In this document: positions 1 to 64,000 of the stretch, piece after piece
Layout of the letters: each line of letters starts with the position of its first letter
How positions within the stretch are numbered: the first letter of the stretch is position 1
Origin: Entomortierella parvispora E1425
Lineage: Eukaryota > Fungi > Mortierellomycota
Length of the DNA stretch: 64,000 bases
Direction: 5' to 3'
NCBI GenBank assembly: GCA_020891255.1
Contig: BQFW01000008.1
Coordinates: 248,001 to 312,000, forward strand
Made by a program: the position numbers and the translations under genes
The notes under the pieces: generated by a model
The model's database searches: none
Told to the model about the DNA's origin: nothing
The model's input: the letters and a program-made list of their open reading frames with translations, nothing else

Positions 1-577
1 ACAAATGATCTGAAGGAGGCTTAAAGACAAATAACAAATCAGTGAGGGAATAATTAAAACAAGGGCAGCCTTACCCTCGTTCAACACGCAGTCTTCGGAT
101 GTCGACTTTGGCTTTGACCAGTTTGATGTTCAAGATGTCGTTGTCCTGCGTGACCATGAACAACAAAGGGGAAAAACAAGAAAAGAAAAGAAAAAAACGT
201 CAGTCAGTGCAACCAGAGCGTTACCAGATCGTCCCTAGTCACGAAACTTCTGCTCCCCTGTGCAATCTCCACGAAGCTAGATTTGCTCTGGAAGAATAAA
301 GGGAAAATGCGATGGACAAACACACCGACTAACAGAGAGACGCCCCTACCTCCTCAATATCTCGAACCCTGCGCTTCAGATCCTTGTACTTTCGGCGGTA
401 TTTCGCCTCTACTCGCAAGCGACGCACACACGTACGCAACACACAAAGAACGATGCACTGGTTAGTTACACTGTATTTCATCATCAAGGAGGAGTTCTAT
501 CAGTGTCTCTGTCAAGCTGCAATAAGTTTACCTTCAGCCGCGGAGGGCGGGAGTGCGTTGTTGCCACTACTGAGCAT
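1..577 (-). CDS. INO80 complex subunit F / Nhp10-like coiled-coil protein (5' part; 3' end runs off the window)
   Basis: Splicing ATG577-532, an exon at about 410-347 and an exon at about 146-74 (GT-AG introns) gives MLSSGNNALPPSAAEEAKYRRKYKDLKRRVRDIEEDNDILNIKLVKAKVDIRRLRVER. This resembles the KY..K...LKRR..EVEEEND....L......I..LRLER segment of fungal Nhp10/INO80F. Confidence 0.6.
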
Positions 578-1534
578 AGAGGGAACGCTTTGTGGGGAGG
601 AATGGAGGTCTGTCACGGTGGGTGGGTAGGTGGGTGGGTGAGGCAGGTGAGCCTGAGCTAATGGTAATGGGAGAGGGAATGTGAGTGTAGAGTGGGAATG
701 AGGGATGCACGAGGGGCGACCTGAGTGAGTGTGGGTGGTGGGTGGTGGGGTGAGATTAGAGAGTGGAGGGCAGGGGGGAGCGTAAGAAGAAGAAGACGAG
801 GGGAAATGAAGGGAATGGTGGGCAAGAGGGCGAATGAATGAGAGAAGGGGAAAGAAGAAGCGGAAGAGGGGAGAGGAAAGACGCAACGACGTACTGAGAG
901 ACTGAGAGAGATTGGGAGATATTGAGAGACACCCTCCAGAAAGACGAAGGGAGGAAAGACACACGCAGAAACACACCTTCAGAGAAGAGGACGAATCTCT
1001 TGAAATCAACGAGGGCGTGCCACAAGGAGATCCACTCAATCAGTTCAATCCCCTCACTCACCCTTGCCTGGGGTTGGGAACAGAGACCAACCAACAAGGT
1101 TGAAGGAACAAAGGAACAAAGGGAAACCACCCTCTCTCTCGCTCTCTCTCTTTCGCTCTGTCTTTGTCATGGTCTGGTCCTTTTTTTTTCCCTTCCTTCC
1201 TTTCCTTCCCTTCCCTTCCCTTCCTGTCCTTTCCCTTTCTTTTTCCTTCTCGTCCCTTTCCTTCTCGACGTGATGGATCGATTTGATTTGATCCCCTTCC
1301 TTCTTTTTTGTCCTTGCCGTTTTTTCTTGTCCTTCTCTTTTCTTTTGCCGTCCCGCACAAACAAACGTGCTCTCTCCTTCGAATCGCAAAATAACAATCT
1401 TTGTGTGCTCACCATATCTTCAACATCTTCACTATCATTACTGCAAACCTCGTCGTCACCCTTGGAGAGTTCTACGTTTTTTTGGACCAAATCTTCTTTT
1501 ATTTTTACATTCGCAAAAAAGTACTGTACGTCAA

Positions 1535-2948
1535 TCAAATCTCGGGATGTTTCTTGTTCTTGGGCTGTATCCGTGGTGAACCATGCTGTGCAAAGACATT
1601 TGAGGAACTTTGGCCTGGATGTCCAAAAGACTGTTGATGTTGGACTGAGCTCTGGGGCGGGTATTGGTGGTGTTGTTGCTGCTGCGGGACGCCGTCCATC
1701 GGAACAACGGTAAAATGGTTACCAGGGGTATATGTAGGAGGTGCATCGTGTTGCTGACTATGTTGGCTGTGCTGCTGTTGAAGGGTAGGCTGCTGGCTGG
1801 GATGCTGTTGCGATTGGGGTGTGATCCGGGGTGGTTCTGGTCGCACAATGTGGCTCGCGCTATTGTCGCCGTTTCCCATCAAACTCTGAGACGAAGAAAG
1901 GTTCTGAAGACGCGACTCCTCCTTCTCAATCTCGTCTGCGACCCAAAGCGCAGCCCCCACAATGTTGGTCCACATGAAAAAGAGGTTTGCCAGTGGGATC
2001 ATCTCGAGCGCAAAGGCCACTGATCCAAAACTAGTGTACTCCTGTCGTCTCGCCCATGCTTCTTCCCGAGACTGAAGAACGGAAATATAACGGATCTCGA
2101 CGTCGTAGTGGAAACGTACTGCAAAGGTAAAGATCCAGCCATTGAGAAAAACGTACACAATCTGACCCAGGACAGGGACGACATTCACGGGAAAGGTCAA
2201 GAGCATGACAACAATCTTGAGAAAGAAACAAAAGAGTAGTGTGGCGGTTAATAAAGGCTGTTCTCTGGAGTTGCCTGCGCTCGTAGGGTTTGTTCACTTT
2301 GTGCAGCTGGACACAAAACGAAAGGTTCGCTGAAAATAGAAAGAAAGATCCCGTTGCGCCAAGCCAAGCCAAACCAACCTCTACAAAAGTCCGGTGGCGA
2401 CATTCGTAACAGCAAGAACTGTACCTGGAAAAAGACCACAACAAGTCCTCCATTCACGCCTCGAAGGCACTTGCGCATGTCGTTGCCTTCATTCTTCTTC
2501 AAGACATGTCGCAGACCTCTGAGCTTAAGTACGCGATCAAACAGGGCGTCCTGGTAGATTGGGAGAACAATAAGGTAAAAGAGAATGACCATGACGGCAA
2601 TCTCGAGCAGTACAAAGATGATGGCGACAATCCTGAATGGTGGCGAGACAGGTATGAAAGAAGAAAAAAGTAAGGAAAAAACGGCTCTTTCCAAGAAAAA
2701 AACGCACAGACAGGCCAAACTTTGTGAGGAATGACAGTTCGTTACCATGCAACGGCAGCTGGACATTTTGCAACAATGAGGGCATGGGCTTGCAACTTGA
2801 GCAAGAATGCAAAGCCAAAGATGAATGCAGCAAGACCCCAGACGAGGGTCAAGAGGATTGGACAGATTAAGCTTGTGAGAAGCTGTGGATGAGCAATGAG
2901 GTAGACGATGCCCTGCACGGGGTAGGAGGAAGGGAGAATGACCGCCAT
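1535..2948 (-). CDS. EI24-domain membrane protein (Lds1/Lds2/Rrt8 family), 3 exons
   Basis: N-terminus MAVILPSSYPVQGIVYLIAHPQL; middle exon VLPIYQDALFDRVLKLRG; last exon VPVLGQIVYVFLNGW...FGSVAFALEMIPLANLFFMWTNIVGAALWVADE, typical of this family. A Q/H/P-rich tail follows. Confidence 0.8.
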
Positions 2949-3245
2949 TGGAGCAAGGTCTGCAGCCAGCGAGTCAACGATTCAAAGAGTCAATGGGTCG
3001 AAGGGTGACAGTGAAGGTGAAGGACAAAGACAGAGCGAGGAAGCAAAGGAGAAAGAGGAACAACCAAAAACCACCGAGAAAGATGTGAGCAAAGTCAGAA
3101 GAGCAAGCAGAGAAGGAAAGGGTCAATGAGTGTGAACAGTGAACATTGCCACCAAAATGAGGATTATGTCACGTGCAACTGATTCATCGCCTCTCCCCTG
3201 CCCTCCCGAGAGACGAGACGAGAGACGAAGGCACACACACATACA

Positions 3246-3279
<34 letters not shown>

Positions 3280-3424
3280 GAGAGAGACGACCCGACCCCG
3301 CATTCGCAATCCGTGCCGTGGGCATCAGAGTCATGAACTCTCTCGTGTCAGCGGATTGGATCCTGCTCTTCTTCTTTCTTTCCTCTCCTTCTTCATCACC
3401 ATCATCCCTTCTCTTGTCATCACC

Positions 3425-4965
3425 ATGTTTGCCCTCCGCCGCACTGCCCTCCCCACTCTCTCCTTGGTACATTGTTCTCCTCTTCCCTCACTCCTGACGG
3501 TTGCCTCATGTTCTTGTTGAAATGCCACTCCAAACACATGGTGGCAGGATCCATCCATCCTTTCCCCACTTCAGGAACGCGCCTCTCTGCATTGAACCCA
3601 ACCAGCATGCACTAACATTCATCATTCTTTCTTCCACTCTTTCATCTCACCCCTGCAGGCCCGTGGTTACGCCACCTCCGGCAATGTCTCTGCCCTCTTG
3701 TTGATCGAGCACAAGGACAACAAGGTCGCTGCTTCGACCTTGAACGCTCTCACTGCCGCCTCGACCTTGGGCGGATCCGTTACTGCCTTGGTCGCCGGTA
3801 ACGCCCCCGAGTCCGTTGTCGCTGAGGTCTCCAAGCTCGCTGGTGTCTCCAAGGTCCTCGTCGCCAAGGATGCCGCCTTCACCCACGCCTTGCCCGAGAG
3901 CCACGCCTCGCTCTTGGTCGAGACCCAGAAGAAGCATGGATTCACCCACATGATTGCTGCTCACTCTGCCTTTGGCAAGAACGTTATGCCTCGCGCTGCT
4001 GCTCTTCTTGACGTTGCCCAGATCTCTGATATCACTGGCATTGAGGGCGCTGATACCTTTGTCCGTCCCATCTATGCTGGTATGTCGTCTCTTCCTCTCG
4101 ATCTATTTTCCTGAACGACGGTGCGAAAGGCTATTCGAGATGACTAAATAATTTTAATCTAATGCTGTGTCCGCGCCCTTGTCTCTTTTCTCTTTCCCTA
4201 GGTAACGCCATTGCCACTGTCAAGTCCAACGATGATGTCAAGATCATCACTGTCCGTGGAACTGCCTTCCCCGCTGCCGGCCACGCCGATGCTGCTGCCC
4301 CCACCGAGGATGCCCCCGCTACCACTGCCAACTCGAGCAGTGAGTTTGTGAGCGAGCACATGCAAAAGTCGGATCGCCCTGAGCTCGACAGCGCTACCCG
4401 CGTCATTGCTGGAGGTCGCGGCATGAAGAACGGCGAGAACTTCCAGTTGTTGTACGATATGGCTGACAAGATTGGCGCTGCCGGTAAGTTGATTCGTGTT
4501 CCTGTGTTTGCCCAAAAGAGGGTCCGTTGAAGAAGGTGCTTCTGTTTTGTTGTTTCATTCAGAATGTTGACATCAACACACCATTGTTTGTTTGTCTACT
4601 AGTTGGTGCTTCCCGTGCTGCCGTCGATGCTGGATATGTTGACAACTCTCTCCAGATCGGACAGACAGGAAAGATTGTTGCCCCTGAGCTGTACGTACCA
4701 AAGCCATGTGCATGGACATCTTTTTTTTTTTATTCCCACGATCCAGTCACTTAACGTTTTTTTTTCCTTTCCCATTTTTGTTTGTGTCCACAGCTACGTC
4801 GCCGTCGGTATTTCGGGAGCCATCCAGCATTTGGCCGGTATGAAGGACTCCAAGACCATTGTTGCTATCAACAAGGACCCCGAGGCTCCCATCTTCCAGG
4901 TTGCTGACTACGGTCTCGTTGCTGATCTCTTCACTGCCGTCCCCGAGATTACCAAGAAGTTGTAA
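3425..4965 (+). CDS. ETFA: Electron transfer flavoprotein alpha subunit, mitochondrial, 5 exons
   Basis: Presequence [14 protein letters not shown]|ARGYAT; motifs [106 protein letters not shown]. Confidence 0.97.
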
Positions 4966-5189
4966 AGCTAACAAAAGAAAAACAAGTAGGATCGAGGAAA
5001 GAAGAAGAATGAAACAACACAAAAACCATAGAAACAGTGCTTAAAGGCCTGGTCTATTGTAGAGAACTTCAATATAACCTGCACATTTGCATCATACATT
5101 CCCACTGAAAGAGGACAAAAATGACACGGGAAAAAAAATGCAAGGTTCTCGTTGTATTAGGTATCGAAGGTCTATGTGGTGGTGTGTTA

Positions 5190-6703
5190 TCAATTGTAGT
5201 CCACAGATCGTCCATGTTGGATCTTTGGTCTGGCCTCATCCCAAGGTCCATGGATCTCACTAAAAGAAACAAGAAAATGGACATGATTAGCGTGCAAGTC
5301 CTTTGTCATCGTCCTCAGTCAAAAAGGGCAGAGGCTGTTGTCAAAGTCAACCAAACAATACTTTTTGTATCTCTGGATCCAAATAAGCCAGAATGGGCAA
5401 ACAAAGGTCAAAAAGATCATGCCTAGGATATAAATAACGACGATCGCAGGAGATATTTGACTGAAAAGCGTAGTGGCAGTCAAAAACAGCATGACAGTCA
5501 AAGCCAGGTTTCCTCGATTGGATATGCTCTAAGTGATTGTTGTGGAGAGTGAATTAGCCAGGTAAAACAAAATGAACGATCGTCAAGGATTTGACCCAAG
5601 TATCCTCTTTAAGAGACTTACCTTGACTTGCCGACGAAGCATTGGGAAGAGTGCAAACCATTCTACTGCAAAAGACATGAGTCCAAAGACATGCAGGTTG
5701 GTTGCGAGTCTTGAAGCCAACACGACAGAAGCAAAGATGGCTGCATTGGTAGAGAGCGAGCCTGGGTATTTGATGTTTCGTCGGTTGCCGCTGCCGTAAT
5801 CATGAAAGGCCAAGTTTGCCAAGAACAAGATCACAGTCAATGCCCAAATCGTGTCTTTAGAAGTCTCTTCCGTTAAAGTCTTTAGAATAGGGGTCAGTCC
5901 TAAGAGCGTCAAGAAGAATAGGCCCGCTCCTTTGAAGATCTTTCGTCCTGGATGACGATATTCCCGGGTGAAAAAAAAAGAGCAGGTTAATAGGGGTTAA
6001 CTCCATCGAAACTAATAGATGTCCAAGTGTGAAGGATCTGATATTGAGAGGCATGTCGCTTACTTTGAAAATTAGACCCTGGTGTCGACTTTGAGTTGCT
6101 CCAGTCCCAGAACCCGTATCCGATCGCTGTTCCGACGGTCCCGATCGTGATCAGAGCGTGCGAGCTCAGATCTTCCAAATACAGATAGATAAAAACGGCA
6201 ACAAAGATGACGATCGAAGAGATGTGTTGACTGATAACTGTCGATTCTAGCACCACGGACCAGTACTCATAGTGCCGTACGTTTGCTGTTTGTGGAAGCA
6301 AATGTTCCAAGAGTTAGCCACAAGATTGTTCCGAGTCGCATGATCGGTCGAAATGGCAGCTTATCAGACGTCGTAATAGTTACCATTCTTCTGTAGCTCC
6401 TCGAGAAATGTATCATCCACATAGTTGTCAGGATATTCCTGCTTCACATAGAGAAGCTTCCTCCATGGATGTCGAGGTTTTGGGGGCAGTCCTGTTTGTG
6501 TAGACGGTCCTGGATCAACAGTCCTGAGCAAGGAAAAATAGTCATCGTTTAGATATCGTATAGGATACCTGGGCCGGCACAGTCACCATCGACACCAGGG
6601 TAGACACAAGGTCATACCTTTGAAAGTCGCACAATGGACAAATGAGTTCATCTTCCCGAAAGTGGCGTCCATCTCGAGGACAGTAGTTGAAGACGGGCGA
6701 CAT
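5190..6703 (-). CDS. GPI2: Phosphatidylinositol N-acetylglucosaminyltransferase subunit C (PIG-C/Gpi2), 6 exons
   Basis: [65 protein letters not shown], and a spliced C-terminus [16 protein letters not shown]. The ATG at 6703 joins in frame via intron 6617-6524. Confidence 0.95.
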
Positions 6704-7094
6704 TTGAGTGCTGCTGAAATGCAGGTGTCTATAGCTGTTATTAATTTTTCTGGGTCGATCCTGCGTCCCGAATGCACGTCAAAGTCAGAAGGAGTGTCCA
6801 GCACTTGGTCCTGTGTGTATGTGAGTGAGTGAAAGAGAGGAAGAGCGACAAGAGGAGTGAACGATAATGAAGGTAATTGCATGCATGCAACAGCCAAAAG
6901 GACAATGACCGTCCGAGCTCAGCCACAAAATGGAGGCGCAACGGGGCGCAAACGCGTTCAGGTCGCGCAGTCCATGCGACGGGCAAGTTCATCGCCTTTT
7001 CTCCTTTGCCTTCCCTGACTGTCGGCATCCCTTTCAACCCCTTCCTCCTCGGCAAACAACAACCTTCGACTCCTCCAGCTTCACATATTCACCC

Positions 7095-8261
7095 ATGGCT
7101 TTGACGACCCAGGCACTCTTGGAGCAGGCAGATGTGTGTCTTCAGAATGGACGCTACCAAGACCTCATTCCACTTTACGAACAGCTCGAGTTCCAGGTAA
7201 TTGGCCTCGCCTGCGCCTTTGCTCGAGGAGCTCACTTACTCTTGTCATTCATACTACTTCAACGTCAAGAATGCTCACAATGACCTCCTTTGCTTTTGGC
7301 CCCATTTCTGTCTCATAGGTGTCTGTCATTGACATTGATGCCGTCCCCATGAACACAATCTACGAACCCCTGCTTGCTTCTTACTTGGTGGCCAATGACC
7401 TGTAATGACTTGACGGAAGCTGTTTGGCAGGGAGATTATCACAAAAGATTCTAGGGTCTTGACTGACGGATTGTATGACTCTTTGTTTTATAGGTTCTCG
7501 GCCCGCAGTTTGGTACACCGTATCCCTGAGGACTTCAAGACCCAGCATCCACAGCTGACAACGTTGATTCAGGTCATGGAGGCAATGCGTCAATGGGAGC
7601 GACAGAACGGAAGCTTGAAGGATATCTATGCTCTCCTTCATCAATCCCGATGGAACACGTCGCTCGCACCTTTGATTGCATTATTGCAGGGTAAAGCGAT
7701 GGCCAATGACTGGAACCATACTTGAAACAAGAAGGATCGCCGTGGTCTATGCAGTGACAATGCTGACAATTGTGATTATTGACTGTCCATTAGACTCTAT
7801 TCAGAACAGGGAGCTGGATTTGTTGGCAAAGGCATACACCTCGCTCCCACTCCATTTGGCAGCATCTCGCATTTGGCTTGAAGAGGATACTGCAGCAGAG
7901 CGTAAGTATCTGGGGCAGGGAGAGGGGCGTAAAGCCATTTTTTGCTTACATTTTTTTTCTTGAAGTACTAAAGAAAATCACCATTATATCATTTCACATT
8001 GTTAGAACTCGTTGCAACCAGAGGATGGAGATTCGACGCTGCTACTGGACTATTGTATCCAAAGGCACCAGGTATGGAGATAGGTTGTGGTTGCTGTATT
8101 CTCCAGGACTCTCCTGACATTGTCCTCATATTTATAATTTTCTCTTTATTATATCCCCATTGTAACAAACAGAGGTCACGCCAAACAGGTCTGTGGGTTT
8201 GCAGGAAGTCCGAAAACTGGCGGACGTTGTGGCACATTTGGAAGTCAGGCAGGAATCATAG
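7095..8261 (+). CDS. CSN8: COP9 signalosome subunit 8-like (CSN8/PSMD8/eIF3K PCI family), 6 exons
   Basis: Spliced product MALTTQALLEQ...LYEQLEFQ|...LLASYLVANDL|..ARSLVHRIP...|...RELDLLAKAYTSL...|..VATRGWRFDAATGLLYPK|...VRKLADVVAHLE. The motif order matches CSN8. The gene is divergent from GPI2 across about 390 bp. Confidence 0.75.
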
Positions 8262-8742
8262 GGAAAACCTGCGGCGCCTCATCTTTGAACAGCAAACACT
8301 CCTGCTTCCTTCACTTTGAAAATAAACGAAATTCTCAAAAAAAAAAAAAAAAAAAAAAAGAAAAATGCTGGTGCGACGTCGATGCTTGACTTCCTGCCCA
8401 CAGTTAGCATGCCTAGCGCTGCAACAGCAGGCATTAAGTGTCTCCACACTATTCCCAAGAGCGAATTTTTTGGGGTGAAAGGAGGCCCAACCCTTTGGGT
8501 CAAAAGGCTGTGAAGACATGGATTTTCGATTGTCCGCACCAGCCACGTGCAAATCGACATGGCGGTATAAATAGGTGCAGCAACTCCTCTCAGATTGTGG
8601 AATTCAATTGAATCGAACCTGCACCGCGCCATTCATTTGTTCTCCTCTTCTTCCCCTTTGTCCTCTCTGTTCTTCACCCTACACTCTATCCATTCTTCCC
8701 ATCCCTGCGGAAAGAAGTCATTGAGGAAGACATACATTGACG

Positions 8743-11700
8743 ATGCAGGACCCTCCACTCTCCTCCACCTCCGGATTCGCAGAGGGTCATAGCCACGCCC
8801 TCGAGCCACCTCTGCGATCTAACCGACCTCTTTCGGCCTCGGCCTCGACTCTACGTCGCCGTCCCTCATATCAAAGTCTGGACGCAAAGGCTCATCAACG
8901 CCATTCGAGGCATAAGTCTGCATCCTACGTGGCATCGTCCGCTGCTCCTGGGATGCCTACATTGTCTCCTGGCCCACTCAAGCGAAACGGATCGTCTGGG
9001 CAGCTTCATGGCGGGGCCACAGCTGCCTCGCCAGCACTGGCCAACCGGCCTATTCAGACACATGCACAACGACGGAGGAGAGCAAATCTTCTCAGAGTCA
9101 GGATTGAGCGCGGATTGATGGTGGGCATGGGCCTCCTGGCTGGTTACCGCATGATGACGTTGGATTACAGTTTTCTGCAGCATCTATGGCAAGACAAGGA
9201 TGGACTGGACTTGACATCCTCAGAATCGACCCTTTCCCGAAACTGGCCATCACCGGTGGCAGCACCACCCATGTCGCCCTCATGTTCATCCTCGCATGCA
9301 GCGTCGTCGACTTCCCCATTCTCTTGGCGGGAACATCAGCAACGGCAATACCTCTCCGAGACGTTACCAGTTCTGTCCCGGAGTTCCTGGGCCTTGGGCG
9401 CAGGTATGAGAAATAATTACAGCATTGGGTCTGGGCTCAGTGGTCTGGGCGGGCGGGCAGAAGAATGAGGCTCTTTCAGCATTGCTTGGACTTGCAATAC
9501 CATGCAACGCAGTGCTCCTTCAGCCCAGCGTTTGTCCTCCTATCCTCCTCCTTCTCCTCCAAACGAGATTGTTAGGCGCGTGAAAGAACCATAGAACGAA
9601 CTCTCTGTGGAAATTGATCTCGGAGCCATTGTGCAACGGGATCGTGCTCTTGGCAGCGACATTGACAGGAGGCTCACAATCACAAAATGAGGATTGGGGA
9701 TCGACTTCTGGAATGTGGACCTTCTATCTCGACCCCCTTTTGCACCTCCCAATCGCCGATATGGTCATACACTCGGAGCTTGACCCATGGATATCAACAC
9801 GTGCTAATCGTGTTTATTCATGCTCTTCATTCTCTTTCACTCTGCGCTCTACTAGGCTTCATACTCTTAACTTTAACGCATGCGTTCTTCTTGACCGCCC
9901 ACGATCATCGCCTACAGTTCCCAGTGCACAAGAATCAGCCGTTGCAACCGTTACAAAAGAGATCCAGCCGATACTTGAAAACGACAGCGACACATACCTC
10001 GGCCGCCGCGGCGGCTGTTGCTGACAGCGACGATGATTCGGACGATGATGACAACGTGGCACTGCAAAAGGATATTGCAGCAGAGCTGCTTCAGGAGAGC
10101 CAGTTGAACCAAGACGCATCTGGGCAAGGAGGGGCCGCCTCAGGTTCAACAGGAGGCACAGGGAAGATTGAGCCCGTTTTTGGAAGTTTCCAAAGTCGGT
10201 GGTGCCGATCAGCTGAAGGCGCCATGCCTCAATGGAGGGTCTGGGGATCTGAAGCGCACTGGTACAGGTTAGTTTTACAAAAAACAGTGGCTTTGCACAA
10301 TGTTGGATGGGATGCATGCTGTAGTACTTCGGTCTCCTAACCAAAGGCTCTTTCAACAACCACAGAAAAGGAGCGGATAATGGATCCATCTTTGCCACCG
10401 TCCTCGTACCCATCGTGCTGGCAGCAAAGTTTGTGCAAACCGTGACGGACGAGAAGTTTTCGACGACTGGGATTGTCGGATTGCAGACAGCAGAGTCCGT
10501 TCTTTCCAATATGGCCCTTTCGCTTACTTTTGGATTTTCGATCCTAGTCCATATGTTGTTGCTAAAGGTCTTTGAGGATCACTCGTCTACAGGAACTGGA
10601 GTGTATGGCAGAACAGGTGGACCCAAACCCTCCATCCTCGACGGTATTCTGTTGCCCTCACCCATGATGACTATGTCTTCGGCAGCTTCGACTCCCTCCA
10701 CCTCCATGTCAAGTCACAACCTGAGCTCCACTTCAGTTTCAACCATCACACCACTTACCCCTACGGTATCAACTGGCGCTACGACCTCTGCCGAAACTCT
10801 TTACAACGACAGTAACCTATACCCAAACCAGCAGAAGCAGCATGCTATCTCATCACCATCTTCACCATCTTCGCCCACCCTGTCAGCTGCCTCTTCCGGA
10901 TCTTTATCCACAATCAAAAACATTCATGAACGACAGCAGGAATTGCAGGATGCATTCATGTTTTCTAACGACCAGATGAACCATCATCACCACCAACAAC
11001 CTCAGCACCAACTCCCTAGCCTTTTTATGAGCTCACCATCGTCCTCATCCTTTTCTGAAACGGAGCGTTCAAGCGACCGTGAGGAGGTCTGGATCATTGC
11101 TCTTGGATTTGGAGGTGCATATACCTGTTTGGTGACCCTTATGGCGCGGTTCAAGTGGATCCCAGGACTGGAAAATACTGGCGCCGGTATGGTCATGTTG
11201 AACCAGAACGTATTCCAGGCCTTGATGATCGGCTTCGCGTACTTTTACCGACGATCATTTACCTTTGGAGAGTTGACCATCTTGGCACAGGTCATCACAT
11301 TATTGATCCATGAAACGCTGATTATGGCTTTTATGACACCAAGCCCCACGTTCATGGATGCAGGATCAGCCTGGATGGAGTCATCTCGTGGCGCTACCGT
11401 GGCTGCCACTGTATCCCAACCGCTGGAGAACCCTCAATTTTTGTTCTTGTTGACTTTGGTCGTAGGAATGCTATTGATCGGTGTCCTCTTGACTCCAGTG
11501 CTCATGTACTGCCGCAAGCTCGCACAAATGCCGACCAAAGGCGCATCTCTGGCCAATTTGCAGAAGCGTGAGCTCAAGAAGAAGTTGTCTGCCGCGGTTG
11601 TCTATTCTGGACTGCTCATGATTGTTTTGGTCTTGGTTATGCCACGTTGTGAACGCGTACTGGGCCAGAATCCATTCCTGTGGCTGATCGAGTTCATGCT

Positions 11701-12960
11701 CATGACCAAGGTGTTCCCAGAGCCATTTGTCGACGAAGTAACCGGCACGATAACAGCTGGATCGATGTTCGATCTTACGAGACTCATGTCCATCAGGATC
11801 GGATGGAGTCGTTTGGGTCTTTGCATGTACTGGCTTTCGGCAGTGGGATGCTCGATCGCCTTCTTTTACTGGATGAATACCTCGATTAGTAGACGGTCGA
11901 TCATGGGGTCGTTGAACAACCGGCGCAAGTACTACCATGCTTTGGCGGTACTCATGTTTGTGCCCGGTTACCTGACAGATGTGAGTACTTTGATTCAATT
12001 GGTAGGCTTCATTATATCTTTCGAGCTCATCCTGACAATTGTTCTGTTGGTACGTATTCTTAGGAACCGTTCATGCATATCGCTTTCTCGGTCGGCCTGG
12101 CGTCGCTCATCTTTCTGGAGTACATTCGATATTTTGCTGTTGTCCCTTTCGGCAAAGAGATTCATCTGTTCCTGGTCGGCTTTTTGGATGGTCGCGATGG
12201 AGGACCAATTATCCTCAGTCATCTGTACCTCCTGATGGGCTGTGCTACTCCCGTGTGGCTGGCGGAGCATCATATTCTCGCGGGTCTTTCCGGAATCTTT
12301 TCTCTTGGAGTCGGTGATGCCATGGCCTCGATCGTGGGCAAGCGGTATGGTCGCCATCGCTGGCCCGGCACGATCAAGACTGTGGAGGGTACGATTGCCT
12401 TTGTCGCCTCAGTCATGTTTGCAGCAGGAACAGTTTTTATCGGCATGTGGGTCATGAGCTTTGTGTTTGGTTCGGGCCTTCCCGTGTCTTCAGCGTCCTC
12501 CTTGTCGACGATGCAAGCGACTGGTGCAAGTGCGGCCGCGGGAGCCTCTACAGGTTCTTCTTCGTCCTTGGCAGCCTCGCTTTTGAATTCGCCTCTTGCG
12601 ACATCCTTGTCTCCTTTTTCGACTCCTTCCGTCACTGGGTCGTCCTTTGTGGCCAACAAGATTCCGGCGTCCACCCCAGGATTCGGTTCAGGTCTGCATG
12701 GATCTGTTGGGTCTGTCCTTGACTCAACTAGAACCTCTGGATCCTCCTTCCCCGCTGTTGCATCGCCTTCATCTCTGCGTCCTGCCTCCTTACTGTCGTT
12801 CTCGACCTGGGAAGATTGGTCTGGCGTGACTTGGTCATTGTGGGGCGTGCTTCGGTACGGACTTGCAGTGTCTGTGGCGGCCATGTTGGAGGCGGTCTCT
12901 GAGCAGAATGATAACCTGGTGATACCGGTGGTGATGTTGGCCATGGTTTGGCTGATCTAA
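8743..12960 (+). CDS. SEC59: Dolichol kinase (CTP-dependent), multi-exon, with long Ser-rich insertions
   Basis: YRKGADNGSIFATVLVP (across intron 10268-10365), NNRRKYYHALAVLMFVPG, DGRDGGPIILSHLYLLMGCATPVWL, GVGDAMASIVGKRYGRHRWPGTIKTVEGT, QNDNLVIP. The ATG8743 first exon is joined by inference, and the exact acceptor at about 9656/9668 is uncertain. Confidence 0.9.
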
Positions 12961-13261
12961 CGACCCTGCAGTCAGTCATCCTTGGCGTCATCCTTTCCTG
13001 ATCTTTACTTCCGTATTCTCTCTGTTTGCCCCGTTACCCCTAGCGCCTGCTACATATTACTCGTTTATGACATACATACACACACACACACACACACCCA
13101 CACACACACACACACACATTAAAAGCATATGCCTGATGAATTGGTGGCAACAGTCACGTGCATTTCATGTGGCTTTTGAATGGGCTTTGATGCAGGCAGG
13201 CACAGACGCGAAGCGAAAGGCGATCACTCATTTGCACTCTAACTTCCATTATCAATCCATC

Positions 13262-13581
13262 ATGACCTCGGTCAAAGTGTAAGGAGTCCCTCCAATGCCG
13301 TAGCCACTTGCTCTTAGCTTTGGCCAAGAAACATGCTGCTCATTTGTAGCTTGTCAACTCTGACTTTTTTTTCCTTTCTTTTTTTTGTTGATTTGAACCA
13401 ACATCATAGTCTCGTTGTGGGATCAGCCAATGGCGACCTTCGCAACCTGTGCAGCAAAGTCGGGACAATCAATTCCAAGCATGGACCTTTTGATATCTTG
13501 TTCTGCACAGGCAATTTCTTTGCCAAGGAGACCCCGATCGAAACCATTGACGAACTTATGGAGAACAAACTGGACTGTAAC

Positions 13582-13620
<39 letters not shown>

Positions 13621-15871
13621 CCTTTCTGTTTGCAAACGCAAAAAGATCTTGTCAACAGGAACCACTGGAGCATGGAGAACTCACTCTCTCGTCTTCTCTT
13701 CACTTGCTTTTAGTCCCTATCACCACCTATTTCATTCATGGAGATCATGGCGTCCCTGGAATCGTGGAGCGCAGAGCGGCCAGGAATGGAGGCGAAGTCT
13801 GTAACAACCTTTTCTATCTCGGTAAGAGAGAGAAAAAAAAAGAGAAGACATTCCAAGGACAGCCAACTCGTTTTTTTTCGTAGTTGCCGTTGATGTTGAT
13901 ATTGTTCTTGTTTTTGAAACAGTTGTTGAGTTCAGCTTCTGAAGGACTGGGTTACTAAATGGACGACACCCTCTCTCCCCCCTTGTTTTTTTCCCTTGAC
14001 TTCTGATCTCTCTACGTCTCATAGAATCACATGGAGTGATGACGACTTCTCAGTCCGTCAAGGTGGCGTCTCTCAGTGGAACCTACGACAGCACAGTGTA
14101 CGAGGGCGACCTTGAGGACGAAAACTTTGATCAATCTTTGCTTCGACATCATTACACCAAAGCCCAGGTCGATGCACTTGTCAAATCGACCGAAAAGACC
14201 TCCATCATGGATACCTCTAAACATGGCGTCGACATCTTTCTCTCTCATGAATGGCCTGCCGGAATCTTGGAGCGTGTGCCACCCACAGCAGCAGGACCAG
14301 GCACCCCCCAGAATCAGGAAGCGAGCACCTTCTCCCCTGTCGTCTCCAGGGCCGTCTCTCAATTACAACCCAGATACCATTTCGCGGCGCGATCCGGTCA
14401 GTTCTGGGAACGCGCACCGTACAAGAACACGAATGGCGCTGAGCATGCGACAAGGTTCATTGGATTGGGAGAGGTTGGCAACAAGAATAAGCAGCGGTGG
14501 TTCTATGCCTTTAATATCGTGCCCTTGGCCAAGGCCTCGGACGAGGTGTTGGCGGCTTCGATCAATGCTGCAACGACAGACTCGCCCTTGGCGACTTTGG
14601 CCGAGATCAGGAAGCGTCCTCGGACTGAGCAGGTATGAAATGAAATGATTTTTTATTTTATTTTATTTTTTATTTTAATGCTTGATTTGTAGGCATCAGA
14701 ATGCTGACTCTTTTTTTTTTTTTTTTTCTTTTGCATACAGGAAGGAGAGAGTTTCTTTTGGGATCAAAAACGTGTCAGGAATGAGCCTCCACGAGGCTAT
14801 GTCTGTCGTATTTGCAACGTGCCTGGACATTTGATCAAGGACTGCCCAGGTGCCAATGCGAATGCCAGCCCTGGTGTTCCAGAGGGATACGTGTGCAACA
14901 AGTGTCATCAACCCGGTCATTTCATCCGCGACTGTCCATTGATTCAGGAGGAAGCAAAGTCCCGACCGGATTATATCTGTAGGATCTGCAACAAGCCGGG
15001 ACACCGGATTCAGGAATGTCCCGAAAAGGACTCTCATAACTCAAGGTCTGCACGACCTCCCCGCGCCAATGATCCCAACGCTCCCCCACCTCCTTGTTGG
15101 TTCTGTCTTTCCAACCCTGAGGTCGACAAAAACTTGATTGTCTCAATCGGCACCGAGGTGTATATGACGTTGGCCAAGGGTCAGATGCCCGCAACCGAGA
15201 ACCCGACTACGACCTTGATCCCAGGAGGTGGACATGTGATCTTGATCACCATCAACCATTACAGTTCCTTTGCGACCGTGGACCCAGAGGCGAAATCCGA
15301 TCTGGATTCGGAATTGAAACAGTACAAGGATGGATTGAGAAAACTTTACAATTCCAAGGCAGCGGCCTTGGTGGTTTGGGAGTTGAGTCAACGAGGAGCG
15401 CTGCAGCATGCTCATACTCAGGCCATGGCTGTTCCTATGGACAAGATTGAGGCTGTCGAGGCGGCGTTCCAAGAAGAGATCGAGTCGTTTTACATTGCTC
15501 ATTCGTCTTCTTCCTCTCGCCGCTCTGGACCCACGTATGGTCAAAAGTCTCTGCAGGCACTCTCCTCCGAGGAGGGAGGTGAGGCAGAGATGGACAAGGA
15601 ATTGGAGGTCAAGGCAGAATGGCAAGAGACAAAGCCCTCGGGAGGATCAGGGTACTTTAAGGTCGAGTTGCCCTCGGGCAAGAGCTTGTACTGTGTCATC
15701 CCTGTGGATCAGAGGGTCGACATGCAGTTTGGAAGAAATGTCTTGGCCAAGGCCTTGGATACACCCGAGAGAGCCTTCTGGAAGAACTGTGTAAAGTCGC
15801 CAGAGGAGGAACGGAAGGACAGTGTGGCCTTCAAGAATGTTTTCAAGGACCATGACTTTACCCTGCTCTAG
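13262..15871 (+). CDS. CWF19L1: CWF19-like protein 1 (Drn1/CWF19L1): pseudo-metallophosphatase + 3 CCHC knuckles + CwfJ C-terminal domains
   Basis: MTSVKV|LVVGSANG...KHGPFDILFCTGNFF; GVDIFLSHEWP; QPRYHFAA...FWERAPY; CWFCLSNPEVDKNLIVSIGTEVYMTLAKG; HAHTQAMAVP; MQFGRNVLA...WKNC...F...FKDHDFT. Confidence 0.93.
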
Positions 15872-16276
15872 ATCAGACATATTTTTGACATTAATATAAA
15901 TATCTTTTTTTTTTTTTTTTTTTTTTTTTGGCTTTAATGCGGATGGTTGGTATATGGGATGGCACTGCAGCCTCGTGTGACATCTTTGTTTTTGTTTTTC
16001 TTTTCTTTTTTTTTGTCATAAAACGTCTAGCATTGAAAAAAAAAAAAGTAAAAAAAAAAAAAAGGGTGGATGGTGTTGTCTGCAGAGACGGAGAAAGTAT
16101 GAAAGTATGAGAGAAGGAGGATTTTGGTTGTGTACAAGGCGGAAAATTGTTTTACAAACATGCAAAACAAGCATTGAGTGAAGGTTGAAGGATAACAAGG
16201 AGAGAAAATCATCAAGGAGTAAATAGTAGACAATCAAATGTGCAGAGACAGAAAGAGACAGCGACCCCAGGTTTTT

Positions 16277-19200
16277 TTACGTTGGGACATAGGCGCCATC
16301 GCCCTGCCAGACAAGGTTCTGAAGCCAGTAAAACAGAATCTCCACCACCTTGAACCGGCTGGGATGGTCGTCAAAGTTGGTTTCCTGAAGTGCATCAAAA
16401 GAGAGGAAACGCCCATAGTTGAATCCGCCGGCCTGCCCATTGTCCACCAGGAAAACTGAGGTAATCACTCCAAAGAGATAAACGACAATCGTGTACATGG
16501 AAACAAGTGTCACGTTGGCTATCACCTTGCTGTTCTCCTTTTTGCTAAGCACTCTTGTCGTGGGCACTGGTGCGTTGAGGTAGGCTTCACTCGAATTTGC
16601 GTGTCCAGGATTCAAAAGATCAACCACCTCTGCCTGTGTCAGCACGCGAGATTCTAAAAAGTCAAGAGAGGAAGGAGAATTAGACAATCGGACCAAGTCG
16701 AGCATCGTTCTCTAAAAATCCGTCTCGTCAAGATCAAAAACTTACGTTGGACTTTACGTCGGCGAGCACGGTCAGCCTTTTGCTGTTTGGCAGTTGAAGG
16801 TTCTCTACCCAGTACCATCTCGGCAGTGAGCGTGACAGCCAAGGGATGTGATGGCTCCCTTGCCTTGAACAGATCCTCAATCAACTCTGCGTTCGTTCCA
16901 AGCTCCTTGTTCAGCAACATCTCCTTGGACTCCAACGATTGAAGACCAGGGGGGAGTTCACAGTCAACATCGTCAACCTTTGTCTTCAGTGATAGAGCCT
17001 TGCTCAAGATATCTGCCGTTTGAGAAAGGTCGGTGTTGGGGGTATATGTGGAGGGAGATTGAAGTTGTTTCTCGAGTCCGCTTTCTTTGAATCGCTGGCC
17101 TAGATCCCGCATCGATGATCTCTTTAACTTCAAGTTGAACGATGTGCTCTCCTGCAACAGTCGTCGTGCACCCTCATGCGCTAAAAGAACAAGAAATAAA
17201 ACAATAACAGAGTTAGCGACGAGTTGCACTTCCCATTTGGAAATAATTCGATCCATAAGTAGTGTAGGAGAGTCTTACCCGGATCCCACTTTGCGTCAGG
17301 GGATCTTGTCGCAGTTGATTCTGGAGATCTAGCAGCGATCGAGTCTGGGGTCACATCGGAAGGCTCAATTCCAGCTTCAAATCCGGCTGTTTGCAGCTCA
17401 GACATCAATGTCTAAATGTTCAAGATGGATTGGGGTGTCAGTTTTGTTCTCCACTTTGGTATTAGCCGCTGGGCACTGAATTGCACATACCCTTCCTCCT
17501 GTCTGAATGTTTCCATCATAATCCAGAGTAGGGCTTGACAATCCTCCACCAAGATTTTCGACCTCGGTCTTCAGGGATCCAGTGAGTTCAGTTAGACGCA
17601 TCTTTTCAGTGTTCATGAGTTCCAGCTGAAAAGCCATCGCCTCGTTCTTTGTGATCTCTGCTGCCAATCGATCTCGAAGCTCCTCCATTGTTTCTTGATC
17701 CGCGTTAATCTATACAGGTAGTGATGGGTACGGTACATTGGTCAGTTCATGTATCAGAACCCTGGTTCAATATCAGGAGGTTCAGGTTAGTACTCACTCT
17801 GCGAGAGTCTGCCTCAAATGCTGTAAGTCGAATGATCGCGCTATTTAAGGCCTCCTCTTTTTGTCTCAAGGACTCTTTCATGTGCTCGTTTTCCTCTTCA
17901 AGCTCGTCCTTTTGCTTTTTCAGTGTTGCGGCGCTGTTTTTTTGCGTAGAGCTTGTCCGTTCGCTCTTTTCAATCTGCTGCTCCAACTAGAATACGTAAT
18001 GAGAACGAAACATAAGTAAAAGTAAAGCAGCCTAGGTCCTTCATTTCATGGTCCTTGTGGTACGTTACCTCTGCGATCTGCGAAGTCTTGGATTGTTCGG
18101 TATATTTGAGCTCTGAAATCTCGCGCCGCATTGTCTTCAGATCCCGCTTCAGATCGTCAATCTTTTGCTGGTTCTGCTCATCTTCCTTTGTCTGCTCATT
18201 CGCACGTGCTTCGTACTCCAACTCTGTCTGTCGCAGTTTCTTTTGTAGCCTCAGGTAGGCAATCTGTACAGATTCAATCTCAAGGTCGTGGTCGGGCTAA
18301 GCACACGATCAAGAAAACAGGGCGTGTGAGTTTGAAATGCAGAGCTCAAAACAACAGGCATCTCCAGGCAGACACAGGATCAAGAGAGTTGCCAGTTTAA
18401 CTTACAGGCGATTCAGTGTCGAGACCGCAGCCCTCAAACTCTATCTGGCTCGGTTCCCGGATGCTGAATTGGTTATGGCCTTGACCGTTGCCTCTCCAGT
18501 CGCTGTTGTTGAACTTTGACGGTGCAGGGCTTGAGGACTGAGAAGACTCGCCGGAATGAGAGTCATGCTGTGGAGGGGAGAAACAGAGAACAGAAATAGA
18601 AGCATGCGCATGTGACAAGACGTGGTTTAGTGTTAGTCCAGCAGCTCAATGGTATGTGTGGTGCGTGGTGCGTGGTGCGTGGTGGGGGTGTGGCATGGTC
18701 TGCGATCCAAAGTCAAAATATGCATGAGACAGACATCGTGCTGGTGGCAACATGGCTTTGTGTATATTGCTCCCCTTTCCCCAAAACCAAACAGTCGTGA
18801 TGCGAATCATATGTTCCCGTGGCGGATTCAGTCAGGCCATGCTCATGGTGGAAGAAAGGAAGGGAGCAAGCATTTCCTTTTTTCCATTTTCCTTGGTGCC
18901 GTTGTTGTATCAGTCCTCTTCCCATCTGCATCTCTTTTTTTTTCATATTTGGCTTTTGTCTGCTCCCGTCGATAGGAAAGAGAAACAAAAAAAAAGGGCC
19001 GACAACAGAAAAGAGCACCATCTTGAACACAAAAACATGCGTGCAGCCTCTTATTTCGCCATGTGTCAATCCCAAATCAGACGCGGGATCCGCCCCAACG
19101 CTTGGATCTGGCAACAACGGGCGAAAAAGAAAATTGGAAAGAGAAACGAGGGGGCGAGATTTTTTTTTGTTTTTTTTACCTCGTGGAAAGAGTGATGGTG

Positions 19201-19913
19201 ATCGCTGTCGTCAGAGTCGTCTTGAGAGGAGTGGGTGTTTCTCGGATGGCGAACACGGAACTGAGTCGACTCGCTCAGCGAGATCTTGCGGATCGAGTTG
19301 CCCTTTCCTCTCAGTGGAGCACCAGAATGATGTCGAGGATAAAGCCGTGGGGCTTCAAAGGACTCTTGCTCCTGCTCCTGTAGCTCCTGCTCCTGCTCCT
19401 GCTCATAATCATACTCATCCTCTCTCTGGCCTTCCTCTGCCTCCTGCTGGATATCAAATTGGCCCATGGGAGCACGATCGTCACCTCCCAAAAAGGGGGC
19501 GCCCTGTTGCTGGTTCAATGGCTCCGCGTTGAGGGCTGGTCCTTGCAGGAGGCCCAGAAGGTCGCTGAGGTCCTTTTGACTGACCACCGTCCCTTTGACT
19601 GTCGCAATGTAATCGCCGAGTTCCACCCAGCCGTTGGGTGGTAAAAGTGAGGTCCCCTGTTCTTGCTCGACTCTTCGAAGGACCTTCTCCATCAAGTCGG
19701 CCATGATACCAAGGCCAGAAGGGTCAAACTCTGGCCAAATCCTCGCTAAAATATCGTTGGAGGATTCACCATGCTATAGGATGAAGAAAAAGAAGCCCAA
19801 TGAGAAAGAGTTTAAAAAAAAATGCGGTTGGGAAATCACCACACACAGGACGCGGCAATGTTTACCAGAGAGGGTAGCTCCGTGGCCGGCGGTGGGTATG
19901 AAGCGCGCAGCAT
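16277..19913 (-). CDS. Coiled-coil, C-terminally membrane-anchored protein of roughly 800 aa; candidate KASH-type outer nuclear membrane protein
   Basis: About 8 GT-AG-flanked exons: MLRASYPPPATELPSL|HGESSNDILARIWPEFDPSG...; long heptad-rich E/K/Q exons (18260-17280); a single hydrophobic stretch VIANVTLVSMYTIVVYLFGVITSVFLV (about 16445-16525); stop after YVPT at 16277. The gene is well supported, but the KASH call is inference. Confidence 0.65.
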
Positions 19914-20645
19914 TAGAAATGTACAAGTGGAAGGAGCAGAATGGGTTAAAGTGAAGGATAAAGAGATGTAAGCCGAGAAAGGTCGAGGGTTGGGCGAAGA
20001 TGAGCAATGGGGTGGTATTCAAGGGGTGAAGAAGGGTCCGACAATAACGGTGAAAGAGAATGGGTAGAGTCGAGAGCTCTTTGCGAAGGGTGAGAGACGG
20101 CGCAAAGAGATGAGGATCCAATGCAGGAAAGAGACAGCAGAGGCGAAAGAATGAATGTGGCCAATGGTGGACAGGAAGGCAGGAAGGAAAGAAGGAAAGG
20201 AAAGGAAAGGAAAAAAAAAAAAAAAAAAAAAAAAAAAGTGAGAGCAAGGCGGAGACGATGCAGTCGGGAGAGTGAAGGGGGGAAGAGAGATGACGAAGGT
20301 AGGACAAGACAAGATGGAGGAGAAGAGCACGGGTGGAGGAAGGGTGAACGAGGAAGAGAAGGGAAAGAGTCCAAGAGTCCAAGAAGGAACAAAAGACGGC
20401 AAAGAACAGAGGGAAAGACAGACAAGAGAAGGGTGAGCATGCATGGATGGACACATACCCTACATACCATACCATACGCCCGCAAGCAAGGCAAGGGATC
20501 GAAGAAGGGGACCCTGTGTAAATGCACACACGCGCATCTCCAGCACCTCCGCAAGCGCGCCCTCTGCAAGTGCAAAAAGGAACAAGAAGACAGAGGAGGC
20601 GATCCATGGTAGATGTGTGATCGCATGCGCTGTGTTGATCCCGCC

Positions 20646-20676
<31 letters not shown>

Positions 20677-20944
20677 TGGGTGGCTTGGATTTGTTTATTG
20701 CATACACACACACACACACACACACACACCACTGGATCACCCACACTCACTCACACTCACACTCACACACACACCCACACACACCCCCTTTCTGTGCCTG
20801 TGTCCCTCCACCCCACTCTCTCTGTGTCTCTCTCCTCCGGAAGGAATTCACTCTCTCGGTCCATTCATTCATTCATTGAATTGCTTCCTGTTCTTTCCTT
20901 CCCCTTTGCATTGTTATTGTTCCGCTCCCCTCTGTTCGCTCCCC

Positions 20945-22178
20945 ATGGCCTCGCTCCGCATCGCAACAAAGGCCCTCTGGTCCATCAAGGCCGCTGCCCC
21001 TGCCTCCAGGACCCCTGCCCTCGCCTTTTCATCACATCGCCTCATCCACTCCACCTCCGCCACATGGGAGGACAAGGACGCCACCAACACAGAAGCCGCT
21101 GCTGCTGCCGAGTCAGAGTCAACACAGGACGCCAACGAGGAAGCGACTGAGGCCATCGACACAAAGCTCCCTTTCAGACGGAGAAACTTTCACAAGTGGC
21201 TCCGTTCCGAGGGTGCTCGCTTCGCCACCCCCTCTTACGGTGGCGTCAACTATGTCGGCGACGTTGTAAGTCCCAGTTTCATCCTTCATTTCTCTCCTCT
21301 CTTTGACGGAATCTTTGCAACAGTCGTTCATCGACAACGTACCGCAGACCAGACCTCTTTGACTGCAGCCTGTCCGATCTGCCTAGAAAACATGGAAGCA
21401 AGAGAAAGAGAGAGATCAAAGACTCTAGCCAACTCACCTTCTTTTATCACCCTTGTCTTCTAGCCCTTCCCCATGAACCCCTTGTTCAAGCCTACACCCC
21501 CCGTCTCAAATGCTGCCAAGGAAGAGATTTACAAGTTGCACCGATCCGACACCACCAAATGGACACCTCGCCAACTCGGTACCAAATACAACATCTCGAT
21601 CAAGCGTGTTGAGGCTATTCTTCGCTTGAAGCACCTCGAGAAGGAAATGATTGCTGAAGGATACATCCCTCAGGAAAAGTTGACCAAGGGCATGGAACAG
21701 TTGATGGGCGTCAAGTCTGAGCGTTCAGTGACAATGGTGGAACCTTTGGTCGACATCTTGCCCCAGGTCGGTTCTCCCAAATTCGAGGCTGTGGACGAGG
21801 ACAACACTTTCACTGCCGTCGATGCTGCCAAGGTTTTGAAGCGTCGTCCTTTGGCCGAGATCAAGGCAAGGATGTTGGAGGAGGAGAAGAAGAACCCCTT
21901 TGTGCTCACGGACTCGATCAAGGGTGTCGCCCAGAAGATCCCTCCCCCTACAAAGGCCATCAGCAAGAATGCTTCCGCAGCCAGCCCCCGCTTCAAATTC
22001 ACCTTCTTGGATACCTCCAAGAGCCAGAACGTAATGCATGGAACTACCAACTATCTGGCACGTTGAGTCTGTAGTCTGTATCGAAAGATTCTAACTTTTT
22101 TGTCCTTTTTTTTCATGTGTCATATAGGAAACATTGATCAGGGAGAAGGATGGCACTTTGCTTCACGTTCAACAATAG
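20945..22178 (+). CDS. MRPS35: Mitochondrial ribosomal small subunit protein mS45 (Mrps35/Bot1), 3 exons
   Basis: Mitochondrial presequence MASLRIATKALWSIK; spliced PFPMNPLFKPTPPVSNAAKEEIY...RQLGTKYNISIKRVEAILRLKHLEKEM (Bot1p domain); C-terminal RFKFTFLDTSK...LIREKDGTL. Confidence 0.85.
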
Positions 22179-22460
22179 TCGCAGACATCATGGGTTTTAC
22201 AGGAGACAGGATTTTACAATACACAACAACAACATCATGCAACATTTCATAATAAACTATGGACATATCTCAAGTACCGTCGTCAGGCTGTAGCTCTCTG
22301 GCGATCAGCAGCTATCAGTTGCTGGTCTTGTCAGTCAGAACCGTTTGTATAACAGATTCTTCCTGAATGCTTCTTTACCTTATACTTTACTCTTTGAGAG
22401 TAAGACTGGCACGTCGATCGCACGTTGAGTTTTTTCTACAAGAGCTTTTGGTTCCTACAT

Positions 22461-22902
22461 ATGTCCACCATCTCGATCACCTAAAGCCTTTCTCGAGAAC
22501 TTTCAACTTGACTCGTTTAATGGGCAAAATCGTGGTAGCCACCATGCCCAAGACTGGCTCAAGGGATTTGTGCCCCATTGTGATGCCACTGGAATCCAAG
22601 AACAAGGGCAGGACCACATCGTTTGTGCTGGCCCTCCCATGACTGGCAGCGCGCTCCGATGGTATAAGCAGCTCCGTCCGATCACCTGGCACCACCGTCA
22701 AAGGGCGGGAAGTACGACCCTACCAACAATTCAAGCAAAAACGTTAAAACGTTTCCTGCAGCGATTTTGTCAACACCCAGGCGTCGGATGACGCGTTTCG
22801 ATCAGCTTCGGGATTTGCGTCAGGAACAGTCCGTCCAAAAAGTAACGTCCTCCAGTTTTAAAGACTCTGACGCTACCTTGACAACTTTGATGACGGGATC
22901 GC

Positions 22903-22934
<32 letters not shown>

Positions 22935-23282
22935 CGCAGTGTGGACTCAAGTCTAGGATCCGTCAATTAGAGGATGCTTTTTACCCAAGAGAACATAGCA
23001 GACGACATCCAAAGACTGATCGCCTTTGCTGAACGTTTGGACAGGGAAGAGAATGATCAACTGCTTCTCCAGGGTCTTCATAAGATACAAAGCCCCCCCT
23101 ACAAGTCAAGAGTGCCACCCACAGCCAAGTCAATCCGAGACTGATCATCAGCAGCTATACCTCCATGGAAATCATGAAACTCGCTAGAAAGGAAGAAATC
23201 CGGGAAAACGATTTTTGAAAACAGTCTATGCTTCTATTGCTACGAAGCAGGTCACCTCATCAGCGATTTCCCCCTCTCCTAA
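22461..23282 (+). pseudogene. Decayed Ty3/Gypsy-type retrotransposon gag (capsid + CCHC knuckle); no pol or LTR seen
   Basis: Frame-shifted remnants in Gag order: LDSFNG...AQDWLKGF..HCDATGI...MTGSALRWY; FDQLRDLRQEQSVQK; YVLQF*RL*RYLDNFDDGIAVFF..GLKSRIRQL; LIAFAERLD; SMEI; LCFYCYEAGHLISDFP. In-frame stops lie at 22859 and 22868, and a poly-T run spans about 22905-22934. Confidence 0.8.
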
Positions 23283-23446
23283 CAAGAGACAGCCAATCTC
23301 CAAGGCGCACTGACAAGACTTTATATACCATTCCTTATCCTTGTATAATAAACCCAGCTGCCCTTCATGAAGAGATAGAATTGTTTTTTTTTTTTTTATT
23401 ATTTTTTTTTTTAGAAATAAGTTTAAAGATTAATGTTGTCTATGAA

Positions 23447-26400
23447 TTATTTTTGTTTTTTGCCGGGTTGGTTGAACGCCCGGTTGTAATGATGTTCGAT
23501 CGTTTTGGAAAGACCGATGGCCATGTCTGTGTCCTTGAGTTGCAAGATCAACAGCCACACGATCCAGATCCGGGACATGAAGAAGATCTGCCAGCTGTAC
23601 CGGACCCCAAACAGGATCAGGAAAAATATAATGTAGTTCAAGATGCCCATCGTAATCGACGCGTACCTAATGAGTGACAAGTAGGGAAAGAGTGAAGACA
23701 AGAGAGCGACAGAGAAATAACGGGAGAAATGAAATGAAATGTTAGAAATACCTTTGATCAACGAAATAAAAAAAATAAAAAAAAAAAAATAAAAATAAAA
23801 AAAACTCCTTGGAAAAATATCAAGCAGACCTCCTGGAGCCGCAATATCTGTTGTTACTTACCCTTTCTCTGGAGTCCTGGGGATCATGGCTCCATCCGTG
23901 ATGGCCTCGACGAAAAAGATGAATGGCGCGATATAATCAAGTCGGTGATCAGACGAAAATGGCTCGTACCACTGAACTGACAGATTCCGGATCCACACCA
24001 TCAGCACAGGCAACGTGCAAGGCAGCAGCAAGAAGAACATGACAAAGATTGACATTAAATAATGGTATCGGTCCCACGCTGCCTGCACTCTTGAAGTACT
24101 CTAGAAAAAGGACAAGGTGAAAAGCAGAGTTCAGAAATTGAGTTTCTCAAAGACCCGATGCAAATTCTTATGACAGGCCAACAGTGAGCATCCTTATTAC
24201 CGAGTTTTGTGCCGTCAAGAGCGACCTGACACAAGAGACAATGTGGACAAGGACAGCGACGACAAACGCGAACTGATATGGCACAAATGTCGCCACCATA
24301 ATGAACAAGATGATGGTCGTGATGACCCTCCGTCGGACTCCACGCGATCTAGTCAGATTAACGATAAAAAGATCAAAGGCATGAGCACAATGGACAAAAA
24401 AAACCACACACTGTTCGACCCTTGGGCCCACAATTCTGACGACAGCGACCATTACCTTTTGGATAACATATTTCCGATAGCTTGTCCGATCACGTACCGC
24501 CCTCCACGTTTAGACACAAACGTCAACAACGCCGCAACAGACCGAACAAGTCCGTTCAACAGCATCCAGATCAGAATCACAATACCAATCGAGATCTGAA
24601 AAAAGACTGGAGCCAAAAACCAAAAGAACGGATCGTTGACGCCCAAAAGAACATCGCCAACTCGAAAGCTAGAGAACCACGACTCATTCCTGGCAATTCT
24701 GGCCCGGGCCATCCGCTCATACGCATCCTGATCCAGACCTTCCCTCGATCCTGGAAAGGCGGGATATCGACCTCCAGGGCCGCCAGGACCATGCAAAATC
24801 TCTTCTTCTGCATTCGAGTTCATATATCCTGATCTTGAACCAGAACCCATGATCGGATCAAACGCTACGATTGTCCTTGCTTGGAGAGACTGCAGGAACG
24901 CAATCACCGCCAAGAGAATCGAAAACTTCCAGAACGTGCTCTGAATCAATTGAGTAATCATCATCCCGAATGGCTTGAACGGCTCGCCTCGATTCCAAGC
25001 CCGGAATTGCGCCCGCAACGTCAAGATCACAACCAGGTAGGTAAACACTAGGACCACCATCCGGTATCGAATCAGGACCTTGCCCATACTGCCGTACCTG
25101 TCCACTTGCAAACTCAACGAAAGTTGTACAGGACAGCTGGGATCCATCCAGAACCGAAGCTCAATGCCTTTTTTGCCAGGGAGCTGAATCCGCTCAAAGT
25201 AAGGGATATCGCCATGAAAATTAATGTCGACAGATTCCCGATCTGCGACGTTGGGCGTGTATCGATCCTCGTACATGAGCCAGCTGGATCTCCTCATCAT
25301 GGGTGCAAATTTCTGGGGTGCGCGACAGCCTTGACGTTCTACTGTCAAGGTATAGGTCACCAAACTGTTGTCAATGTTGGGGAACTGAAGGGTCGAGACC
25401 AGCGAAGGTCTTTCCGGGAAGGCGTGCATACGGAAGCCATTACTCCAAAGGTCTGTTTTAAAAAAAAAAGTACATCATAGAAAATAAAAGTGGTTAGCCT
25501 TAGTACACACCATCCAAGTTCATATCTTCAACAGAGCCACCCATTTCCCGAGTCCTTACTGAGAGTGGTGGTAGGCACGGACAAGGTGCTGTTCTTCTCG
25601 GAACCGAACTCTGCAATGACAAATCCAGTCTCCCCGACTTTTCGTCCGAGGACCTTGATCACGATATAGTGCGAGTCCTTGATCATATTCAACTTTTGGC
25701 TGATAAACCGGAACTCTTGCCCTTTGCCGGTTCGAATTCCTCCTTGTGATTGGGACAAAGACGATGGTTGCACAGGTGAAGCAGGGATGGGAATGGCTGA
25801 AAGGTTACTGTGTTTACAAGATAGCGCCGAGGGTGTTGAAACAGCACCAGAGGGGCTCACATCGTTGTCTGGTGTTTGATCCACGCACAGTAAGGTTTCC
25901 AGTCGATTGCCCACCTCCAGAGAATAATCCGTCACTAGATTGAACGTGTCCATGTCAGAGCCAAAGGGGATGGGGATGACATAGAAATGGGGGTTGGCCG
26001 ACTCTACATCGTGTGCTGCGCTGTTTTTGGGCGGATAGACCAAGGGATGCTTCGAGTCCACCATTGTGTAGTCGACCATTGACAGTTCGATAGTCTCGGA
26101 GTCTAATCGAAATGAAGGCGAAAAAAGTAAGAATCAAGACTATCAGAGTAAATGACATTTAACCATGGTGCCTCTCCCCTTACCTGATGGATAGGTAGCC
26201 TTCTCGACATGATCCTCGATGCCTGTCAAGAATCGATTCCGAAATATCTTCATCCGCTCCTCCAAAGGTTTGACTTGCTCTGAGTAACTTGCATCCACGA
26301 TATCAATCAAGGTCTTTCCAATGACCGTCGCAATCTGGTTACACCAGAGAATCGCAACGTGATCTGCACCCACCCAGGCATGGGGAAATGAGGATGTAAA

Positions 26401-28526
26401 CACTGAAAATCCGTTTGATTGGGGTACCAGATTATGGATGTTGCCAGAATCGCCATTGACCACGATATCGAGGTTGCCGCCTGCAATGGACACCAATGAC
26501 ACATTCCGTAGAGGTGCATCCGGGCCAAGAAAACCTCTTATCCAAAAGTTTTCTATCGTGTTGTAAATGTTGCTGATCTCAAAGTCCAGGGTTACAGGTG
26601 GGACCATATGGGGTGTCGCTGCTGTTACGATCGTGTTGACAGACCCAGGTTTGTAATTCTTCATCGTGAACAATGACCGAGCTACGACGCCTCCCATACT
26701 ATGTCCAAGGATCAGAACGGATGTTGGCCGTGGCAGACTTGGATCCAATGATCGATTGTCCTCGTAGAGTGAGAGAATGTATGCGATCGCGTCGTTCAAA
26801 AACTGTGCCTGCTCCATGAGTGAATGTCCATGTAGTGCTGAAAACTCTTCGTTAAAGTCCACTGGAGAAAAAAAGAGAGTAAGGAAAAGGAAAAGACAAA
26901 TAGACAGGCTGTAAAATACGCCAGATACAAAAAAAACTATCGCGTGCGTCAAAAAGTCCTTGCTTACCAGTGAAAAAGTCTATAGGTCGTGACATGGTGG
27001 ATCCAATCCGCAACCTTTCTGGCAGATAGGTTTCGTAGTAATATCTAGACGCCTCCTTGGCAATTGAGCGCACCTGCTTGGCGCTTCCTGCGTTTCCTGG
27101 GATGAACAATGCTGGGATTCCAACTGGCCGTACCTGAATCGGTTAGGATCAATTGAAACAAACGAAAATCAGTGGGAGAAAAAAAAAAAAAAAAAAAAAG
27201 GCTCCTATTTTGCATGACTCGTTTCCGGGCACGATCCGCATTCCCGCATGCTTTTGGCTCCGCTCTTACCTTGGCCTCTTTATCGATGGTGTAAACATTG
27301 TTGGTGTACTCTTTGAGCATATGTGAGGGTACCGGTACCTCATAGTCGTATCGATCCCGGAACAGCAGCAGCCCATATTTGCCTGCAAAAGCCGTCCTCT
27401 CCCGGTCAAAGCCCAGTAGCTTAAAATACTTTGGCTGCATGTACGTAAACTCGCAGTTGTCCTTGTCGACCTGTCGATAGAAATTCGAGTGAAAGATACA
27501 GCCCAACAATGCCATCGAGATCAGAAATAGGGTTGCCATCGGTGCCGAACACCCCACAGAGGCTGATCGACAAGACTGGAGCAAGGGTATGTTGGGTAAC
27601 TCGGGATGCGATTTGCTACGAGTCCTGGATCGCCCGTTTGGCGGATGTGTGGTTGCTGCAGATGTGGAGGAGGATGTTGCATAAAGAAGGTCGGCCGTCC
27701 CTGAAGATGACTCTTCCTTGTCCCGATGGTGATGCTGCCCACTGATACTGCTGCTGTGACTATAAGGAAGCGCGTATTGTGAAGGCGATGTTGGAGTTGA
27801 AGTCGATGTGCCACTGGCCGTGGGCGAAGAGGATCCTGTAGAGATGGACGTCGGCGACGCGTTGTTGGAGTGTATTGAAGCCGACAGTCGCCGCGAAGGA
27901 TAGCTGTTCCTTTCACTATGATACGTTGGGGATCCATACTGGGGGTTGGCCGTACTGCTGCTTCCATTGCTGTTGTTGCTGTTGTGGCCGTTGCTGTAGC
28001 GGAGTCTTTCCGACCGACGTGGGAGATGGGTCTGCTCCGTACTTGGGCTTGGATTGGAGCTGTGCATCCCGTCCTGATGAGTCAACTTTTGAAGAGCATG
28101 ATGGCGGGGCGAAGTCTTTATGAGCTCGGCAGGGTCCATGTCTCGATCGTGCAGTGCATGAGAGTCCAGACTCGACAGACCGTTGCTGTGGCTGCTGTCG
28201 GGTCCATGGTGGCTCTGATGAGCGCCCTGGCGTCCGTTCGGACGGGCTCCGCCGCCGCCCCCTGGAGAAGTTCTTGAAGTCATGGACGACCGCTTCCCGT
28301 TTGAGAGTCCGGTGTGGTGAAAAGGCGCGCTGCCGTTACTGGAGCTGGAGGTGGAGGGTCCCCGGTGGGTGGGGTGGTGGTATTCGTGGTCTTCGTCGTC
28401 GTGGTTCATGGACAACAAGAGATGGGACGACGAGGGTTGCGAGGCAGAAAAGGAGGAGGAAGGGAGAGGAGGAGAGTCGTCTGCGTCGACCTGAACATGG
28501 TGGCGACCAGAGGATGGTGATGGCAT
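23447..28526 (-). CDS. BST1: GPI inositol-deacylase (Bst1/PGAP1), multi-exon
   Basis: Disordered N-terminus, then a TM segment, CEFTYMQPKY, GIPALFIPGNAGSAKQVRS, lipase motif GHSMGG, ATPHMVPP, SIAGGNLD.VV, ADHVAILWCNQ. A multi-TM C-terminal half follows and ends GKKQK* (KKXX ER-retrieval motif). Confidence 0.95.
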
Positions 28527-29446
28527 GCGCACGCGTCGACTGTCTGAAGAGTAAGGATGGACAGCGGGGGGATGGACGTCTGTATGGGAAACGGAAAAGG
28601 GAAGAGAAAAAGGAAAGAGGGTTCTGAGCCTGGCTACAATGTTCCGTTGGTCTGTCCTGTGTTGTCCTGCAGTTGTAGGTGTGGTTTTATGTTCTTGTTC
28701 GGTGTCTTTTGTGTTTGTTGTAAGGAAGGGTGGAGTGGAGTGGAAGACACGAAGGAAGGACCCACTCAAGATCGCATCAAGGATAGAAAGGACTCTTTTT
28801 TTTCTTTTTGCTGTCGCGATCAACGGATCGAAATCAGGAGAGTATGAAATGCAGTGACAAATGAGGTGGAAATGAAGAGATGAAATGCAAATGCAATGAG
28901 AATGAAAGAATGGTCCCCTGGTGTCCTGTTCCTGCAAGTCCTGTCCCGTCTCTTGGATGGATGGATGGATGGATGGATGGATGGATGAATGGAAGAGAAG
29001 GAAGGGAGATCAGAAAGAATGAAAGAATGAAAGAGATCAGGGGGAAAGAGAACAGGACAGCCAAGAGTGCAGTTGGTTGTGCAGTGTGCAGTTCTGCTCA
29101 CTTTTTTTTTTTTTTTTTTTTATTTCGTTCCTGTCTTCCTTCACGCGAATATCTTCAGCCGATCGCCGGGCTGTTGTCTGTGTCCGACTCTATCCTGTCT
29201 GTCCGTCTGTTTGCAGCGATGTGCTCTCATACCCTGTTTTCTGTTTCCTTCTTTTTCTGTCTTTTCCTTCCTTCCTCTCCTTCCTTGACCTGCAATTCAG
29301 TCGCTCAATGCAAAAGGGCTGTCGTGCTTTTTTAATAGAGGTAAGGTAAGGTAATGATGCATGCTGTGATGTGAATGTGTGGAATGGTTGACTATGATAC
29401 ATTGGGATAGATGTGTGCAGGGGGGTAAAATGACGAAAACACTGCT

Positions 29447-32200
29447 CTACTTTGTCTTCTTCTTGCGCTTCAACATGGGGCCCACCAACGACTTGTAGTC
29501 ACCCACCGCAAACTCGCTCATGTCGTTCTTGCGCTTCAACACAATCTTGGGCTTGGCTCGCTCCTCCTTCTCGCGCTCCTTTTGAGATTTCCGCACCACA
29601 CGCGTCTCATCATCAGGATCCACACCCGGACGATGGCCGTTCTTGCCGCCGGCGCCCACCTTCTTCTTCTTGGGCTGAGGAATGTCCGAGGGCGCTTCAC
29701 GAAGAGCAAAACTCTTGGCAATATGACCCAAATGCAAGTTCTTGATATGGAAGATGTGCTTCTCCGCCGAAGGATGGGTCGCATACGACTTTACAAATGC
29801 CCAGAACGCTCCACGGGCGATCGCCATATTCTAAATGAAATAAAGACCCAAAATACGGGTTTGAGTCAGAAAACCAGAAAAAAGCCGAAAAATACTGGTG
29901 ACACGGAGAGCCATGCAGAGAGAAAGAACCGCGCAGCGGTACATTCAATCTCCCCAGGGAATCCACCTCAATTCCAATTGATTGTAAAAACAAGCTTACC
30001 TCGGGCGTATGAAGGTTATACCGTTCAAAACTGTTCTGGATATCGGTTGCGGGCTGTTGGTAGTCCGTTGACTTTGGAGGTGCCAACTTCATCAGAATGT
30101 TGGTCACCGTCACCTCTTGGGTTGGGAGACCCTGGGCGGTAAGGAGCTCCAGGTATTTGATCTCACTTGGCAGCAAGAACAACACCGCCTCACCATCACG
30201 TCCCAAACGCGCTGTACGACCCACACGATGGACGTAATCCTTCAGATCCGAAGGAGGATCGTACTGAATAATATGGCTCACATCAGGCAGATCAAGTCCA
30301 CGCGCAGCGACATCGGTCGCAAACAAAACACCGCTGGGTGCCTTGCAGAACTCAAAGTAGGTATCCGTTCTCAATCCCTGGGCCAAGTTTCCATGGAGGC
30401 GGAACAGGGGCACATCGGGGAGAATAGCACCCATCAACGACAACTGAGCCCTAGCCTTCCTGGCGTTCGCCCTCTCGGTCTCGCGCTTTGCCTTGTACAT
30501 CTCGTCCGTGATCGACTTTGCATCAATACGGTTGGCGGCAGAGACAAAGTCTGGAATTTCATCCGCCTTGCCCTCGTCGTCCTCATCCTCGTTATAGTTT
30601 TGTCCAAAGAATCCATCCTGAGAGGGCTCCTTCTTGGTCTCCTTGCCTGCATTCGCAAACAATCCGTGATGGAAATCCACAGAGTCGCATGACGACAAGA
30701 ATACGACCAACTTGGGGGCCTTGGCCTTCTTGTCCTTGAGCGCAAACGCATTCTTGAGCATCGCCGTCAAAGTGACCAAACGAAGCTTGGCCTGAGCCAC
30801 CACATACAACTGCTTCAACTGTTCAGGGGTCGAGAACTGCTGTGCCTGCTTCTCCTCCTTGGTGACCAACTCCTCTCCTGGAATGCCCTTGGTGATGGCG
30901 ACCTCCTTCTTGGCACTGATATAAATGGGGTCCACAAGCGACGATCCAGCCAGACGCTGGACCTCATCCGACAATGTGGCCGAACAAAGGACAGTCTGTC
31001 TCTTCTGAGGCCAGACCTTGGTGGTATCATTCCCGCTTGTCACCGATGCCGCAATCTTGACACGGGCATCCAGAATCTTCAAGATGGCCGTCATGGACTC
31101 CTCGAATCCCAACTCCAACAAACGATCGGCCTCATCCAAGACCAACCAACGCAAACTTTGGACCTCGAAGGCTTTGGTGTTTTGCAAATGATCCAGCAAA
31201 CGTCCGGGGGTGCCCACCAAAATGTTGACGCCCTTGCGAAGTCTAGCCTTCTCTGACTTTTTCTTGTCTCCTCCAATGACAATTCCTGGAACAATCCAAT
31301 GCGAGCGCTTCTTTCCTGTGGTGGATGAGGCGGGCATGCTCAAAAGAGTTTCCAGAACCTGCAAAATCTGCTTGGCCAACTCGCGGGTGGGGGTCATGAT
31401 GATGGCAAGGGTACCGATCGAGCGCTTGGACTCGAGGTCCAAGGCAGGTGAGGACTCTGACTCGATCAAACGGTTGACAATAGGCAAAAGGTAGGTGAGA
31501 GTCTTTCCTGATCCTGTCTCGGCCTGAATAATGACATCGGTATCAGTCTTTGGGATGTCGTCGCCAACTTTACGGGTAGGGCCCAAAAGAACAGGGATAG
31601 CCTTTTGTTGAATGACGGTGGGCATGGTGACTCTGAGCTTGCCCTCCATGTGCTTGACCAAATCAGCGTCCAATCCGATACCAGTGAATGTTGAAGTGTT
31701 GAGGGGAGCATTACTGGGCTTGCCGATAGGGCGTTGAAGAGTTTTGACCTAAATTTCATGGAATTCACGATGAGCATTTTGAATGATTACAAACATGTAG
31801 CAAAGTGCTACCCTGAAACTACTACTTCGACACATACCTTTTCAATCTTGTTGTCTTCAGGGGAAAAGATGGAGGACTGAACCTGAGATTTTCCGTGCAT
31901 GAGCTTGGCCTCCTTGGAGGCTGAGGGATCGCCCGCCATGAAATCCTCAAAGGCGTTATGGGCACGAGCCTGGGCCTGCTCACGGGCAGTGACAATAGCC
32001 TCTGAAGCAGCGGCAGAAGAGGAAGAGGAAGCAGAAGGGGCAGAGGAAGCAGGGCGGGAAGCGACAGCAATCTTGCGCTTCACCGACTTGACAGCCTTGG
32101 CCCTGTCCTTCCAACGGCCACCCTTGGGCTTGGCCATGCGCATTGGCGCCGCATCTCCCGAGGGGGCAGCAAAGTTGAGTACGAGTCCGCCTCCGTCCAT
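29447..32200 (-). CDS. DBP7: DEAD-box RNA helicase Dbp7/DDX31 (60S biogenesis), 3 exons
   Basis: [12 protein letters not shown]-terminus; [66 protein letters not shown]; C-terminal [22 protein letters not shown]. Confidence 0.96.
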
Positions 32201-32608
32201 GATGTCAGGGGTTCTGAATGGAGGGATAGATGGATGGGAAAGGGAGAGATGATATGGTCCGAAGGGCTGAAACGATGATGACAAAGAGGAACCACGCTGC
32301 ATGGACGCAATGGTTTATCAACATAGTCAGCACATGCAAGAAAAAAAAAAGAAAAAAAATGGCCAAGCCACCGTTGCAAAATGAAAACAAATCATTGGTT
32401 GGACTGTCTTTATTTCCAATGCTGAAAGGATTTAACGCTGCACAAGCGCGCGATGGTGCAAGGGCGTTTTTTTTTTTTTTTTTTTGGACGGGTTCACACT
32501 GGGGCCAAGCTCGTTCTCATTCTCATAAAGTTTTATTAGGAAACAAATGCAGCAAAGGATGGACATTACATGGGCAGAATATAAAAGAAAACACGCGACT
32601 CTACGACT

Positions 32609-35127
32609 CTAGAGGATAGTCATCTTTGTCATGATCTGCTGCTGCTGCTTGTAAGAGATCGTGGCAGGGTATCCATTGGGACCTCCAACCAACACCGACA
32701 TCAACACATCCAGATCAAATGGCACCATGGCTCCTCCAAGAGCAATCAAGGGGTACGTGGGCACAAACTTGGTGGTCAAGAAGATACCAAAGTCCAAGCC
32801 CGAGGGATGTTGAAGGATCAAGTCGGGCGAGGTCACGGCTCCGTTCGCGGGCACAGTCTGCTGGTAGACTGCATTAATCGTTCCGAAAAAGTTGCCCTCC
32901 CACGAGACCTGGGTAACCTGACCCGTCACCAACAAATCCGTGGCCAGGGGATTGATCATCTGGACAGTGGTGGTGGTCTGGCGGTCGCCAAAGAGAGTGC
33001 TCAAGGTCGAAACGGCGGTACCGCCCGTCACCAGGTTGGGTGGGGGGTTCAAGCCGGGAGCTGTAGAAGCGATCACGACCTCGGACATAGCCTGTTGCAA
33101 CTCTACAATGGAGGTCGAGTCACTGGAGCCGACGACCTTGAGGGGGAAGTTGGAACCGATAAGGTACTCGCTCAAGAACTGATCACGAAGAGTTGCGTTC
33201 GTGGGGTGGAAGAGGAATTGAGTAGGTGTGGGGTTGGCACCGGGAACGACCTTCAAGCTGGGAATGGAGAGTTCACCGAGGAACTGATCCGTCACCTTGT
33301 CATAGACAGTGAGCAAGACACTGCCACCGGTAACGCTCAAGTTGGAAGGGTTGGGGAGGTTCACCAACTGGTTCATGATGATGTAGTCGGAATTACCGCC
33401 GCTCACGACAACATTTGTCACGGCAGCGTTGATGGCGTTAAAGTTGAGACCTGCCATAGTAACACTGGAGTTGAAGGGAATGCCGGTCAAGGTGATGGTA
33501 CCCATTGGGGTGGACGAAATGGCGTTAGCAAGACCAGTGACGATGAAGGTCTGCTCCTGCTTCACGGTGAGGTCGGCCACGAACTGGTCAAACTCAGCAT
33601 GAGCATCCTCCTGGACGACAAGAGGCGAGGGAGGCAAGCTGAAAACGATCAATCCATCCGGGATGTTCGAGTTGGCAGCGCTCCAGACAGCAGCAGTGAT
33701 ATCACCGAGAGTCTTGCCTCCGTAAACGATCGACATGGTGTTGCTGACGTTCTGCATTCCAATGGTAATGTTGAAAGGAAGCTTGAAGCCAGCGGTGACA
33801 GTGTTGGAGCTGGCAGTGGGGATATAGGGAGTGGCGTTGTTGAAGACCATACCCATGTCCTTGATGCTGATATCACGAATGACATTCAAGGGAGTAGGGG
33901 ATTGGAGAGGGACATTCAAGGTCAAGGCCATCAATCCATTGCTCAACCAGGAGACGGCGTTGACACCATCGGGCTTGACAGAGACACCCTTGGCGCTGGT
34001 CATGGTGACCTTGCCGGCCAAGAAATTGGACATCAGGACACCAACGTTATCGAGGTCAGTCTGGTTGGTCTGACGGAAGAGTGTGCCCTTGAGCGTCAGA
34101 GGGGAGGGAGATCCGCCAACCAGGACGGCATCGGTGGCAGTGACCTGTCCGAGATAGGTACCGTTAAAGAACATGTCGAGGACCATGGTACCGAGGACCA
34201 TACCGATGGGTGAGGGGTTGTTCATAGATGTGATCAACTCGACGTAAGCACCACCGTTGTTGGGCGCATCACCTGGCATCGTGAAGCTGTTGATGGTAAC
34301 AGCACTGAAGCCGTTCATACCGAGCATGTTGAGATTCTTGGTAAGATTAATATTCTTAATCGTGCGACCCATGGCCTTGACCTCGACCTTGGAGTTTAGC
34401 GTCCACACGAAGCTCTCGATCGACAACTGTTAGCAGGTACACAAAAAACCCCCCATGATGGCAATAGAAGAAAGAAAAACAAACAACCGAAATATTAATA
34501 TGAATCATATACAAAAGTAGCTTGGGATGAACCGTAGAGATCATTCTCCAATCTGCAACAGAAACAATTGCTTACCATCTGCTTGGCAAAGTCAGTGAAG
34601 GCATCCTTGTCAATGATTGTGAATGTGGTCTCGTCTACAATGGAGGCCTTTCCGCCCGAGGCCTTGACGCTCGACATGAGCATGCTTCCCAACTGTTTTC
34701 CTTCCCAGTTGACCACGATGGGTTCTGGAAAGACGATTGTAGCAGGGAAGATTCCAGCGTTGCCGATGCCACCGGTCAAAGAGACCTTCATACCGGTTTC
34801 AGTCGCGTCTGTCATGTTAAGCTGGCTCATGGTCATGTGCGATCCATTGACGATCGACTGGACGACCTTGGGCAAGATCACCAAGAGCAGCAAGGGAATG
34901 AAGATGGCCAGGATCACAATCAAGATGATTACGCATCGAATCCAGAAACGTTTTGTTTGGTAGAATCGAACGCGCTTCTCGGCCTCATGATCATACTCTT
35001 CCCAGGGCTCCTTCTCGTCAATGTAATCGACCTCCTCAGGTGCATAGGGGAGATCAGCATCGCTGATCGAGTCGTGAGAGGTGGTATCGTGCTTTTCCGT
35101 GAGGTGCTCGTTAGAATGGGATGACAT
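32609..35127 (-). CDS. Type II membrane protein with repeated DUF3712 (LEA_2-like beta-sandwich) domains; Tag1-like family, 2 exons
   Basis: Acidic N-terminus, RFYQTKRFWIRC plus one TM (VIILIVILAIFIPLLLLVILP), then IVIDETTFTIIDKDAFTDFAKQM|LSIESFVWTL...GMNGF...NPSPIGMVLGTMVLDMFFNGTYLG, and repeated N/T-rich beta-strand units. Confidence 0.75.
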
Positions 35128-36815
35128 TATGAATTATGGAGGAGGAGAATGAGAGAGGGGAAGGAGGAGGGGGTATATCGATTGGGAGATAAGGCTTATG
35201 AACGGTCGATGATGAGGGTGATTACAAGAAAATGAGGAGTGAGGGGAGAAGGTCGGGATGGGAAGGATGATAAATGTGTGCGAGTGCGGTGGTTGGGGGG
35301 ACCCGGGTACGAGGAGAGGGATGCAAGGGGAGGAGTTGCAAAAGATGGGAAGGCGAAGGTCGACAGAGGGGGACGGACAGTCGATCAGCAAGAGGAGGGT
35401 GAGGGATCCAGGGACGAAAGAGAAGGAAAGCAAAAGAGAGGGAGAATAAAAACCTCGAGGCAAAAAAGAGTTGAATGGGATCCGGGCCGTGTTTGTTTGT
35501 TTGCTGTTCTTTGTAGCGGAACCGCACCGCAATTGAATCTTGACTGGCAGGCTGCTGGGGAGGCAAATAGGAAATATAACGATGGAAGGAAGAACGGACG
35601 ACGTTGTGAAAAGAAGAGAGCTGGCTTGCCTCATGTTTCCTTCCATATGTTCTCATCTTTCTCCCCCCGGGTTTTTGGGTTCTGAAGCGAGATATGATCG
35701 GACGGATGAGTTGCTGTGGAAACAAGTCAGATATTAGAGGCCAGATGGCGACCTGATTGCTGGCTTCTTTGTAAAGGTAATCGAGGTCAGCCCAGGCTTG
35801 CGAAGGTTTGTAGCGAAACTTGAGAGCCTCGGACCTTGTCTTCAATTCATTCACGCGTGGACTGAGTGTCCACTAGCCGGAATAGAGGGAAAAATAAAAT
35901 ATCGAGAGCTTTTTTTTTTTTTTTTTTTTTCACTTTCTCTTTCTTTTCTTTTTCTCTATCGCCATTCGAACGGCTGCTTAGCACGGGTGGGTTCAATCGT
36001 CTGGTTGCGATGACAAGTTGGGAGCAGCTTGGCTGAGATTGGATATTCGACAAGGGGAGAAGGGGCCATCTGCCTCGCTCTGGAAGCGGACTGGCCGACG
36101 ACCCTCGTGCGGCGCAAAAAGAAACAGGTGAATGACCCTCAACCGATGTGGGGCCGCCTCCTCAGTTGTGGAAGAAGATGATACGGGGATTCAAATGGCG
36201 ATAGACCCGCCGCAAAGGCAGTGGAGAAGATAATTGCCCAGCGCTCTCTGTCTCTCTTCCTCCACTGCCCGACCAAGTGGGGCCACTCCCACACGACCTG
36301 CATTTACTCGGTTGGAGGAGTGGTAGGATCTTGACCCCGTCGATTTCGCAGACATCTTGGTACCCTTCTTCGTTCTGTTGCCTTACGCGTCTTGTCCTAC
36401 ATCTGTATTTTTTTTACCTTTCTCAGGGTTCCCACGTCCGTGAATAACTGTGCGTGGTGTTTGTTGGTATTGCTGCAATGTTTGCAAACAGTCAGGGCTA
36501 AAATAAAGTCAACGGTCTTAAAATGATTATTGTTTGTACGACACAGCGATCAGGCAAAAAGAGGATTGCCACATGCAAATTACCCACACTGTTCCGAACT
36601 GCATAGGGCTTTTCTGTCCCTGGACGCGTGGACAATCCTATGTATCACTTTGTCTGTCGTTTTTGTCAAAGACTGAAGACTGAATACGTATTCCTGATTA
36701 TATCTTTCTCTTTTTCTGTTCATACTTGGACCATGTTACCGCAATCTCAACTGTGTGTTGTAGGAAGGTTTTGCGTCCCAGTCCATAGAACAGTGCTATC
36801 AGTATGAACATGGCA

Positions 36816-36818
<3 letters not shown>

Positions 36819-36864
<46 letters not shown>
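36819..36864. repeat. (AC)n microsatellite, about 23 units
   Basis: Read directly; intergenic. Confidence 0.97.
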
Positions 36865-36866
<2 letters not shown>

Positions 36867-37748
36867 AACTCTGGTCAACAGAAGAGAGGATAGGCGACGA
36901 TCAATGGCCTAAACCTGCTGCCAGATCGGAGTAATGAGGCAGAATGGACCATCCAAGTGCAAGTACGGGTAATGTGCATGTGGTAAATGTCACTTTATCC
37001 CGCACAATTGAGGAACCTCCCTCTTTGGCTAGAAATGGGCCGGCTTGGTCTTTGTGAGGCAGAGAGTAACGACATCACCGTTCATGAAAAAAATTGAGGG
37101 TCCGTCAGAGAGTCGTTCTCCCCATCATGGACTGGGATTTTAACTCTCGGCAGAGCCCGCTTCTTTTTTTTTGTAGACGACTCTGGGAGCCGAGATATCG
37201 AGAGAGATAGAGGTACCTCCATACGTACCATGCCCGTTTAGTCTTTGGCGCCAGACTTGGCGTCGTCTTGTACGGATATGGCTGACCAGATGCACTCTAC
37301 CCATGAGACTCTTTCAACATTCCTCGCGGATCGGCTTGCATTACACAAATTATCGCGGATCGGCCTGGTTTTAGGGACAGTTTATCGCGTGGCGAGGAAC
37401 AAACAAACAAAAAAAGACGCAATGGGCCTCACTCTTGGACGATCTCACATGGCAACTTAGGGGGGGACACGCAACGAACATGACCATGGCGCAAAAATAT
37501 AACAAGTTGAAATGCAAAATGAATGATGATGAAGTCATGGGTTGGGTATCAAAACTGCAGACAACATTTTATTTCGTGATCCTTTGTCAAGAAAAACAAA
37601 CAAAACTTGCCCCTCAGAGGCTAGGGTCAAAAGTAAAAGTACAGCAAGGGAAAGATGCCATCTCCCTTATCTCTCCAAAAAAAGAGTCGACAGAAAACAG
37701 GAAAAAAAAACACGAGAAACAAAAACAAAGAAGCAAAGAGAAGCATGT

Positions 37749-39929
37749 CTAGCTAACAAACTGAGAGCGAATCTGATCCAAAGGAATGGTGCAACTGTGG
37801 TCAATGTTGTGCCAGAAGGCCATGGCTTTGGTTACGCCCAAGAAATGCACCGCACATCCAATCAACACGCAAATATGGAAAATCTGATGCGACGCCGCCT
37901 AGAGGGATAAAGAAGGAGCACATAAAGGAGGGTCATGTCAGCTGCAGATCAGAAAGAACAGGTCTCCTGTTGCAAAAACAGCTAGAGCATCGACACGTAG
38001 ACTTACAAAGTTATCAAATTTTCCAGGAAACCAGCACTCGGGCACGCGACTTCCATAGATCAACGCACCAAGGACGTACGCGGCGCCCATGCAGAACATG
38101 TAATTCAGGGCAATTGCTCTCTGAGCCATTGCAAATCCATAGAGAATAATACCATGGACGACAGGGAACAGCCCTGAGAGACCCATAGCCAGAAACAAAC
38201 CAGAGCGCACCCATCGGAATTGAGGTGTCCTGAACTTTGGTCGAAGAACCACCACTATTGTCGCCGCTCCAAAAGTCGAAATCATAGCAATGTACATGAT
38301 CTGGAATGTTTGATGGCAGTAGAATGCTAGAGAGAATAAAAAGACAGCAGTCAGCAAAGGAAGAGCCGTTTCAAGATTGGATTATCTGATTCTTTGTCAT
38401 GAAAGAGATGGGCGATGATATCTTCACGTACCATAAAAAATAGCAGGATAGAAAGATCCGACAATCAAAAAGACGATACCGACATAGTCGCATCGATTCC
38501 ATTGAGAAGAAACCCCTTCTGAATGACAGCAAAAGGTATGGAAGCTGGCTGACATAGATAAACAGATGATGGCTCCTGCAAGGAAGGCATAAAAGACTGC
38601 AATGTCTGTCCAATGAATGGTCTCCATGACGCCAATGATCTTGAAGTAAGAAATAGGTGCCACAATCAGGAACGCCACAGCTCCCAGCAGATGCGACCAA
38701 ATATTCACTAGATCATTGAATGATTGCGATCGTTGTCAGTATGTTTTTCCATTTGTGCAAGTTCAGTGCGCTAAACAAGGTACGTTGTGCAACAACGAAT
38801 GTGGGCAAAGAAATCAGGCACGCATCCTCTCTGTTCCTCCCTGGACAATAGATAATGAACAACGTGAGGAAAACAAAAACGACGACTGGGCTCAGGATGG
38901 AGCAACAGAAGAAAGCGCGCAAACAACGAGGGCTCGAATCATTTCACAGGGCATCCCATGAGCTCGCTCTCGCCGTTTACAAAGAAAGGTACATCGCACA
39001 GAAAGGTCTGGTTGATAACATGAACAACTATCATGTAAAGCTTGGTGGTCGCACATGTGCAATGAGTCCTCGACATGTGAGTCCAGACATTTCAGTCCTG
39101 ATTAAAGGGTGAGGGGCAACGCAGGGGAGAGAGGGAAGGTGGAAGATCCAAACAACAAAGGCAGTGGGGCCTCCATGACAATGGAATGCAGTCCAAGGCA
39201 AGACCAAGGGCCATCGTGAAACGAGGGTCACTCTGCCCAAAAAGCCTGGTCTCATGCAAGAACAAGGAAATCACGAAAAGAAGCGCAGCAGGCCCCACCC
39301 TTTGAGATCCACTTACCACTTTCGTTGTGCAAATAGCCCAGAGAGATGAGAGCTTGACGGTAACTAAAAGTCGGGCGGCGGTATCCTGTCAAGATGGCAG
39401 GGTTATCCTTCATCCACGGTGGGAGATCTGCCCAAGAACAGAGTCGCCCAAGGTTGCTCTGTCCGCCAGTTTCGTCGGGTAACTGTTTGCAGTAGGGATC
39501 CTCCCCGTCCGAGTGCTGGTGATGGTGACGGTGGCTGTGCAGGGAGGATCGTTTCTCGCTGTATTCATCGTCCTGGTGGGTGTGATTGCTATCGGAGGCT
39601 GTCAAGGTAAAGATCCGAATGGGCTCCGAGGGATTGTCGTCGCCTCGTTCGTGACTCTCCTTGCGGTCGTGGGTATAATCATCATCGGGCATCTTGACTG
39701 TTTCTTGATCTGCAGAAGAAAAATTTTTGTGGTCGTGATGATGGAGGGACGAGCCCGTGTGAGGGAGATCGTGAGCAGTCGTTTTTGAGACCACGGTGGA
39801 CGAAGAGAGACGGGAGGGAGCAGGCGAGGTGGAGGGCTTCATGCTGGAAGACGAGGCGGTGGAGACTCTGGTAGACCGCAAGGTCGTTGAGGAAGCAGAG
39901 AAGATCGAAGAGAGGTGGGAGGACGCCAT
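37749..39929 (-). CDS. PAQR/adiponectin-receptor family protein (Izh/hemolysin-III-like), 4 exons
   Basis: LPPWMKDNPAILTGYR, LHNES|VNIWSHLLGA, SASFHTFCCHSE, DYVGI, ARVPECWFPGKFD, SHQIFH...VHF: the conserved three-His zinc-site PAQR motifs. Confidence 0.95.
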
Positions 39930-40300
39930 TGAGTTAGTATCGATTGCAACTGAAGGACGAGAAGTAGGACGGTGGAAACGGGCCAGGAACGGAAAAAGGA
40001 AGAGCAACGAGAAGAGAAGAGAAAAGAGGAAAGAGAGGACGAAATCAAACGGGCGATCTCAGCATTGCATTTACATATGACAGCGATAACGGAACGACAG
40101 GGTCCCCTTTTTGTTCCTTCAGAGATTCAGAGAGAGAGAGAGCAAGAGGATGGATGCGACGATGGCACAGGGACAGGGAACAAGGCAGGGGGTGGAGAGA
40201 AGGGACTGTCTTCCCGTTAATTAATTGTTTGTGGGGAACAGTGACAAGGGAAGGAAGGAAGGAAGGGATCAGCCCTGCTGGAGGAGGTGGAATGGAGTGG

Positions 40301-40490
<190 letters not shown>

Positions 40491-42525
40491 CCAGGCGAGC
40501 CAAGGTCGGCGGAGGGAATGGGTCGTTAGAGGAGAAGGAAGAGGAGGAGGAGGAAAAGAAGAGAAGAAGCAGGGCGACGAGGAAGAGGAATGGAGAGGAG
40601 AGAAGAGAAGAGAATGAGCAGAGAAGAAGAAGGAAGTGGGTCCCAAGAAAAGAGGGAAATGACAACAAATGAGGCTAACGCCAATTGGCTCGTGGGCGAC
40701 GGTGCGTTTGTTCTTCAGGAACCATGGTGGAAGGAAGGAGTGGATGTGAATGTGTATCTGTGTGTCTGCCTCCTCTTCTCTTCTCTCACCATCCTGTCTC
40801 TGCTCCATCAGGATTTACCCATCGCCCTTGTTTTCTTCGCGCCCAGGGCTCTCGTTCCTGAAGATGAACCAACCCGCCTTCGCTGCTTTGTTTGTCCCTC
40901 CATGAGGCTCTCGTTGTTTCTGTTGGTGCTCATTTTCTAGCTCGTTTGCTCGCCTGAGTTCCTGGTTGGAGTCTCACCCTACTTGTCTGTCTGTCCACCC
41001 GCACAAACAACTGCTATCGTTGGCCCAATCGATGATGTATGTATCTGTGTGCTTTATCGATATCAACAGCAAGAATTCCTCTGTTGGTGGTGTCTTTGTT
41101 TGTTGACACACTCACCTCATCCATGACGGAAGACTGCAACCTCTCTCTCTCACACGGTTGGTGGCACACAGCTCAAAACTTCCCTTCGGACGCTTCCTGC
41201 ACTCCGTACATTGCGAGGCAAACAAATGACTGTGCTTCTCTCTCTTTCTCTATCGAACCTCCTCGTTCAACTCGTCTCTCCTTTTTTTTTATTATTGTTA
41301 TCGCACTCCTCCGTAAAACGACTCGATCCGTCCTCTTTACAAACCAACTTCACCCCTCCTCCTCCTCCCCTTTGCATGGAAACACTCGGAACCTTTCTTA
41401 TTTTTCACGCGCACAAGGCTGCTTTGCTTCACTTCAGGAAGGCCTATTGCTCTTCCATATGTCATTTAGAAACACCTCATAAGACACGAAAAGAAGACTG
41501 TGTAATCCTCTTTCGATAAAGTAGTGTGTCTGTGTGTGTTTGCCCATGGCCAATTTATGATGCCCGCGGTACAAAAAAAAAAATTGTAGAGAAAAAAAAA
41601 CCGATGCGCTGCACCCGTAAAAGAAATATAACCAGAATTGAAACCATTGCGACAGAAATAGCAATTGCAATTGTGTCCTGCACAGAGGGGCTTGGGAGCA
41701 CCGAGAGAGATTCAGGTTACTTACCCTGCTCCGGATTCCAGATCGTGGGTCATTGAAAGGAATCGACAGAAGAAAACGATAAATGATCAATAAAGAAGAG
41801 ATGTGGTCCTCACTGAAATTCGAAGAGGGTGTGTGAGAGAGTGAAAGGGTTGAGAGCGGAGGGAGCGCAAAGATGCCGAGGGTGGTGGCGGTAGGGGAGA
41901 GGGTGGGAGAGGTTTGGAAACAGCTAACCAGCTAGTGGACAGGATAGAGTGAAATAAGAGAGAGAGAAAAAAAATGAAAGAGAGGGTGGGAGAGGGAGGG
42001 AGAGATGGCACCTTTGTTCTCCAAAAAGATGAGGGTTCCCAACAGCCAAAGAGCGCCCGGATGGCTTTGAGTCAATTATCCGTAGTCTGCTTTTGCACTG
42101 ATCGCCATCTTGGAACCTCTTTGGTTTTCAATCAAAAACAAAAAGATAGAATGGTGCGGTGTTGTTCCTCCTTCTCTTCAATGGGCATTGGTCAGGTAGC
42201 GTAGAAATAGATGGCCGTTTGATAAGCTTGGCGACTGTCATCGTGGTAAAGTCTCGGAGATGACGGCAGGCAATTGAGGTCGCTATCCTCTAGTGTCCTC
42301 AAGGACAAGCAGACCGACAATGATGAAATCTATCAGCCCGATGTTGCTGCCAAGACCACAGACCTGCAGATGGAAGCAACGGTCATGGCGCGTCATTCTT
42401 GCTTCGCAATAGCCCCATTTCGCTGCTGTTTGGAGACACATTTGCGGGAGAAGGCTGTGCGCGACGTGTTTTGGTTTATTGTTTTTGTCGATCAATGCAA
42501 TTGCTCAGTCTATGGTCTCTCTTCC

Positions 42526-44491
42526 TCACTTCAAGAGCCGATCCCTCAGCCATGCACATTCAGAGGACAAAGGCGCAGCCGATGAGGAAGCTTCTTCTCT
42601 GTTTCGAGATCTCGCCTTTCTCCACTCTGCAGTCTTCTGAATACTGGCGCTACTGTCCGTATTGACCTTTAGCTCGGTCATCACATTGGCCACCAACCAG
42701 CGTGCGAATGCATCCTCTGGCTTTTGACGTCCCGTTTCTTGTTCCTGTTCAAGCCGCATTTGTTGACTAACTGACAATTCCCCGTTCGTTCCCTCCACCC
42801 CAGCATTCTCATCCTCTTGGACCTCTACCATGATCTCGCCCTGCCCGATTTCATCAGAGAACGGGATCAAGAACCTCGGCAACGGAATCAGGCTCCGGAC
42901 CTGCTCCAAAAGAAATTCTTTGGCGTCATTCAGCCTTGTCCAGAAAAGAGATTGAATCTCTGTCAATAGAGTCTTGAAATGAAACGTAAGACAGTCGAGG
43001 GCCAAGGTAGCCACCCGTGGGTCAAAGATATCTTGGAGAAACAAGGTTCCGTTCTCATGGGTGACGGCGATCTTGTCATTGACGGCTTCTTTATCTGAAA
43101 TATCAGTTGAGCCGCGAATCTTGCCATCGATGGGCGAACCAACGGCACCAAAGCAGATCCAGATGAGGACGTTGCGGATGTCCGTTCGGAGTTGCAGGAT
43201 AAAAGGGCGTGCCAGCTTCTCCACAAAAGTAATAACAGCTGACCTTGGTGGTGGAGTATCGCTGACCTTGTTGTCATTGCTGGTATTGGGATGCGGGCCA
43301 TTTTGCTCAAGCCGCTGCTCTTGTTCCAGACGTTGACGGCTGTCAGCGAGCCCGTCTATATCGGAGCTGTAGCCTTTGGGTGAAGAAACGATCTCCTGGA
43401 GAAGCTTGTCTATCACTTCAACGACCTCTGCCTCATAAAAGGCGGACTGTTGATCTACAGTGTCGTCGATCCATTGATCAAGTTCTGAGGCTGGGTTTCT
43501 GTGAGTCTTGGCTGTTGAGAAGTGAAGGCGAACATGGTCAGATCCCCTCCTGTCAAGAAAACTAATTCAAAAATAAAGACTTTTGATCCACATTCAAAAT
43601 ACCTGCGTCATTTGACTCCATGTCTGACTGCTTCTTGAGCTGTGAAGGCACCAGAGTCCGATGGCGTGAAAGGCGCTTCTTCGAACGCAGGAAGCCGTCG
43701 TCATAATTGTCTTCATCCTCGTTCTCCTCCCAGTCCTCCTCCTCCAAGTCCTCCTCTTCCCCGAGCTTACCTGGGCTAGGTACGGATGATGGAGATGGGT
43801 GGGTAGAGCATCTGCTTGAATGTACATCAGCATCCTCCACGTCGTCTTCTTCTTCCTCATCGTCATCATCTTCTTCTTCTTCTTCCTCCTCGTCATTATG
43901 ACCACCCTCCTTGTCAATTATCGGTACTTTAGTAGGAACGCCTGCTCTAGGAATGCTCCGGGTCGGAATGTCCAAAATCGGCCCCAGTGGCCGAACGACT
44001 GAAGTCGGAACTGAGGGCGGAACGGCCAGCTTTTGAGACTTTGGAGCCTCTGCTCTTTGCAAACTGACTGCCATCGACGTAGGAGATGCCTGGTGGGTTG
44101 TTGCTTCGATTTTGGTGGTAGAGACAGCCGAGATAGCTGCAATGTGGGTATTCGGAAGTATTAGCGTGGGGTTTGGAGCGCCAATGGTCGCCTCCATATT
44201 CGTCGGCTTGGCATTTGGAATCCAGTTGCCCCTGGGTGTTTCTTCAAATTGCCCCAGTTTTGTTGTAGGGATCTCGGGCGGTGGGTTTGGTAAGGTTGTT
44301 GGCCATAGCAAAGCTGTGCTTGAGAGAAGAGTGACGCTATCCAAGATGGATGCTGCAATGGAAAGGGTACTGTTATCAGGGATTTTGAGGGTAGCGGCTT
44401 TAGGGTGGGTATGGAACAACATTACTCCGCCGTAGGTGATCCCTCCAAGCAGGACTATCCCGACAACGAGCAGGGGAACCGATAGACTCAT
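42526..44491 (-). CDS. Hypothetical N-terminally membrane-anchored protein, about 624 aa, 2 exons
   Basis: ATG44491 MSLSVPLLVVGIVLLGGITYGGVMLF (TM or signal anchor), a P/T/S-rich stalk and a D/E tract. Intron 43602-43512 (GTATTT...CTGAC...CAACAG) joins in frame to a helical region ELDQWIDDTV...KLARPFILQLRTDIR. No family recognised. Confidence 0.7.
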
Positions 44492-45737
44492 GGTTTCTTC
44501 CTCGAGAAAACTGTACGATTGTGGGATAGATTGAGGGGAAAGAAAAACCAAAAGAAGGGAAGAGTCAAAAGAAATCAAAAGAAAGGGACATGAAGGCAAG
44601 ATCGATCCTCAATCCCTGTTCCTGTCCGTTCTCCTGATCATGACATCCCATGCACACGCTCCCTTTATTTTTTTGCTAGTTAGACTGGATCGGAACTTGG
44701 CCATTCTGACCGAGGAATGAGCCAACCTTGATTAGCGCTTTTGCGTGCCGACTTTATTCAATGCGTCATAACCCCTGGACAACTGACTGTTGGATGAGGC
44801 GGAGTCATCGGGGATACACTTCATATACTGTCGATCTAGACACAAAGGCAACGCGTGTAGAACGCGTTACCTGCACGATTTTGACACAACGATAGAGCAC
44901 GGCCCTCCTGCCTCAAACAAAGGTACACGGCATGGACTGTGCCTGAGGAAACGGGAGTAGGAAAAAATACGACGGTTGAGCGCAATCCTAGATAGCGGAA
45001 GGAGCCCATGCCCATGGAGAGCACTGAGGAGAAAACCAAACACAAAAACAAAAAACAAAAAAAAATAATGAACAAGACGGACGGACGGTGAGCGCCTCCG
45101 TCTCCTTCAGTGTGTCCTCGCTCGCCTCCTTGTTTTGTATTGCTTACATCCAACACACAAGAGAGCCATCGAGGCCAAGGGAGACTATCACCGTGACATG
45201 CAACGACAGGCTGGCAGCAGCCCAACTGGCATCCATGATCCTTTCTCTTCCTTTTCACTCTCTTCTTTGTTTCCCTTTCCCTTTCTGTGGTTGACTTTTT
45301 GCTGCCAGAAGGTTACATGCTCGACACGCCCGTTCGCTCTCTTACTCTTTCTGCAACCCATCTTTCACTCTCGTCCTCTTTTATTTTTTCTGTTCCTCTC
45401 CAATTCTCTATCTACCCGGCTATTTTCTGCCTGTTCTTTCTCCTTTTGTTCTCTTTCTGCACCGTCATTCATTCATTTTGGCCCGGCTTACTACCTTCGA
45501 CACGACACGAATAGACACGACCTTCCTCACGACCCTTTAAACGACCCTTTTCACGACCGACCTTTTGACAGGATCACTTATTACATACAGTACCAAGCAC
45601 AGCGGCCTTGAGCACAGCACAATTTATATATTCCTTTCGCTCCTGTTCGGCATTCACCACCATCGTAACTCGTCCATTCGACAATCTATCTTCAGGCCCA
45701 CACCGAAAACAAGAAAAAGAAACTCATTTGGCCGAAG

Positions 45738-47718
45738 ATGTCCCAACCATTCCTGTTTGCTGCTCTCCCATCGTCAACCTCGACGAACTTACATCCATCC
45801 ACCATGGTCCCAGGAGCACGAAAACTGAGCGTTGGGAGTGTTCAAAGCCGTGCCAGCAGCGTGTACAGTGTTGGAAGCATCGGTAGCGTTGGTACCATCA
45901 ACGGAAGCGGTGATGGTTATGGTGGTGGTAGTAGCCATTCCTTTTACAACCTCTCGAAATCGTGCAACAACAGTAGTGTCGATCTCAATCACTTTGTACA
46001 GACTACCCTTCCTCCACCACCAGCATTCCCACCAACGTCCACTTTGGCATCCCGAACATTCACACCGCCTGCACAGTCACCTCCACCTGGGTCCGCCTAT
46101 CCCGCCCTCCTTCCCCACCGACCCGTCGTCGTGGGGTCCCTGTACTGCAACAGCAACCTGTCGCAATCGAACCTGAGTCTCAGTCGCCACAATACTTGTG
46201 GTAATAGCCTTTACAGCCTGGGATCGAACGCCAACAGCTCCTCCTTCAGCTTGGCGTCCAGCCAAATGTCCCAGTTTTCTCAGTTCTCGTCTGGGGATAA
46301 GGTCCAGCACGCTATCGGCTCCATGCCAGCTATTGGCGTTCCACTTCCGCCTTCTCTTCTTTCTTCATCTCGCTCCTCTCCCAATATCGGCTCCTCGACT
46401 TCTTCCTTTATTTCACCTTCACATCCCTTCTCTGCTTCTTCATCTTCGCTCCCACTCGCAGCGTCCGTGAATACTCCAATCACAACACCTGCTACCAACA
46501 CGACAAAGGCCTTGTCCTCTGCCTCGTCCCTGACTTCTCGTCATCGATCACATCCTCAACCGCAATCCCCACAGCATCAAAACAGGAGCTCCAACAAACA
46601 CACCAGTATCGGCATCAGGAAAGACAACAACAACTTCAACAACTCTCGTCCAGTCTCTTCTTCCTCCAGTTCAGACTTGGCTCTTTCTCCACCCACAGGA
46701 TCTTCATCGTCACCTTCTCCCGCCCCAACGAACGGCGCTAAGGCCAATCCGTCCGCAGTCCCTGATCAATATCAGCTACGCCCATTGTTGTTACCACCTG
46801 TGGCAACCCTTGGTCTTTTGCCCCCTCGAAAGAAAATCGAAAAATCCAACACCACTTCGGCTTCCATCCTCCCTCCTTTGAACACAAAGTCACTGCCCCG
46901 ACTCCCCCAGAAGCCATCGTCGGTCTCTGTTAACAGCCTCTCCCCGGCATTTGTCTCTGGTTATTCTCCTTCCCACAGTCACCTCAGTAGCCACAGCAAC
47001 ACAATGATGACTTCTACTTCGCCCAGTTCTGCGGGCTCACATTCCCCTGCAGTCTCGTCCCCCACCTCCAGTGCCCCCTCACCCAACAGCAACAGCAACA
47101 GCTCTTCATCACATCAACAACAACCGTTTGCATCCTTGGCAATTACGGAGCTGGTCATTACTGAAGCTCAGAACCTGGCCACAATTCAGGTACGGTTGAC
47201 TGAAATTCATGTCATCCCCCGACCTCCTCTTCCACATTCAACATTTTCCGAGCACAGGCTTTCCAATGTCGAACACAGGCACATCCACCGCCCTTCTGTT
47301 TGTTACACCACAGAAAACAGTTGTGTACTACCTCATCCTTATCATATCATATCATACTTACTGACACTCAACACATGTACCCTCGTTTTCTCCTTTCTTT
47401 CCACCTGAACAGCGTGTTGCACATGCCTTGAACCAGACCATGGAAAACACTGTGAACGCTGGTCGCAAAGAGAGCGCCACAATTCGTACTCTGGTCGATC
47501 GATGGTCCGATCTCATGAGGGTCCACGCCAAGTTCCACGACGTAAGTAATTTTTTTTAGAACGCCCAGGAAAAAAAAAAAAAAAAGAGGGAACTGCAGGA
47601 GGTGAGGTACCCGAACACACCAGGGGAGGGAACCACGAGGGAAGGGAAGGGACACACGCACAGAAAAGGGATCATGATCTTTTTTTTTCTCTCTTTCTTG
47701 CTCCCCCTTTGTGTGCGT

Positions 47719-47787
<69 letters not shown>

Positions 47788-50569
47788 GTGCGCCGCACAA
47801 CTTTTTTTCCGCCATGTTTGTTGCCCTTTTTGCCTTTGAATGTCGATCATTCCAGCAAAGCCGAACATCTATTTCTTGTTGATTTCTCTGTCTCCTTGAA
47901 AAAGGCAATTATTCCCAGGCAGGCGACTGAACATGTCCAAAGGGATCATTTCTTTTTTGGCCATAGACTGAGTGAAGTCCCATTTGTTCACGAGTTTGTT
48001 TGGTCCTGAGGTGGTTTTTTAAATGTCTGTTGGAACTTGCATGGGTTTCTTTGGTTGGTCAATCTGTCTGTCGGCCGTGCCGGACGGTATGCTTTCTTGG
48101 CTTGTCCGTCTGTGTGCACCTAATGCACCTAATGCACCTCCTTGATTCTCATTCTTTTTCGACATGATAACATTTTCACCGTGCCCTCCTCCGTGATCAT
48201 ATGCCATCTGTTCTACCTATAGCCTTTTCTAACCTCTCCCACTTTCCTAATAGGACATTGTGGCTGTAAACGAGGACCTCCGCGAGACTGCCAGTCTTAT
48301 TAACTGCATGGTAAGATGAATGGAGAGGGGGGCTCACCGAGGACAGACAACAAAAGAGTACAAACGGTATCTTTGAACAGGCCGCTTGCGAAAGAAGCTG
48401 ACACCCTTTTGTGTTTATAGCTGGTAACTCTTGAGCCCACGCTGGTTGACCATGGCCGAGATTTGTCTAATGCCTTGAAGAAGTTGATTCGTCGAGATCA
48501 GGTAAAGCAGCAGAGAGAGAGAGAAGAGAGAAGAGAGAAGAGAAAAAAAAGGGTTGCCGGGGCCAAAAAAAAAAAAAGAAGCCAATTCACGCGCCAAAAC
48601 GCGAGTGCATGTGCTTTTACTGCTCTCGAATGCACGCACGGACGGATCGAAAGGAATGCAAAATGGACGAATGGACGACGACAGTGACACTCTCCGCGCG
48701 TGATTCCTCTCCCCTCTCTTCGAGGTCTTTATGTCTGTGGACGCGTTTCTGCAAACCGACTCCCAAAATGCAAAGACAAAGACCTTGACGAGCCAATTCA
48801 TGAACCATGCACCACCTTCTGCACATAGGGTGACTTGTGTGTGTGGTCTCTTTCATTCATCCAACACACACACCTCCACCACCTCTCTATTTTTTACTCA
48901 CTCTTTGTTTTGCTGTGTACATGGTCTCTAGAACTCTGAACACACGTTTGCCGAGTGGGACTCTGCATTGCGCCAGCCCTTTGAGCACCTGAGCGTGTAC
49001 GACGACTGGATGCACCGGATCGATCCACAGGACAATCTTTGCAGGGACTACCGTGCACACCTGAATGGACTGATCTACAAGATCAAGATGGTCACTGGTA
49101 TGGATTCCTCTTTCTCTGTCTCCTTCTCTTTGTTGCACCCCGCGATATAATCCCTCTACTTGCTCCTCTCAATATCCCCTTCTCCCGGGTGTCTGCTTTT
49201 CTTCATCAAACTAACAAAAAGACTCTCACTCTGCCTTCTCTTTGCCTCTTTCTCTCTCCCCTTCCTTTCACCCCAACAAACCACTCTTGATCTATCCCGC
49301 CCCGCCTCCTTCTCTCTCATATCACACTCTCACTTCACAATGTCGAATCGTCAATCCCCTACAGAGGCCAACCAGCACCCACGCAACATGTTGCGTCGTC
49401 TCAGCACCATTGCCAAGACTGTGATCAACAAACGACGCACTTCACTCCAACTCTTGAACTTGCCCCCAACCCCCGAGACCCCGTCCAGCATGGATATGTC
49501 GTCTGAATACAGAAAGAGTCAAGAGGAAGGGATCGTCGATACCCCTTCGACCACGGCCGCTTCAACCCCCGTGGACAAGGACGGTCACTCCACCTTTTTG
49601 CCCTCCCCAAAGACGATCCAGGAACTGGACATTTCCCCTCGTCCCTCTTATGACCAACATCGCCCGCAACAAGAACAAAAACAACAAGAGCACCATGAAG
49701 AACAACAACAGCAACAACAACAGCAACATCCAGACATTCAGGAGGATCAGGAGCAAGAACAGGAGCAGGAGCGGGTCAGGGCGCTCGAGACTGTGATGGA
49801 ACCAGTGTCAGCCCAGACCCTGCAGCTGTGTCCCTTGACGCCTCTCTCGCCCACCTTCATCTCCACGGCTGTCTACCTCGAGACTACCGTCACGGATTTC
49901 CATGTTGATGAACGCCTTCCCAAGGCTGGCGACCGAACATCGACCTACCTGACCCCGATCAAGACCCAGCTCTCCCAACTCCCCACTCACCAATTGCCTC
50001 ACCGAGCCTCGGCTGCCTCGGATTTGAGCAGTGCTGGCACCTTGGCCGTCTCACCCAGCTCGCCCTCTCCTTCCACGGCCTCTGGCACCATGCTGTTGCC
50101 GATGAGCAACAACAACAACAATGGCAGTGGATGCGTCGCAAACTCAGTTTCGTCCTCTTCGTCCTCGATCCGATCCAAGACCTCGTCGACGGCTGAGACC
50201 GTGATCACGATCCGCCCGCAAAGCTCGGCCTCGACCCTCAACTCGTCCTCATCGCTCATCCGACAAAAGTTCTTGGCCGAGAAGGAAGCCCGGAAGGCCA
50301 CATTGCGCGTCGGAACCTGCGAGACCATCCAGGCGAGAGCCGAGTGTCTTCAGTCACCTACGGCCAGCGTCCATTCCGCAGGTCTTTCCAGTGGAGGATA
50401 CACCCCCGGGACCGGCAAGGGTGGCTATGGTGCTTACTACCAGGCCAGGGCTTCATTCGACGCCACGAGGGTGAGCCCCACTCGCCCGGTGGGCGACAAG
50501 GCCAACAAGCCGCCCGTCAAGAGTCTGATCAGCTTCTGGGAACAAGTCTCGGATCCAATGGAGTTGTGA
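45738..50569 (+). CDS. Ser/Pro-rich protein with a short divergent Dbl-homology (RhoGEF-like) domain, 6 exons
   Basis: Exon junctions read AITELVITEAQNLATIQ|RVAHAL...WSDLMRVHAKFHD|DIVAVNED...|LVTLEPTL...|...LRQPFEHLSVYDDWMHRI...KIKMVT|EANQHPRN. The pattern resembles DH conserved regions 1 and 3; both flanks are long and disordered. The start codon is uncertain. Confidence 0.55.
47724..47786. repeat. (TG)n microsatellite, about 31 units, intronic
   Basis: Read directly; inside an intron of the DH-like gene. Confidence 0.97.
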
Positions 50570-50974
50570 GAGGAGAATTCTCTTGCTTGTGTCTTTGTTT
50601 TTTTGTCTGTTTTTGTTTTGTTCTTGTTCGATACCCCTCCACTCTCTTCCAGGGCAGAAAGCGCTCGTTTGGTTCCTTTGTGCTTGCACCACTCACTCAC
50701 TACCATAATGACCCACCCTTTCATATTTCTCATTGCTTCCCACCTTTTCCAGTTCCTTCGTCTTCTCTCTCCAGCCCAACACCCACTAATATCAAGTACG
50801 GGCTTCTTGAAAAAAGAGCTAGTCCTTCCTTCTATATTTCCATACGTAGTCGATAGTCAAAGATACGATAATACACCTCTTTCAGAAAACACAAGTGTTC
50901 GTCAATGGTCATTAATTTTTATAGTGTAATAGCGTAAAGCATGGATATACAGGGAAGGAAAGGGGAGTCGGGCT

Positions 50975-52224
50975 CTACTTGGACTTGTTCTCAAGGGTAT
51001 CCAAAGAGGCGCCGGCTCCCATAGGGATCAGACGCGAAGTCGTGGACTGATAGAGCTTGTAGGCTGGGTACTTTGTCGTGGTCAAGTGCTCTGTCAAAGC
51101 TGTCGAGATCTGGAACAAGACGGTCAAGCAGAGAGGTCCGACAATAGTAGGGTTGATCAGAGCATTGTAAGTTGGGTAAGCGGCGGCGACCGAGTAAAGG
51201 TAAACACCCCTAGAGTTGTCAAGAAAGAGAAAAAGTGGTAAGTGGTTAGATTTTATCATCTTTCATTGTTTCCTTCCATTTCTCAAGATCTCAACGGCGG
51301 ACCAAAATAATCAAAGAAAAACGTACCACCAAACGGTCATCTCGCCGAAAAAGTTGGGGTGGCGAGAGTATCTGAAGAGGCCCTTGGTCAAGAATCCGCG
51401 CTTAAAGTCTCCCTCCAAGGTCTTCTTTTCGGCAATAGCCTTCTTCTTGGCCTCCTGGAACTTCCACTGCTGCTGATCTGCCACAGTCTCCAAGGCGAGC
51501 CCAGCCACGACGAGTAGAGTGGCCACAGCATCGATCCAGTTCATGGGTTCCACAGTGTCGGCATAGATCGTTCTCCATGCGGCATACACAGGCGCGGTCA
51601 ACGCCACAAGCAAAAGGTTTTGGAACAGGCAGATAAAGATAATGTTGAAGGGCAACCAAAAGAGCCAGTGAATCTTGGTGCCGAGGTAGGGCCAGCGGTA
51701 GTCCTCTGCGTCCATTCCGTAACCTCCCTTGCGGTAAAAGTTGTAAGTCAATCGAACGCCCCAGATGAAGATCAAAGCAGTGGCTAAGTAGACCCGAGGA
51801 AATTGAACATAATCCTCGCCTGCAGGCCAGTAAATCTTGTCCCGGAGAGCAAAGTGGATGCTGTAGAGGATGGGCGCCAAAGACCAAATGCGATCGACCT
51901 ATTGAGTTCCGAACCAGCAGAAGGGAGCACGGTTAGTGGCGTTCATAAGTTGTTTCTCAATTGCGCAATAGGCCCCCTTGACTTTTCGTTTGTTACCCAA
52001 GAGTGTGTGCCCGTGGCCATGGAGAGGAACCAACAGATGCCACTGAAGACGAGTGAGGTTCGGAGGGCAAAGCTCAGAGGATCGGTGCGAGAATGAGCGA
52101 TGGCAATGTCGAAAAGGACGGTAGAGTCATCGCCAAAGCTGGGCCAACTCAAGGTCCTGTAGGTGACCTTGAAGATTTGGACATAGTCCGCCCAAGTGAA
52201 GAGTTCGGCCAGAGTGGAGACCAT
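50975..52224 (-). CDS. DUF1295 family membrane protein (steroid 5-alpha-reductase C-terminal-like), 3 exons
   Basis: THSW|VDRIWSL, WGVRLTYNFYRKGGY...EDYRWPYL, ETVADQQQWKFQ, GFLTKGLFRYSRHPNFFGEM..WW, STALTEHLTTTKYPAYKLYQSTTSRLIP. Confidence 0.9.
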
Positions 52225-52459
52225 AATGGAGCAAGACGGGAGGGAGAATAAAGAGATGAACTGGATGGATGAATGGATGGATGGAAGCAAGAGCAGTTGA
52301 AAAAAGAAAAAAAAAAAAAGGAAAAAAAAAAGAGCAAGGTTATGAGAGGCAGACGACCGCCCAACGGCCCTGGACCAGTAGGATGTCGTGCCACCACTCC
52401 GCGCCTGAGTGGTCAGTCGCGAATTGTTCCCAGGGCTTCCTTTTGCGTGCTCTCCGTCC

Positions 52460-52460
<1 letters not shown>

Positions 52461-52535
<75 letters not shown>

Positions 52536-52536
52536 G
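52461..52536. repeat. (TCTG)n tetranucleotide microsatellite, 19 units
   Basis: Read directly; in the divergent intergenic region between the DUF1295 and Stc1-like genes. Confidence 0.97.
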
Positions 52537-52863
52537 CCGCACGCACGGTCAGCCCTCATGGACCAGGGAAACGAGGCCATGGACGGCCTGGACCAACATG
52601 GGCGTCATGATCCATCCCGAGGAATGATGCTGGTCTCTGCACCCGATCCCTGTGTGGTGCAGTGATGTCCTGTTCGAGGCAGGGGCCACCTCCTTGTGGT
52701 CACCAAAGAAGTCGACCACAGGTTGGACTCAAATTCTTTTTAATTTGCCTTTTCCTTTCATCTCTTTCTCATTTCCACTGCTCTTTCGCATTCTTCCATT
52801 CTCCAATTCGCCGATTTCTCCACCTCACTGCAGACTCTTTCAGATCCAACATCAAATTTGCCA

Positions 52864-53518
52864 ATGTCCACCTACTCTCAAGCGTCCAGCAGTGGACGCG
52901 CTCCTTTTCCCGCGAACAACAGACAGGTTTCAAGCAGCCTTCGTATCGACGGTTCCTCTCTCATATACTGTTATGGCTGCGAGAAGAATAAGCCCAGTCG
53001 AGCCTTCAGCGAGACCCAGATCAAGAAGGCCAGCAGCAGAGCCAAGAACCACCAGATTATGTGCAAGAGCTGTAAACAATCTCCCTCGCCCTTCTGTCTT
53101 TCTCCCCTGGTGAACAAAAGCTGCTTTGCCCTGCAGAAACTGAAAAAACTAAAACGCCACCAAATTTCTGTCGCTGTTTTCTTTCAGGTATCCCCGCACA
53201 ACCCACCACACTCAAGTGCATGCGCTGTGCAAAGACGTTGCCAATGGAAAAGTTCTCAAAGGTATACAATAAGAAAGAGGCCAGCGTTCACACAAGGGCC
53301 CCCTTTTTTTCGTTGACAAAGTACGGGTGGTGATACATTGTTGCGTCTACTCATCATTGATTGTCACTTTTATTCTATGGTAGACCCAAAAGCGCAACCA
53401 AGAAAAGGCGACTTGCATGGATTGCCGCCAGTACATAGACGAGGACGACTCGGATGTGGACTTTGATCTCGAGGACGACCCTGACTTTTATGAAGGAGAC
53501 ATCACCGATGTTTTGTAA
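52864..53518 (+). CDS. Stc1-domain tandem zinc-finger protein with acidic tail, 138 aa, 3 exons (52864-53071, 53188-53261, 53384-53518)
   Basis: The spliced frame is intact, with four CxxC pairs: CYGCEKNKPSRAFSETQI...CKSC...LKCMRCAKTLPMEKFSKTQKR...ATCMDC, followed by DEDDSDVDFDLEDDPDFYEG. The ORF track misses it. Confidence 0.8.
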
Positions 53519-53856
53519 GGCGACGTAGGACGTAGCCGACATGTTGAAGTTCTATAAAGAGTTTGGTCTGACAGGGCAAGCAGCAGAGTGCTGTGGCCCA
53601 CATGCTTTATCAATCGTCATGATGTCTTATGAATTCATCCCCGCCCCACACAAAAAAGGAGAGAAAGGTCCTTGACAACCAAACGTATATGAGTGTCATG
53701 TGATAGCCAAGCCACCCGAGTCCGTCTGCGATTCTCCGCTTGCCCGTGGGCAAAGGTGGGAGAAGTAAAGTCTCTAAATTTTTTTTTCTTCTGTTTGTTC
53801 GTTTCGTTCGTCACAACCAACCCACCACTCCTTCCCTCTCCTAACTTATAGTCGCA

Positions 53857-55489
53857 ATGGCCACCAACAGCATCAAGATCTTTGCCGGAAACTCGCACGT
53901 CGAGCTGGCCAAGCTCGTCGCTCGGTAAGAGAGCTGTCTTCTCTTCCTTCATTTTCACCCGATTTCAATGATTCGCGTGCTGGGACAGATCGGGCTATTC
54001 CGAGACATTGAAATCAGTCCAGGAAAAAACAGACTTCAATGCTGCTCAAATGCAACCGCCAGTCAACTCGGAATCAACAGGATCCCTCTCTACCTGGTCT
54101 TGACGGTGGAAAGAAAATGGTTCCGAGGGGTGCCAAAAGGTGGATCACCCTCATTCGCTCTCTTTTCCTCGCAACAGCAACAGAGTTGAGCACCAGCACA
54201 AACATCAAACATCTCATCACAGGCTGTAGATATTCATTCCCTCCAGCGCGCCGCATGCACGCAGAGGGTCGCTGCTCAAGAACACAGACAACAACAAGCA
54301 GACAGACCCGCCTTCGGCGTGGACTAATCGGGAGAATGGAAAGAAGGGGGGTGCAAGCTAATATGTATCACTTTTGACTCACCATGGACACTGTTGATTT
54401 TCAATAGTCGCCTCGGAACCGAGCTGTCCAAGGTGGTCGTCCTCAAGTACTCGAACCAGGAGACTTCCGTCACCATCGGAGAGTCTGTTCGTGATGAGGA
54501 CGTGTACATTATTCAGTCTGGATGCGGCGAGATCAACGACAACCTCATGGAGCTGTTGATCATGATCAACGCCTGCAAGACTGCCTCGGCCCGTCGTATC
54601 ACCGCTATCATCCCTTGCTTCCCCTATGCCCGCCAGGACAAGAAGGACAAGTCGCGTGCCCCCATCACCGCAAAGTTGATTGCCAACATGTTGACTGTTG
54701 CCGGTGCCAACCACGTCATTACCATGGATCTTCATGCCTCCCAGATCCAGGGATTCTTCAACGTCCCCGTCGATAACCTCTACGCCGAGCCCAGCACATT
54801 GAAGTACATTGTCGAGAACATCCCCGACTACAAGAACGGTGTCATTGTTTCGCCCGATGCCGGTGGAGCCAAGAGGTAAGAACCAATGATGCATTGTATT
54901 TCATGGATCAACAAATGAGGGACTGTGCCACCGCAGCACAATCGACTTTGAGGAAGACAAACAGTCGATTCATGGAAATCATAGGATAAAGCATCCAATG
55001 ATGGATCGTCCGAGAGACCACGTTCTACTCCAGAATCTGACTGACCTGAACTCTTCGTTATCTAGAGCTACCTCGATTGCTGACCGCTTGGACTTGGATT
55101 TCGCCTTGATTCACAAGGAGCGCAAAAAGGCCAACGAGGTCTCCAGAATGGTGTTGGTCGGAGAGGTCAAGGGAAAGATTGCCATCTTGGTCGACGACAT
55201 GGCCGATACCTGCGGTACCCTCGGACTTGCTGCCAAGACCTTGGCCGAGAACGGAGCCGTCAAGGTCTATGCTATCGTCACACACGGTATTCTTTGCGGA
55301 AAGGCCGTCCAGGTGATCAACGACAGCATGTTGACCAAGGTCGTTGTCACCAACACTGTTCCCCATGAGGACAAGAAGAAGATCTGCCCCAAGTTGGACA
55401 CGATCGATATCTCTGGCACGCTCGCTGAGGCCATCCGCCGCACACACAACGGAGAGTCTGTCAGTTTCTTGTTCAACCACGCTGTTTAA
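53857..55489 (+). CDS. PRS: Ribose-phosphate pyrophosphokinase (class I PRPP synthetase), 3 exons
   Basis: [18 protein letters not shown]; [18 protein letters not shown]; [22 protein letters not shown]; [12 protein letters not shown]; [10 protein letters not shown]; [11 protein letters not shown]. Confidence 0.98.
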
Positions 55490-56389
55490 AACCAGAGGTT
55501 TATTTTATCTCTCTTTTTATCCTTTACACCCCACTCATACAACAACTAGCAACTACAACTACCATCTCATTCATCATGCATCATCATCGCCTATGGCGAT
55601 CCGATCGCTTCACATATTTCATTTGAACACAAAACAAAAAGACAATAAACATAAAAAAATGTGCCTATCAGTCCAGGAGTGAGGATGCGAGATGAAAGAT
55701 ATGTGGAGGGTGGAGAAAGTTCTCTGCGATGGATAGAAGGAATCGAAGAAAAGAAAAAAAAAAGAGAGAGAAAATGAAGGAAAGAAGGAAGGAAGGAAGG
55801 AACTGGAGAGACGCGACATGGAGACCATCCTTCTCTGACTGGCGGCTCCACAGATATTTTTAACCTTGTGCAAGTCCACTTTTTTTTTTTTTTTGCATCC
55901 ACTCATCTATTCACTCAATCTCTTCATCCAGGAGCAGACATCTGTTCTTGGTCCGTGTTCTCATCTTTGCCCCTTTATTTCTCGTGCTTTGTGTCCAGAC
56001 GACACCCCCCTCTCTTTTTCAATCTGGAGTCGAGCCAATTCAACACGAGTGCCGCCGAGGACAAGGCATTGTCTCTGGAAACGTCGTCCTCGTCCCTTCA
56101 TCTCCACCATCTTCGCATTTCCTCTGTTTCGTTGAATCAGGACCCAGACCTCGCCTTCTCCAGCTCAACTGATCTCCTCCAAGAGTCTGCCGCATCCATC
56201 CTCCGACAGAGACGTAGCGCCCAGGCTCAAGAATCTGACAAAGAGATACCGCCGACAACCTCGTTGACGACAGCGATAGCTACAAGTCTGTTTGAAAAAG
56301 AGACCGACCTTGTAACTGAATCCTTATCGCCAGGGTCATCCGAACTACAGCAAGAAGAGAAACAAGAAGCACAGCCACAGGATCCAGAG

Positions 56390-58853
56390 ATGTTTAAGCA
56401 GAGATCAGAGTCCAGCGGATTGCCGCATCATTTCAAACCAAGCGTTGGATCCTCCTCGTCCTCATTAACCGATGCGGACGACAAATACGGCAAGATTCCA
56501 AGGACTGGTCACCCTTCAAAGGTATATACCGAGCAACAGGGACAAAGATTTAGATTCGATCAAAAAAGTGGAGGAGGGCTCCCATTTTGACCTTGGACCA
56601 TAAATTTCCCACAGAGGTATTGATTTTTTTTTTCTAACTCAACGTAGACCTCGATGCGTTTCCGTCTTAAACATGGAGTCATGGCATTGGCAGTAATCGG
56701 ATTGACCTACTGGAGTCTACAACCACGTAGATCACCATCCGTTCACCTGGTACCAACAGGAGGTAAAGACAGTATACTACCCGTTTGTCATGTTATTTTT
56801 TTCAATCTTTCTTACCAAAAAAGTATCCTTCATGTTGTTTGTAGATTCCAACAGGTCCTTGCCCAACGGAGCCATCTGGGAAGAGCGCAAAGACAAAGTC
56901 AAGGCTGCATTCCAGGATTCATGGAGTGCCTACCGTCGAGATGCATGGGGCAAAGATGAATACCATCCAGTCTCCATGCAAGGATCCAACATGATCAAGA
57001 ACGGTCAAGGCTTTACCATTGTCGACTCTCTGGATACGATGTGGATCATGGGGCTTCAAAAAGAATTCAAAGAGGCCCGGGCATGGGTAGATACCGAACT
57101 CTCGTTTGATCAGGAAGGAGAAGTCAACTTGTTTGAGACGACGATCCGAGTCATGGGTGGATTGCTGAGTGCCTATCATTTGAGTCAGGATCGTCTGTTC
57201 TTGAACAAGGCCGTGGATCTGGCGGATCGATTGATGGGTGCTTTTGACACCGCCAGCGGAATTCCATATGCGAGTGTCCATTTGAAGGATGGACGGGGCG
57301 TCCCCGGACACGAACAAGGGATCAGCACCACGTCTGAAGTGTCGACGATTCAATTGGAATTCAAATATTTGAGCTTTTTGACAGGCAACGACAAATACTG
57401 GAAGGCGGCAGAGGAAGTCATCCTGAAGATGAGAGAGTTGCCGAGCTTGGATGGGCTGGTCCCAATCTTCATCAACCCCTACACTGGGGAGTTCCATGGA
57501 GCAGAGATCCGATTGGGGTCCAGAGGTGATAGCTACTACGGTAAGATGACGATCATTGTTTGAGATTGATACTTTCCTGTGCGGCGCAGAGTTTTGACGG
57601 ACTGACTGACACGTCCGTTTCTTTGTGTCTGTATTAGAGTACCTAATCAAACAGTACTTGCAGACGTCCAAACTGGAGCCTGTTTACAAGGAAATGTATG
57701 ACTATGCCATATCAGGAGTCAAGAAGCATCTCATTGGCAGAACATACCCAAACAATCTTCTCTATGTGGGTGAGATCTCGATGCACAACCCTCAGGATCT
57801 CAAGCCCAAGATGGATCATTTGGTTTGTTTCTTGGGCGGGACCATGGCGCTCTCGTCGACTGAAGGACACCCTATCGACAATGCCACATTGACCCGGTCT
57901 CAATTCTCTGAGGTCGAGGAAGAGGATTTCAAGGTTGGAGAGGAACTGACAAAGTCATGCTACGAGATGTACCGACAAACCGAGACGGGATTGGCATCAG
58001 AGATTGTGTACTGGGTCCAGGATGAGGATCAGATCAAGAACCGAAAGGTGCCAGAGTACTTTGATGGCTCGGATTTCATCATCCATAACCGCGATGGTCA
58101 TAACTGGCTTCGACCCGAGACGGTGGAAAGTTTGTTTTACCTCTGGCAATTGACCCGGGATGAAAAATATCGGTAAGAACTGGGATCTCTGTCAAAATGT
58201 TCTCAAATGTTGAGGATAAAGAAAAAAGTGGCCCATTGACTTTTTTTTATATTTATTTCACTCGAAACCGTTGTAATAGGGAATGGGGCTGGAAGATCTT
58301 TGAGGCCATTGAAAAGTACAGCAAGGTCGAGACAGGCGGATACAGTTCAATCCACGATATTCGTCAAAAGTCAAACATTCAGTTTTCGGACAAAATGGAG
58401 ACGTTCTATTTGGCCGAGACTCTCAAATACCTCTATTTGCTCTTTGCTCCTGTCGACACTGTGCCCTTGGACAAGTTTGTATTCAACACTGAGGCACATC
58501 CTCTGCCGATATTTGTCCCTCCACGGTCCATGATTGCGAGATCCAAGGCCTCCACGGCGACAGCCGATGCAGAAAAATCGGTGCCTGATCTTCCCAACGC
58601 TGTGCCTGAGGCCGCCGTTGCAGAAGGTGTGGCAGCCATGGGATCTGAAGATTTGTTCAAAGAGCCGGAGGCGGCGACACCCGAGACAGAAGAAGCGGTA
58701 GAGACAGAGATGGATCCAGCTGCGGTGGCAGAAGAAGAAACTGTAGAGTTTCCAGTGGATGATATTGCGGTGCCAGAGTCCGACATTGTGCCCGAGGTCG
58801 AGGTCGACTATGATGATGAATCCATCGAGGCTTCTGCAGAAGAGCTAGACTAG
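56390..58853 (+). CDS. MNS1: ER alpha-1,2-mannosidase, glycoside hydrolase family 47, 5 exons
   Basis: Type II anchor LKHGVMALAVIGLTYWSL; AWGKDEYHPVS; VNLFETTIRVMGGLLSAY; LGSRGDSYY|EYLIKQ; MDHLVCFLGG; LRPETVES; DKMETFYLAETLKYLYLLF; FNTEAHPLP. The start is uncertain because the frame is open upstream without an ATG. Confidence 0.95.
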
Positions 58854-59039
58854 GAGACCAAAAGTGGAATGGAAGAATAACACATACCCCCTCATGCAAA
58901 CGCCCATCTTCTTTCTGAACCTGTGTATAATTTTAGATGTATTTCAAAAACGAAGAAAGAAAGGATATCGGGGGAATTACGAAAAGACGAGCAGAGAGAG
59001 TGGGAAAAAGACAATGGTTTTGTATCTCTTTCATGATCT

Positions 59040-61173
59040 TTACTCTTCATCACTGTCCAGAGCCGTTCTTCTCTTCTTGGGACGTCTTTGGACAGCCATC
59101 TCTTCCTCGTCCTCCTCTTCCTCTTCCTCCTCTTCCTGGACCTCGTCGTCAGAGACATGCCTGTTCTTGCTAGGGCGGTCATCGTGGCGACGGTTGTTCC
59201 GTGGGCTACGGCTCCTGCTCCTGCTTGGGCTCCGGCTAGGACTGCGGCTATAGCTACGACCACGACCTCCTGAACGACGGGCCACAGGGCTGCGGCTACG
59301 GCTGGGACTCCTGCTTCTGCTAACACTGCGACGAGAACGACGGCGATCATCACGGTCACGGCTGCGGCTGCGGCTACGGTCCCGATGACGTTTGCGATCA
59401 CGAGCACGGTCATAGTCTTCCTCTTCTTCCTCCATGTCTTCATCGCTCGAGTATCTGTTCCTGGACTTGTAGTTGTCAGATCCCGACTTTTTGATAGACT
59501 GTGAAAAAAAAAAAAAAAAAGAGGGAGAACAGATTAGATCAAAATGAATCTTTTTGGATCGACCCCCCATGAACAAGAAAAAAAAAAAAAAAAATCTTAC
59601 CATAATCTTTTCCCGTCTTCTCTCCTCTTCAGCTTCAAAGTCTTCGTCATCCTCCTCGTCTTCTCCTTCGCTCTCCTCCAATCCGCCGACAGTCAATCCG
59701 TTGGCACGAGCATGACGCGTTCTCTGAGCAGCGACCTGTCTACGACTACGGACCTGCTCCAACTCACGCTGTTCGATCTTTTCCTTTTCTGCCCTGGGAT
59801 CCTGCAAGGTGTGCATCAACTTTGTCTTGATGTTCTTGACATGTTTACCAGCAATAGCAGCCGTCAACTTGCGATGAGTCAAAGACTGGGTCGATTGAGG
59901 CTGGAATGTCAACGTGTCCGTGAAAGCCTGCTGAGTTTGCAACATCAGTTCGGAAGGATGGTGCACCACCAAGAACTGATGTTGGTTCTGGAGAGTTTGA
60001 GCATTGACCTGGAACATTTCCTCGCCCAATACCAACGACAGTGATCCATCGGACCAACGGACAAAACGCGCGTTGGATTCCTTTTCACGTTCAGCAGCTG
60101 GGATACTGGGATCGTTCTGTTGTCCATCCTTGAAACGCCAACGAATCGTGTTCTCAACCTTGAGCTTGATCCTCTGCATGTTGTCGACTTCATCCCCATT
60201 CTTTTCTGTATCGTCGTCATAAGTCTCGGGATCAAACGGTTTGGTGTCCACGTTCAAAAAGTTGGGAAGACGAGAAAGGTAGATCTAAGGGAAAAAAAAG
60301 TGGGTTGGAAATTCAATGTTAATTATTTTGTATGATACAGATACCCTGCATACATTTTCTTGAGCAGCCCAGTTTCCCTCGAGACTTTCTAGCGCTTTTA
60401 TGTTTTTTACCTTGTCATCCGTACTGTAAGGGAGTCCAATGTCGGGCAACTGAACGGCGGCACGGTTCTCGATTCTAGCCTTTGGCTGGGAAGCGCCATA
60501 TTCAGCATCCATGTCACGATCATCGCCCGATCCATCATCACGGCGCTCGCGTTGCTTCTTCTTTCCTTCTCTTCTCCTGGCCTTTGTGTCCGAGTCATCC
60601 GAGATAAAGTCATCTGGAGAAGGCGATCTGATTTTGCAGGAAATAAATAACAATTCTGTGAGTTGGATTATCCAAGGAAAAAAAATAAAAAAAACAACCG
60701 AGATCTCTGTCCTGTCCTCGGGATTTCTCTTCTTTTTTTTACCTCCTGTGAGAGGACCGTTCGTGGCGACTGCTCTGCTGTGGCTCGCTCTCACTCTCGC
60801 TGTCATCGTCTCCGAAGAGATCGCCCATGCTATGACCCTGTCCTTTGCTGTCGTTGTTATCTTGTGTCTGGTCCTCATCCTCGTCCTCATCCTCATCCTC
60901 GTCGACTCTGCCAGCCTTTCTCTTGGTCTTTGACCGCTGGTCCCGGTCCTCCTGGTCGTCGTCTTCCTCGTCGTCCGAGAAGCGCTTGTTTCGTCTACGG
61001 GGCTGTCTTTCTACAATCGAGTCATTGTCCGAGCCCTGACTGTTGCTTTGGCCAATGGGGGTAGAGGCATCCTCAGCCTCTTGAGGGATAGGGGTTGAAG
61101 CATCCTGATCGTCATCGTCGTCGTCAGAACCAAAGAGGTCCTGCATCGAGTCGATGGGTTCAGAATCGGACAT
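59040..61173 (-). CDS. LEO1: Paf1 complex subunit Leo1, 4 exons
   Basis: MQDLFGSDDD acidic N-terminus; IYLSRLPNFLNVDTKPFDPETY; IKLKVENTIRWR; ESNARFVRWSDGSLSLVLGEEMF; QPQSTQSLTHRKLT. Confidence 0.95.
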
Positions 61174-61813
61174 TGTTTATGGCTGTGTCTAGAGTAAAAG
61201 GTGCTTGAGCGCGTTGATGGGGTTCTCCTGCGGGGGATCCAAGACAAAAAGGAGACTTTGAAAGAAGAAGGGTTGAGTGAGTCCTGGATGAATGCGACGG
61301 GTTCGGTCGGTTGTTGGGATCAAGAAGAGAAGAGAAGACAAGAGAAGAGCAAGGGTGATCACAGATGAAGGAGGGTTGCATTGATCAGCGGGTCAAAAGG
61401 TCAGTCAACTTCAAGGTGACGTGCCTGGTGAATTAAGGGGTGCCGTCACTCTTTTTTTCCTAGAGAGAAAGAGAGCAAGAGCGGGGAGTGTGCCAAAAAA
61501 GACCGCAACACGCGACTGAACCTGACCTTTGTCGCACTCGACTCGCTGCTTTGGTTCTTTCTTTCTCAGAGAAGAGGACTCTTTCACACACTCGCCCTCA
61601 CACCTCCACCGTCCGTTTGTTCCTTCCTTCCTTCCTTCCCCCATTCCTTCGTTTCTTCGTTCCTTCATTCCTTCATTCCTTCGTGGTCTTGTCATTCTCT
61701 CCTTTCTCTTCTCTTCTTCTAGTCCTCATTCCTCTCTCTTCCTCTCTCTTCCTCTCTCTGTCGTCTCTTCTCCTTTCTCTTCCTCTCCTTCTCCTTCTCC
61801 TGTCAGTCCTTCC

Positions 61814-62878
61814 ATGTTCCGTGGCGCGTCGCTCCTTCTCTGTGTTAACTGGGTCGTGGTCGTCATCTGGCTCGTCTCCACCTTTGAAGCAACAGATGCC
61901 ACCGTCGTCGTCCTCGTATGTCCCCCTTTGATTCTCGTCTTTATCTATCGCTCTCTCTCGTCTTTTACTGGCAAATCATTTCACTCTCTCTCTCTCTCTC
62001 TATTCCTCTCTGACCTGAGCCTTACTGCCCGAGCTAACCTCTGCTTTTCGTCCTCTCTTTCTATCCCTCTCTCTCTCCCTCCCTCGCTCTCTCTCCCCCT
62101 GACGGGCGGACGGATCAACCCACACCATCCCGATGCACCCAAACAGGCCACAAATGACTCGTATGTCGACAGAACCGCAGCCTTTGGCCCACGGATCCCA
62201 GAAGAGGGCATCATTCTCAACCTGATAGCAGTCGAGACGTTGGAAGGATCCGACCAATCCGCCTGTCAAAGAGTTTATGGCGCACCCGTAGACTTGGACT
62301 GGGTTGCGTTGGTGGAACGCGGTGGTGATTGCAGCTTTGTGGACAAGGTTCGCAACATGCAAGCCAGTGGTGCAAAGGCCGTTATCGTCGGTGATAATCA
62401 ACGAAGTGGACTCATCACCATGTATGCTGGCGGTAAGTCGTTTTTTTTTTGTGTCCTTTCGATCTGATTTCTTTTTTTTTTTTTTTTTTTTTGTTCTTTG
62501 TTCTTGTCATTCTTTGACTTTCATGCGCTTCTGCTGCGGGAAAAAGAGGAAGAAGTGAGGAGGATGTTGAGCCAATTACTTCATAAGGGGATCACGCTCC
62601 ACCTCCTCACTTTGACTTTTTGTTTGTTTGTGTTTTTTTGGATACCCTTTTGTTTTTTTTTTGTTTGATAAATTGTCTGTGCATCCAAGACCTCTTTATA
62701 TTTTTTCCAGGCGAAATGGAAACCCTGGACTTGGACACAGCAGGGGGAGAAGGGGGAGGAGGACAAGCCCTTTTGTTTTCTGTGTATGCATGCATGCATG
62801 CCGACGGGCAAAAAAAAAAAAACATTCTAACGAAAAGAGATCGGGAGTGCTTTTTCTGGCCCTAACCCTCTTTCTCAT

Positions 62879-62909
<31 letters not shown>

Positions 62910-64000
62910 CATAGAGGATACCTCGGATGTCTTGATCCCTTCAGTTTTTATCGCTCAGCATCATTATCGGGAATTGCGCTATTTCGGAATGGAACTTGGT
63001 CAAAAACTACTCGTCAAGCTGACCCCGGATGACCTGAACTGGTGAGTCAATTGTGATCCATGAAGGAAAGAAAAGAAATGCTTGGACCTCTCAATTTTTT
63101 TTTTTTTTTTTTTTTTTTCGCTCCACTGACGCGTTCAATTCTTGTGACGATTTGGGGTCCACTTTTTTTTTTTTCCAGGCCAGTGTTGGACGTGATCATT
63201 TTCATCATTCTTTCGCCCGCGTTCGTGATCCTGTTCCTGTTCTTGCTCTGGAGGATCCGGATGCGACAACAACTCATTGCAGATCTGGCACCCAAGGAGG
63301 TCGTGAGCAGCTTGCCCATCAAAGTGTTTTTTGTCTCCAAAGTCAAAGAGAACGATCCATTGGAATGTGTCATCTGCCTGGAAGAATACGAGGACGATGA
63401 TGAACTCCGTGTCCTGCCTTGTAGGCATGAATACCATATTGCCTGCATCGACAACTGGCTGACGACCCGAAAAAAGTTTGTAAGTTTCTCCGCATCTGGA
63501 AACGATCTATATACCTGGGGTTCCTTTTTTTTATTTCTTCAATGGGTCTAATACCATCCTCTCTTCCATGAATCGCTTCTTTGATGACTGTAGTGCCCCA
63601 TTTGCAAGCGGGACATTAGCATGCCCACAGAGACAACACGACTGCTGAACCGTCCCAGCCGTCCGATCCGCTCTGGAGGAAGCTATGTTAGACCATCCCC
63701 TGTCAACTCTTCGTCATCCTTGGCGGCGACCGCACCCAGTTCTTCAAGGCACCCCATGCGGTCAGTTTCGGGATCAGGATCACGATCAAGGACTGGAGCA
63801 GGAACTGGAGCAGGAGCAGGGCCCTCCAATTCGGCAGGCTCAAGTTCTGGATCTAGGTCTGGATCAAGCTACAATCCCACACCAGAGTCAGTGCTAACTC
63901 TGTCCTCCTCCCCCACTCCTGAAGAGACGGCTACGGTGACTTCATCTTCTCCTGTCTCCTCAACCAAGCCAGCATCAGATTGCCTTCATCGTCCTCCACT
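61814..64000 (+). CDS. PA-domain, single-TM, RING-H2 E3 ubiquitin ligase (RNF13/RNF167-like); 3' end runs off the window
   Basis: Signal peptide [21 protein letters not shown]; |[17 protein letters not shown]; [32 protein letters not shown] (PA domain); [26 protein letters not shown]; [32 protein letters not shown]...|CPICK. Confidence 0.93.

Follow-up and report, generated by a model that had tools for sequence, protein, structure and literature searches.

A conserved tail-anchored EF-hand/coiled-coil protein of Entomortierella parvispora and its relatives as a candidate KASH-type dynein adaptor built like KASH5

Here, we analysed a gene in a 64,000-nucleotide stretch of Entomortierella parvispora DNA (hereafter referred to as the window) that encodes the protein EMPS_05745. 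With a probability of roughly one half, EMPS_05745 is a tail-anchored KASH-type outer-nuclear-membrane protein built like KASH5, i.e., a transmembrane dynein adaptor. We regard it as a good candidate for the link between nucleus and cytoskeleton that is still missing for Mortierella-type, Mucor-type and mycorrhizal fungi. An earlier sequence-only reading had proposed a KASH protein at this locus, and the results presented below support this proposal in part.

The public 794-aa protein EMPS_05745 (P0072; Entomortierella parvispora) is identical to all exon translations, in order and unchanged, and its public label is only "hypothetical protein". Full-length analyses were carried out with this public protein, and homology searches were otherwise performed exon by exon. 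In Linnemannia exigua (L001), exons 2-6, 8 and 9 were matched with their order kept. Homologous exons in the same order were found in L001, L002, L003 and L005, and several metagenome contigs match further exons. These ordered exon matches in relatives, combined with the conservation of the tail, show that the pattern is more than chance. For expression and splice junctions, the public annotation and the conservation of exons across species served as the basis. The gene is thus real, conserved and uncharacterised, and in agreement with the sequence-only reading it can be called undescribed, since neither the public record nor any relative carries a functional annotation. The architecture outlined in that reading (N-terminal helix-loop-helix, disordered linker, coiled coil, one transmembrane (TM) helix and a 55-aa tail) is completely present (Table 1).

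Table 1. Features of the EMPS_05745 gene and protein, with positions counted from the first letter of the window.
Feature	Residues	Position	Strand	Details
Whole gene		16277..19913	minus	9/9 exons in frame, 794 codons plus stop; introns bounded by GT..AG; start ATG at 19913, TAA stop at 16279-16277
Exons 1-5		19913-19866, 19773-19180, 18567-18406, 18296-18069, 17986-17798	minus	
Exons 6-9		17709-17491, 17411-17279, 17180-16746, 16653-16277	minus	
EF-hand pair (predicted)	21-92	19546..19761	minus	four helices, two loop beta-bridges; AF2 pLDDT 85-91
Disordered acidic/Ser-rich linker	95-267	18409..19539	minus	spans intron 2; pLDDT < 50
Long continuous helix (predicted)	271-458 (188 aa)	17557..18290	minus	spans introns 4 and 5; AF2 pLDDT 89-96
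Motif T-L-M-S-E-L	481-486	17394..17411	minus	24 residues past the long helix, in a divergent disordered stretch
Two shorter predicted helices	527-554 and 602-630	16864..17175	minus	include conserved DDVDC-LP and L-x-x-ELG-x-Q-x-LIE blocks
Basic patch RARRRK	662-667	16753..16770	minus	about 45 residues ahead of the TM helix
Single TM helix	713-739	16445..16525	minus	pattern Y..T...Y..G..TS.F invariant; AF2 helix 707-739
Luminal tail (predicted)	740-794 (55 aa)	16280..16444	minus	net charge -4, no Cys
Amphipathic helix of the tail	769-785	16307-16357	minus	followed by 9 unstructured residues
Y-V-P-T end		16280-16291	minus	stop 16277-16279

Scanning of every exon against Pfam and NCBIfam gave nothing meaningful, with sub-threshold coiled-coil noise only; Pfam matches of this kind to Dynamitin, Sec20 and HIP1 are uninformative. 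Intron 2 is unusually long (612 nt, 19179-18568). An Rfam scan of the locus including this intron returned chance-level matches only, and a snoRNA or hidden exon within it found no support; the alignment with the annotated orthologue P0013 runs over the exon 2/3 junction with nothing inserted.

The quoted N-terminal segment (ILARIWPEFDPSGLG...LSDLLGLL) lies within exon 2, and its predicted fold is shaped like an EF-hand pair, with AF2 helices at residues 21-32, 41-55, 62-74 and 82-96. Exon 2 alone had no match among PDB sequences and became informative only once a family profile was used, which matched secretagogin, calmodulin and calbindin (E 2e-5 to 6e-4). Foldseek and Atlas neighbours of the N-terminal region are for the most part EF-hand pairs, and Pfam EF-hand_7 was covered over its whole profile, below threshold, in two Glomeromycota orthologues. 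In the alignment, the first EF-hand loop is one residue shorter than that of the Glomeromycota and Mucorales relatives. Therefore, judging from the loop length, the pair is probably unable to bind Ca2+.

Identity within Mortierellomycota is 28% in the linker that follows, versus 58-76% in the structured parts. The 188-aa helix, presumed from the prediction to form a dimeric coiled coil, is conserved into Mucorales and Glomeromycota with 22-27% identity. In the short motif beyond this helix, L482 and E485 are nearly invariant (32 sequences), and the alignment columns read SLMSEL, TLFTE, SLEAE, LRTELF and LQTELF. This makes TLMSEL a candidate Spindly-type dynactin pointed-end motif, an assignment that depends on a pattern of 4-6 residues. 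Further downstream, R662 of the basic patch is nearly invariant in the alignment. Sequence and predicted structure thus offer candidates for the LIC-binding N-terminal domain, long coiled coil and Spindly motif of a dynein activating adaptor, namely an EF-hand pair, a 188-aa helix and, 24 residues later, a conserved [ST]L-x-x-E-L.

The sequence-only reading had drawn an analogy to fission-yeast Kms1/Kms2 as combining EF-hand-like N-termini with coiled coils; this analogy found no support, and none of the papers searched names Kms1, Kms2 and EF-hand together. Vertebrate KASH5, a meiotic LINC component and dynein activating adaptor that couples the nucleus to dynein, is the better analogue: it is the KASH protein in which a pair of EF-hands at the N-terminus is known to occur along with a coiled coil. 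KASH5 consists of EF-hands, a coiled coil to residue 349, a putative Spindly motif at 371-376, a TM helix and the KASH peptide (PMC10071310; PMC9242646; PMC12581424). The order of parts is alike in KASH5 (CCDC155) and the fungal protein: an N-terminal EF-hand pair (calcium-insensitive in KASH5 and probably so in the fungus), a coiled coil of about 190 residues, an L-x-x-E type motif some 22-24 residues past it, a single TM helix and a luminal C-terminal peptide with a P-T end. Unlike in KASH5, the EF-hands and coiled coil of the fungal protein are separated by a 170-residue disordered linker, the stretch from the coiled coil to the TM helix is longer by about 250 residues, and the tail has 55 aa with a VPT instead of a PPPX end. 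Pfam KASH_CCD (PF14662) and EF-hand_9 (PF14658) had no match in the exons or in nine full-length orthologues. At the sequence level, the link to KASH5 is limited to a language-model cosine of 0.85 between the KASH5 cluster and the closest full-length orthologue, which serves as a lead only; the other neighbours of this orthologue include Rab11-FIP4 (0.79-0.80), MRVI1 (0.78) and a Basidiomycota cluster (0.96). The EF-hand dynein adaptors Rab11-FIP3/4, CRACR2a and ninein likewise have an EF-hand pair ahead of a long coiled coil, but they are soluble and use Rab-binding or other domains at the C-terminus to bind their cargo, whereas the fungal protein is membrane-anchored with a tail predicted to be luminal.

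Exactly one hydrophobic segment was found, with a Kyte-Doolittle value of 2.06 in a 19-residue window versus 0.62 for the next best (cut-off 1.6). It has seven invariant residues among 29 sequences from three subphyla. The TM helix is directly followed by the tail, which ends ...YWLQNLVWQGDGAYVPT-stop and forms the C-terminus of the protein, the position described for KASH tails by Zhou et al. 2014. Since the tail lacks Cys, the SUN-KASH disulfide of mammals is impossible. An ESM Atlas feature search with the tail alone gave no usable match.

Conservation is highest in the TM helix and tail, with 76% and 64% identity, respectively, within Mortierellomycota and about 40% and 25% to Mucorales and Glomeromycota, compared with 5-28% in the linkers. 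The tail is conserved over three fungal subphyla, and a plain membrane anchor would be expected to show less conservation of the TM helix and tail. At E <= 0.001, relatives were found only in Mortierellomycota, Glomeromycota, Mucorales and Endogonales. A phmmer search of the tail against 1.84 billion proteins gave named matches that all belong to Mucoromycota in the broad sense. Matches in a metagenome scan with the tail profile came from Mortierellomycota and Glomeromycota only, and a region-restricted search with the Geosiphon tail as query returned Glomeromycota only. A word-index search with the full-length family alignment, in which coiled-coil words were saturating (8000 candidates), found Mortierellomycota only among the matches listed. 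Where seen, the family is apparently single-copy, and it is retained in all Glomeromycota genera sampled.

Tail length among complete family models is 47-62 aa, and in 72 of 78 tails, 9-10 residues separate the conserved luminal helix from the free C-terminus. Of 82 family proteins, 59 have VPT and 68 have P[ST] as their last residues. The terminal xVPT, for which the sequence-only reading had asked to check strict conservation, is retained by most Mortierellomycota and all complete Glomeromycota models, but not by Mucoromycotina (Dichotomocladium IPLS, Absidia VTLS, Hesseltinella VLA, Benjaminiella PVS, Jimgerdemannia MPS) and a few Mortierellomycota (VAT in three, and IPS). Variation of the terminal residues among orthologues, which that reading had named as speaking against a KASH protein, is thus present in part of the family.

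This variation is one of the points in favour of a rival reading, in which the tail-anchored EF-hand/coiled-coil protein serves as a motor adaptor or tether of the ER in general or of some other organelle and is not retained at the nuclear envelope by SUN. Its tail would then have a different binding partner in the lumen or membrane, or would rest on the membrane as an amphipathic helix; membrane association is conceivable for the hydrophobic luminal helix VVEILFYWLQNLVW. The length of the tail, which agrees with the sequence-only reading in exceeding that of canonical KASH tails and lies outside the 9-40 aa rule (PMC4050730), also fits such an adaptor, as does the lack of similarity to KASH families: Pfam KASH (PF10541) had no match on exon 9 (E <= 1) or in nine full-length orthologues (E <= 0.1), the tail profile retrieved no KASH peptide from PDB sequences, its sole match being a chance one to a TM segment of ATP synthase subunit a, and neither Pfam nor the PDB peptide search nor the tail phmmer search revealed homology to a known KASH family. 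On the other hand, the fixed spacing and the prevailing P[ST] end are what one would expect of a peptide that docks through its carboxy-terminus. Furthermore, a conserved luminal C-terminal peptide in combination with an EF-hand/coiled-coil adaptor is not known to us from any other described system. We consider an ER or organelle adaptor unlikely, while still a serious possibility.

The terminus itself resembles that of plant KASH proteins, as the sequence-only reading had noticed: YVPT fits the plant pattern [DTVAMPLIFY][VAPIL]PT (Zhou et al. 2014, PMC4050730). With the plant proteins (WIP and SINE1-5; DORY rules), EMPS_05745 shares a tail placed directly after the TM helix and the YVPT end; the motif occurs in most members of the fungal family but is replaced in Mucorales and Endogonales and in three Mortierellomycota. 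Plant tails are only 9-16 aa long, in contrast to the 55-aa fungal tail with its conserved helix, and the cytoplasmic domains are unrelated, with no sequence similarity. A working definition of the KASH motif elsewhere is a tail that "terminates in PX" (PMC6504903), with which the prevailing VPT and P[ST] ends agree.

Among yeast proteins, Kms1/Kms2 and Mps2 are likewise fungal coiled-coil proteins with a C-terminal TM helix and a luminal end that binds a SUN protein, but no Dikarya protein matched the family at E <= 0.001. Roles at the spindle pole body (SPB) and in dynein binding are compatible, as Kms1 binds both Sad1 and dynein (PMC2733748). EMPS_05745 might instead be a structural membrane component of the SPB or nuclear MTOC, like Mps2 or Kms2, with non-canonical SUN binding and a function in SPB insertion or anchoring rather than dynein recruitment. 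There is precedent for this, since Mps2, in which a canonical KASH motif is absent, uses its luminal C-terminus to bind the SUN protein Mps3 (PMC6504903), and Kms2 couples Sad1 to the SPB (PMC2733748); the coiled coil and TM architecture is compatible as well. However, dynein activating adaptors offer a more specific match in layout to the EF-hand pair, the 188-aa helix and the motif beyond the coiled coil, so that a purely structural SPB component seems improbable. A golgin- or SLMAP-like tail-anchored tether with a lineage-specific -VPT end devoid of any docking role is very improbable: a long coiled coil with a C-terminal TM helix is a common layout, but the N-terminal domains of these families (GRAB/GRIP, FHA) were not found by Pfam in the exons and nine orthologues, and we would not expect a 55-aa luminal sequence to be kept over such depth.

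For the preferred reading of EMPS_05745 as a KASH5-like adaptor, we infer the following arrangement in the membrane, binding to SUN and to dynein/dynactin, and biological role. The C-terminal TM helix would be placed in the ER/outer nuclear membrane, with the conserved 55-aa tail extending into the perinuclear lumen. There, the luminal helix may hold the VPT carboxy-terminus at a fixed distance, and this free end would dock on a SUN-domain trimer, leading to retention of the protein at the nuclear envelope or SPB. On the cytoplasmic side, the dynein light intermediate chain would be the binding partner of the putatively calcium-insensitive EF-hand pair, the coiled coil of about 190 residues would run along dynein-dynactin, and the SL-x-S-E-L motif may contact the dynactin pointed end. 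As an outcome, nuclei (or meiotic telomeres) would be coupled to minus-end-directed microtubule movement in coenocytic hyphae.

A more far-reaching and rather doubtful scenario is that this family shares its ancestry with vertebrate KASH5, both going back to a single opisthokont SUN-held EF-hand/coiled-coil membrane dynein adaptor that predates the fungus-animal split and was kept in Mucoromycota, perhaps also in the Basidiomycota cluster. The VPT/PT end shared with plant KASH proteins would then be an ancestral SUN-docking peptide, and the protein would provide the motor link for long-range nuclear traffic in arbuscular mycorrhizal hyphae.

KASH proteins evolve fast, and homology usually fails to find them. 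In the literature consulted, fungal KASH or KASH-like proteins are documented for yeasts only (Kms1/2, Mps2/Csm4). In filamentous fungi, the classic genes for nuclear migration encode dynein components, and a nuclear-envelope receptor is not named among them. An apparently single-copy, uncharacterised family with the KASH5 layout is a concrete and testable candidate for such a receptor. Its carriers, namely oleaginous Mortierella, Mucorales (some of them pathogens) and arbuscular mycorrhizal fungi, have coenocytic, multinucleate hyphae. If confirmed, the finding would bear on the question of an ancient versus convergent origin of transmembrane EF-hand dynein adaptors, and it would mean that SUN proteins can be bound by a long, helix-containing tail with a plant-like VPT end.

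The gene model was searched separately for each exon. All nine exon translations are present, in order and unchanged, in P0072 ('hypothetical protein EMPS_05745 [Entomortierella parvispora]', 794 aa), which was therefore used as the full-length reference. Each of the eight introns is bordered by GT..AG; their lengths lie between 79 and 109 nt except for intron 2, which is longer. Among the homologous loci, a metagenome contig from a close relative (L003) matches all nine exons at 79–96% protein identity, the Linnemannia exigua contig (L001) matches exons 2–6, 8 and 9 with their order kept, and further loci match exons 3–6, 8 and 9 (L002), exons 8 and 9 (L004) and exons 3–9 (L005). The observation of the sequence-only reading is confirmed and the gene is real; its expression may be presumed from this conservation.

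Several database entries are truncated or carry a wrong last exon: P0061 ends in TNTN, and P0083–P0085 lack the TM segment. The public L. exigua model BGZ95_009631 (149 aa; L001:3212-6553, JAAAIL010000583.1) is limited to the final exon(s) of this orthologue, while the matches to exons 2–6 and 8 lie upstream on the same contig without annotation; the stretch read there contains 10 Ns.

Features of the gene, its flanking DNA (window coordinates) and its predicted protein (residues, AlphaFold2 model)
Feature	Position	Strand	Description
Gene	19913..16277	minus	nine exons, 794 codons in the joined reading frame
Intron 2	18568–19179	minus	612 nt, six to seven times the length of the other introns
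Convergent downstream neighbor	14819–15871	+	CCHC zinc knuckles and CwfJ C-terminal domains
A/T-rich region	15959–16080		between the 3′ ends of the gene and the convergent neighbor
Low-complexity DNA	about 19950–20750		just upstream of the gene start; ~0.8 kb, strong strand skew
Linker	residues 95–267		disordered
Long helix	residues 271–458		unbroken, pLDDT 89–96
Stretch after long helix	residues 459–526		disordered
Two helices	residues 527–554 and 602–630
TM helix	residues 707–739
Luminal helix	residues 769–785
C-terminal end			nine unstructured residues after the luminal helix

Intron 2 shares 77% nucleotide identity across 588 nt with L003, and in L001 the matches to exons 2 and 3 lie ~500 nt apart. 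It contains neither an Rfam family match nor an apparent hidden exon, and could harbor a regulatory element or an unannotated RNA. The convergent neighbor is a Cwf19/Drn1-like splicing/debranching cofactor that is also found, again convergent, in L002 and L004; the gene pair is therefore syntenic across Mortierellomycota. The low-complexity DNA upstream holds (TG)n/(CA)n microsatellites as well as long runs of pyrimidines or purines, shows a GC skew of 0.48 and an AT skew of 0.63 at 20000–20499, and is probably the promoter or 5′-UTR region of the gene. All long 'ORFs' within it were rejected as low-complexity artefacts. The sub-threshold Rfam matches on both strands of the A/T-rich region (Phe_leader, 32 bits vs 55; MIR7504, 26 bits vs 83) are probably also a low-complexity artefact.

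When the last exon was compared by phmmer with 1.84 billion representative proteins, 32 matches reached E ≤ 0.001, in which the full-length proteins measure 530–770 aa and match at their extreme C-terminus. Named family members occur in Mortierellomycota (Entomortierella, Podila, Linnemannia, Dissophora, Mortierella, Haplosporangium, Actinomortierella, Modicella and Lunasporangiospora), in at least 13 genera of Glomeromycota, from Paraglomus and Geosiphon through Rhizophagus and Gigaspora, in Mucorales (Dichotomocladium, Hesseltinella, Benjaminiella and Absidia) and in Endogonales (Jimgerdemannia). As far as these searches reached, the family is confined to Mucoromycota in the broad sense. Compared region by region, the TM helix and the luminal helix plus end are the parts most identical to the Entomortierella protein, and the linkers are the least. 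No member carries a functional annotation, and no description of the family was found in the literature searched. The source records of P0061 (Rhizophagus clarus) and P0065 (Gigaspora margarita) read 'annexin family protein', a label that is presumably wrong and could mislead automated transfers; Pfam found no annexin in nine other full-length orthologues.

The full-length structure was predicted with AlphaFold2. In a model based on a 26-sequence alignment, residues 21–96 have the shape of an EF-hand pair, with four helices and a short beta-bridge in each loop (pLDDT 85–91). The domain profile retrieved secretagogin, calmodulin, calbindin and troponin C from the PDB (E 2e-5 to 6e-4), and its Foldseek and Atlas neighbors are mainly EF-hand pairs, although the small size of the domain makes their statistics weak. 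Furthermore, Pfam EF-hand_7 gives a sub-threshold, full-length match in two Glomeromycota orthologues, and the UniRef name of the Rhizophagus members is 'EF-hand domain-containing protein'. The first loop, which reads D-K-T-G-L-G-R-I-V-S-K-D in Glomeromycota, is one residue shorter in Mortierellomycota than in Glomeromycota and Mucorales relatives. Judged from sequence, the pair would not bind calcium. Hydropathy detects a single membrane-grade segment, and the 55-aa tail has a net charge of -4 and zero cysteine. Combined, the architecture noted by the sequence-only reading, from the N-terminal domain through disordered linker, long helix and single TM to a tail ending in VPT, was fully recovered.

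By the rules of Zhou et al. (2014), a putative KASH domain directly follows the TMD, measures 9–40 aa and ends in a pattern of four residues (in its later, refined form [DTVAMPLIFY][VAPIL]PT), with the motif present family-wide (PMC4050730). The tail directly follows the TM helix and its YVPT end fits the pattern, and the motif is present in part of the family; at 55 aa against 9–40 aa, the tail is indeed longer than canonical ones, as first noted. Pfam KASH, KASH_CCD and EF-hand_9 gave zero matches in this protein and the orthologues scanned, and the tail profile did not find KASH peptides in the PDB. The foremost alternative, albeit an unlikely one, is an adaptor whose tail anchors it in another part of the ER system.

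Among the 82 members of the family that carry the TM signature, counted as database clusters rather than independent lineages and with Rhizophagus over-represented, 59 end in VPT and 68 in P[ST]. Conservation of the terminal xVPT is thus common but not strict: C-termini read IPLS, VTLS, AVLA, LPVS or LMPS in Mucoromycotina, LIPS in Actinomortierella and VAT in the Haplosporangium / M. polycephala group. The few aberrant ends (TNTN, KDD, ATI, LSE) come from partial or mis-predicted models. The distance from the conserved luminal Y-W-[IL]-[EQ]-x-L-[LV] helix to the C-terminus is 9 or 10 residues in 72 of 78 tails, the fixed position that a carboxy-terminal docking peptide would need. That this is a KASH protein able to bind SUN is a plausible reading, strengthened by the analysis and given a probability of about one half.

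Chen et al. (2019) gave a broad description of the canonical KASH motif, namely a short tail 'that terminates in PX', and reported that yeast Mps2, which has no such motif, uses its luminal C-terminus to bind the SUN protein Mps3 (PMC6504903); therefore, a fungal SUN partner need not fit the canonical definition. A structural SUN partner at the SPB without a motor role, as a second alternative, seems improbable, and a generic tether very much so. The proposed EF-hand analogy with Kms1/Kms2 found no backing, as no paper joining Kms1, Kms2 and EF-hand was found in the literature searched. Judged by layout, the closest architectural analogue is KASH5, whose calcium-insensitive EF-hands bind dynein LIC and whose coiled coil, reaching residue 349, is followed by a putative Spindly motif (371–376), the TM and the KASH peptide (PMC10071310, PMC9242646, PMC12581424). 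Here, T-L-M-S-E-L at residues 481–486 stands out as a conserved short motif within the divergent stretch after the long helix, with L482 and E485 near-invariant in 32 sequences from three subphyla, and its spacing was taken to be the same as in KASH5 (458 to 481 vs 349 to 371). The Spindly motif reads S-L-F-A-E-V, with S256 and F258 critical in human Spindly; its likeness to S-L-M-S-E-L or T-L-F-T-E-L in the family is a pattern match only. As leads only, the named language-model neighbors of the closest full-length orthologue, P0013, include KASH5 (0.85), Rab11-FIP4 (0.80) and MRVI1 (0.78), its top neighbor being an unnamed Basidiomycota cluster (0.96, 202/256 features). By this analogy, the cytoplasmic part is predicted to be laid out in full like a dynein activating adaptor of the EF-hand class, which would make the candidate KASH5-like rather than Kms-like.

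What the first reader, a model, noticed from the sequence alone, without database searches (positions are those of the whole stretch)
52864..53518. Stc1-like gene: candidate RNAi-to-heterochromatin adaptor in an early-diverging fungus
Seen: an intact 138-aa, 3-exon gene missed by the ORF track. It has four CxxC pairs with the repeated Cx2C-x3-(K/L)P-x3-FS-x2-Q spacing and a strongly acidic tail with an aromatic patch (DPDFYEG). Known: S. pombe Stc1 uses a tandem zinc-finger domain to bind Argonaute and an acidic disordered C-terminus to recruit the Clr4/CLRC H3K9 methyltransferase complex. Inference: both halves of that architecture are present, implying a possible siRNA-guided H3K9me pathway here. 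As I recall, RNAi and H3K9me were reported to act largely independently in Mucorales, so either a conserved bridge or a repurposed Stc1 would be new.
Basis: partly seen in the sequence, partly recalled or inferred. Interest (0 to 1): 0.72.

Follow-up and report, generated by a model that had tools for sequence, protein, structure and literature searches.

The report
Annotated Stc1-family zinc-finger gene
This is a real, conserved small gene of the soil fungus Entomortierella parvispora that belongs to the Stc1 zinc-finger family; it is already in public databases and the family was already reported in this fungal group, and whether it links RNA interference to chromatin silencing here is untested.

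Summary
Window 52864-53518 (+) carries a 3-exon gene for a 138-aa protein with four CxxC pairs and a 30-residue acidic tail. It is identical to GenBank EMPS_05754 of Entomortierella parvispora (Mortierellomycota, not Mucorales), which UniRef names 'Stc1 domain-containing protein'.

Family membership is firm:
- Pfam Stc1 scores 60.9 bits against a cut-off of 24.8.
- The only solved structure matched, by sequence and by fold, is the fission-yeast Stc1 zinc-finger domain (2LUY).
- The gene is single-copy, both intron positions and the gene neighbourhood are conserved, and there are orthologues across Mortierellomycota, Glomeromycota and Mucoromycotina.
- The genome also encodes Argonautes, Dicers, an RdRP, a chromodomain-bearing Clr4-type enzyme and two HP1-like proteins.

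The novelty claim fails. A Rhizopus homologue was in the 2010 Stc1 paper, and a 2023 PNAS paper states that Stc1 homologues occur in Mucoromycota.

The bridge function is unproven. The two residues whose mutation breaks Ago1 binding in fission yeast (K100, R116) are L87 and T104 here. T104 is a Mortierellomycota-specific change: the sister groups keep R.

Minor new details are a conserved N-terminal motif and a conserved C-terminal end. Overall an ordinary, already annotated family member with an open functional question.

The parts
52864..53071 (+). Exon 1: Met1 to Ser69 plus the first base of the Cys70 codon. Holds the disordered N-terminal arm and most of zinc finger 1.
   Evidence: Pfam Stc1 on this exon alone: 18.2 bits, profile positions 2-39. 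Identical to residues 1-69 of P0001.
52894..52926 (+). Conserved N-terminal motif GRAPFPANNRQ (residues 11-21). The family-wide core is [AS]-N-x-Q.
   Evidence: R12, A13, P14, P16, A17, N18, N19, R20 and Q21 are invariant in 10 Mortierellomycota. The A/S-N-x-Q core is kept in Glomeromycota and Mucoromycotina. pLDDT about 44-52, so predicted disordered.
53072..53187 (+). Intron 1 (116 nt, GT..AG, phase 1, splits the Cys70 codon).
   Evidence: Same position in the Linnemannia hyalina orthologue; 28% identity over all columns with 61 gap columns.
53188..53261 (+). Exon 2: the rest of Cys70, then Ile71 to Lys94. Holds the start of zinc finger 2.
   Evidence: Pfam Stc1 on this exon alone: 21.4 bits, profile positions 46-68.
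53238..53240 (+). Codon of Leu87, the position equivalent to S. pombe Stc1 K100 (K100A impairs Ago1 association).
   Evidence: Ungapped alignments to 2LUY anchored on the CxxC pairs; the chain offset of 29 was derived from C83 and C93. This position is L in 21 of 26 Mortierellomycota, K or M in Glomeromycota, and K13/Q7/M4 in Mucoromycotina.
53262..53383 (+). Intron 2 (122 nt, GT..AG, phase 0).
   Evidence: Same position in Linnemannia hyalina; 43% identity over all columns.
53384..53518 (+). Exon 3: Thr95 to Leu138 plus the TAA stop. Holds the last CxxC pair and the acidic tail.
   Evidence: The clade profile matches this stretch (profile positions 98-142) with E 3.7e-15.
53411..53413 (+). 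Codon of Thr104, the position equivalent to S. pombe Stc1 R116 (R116A abolishes Ago1 association and siRNAs).
   Evidence: It lies directly before the invariant Cys105, as R116 lies before its Cys. This position is T in 24 of 26 Mortierellomycota, R in 12 of 13 Glomeromycota and R in 24 of 24 Mucoromycotina.
52969..53425 (+). Tandem Cys4 zinc-finger (Stc1) domain, residues 36-108, spanning both introns.
   Evidence: Pfam PF12898: 60.9 bits, residues 36-109 on profile positions 2-83 of 84. AF2 pLDDT 78-88 over residues 31-110. The only significant Foldseek PDB hit is 2LUY. All eight Cys are invariant in 64 family members.
53426..53515 (+). Acidic disordered tail, residues 109-138, with a conserved DDS(D/E) serine (Ser117), the aromatic patch DPDFY, and the C-terminal end D-V-L.
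   Evidence: 14 Asp/Glu in 30 residues. pLDDT 56-67. D116 and L138 are invariant and D126 and D136 nearly invariant in 33 sequences. S117 is invariant in the 10 Mortierellomycota. The end reads ETWDD[IV]L in Glomeromycota and part of Mucoromycotina, and GDIxD[IV]L in Mortierellomycota.

Best explanation
Shown: this is EMPS_05754, the single-copy Stc1-family gene of Entomortierella parvispora. The product has three parts. The centre is a tandem Cys4 zinc-finger module with the fold of fission-yeast Stc1. It is flanked by a disordered N-terminal arm carrying a conserved GRAPxPA[NH]NRQ motif and by a 30-residue acidic tail with a conserved serine and a conserved hydrophobic C-terminal end.

Inferred mechanism, about 40% likely: it is a small nuclear adaptor that works like Stc1. 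The zinc fingers would dock on a targeting factor, with one of the five or six Argonautes as the leading candidate. The acidic tail would recruit or activate the Clr4-type H3K9 methyltransferase complex. It would act mainly when H3K9 methylation is first established at siRNA-producing repeats, not in its maintenance.

Identity, fold, conservation and the presence of partner classes are shown. Every binding step and the chromatin outcome are inferred by homology.
For: - Family and fold: Pfam Stc1 60.9 bits against a 24.8 cut-off. 2LUY (S. pombe Stc1) is the only PDB sequence hit and the only significant fold hit.
- Layout: structured core with disordered tails, as described for Stc1 (10.1101/271270 citing He et al. 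2013).
- One locus in the genome, with both Pfam and a clade profile.
- Purifying selection, conserved introns and conserved synteny.
- Orthologues of 117-152 aa in 64 Mucoromycota sensu lato proteins, with conserved short motifs at both ends, as expected of a two-sided adaptor.
- Partner classes in the same genome: Piwi at five or six loci, one with PAZ-MID-PIWI in a single exon; Dicer_dimer at 3-4 loci; RdRP; one chromo + Pre-SET + SET gene; two HP1-like genes; three Rse1/DDB1/Rik1-type propeller loci.
- Literature: Stc1 is needed for establishment rather than maintenance (PMC2875855). [quoted passage not shown]
Against: - The two S. pombe residues whose mutation uncouples Stc1 from Ago1 are not kept: K100 corresponds to L87 and R116 to T104. 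The R-to-T change is specific to Mortierellomycota.
- The RITS-specific partners Chp1 and Tas3 are reported absent outside S. pombe (PMC9963178).
- RNAi and H3K9me act independently in Mucor (PMC9963178).
- No RFTS (Raf2-type) domain was found in the genome, although that search was uninformative.
- The tail is only 30 residues, whereas S. pombe Stc1 is a 25-kDa protein with a much longer region after residue 121 (PMC2875855).
- The family also occurs in algae (PMC2875855), so the domain alone does not imply RNAi-chromatin coupling.
- No expression or interaction data were obtained here.
Confidence: 0.4

Rival explanations
1. Repurposed Stc1: the protein still recruits or activates the Clr4 complex through its acidic tail, but no longer docks on Argonaute. 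Targeting would come from another factor bound by the zinc fingers or by the Mortierellomycota-specific N-terminal GRAPxPA[NH]NRQ motif. H3K9 methylation would then be RNAi-independent, as in Mucor.
For: L87 and T104 replace the Ago1-binding K100 and R116, while the sister clades keep R and often K. The N-terminal motif is expanded and invariant only in Mortierellomycota. RNAi and heterochromatin act independently in Mucorales (PMC9963178). Tethered Stc1 recruits CLRC without RNAi, and Stc1 is needed even for tethered Clr4 (PMC2875855).
Against: Two residues do not define an interface, and the Argonaute surface may have changed with them. All eight Cys and most of the finger surface motif (KP/LP, FS, Q) are conserved. 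No alternative partner is known.
Confidence: 0.3
2. It is a generic small zinc-finger adaptor unrelated to heterochromatin. The Stc1 domain would be a widespread protein-binding module, and this family would serve another process (for example a chaperone-like or signalling role for its acidic tail). Only the fission-yeast member would be wired to RNAi and CLRC.
For: The family extends to algae and many fungi (PMC2875855). No Stc1-domain protein other than S. pombe Stc1 was found characterised in the paper library. Identity to S. pombe Stc1 is only about 28% and confined to the fingers. Similarity of the tail to S. pombe could not be checked.
Against: The two-part layout (fingers plus acidic disordered tail) is the same as in Stc1. 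The gene is single-copy, as expected of an orthologue. It is retained throughout a group that keeps both RNAi and Clr4 (PMC9963178).
Confidence: 0.27
3. It is not a functional gene: a chance open frame or a decaying relic wrongly joined into a gene model.
For: No RNA-seq run was listed for this stretch. Intron 1 is open in the frame of exon 1 (ORF 52858-53316), so the splice model is not forced by stop codons there.
Against: Pfam E 1.8e-16 needs all three exons joined as modelled. Intron positions, synteny and length are conserved across genera. Exons are far better conserved than introns, with many synonymous changes. More than 60 orthologues exist.
Confidence: 0.02

Closest known systems
Schizosaccharomyces pombe Stc1 (SPBP8B7.28c; PDB 2LUY; Bayne et al. 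2010, PMC2875855)
   Same: Same Pfam family (PF12898). Same eight-Cys tandem zinc-finger fold, and the only PDB match by sequence and by structure. Same order of structured fingers followed by an acidic disordered C-terminal region. Single copy in a genome that has Argonaute, Dicer, RdRP, a chromodomain Clr4 and HP1.
   Different: About 28% identity, limited to the fingers. K100 and R116 (Ago1 association) are L87 and T104 here. The protein is 138 aa against a 25-kDa protein, and the tail is only 30 residues. It has an N-terminal conserved motif; whether S. pombe has one could not be checked, because only the finger domain of S. pombe Stc1 was available. Chp1 and Tas3 are reported absent from this fungal group (PMC9963178). 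No functional data.
Stc1 homologues of Mucorales and other Mucoromycota (PMC9963178, 2023; PMC12863538, 2026; Rhizopus EST in PMC2875855 Fig. S5)
   Same: Direct orthologues: same length class (117-152 aa), same fingers, the [AS]-N-x-Q N-terminal core, and an acidic tail with a conserved serine. Equally uncharacterised experimentally.
   Different: Mucoromycotina and Glomeromycota keep Arg at the R116-equivalent position and often Lys at the K100-equivalent position, and many end in ETWDD[IV]L. Mortierellomycota have Thr and Leu there, an expanded GRAPxPA[NH]NRQ motif, and the end GDIxD[IV]L.
Animal Gtsf1/Asterix (tandem CHHC zinc fingers plus acidic tail, a PIWI cofactor)
   Same: [quoted passage not shown] The parallel is drawn in 10.1101/271270 and PMC8490990.
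   Different: Not homologous: CHHC fingers rather than Cys4, a different fold family and a different lineage. This is an analogy only.
LIM domains
   Same: Two consecutive zinc-binding modules used for protein-protein contacts. Bayne et al. 2010 found profile-profile similarity. LIM structures appear among the weak fold hits (ranks 5, 9 and 11).
   Different: LIM matches are not significant here (E above 0.4, probability 0.25 or less), and Pfam LIM does not match. The 2LUY entry describes a tandem zinc-finger domain of its own kind.

Membership tests
Stc1 domain family (Pfam PF12898) | Score above the Pfam gathering threshold over the whole domain | tested here: met
   60.9 bits, E 1.8e-16, profile positions 2-83 of 84, cut-off 24.8. 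Exon by exon: 18.2 and 21.4 bits.
Stc1 domain family (Pfam PF12898) | Eight zinc-binding cysteines in four CxxC pairs forming two tandem fingers | tested here: met
   C36/39, C67/70, C80/83 and C105/108. All are invariant in 64 relatives and align to the Cys pairs of 2LUY.
Stc1 domain family (Pfam PF12898) | Fold of the solved Stc1 tandem zinc-finger domain | tested here: met
   The AF2 model core has pLDDT 78-88. In Foldseek against the PDB, 2LUY is the only hit with E below 0.001 (E 1.5e-4, probability 1.00, TM 0.42 by target, 86 columns). The TM-score is modest, which may reflect loosely oriented fingers in an NMR model.
Functional orthologue of S. pombe Stc1 (Ago1-CLRC bridge) | One-to-one relationship: the only Stc1-type gene in the genome, with Stc1 as the best characterised match | tested here: met
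   Only this locus matches PF12898 or the clade profile in the 38.9-Mb genome. 2LUY is the sole PDB hit. The reverse search in the S. pombe proteome was not possible with these tools.
Functional orthologue of S. pombe Stc1 (Ago1-CLRC bridge) | Conservation of K100 and R116, whose mutation abolishes association with Ago1 but not with CLRC (PMC2875855) | tested here: not met
   K100 corresponds to L87 and R116 to T104 in ungapped alignment next to invariant Cys. T in 24 of 26 and L in 21 of 26 Mortierellomycota; R in 36 of 37 sister-clade sequences.
Functional orthologue of S. pombe Stc1 (Ago1-CLRC bridge) | Disordered acidic C-terminal region that binds CLRC | tested here: inconclusive
   An acidic tail (14 D/E in 30 residues) with low pLDDT is present and conserved. 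It is much shorter than in S. pombe. It could not be aligned to the S. pombe tail, because full-length S. pombe Stc1 was not obtainable from the tools. Binding was not tested.
Functional orthologue of S. pombe Stc1 (Ago1-CLRC bridge) | Physical association with Argonaute and with Clr4, Rik1, Cul4, Raf1 or Raf2 | not testable with these tools
   This needs co-purification or pull-down experiments. See Tried and rejected for the single modelling attempt, which gave no verdict.
Functional orthologue of S. pombe Stc1 (Ago1-CLRC bridge) | Co-occurrence with RNAi and the H3K9 methylation machinery in the same genome | tested here: met
   Piwi at five or six loci, with PAZ, L2, MID and Piwi in L003. 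Dicer_dimer at 3-4 loci. RdRP. Chromo + Pre-SET + SET in one frame on C2. Two chromo + chromo-shadow genes. Three Rse1/DDB1/Rik1-type propellers, not resolved to Rik1. RFTS (Raf2): no hit, uninformative. Raf1, Chp1 and Tas3 were not searched here.
Functional orthologue of S. pombe Stc1 (Ago1-CLRC bridge) | Requirement for RNAi-directed establishment of H3K9 methylation | not testable with these tools
   This needs a mutant with H3K9me ChIP and small-RNA sequencing. No such experiment on any Mucoromycota Stc1 homologue was found in the paper library.

The most novel reading that the evidence does not exclude
In Mortierellomycota the Stc1 orthologue has given up the ancestral Argonaute contact: R116 became T and K100 became L, both fixed across the phylum. 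It gained an invariant N-terminal GRAPxPA[NH]NRQ docking motif instead. It would then recruit the Clr4 complex to a different, still unknown targeting factor. That would be a natural rewiring of the RNAi-to-heterochromatin adaptor, comparable side by side with sister clades that keep the ancestral residues.
Probability: 0.15. Interest if true: 0.55.

Novelty: already known. Interest (0 to 1): 0.25.

Why it matters
How small RNAs are coupled to H3K9 methylation outside fission yeast is an open question. In Mucoromycota the RITS subunits Chp1 and Tas3 are missing while Stc1, Clr4 and RNAi persist. A working Stc1 bridge would give these fungi a minimal coupling device. A repurposed one would show how the adaptor is rewired. 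This locus adds nothing that makes the question newly testable. The gene is annotated, the family's presence in the group is published, and the tractable models are Mucor and Mortierella alpina rather than this species. The useful by-products are the phylum-specific loss of the two Ago1-binding residues and the conserved terminal motifs, which suggest concrete point mutants.

Tried and rejected
- RNA evidence: the look-up of sequencing runs listed no RNA run for window 52400-54400, so read laying was not used and splicing is not confirmed by reads.
- Complex modelling: P0001 against the 652-aa PAZ-MID-PIWI open frame of the best Argonaute locus (L003:1393-3348:-) returned 'no answer' (score 0.00, chains folded without alignments). 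This counts neither for nor against binding.
- The look-up of encoding contigs holds no record of P0001 itself; the Linnemannia hyalina orthologue was used for synteny instead.
- He et al. 2013 (the Stc1 structure paper) could not be read: the DOI and a PMC id recalled from memory are not held. Its content is cited only through 10.1101/271270 and the title of entry 2LUY.
- The PNAS 2023 supplements are not held, so I could not check whether a Mortierellomycota species is in its Fig. 1 matrix.
- The RFTS/Raf2 search (PF12047) found nothing, but nothing rang in the control genomes either, so it is uninformative.
- The three Rse1/DDB1-type propeller loci were not resolved into Rik1, DDB1 and SF3b3.
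- The large representative search was not run. The operators flagged its cost, and Pfam plus the word search had already placed the protein.
- As a result full-length S. pombe Stc1 and Dikarya or algal members were not retrieved. The tail and the N-terminal motif could not be compared beyond Mucoromycota sensu lato.
- P0078 (215 aa) looked by length like S. pombe Stc1 but is a different, unnamed ENA protein.
- Earlier scan notes held nothing bearing on this locus.
- The LIM-domain and zf-CHY readings were rejected: both are sub-threshold or non-significant.

Full report
**Observation.** Window 52864-53518 on the + strand reads as a three-exon gene.
- Exon 1 is 52864-53071 and intron 1 is 53072-53187 (GT..AG, splitting a Cys codon as T|GT).
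- Exon 2 is 53188-53261 and intron 2 is 53262-53383 (GT..AG).
- Exon 3 is 53384-53518 and ends in TAA.
- This gives 69 + 1 + 24 + 44 = 138 residues.

I searched them by reference. A word search with the open frame 52864-53313, scored on residues 1-69, returned P0001. This is 'hypothetical protein EMPS_05754 [Entomortierella parvispora]', 138 aa, and UniRef names it 'Stc1 domain-containing protein'. Its sequence equals exon 1 + Cys + exon 2 + exon 3, so it served as the reference for the joined product.

The four CxxC pairs sit at C36/39, C67/70, C80/83 and C105/108. So is the acidic tail, with 14 D/E in the last 30 residues, including DPDFYEG. The organism is Mortierellomycota, not Mucorales, and the gene is already annotated.

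**Is the gene real?** No RNA run was listed, so the support is comparative.
- The Linnemannia hyalina orthologue (P0015, locus L010) has introns at exactly the same two positions.
- Exons are 68-70% identical, with no gaps in exons 2 and 3. The introns are 28% and 43% identical over all columns and full of indels.
- 44 of 93 differing codons differ only synonymously.
- The neighbourhood is the same in both genera: DUF1295 (-), Stc1 (+), ribose-phosphate pyrophosphokinase (+), GH47 (+).
- Pfam and a clade-specific profile each find only this locus in the 38.9-Mb genome.

**What is it?**
- Pfam Stc1 (PF12898) matches P0001 at 60.9 bits, E 1.8e-16, over profile positions 2-83 of 84. The cut-off is 24.8. 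Exons 1 and 2 alone give 18.2 and 21.4 bits.
- Against all PDB sequences the only meaningful hit is 2LUY, the S. pombe protein P8B7.28c, which is Stc1. E is 8.8e-6 with the single sequence and 3.4e-12 with a 33-sequence profile.
- An AlphaFold2 model built on that alignment has a confident core, with block pLDDT 78-88 over residues 31-110. The N-terminal 30 residues score 44-52 and the tail 56-67.
- Foldseek against the PDB gives one significant match, 2LUY, 'tandem zinc finger domain of fission yeast Stc1' (E 1.5e-4, probability 1.00). LIM domains follow only at E above 0.4.

Membership in the Stc1 domain family is therefore established.

**Relatives.** Two profile word searches found full-length members of 117-152 aa in three groups, nearly all carrying PF12898. 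Several genomes hold two or three copies (Geosiphon, Funneliformis, Jimgerdemannia).
- Essentially every sequenced Mortierellomycota genus.
- Glomeromycota.
- Mucoromycotina, including Mucor, Rhizopus, Lichtheimia, Umbelopsis and Jimgerdemannia.

An alignment of 64 of them shows three points.
- All eight Cys and the KP/FS/Q finger motifs are invariant or nearly so.
- There is a short N-terminal [AS]-N-x-Q motif. In Mortierellomycota it is expanded to an almost invariant GRAPxPA[NH]NRQ.
- The acidic tail carries a conserved serine in a DDS(D/E) context, which by general knowledge resembles a casein-kinase-2 site; this was not tested. The conserved C-terminal end reads ETWDD[IV]L in Glomeromycota and part of Mucoromycotina, and GDIxD[IV]L in Mortierellomycota.

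Conserved short motifs in both disordered ends fit a two-sided adaptor.

**The functional residues.** Bayne et al. 2010 (PMC2875855) showed that K100A and R116A leave Stc1 stable and able to recruit CLRC but break its association with Ago1.
- The cysteines C83 and C93 named there fix the offset between 2LUY chain numbering and protein numbering at 29. It is the only Cys pair ten residues apart, and chain positions 71 and 87 are indeed K and R.
- In both HMMER alignments these positions align without gaps, four residues after and one residue before invariant cysteines. They correspond to L87 and T104 of the E. parvispora protein.
- At position 104, 24 of 26 Mortierellomycota have T. By contrast 12 of 13 Glomeromycota and 24 of 24 Mucoromycotina have R.
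- At position 87, 21 of 26 Mortierellomycota have L. The sister clades have K, M or Q.

The Ago1-binding residues therefore look ancestral in the wider group and were replaced specifically in the phylum of this genome. This does not disprove Argonaute binding, since interfaces co-evolve. It is, however, a defining-feature test that is not met.

**Partners in the genome** (six-frame family searches of the window's own assembly).
- Piwi is found at five or six loci. The best locus has PAZ, L2, MID and Piwi in one 652-aa exon.
- Dicer_dimer is found at three to four loci and RdRP at one locus.
- One gene has chromo + Pre-SET + SET in a single open frame at C2:2057961-2058587 and beyond. This is a chromodomain-bearing Clr4 type, as PMC9963178 describes for early-diverging fungi.
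- Two genes have chromo + chromo-shadow domains and are HP1-like.
- Three Rse1/DDB1/Rik1-type propeller loci were found but not resolved.
- An RFTS domain (Raf2) was not found, but that search was uninformative.

**Literature.** PMC9963178 (PNAS 2023) reports that heterochromatin and RNAi act independently in Mucorales. [quoted passage not shown]
- PMC12863538 (2026) lists Stc1, Clr4, Rik1, Cul4 and Raf1 as conserved in four Mucor species and discusses a partial or context-dependent coupling.
- The alignment in the original Stc1 paper already held a Rhizopus oryzae EST and algal members.
- No paper in the library links Mortierella with H3K9 and RNAi, and none characterises another Stc1-domain protein.

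Presence of the gene is therefore known. Its function in any early-diverging fungus is not.

**Mechanism.**
- Most likely, at about 40%, the protein works like Stc1. Its fingers would dock on a targeting factor, probably an Argonaute. Its acidic tail would bring or activate the Clr4 complex at the establishment step. This is compatible with RNAi being dispensable for maintenance in Mucor.
- Nearly as likely, at about 30%, it keeps the Clr4-complex side but has changed its targeting partner in Mortierellomycota. The L87/T104 replacements and the phylum-specific N-terminal motif point this way.
- A role unrelated to heterochromatin gets about 27%. The domain is widespread, and only one member has ever been studied.
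- A non-gene is excluded by the comparative data.

**Verdict.** Orthology to the published Mucoromycota Stc1 homologues is clear. Functional equivalence to S. pombe Stc1 is plausible but unproven, with one defining feature not met. The locus is an ordinary, already annotated member of a known family. The small additions are the phylum-specific residue changes and the terminal motifs.

The large representative search was not run, for reasons of cost and because the protein was not left open. The single complex-modelling job gave no verdict and appears only under Tried and rejected.

Noticed in passing
window 52456-52536: A (GTCT)20 microsatellite (98% matches) lies about 330 bp upstream of the start codon, between the divergently oriented DUF1295 gene and the Stc1-family gene. 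An A-rich run lies at 52300-52331.
   Followed up: partly
window 52858-53316: Intron 1 has no stop in the frame of exon 1: a 152-aa ORF runs through it and on into exon 2 out of frame. Retention of intron 1 would yield a protein with the first finger only. No reads were available to see whether this happens.
   Followed up: no
G000 C1:982-1042 kb, C2:2180-2224 kb, C11:374-409 kb, C13:1971-2017 kb, C14:2009-2048 kb and others: More than 130 chromodomain matches occur in the genome. Many are identical in score (36.3 bits) and clustered in a few tens of kilobases per contig, typical of chromodomain-bearing Ty3/Gypsy-type elements piled up in repeat-rich regions. These clusters are the obvious places to look for H3K9me and siRNAs.
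   Followed up: no
G000 C3:290064-291213 (+) and C3:304907-306077 (-): Two Piwi-domain loci about 14 kb apart in opposite orientation both show several in-frame stops inside the Piwi match (7 and 4). These may be introns or decay.
   Followed up: no
G000 C2:2057961-2058587 (locus L009): The single Pre-SET/SET gene has a chromodomain match in the same open frame upstream of Pre-SET. It is therefore a chromodomain-bearing Clr4/KMT1 type.
   Followed up: partly
window 53857-55489 and 56790-57563: The downstream neighbours are a ribose-phosphate pyrophosphokinase gene (Pribosyltran_N, Pribosyl_synth) and a GH47 mannosidase gene. The upstream neighbour on the minus strand is a DUF1295 gene (51314-51880). 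The order is the same as in Linnemannia hyalina.
   Followed up: yes
P0035: A Glomeromycota-type family member is filed in UniRef under the plant Anthurium amnicola as 'Meiotic chromosome segregation protein P8B7.28c'. It is probably a mycorrhizal-fungus transcript in a plant transcriptome.
   Followed up: no
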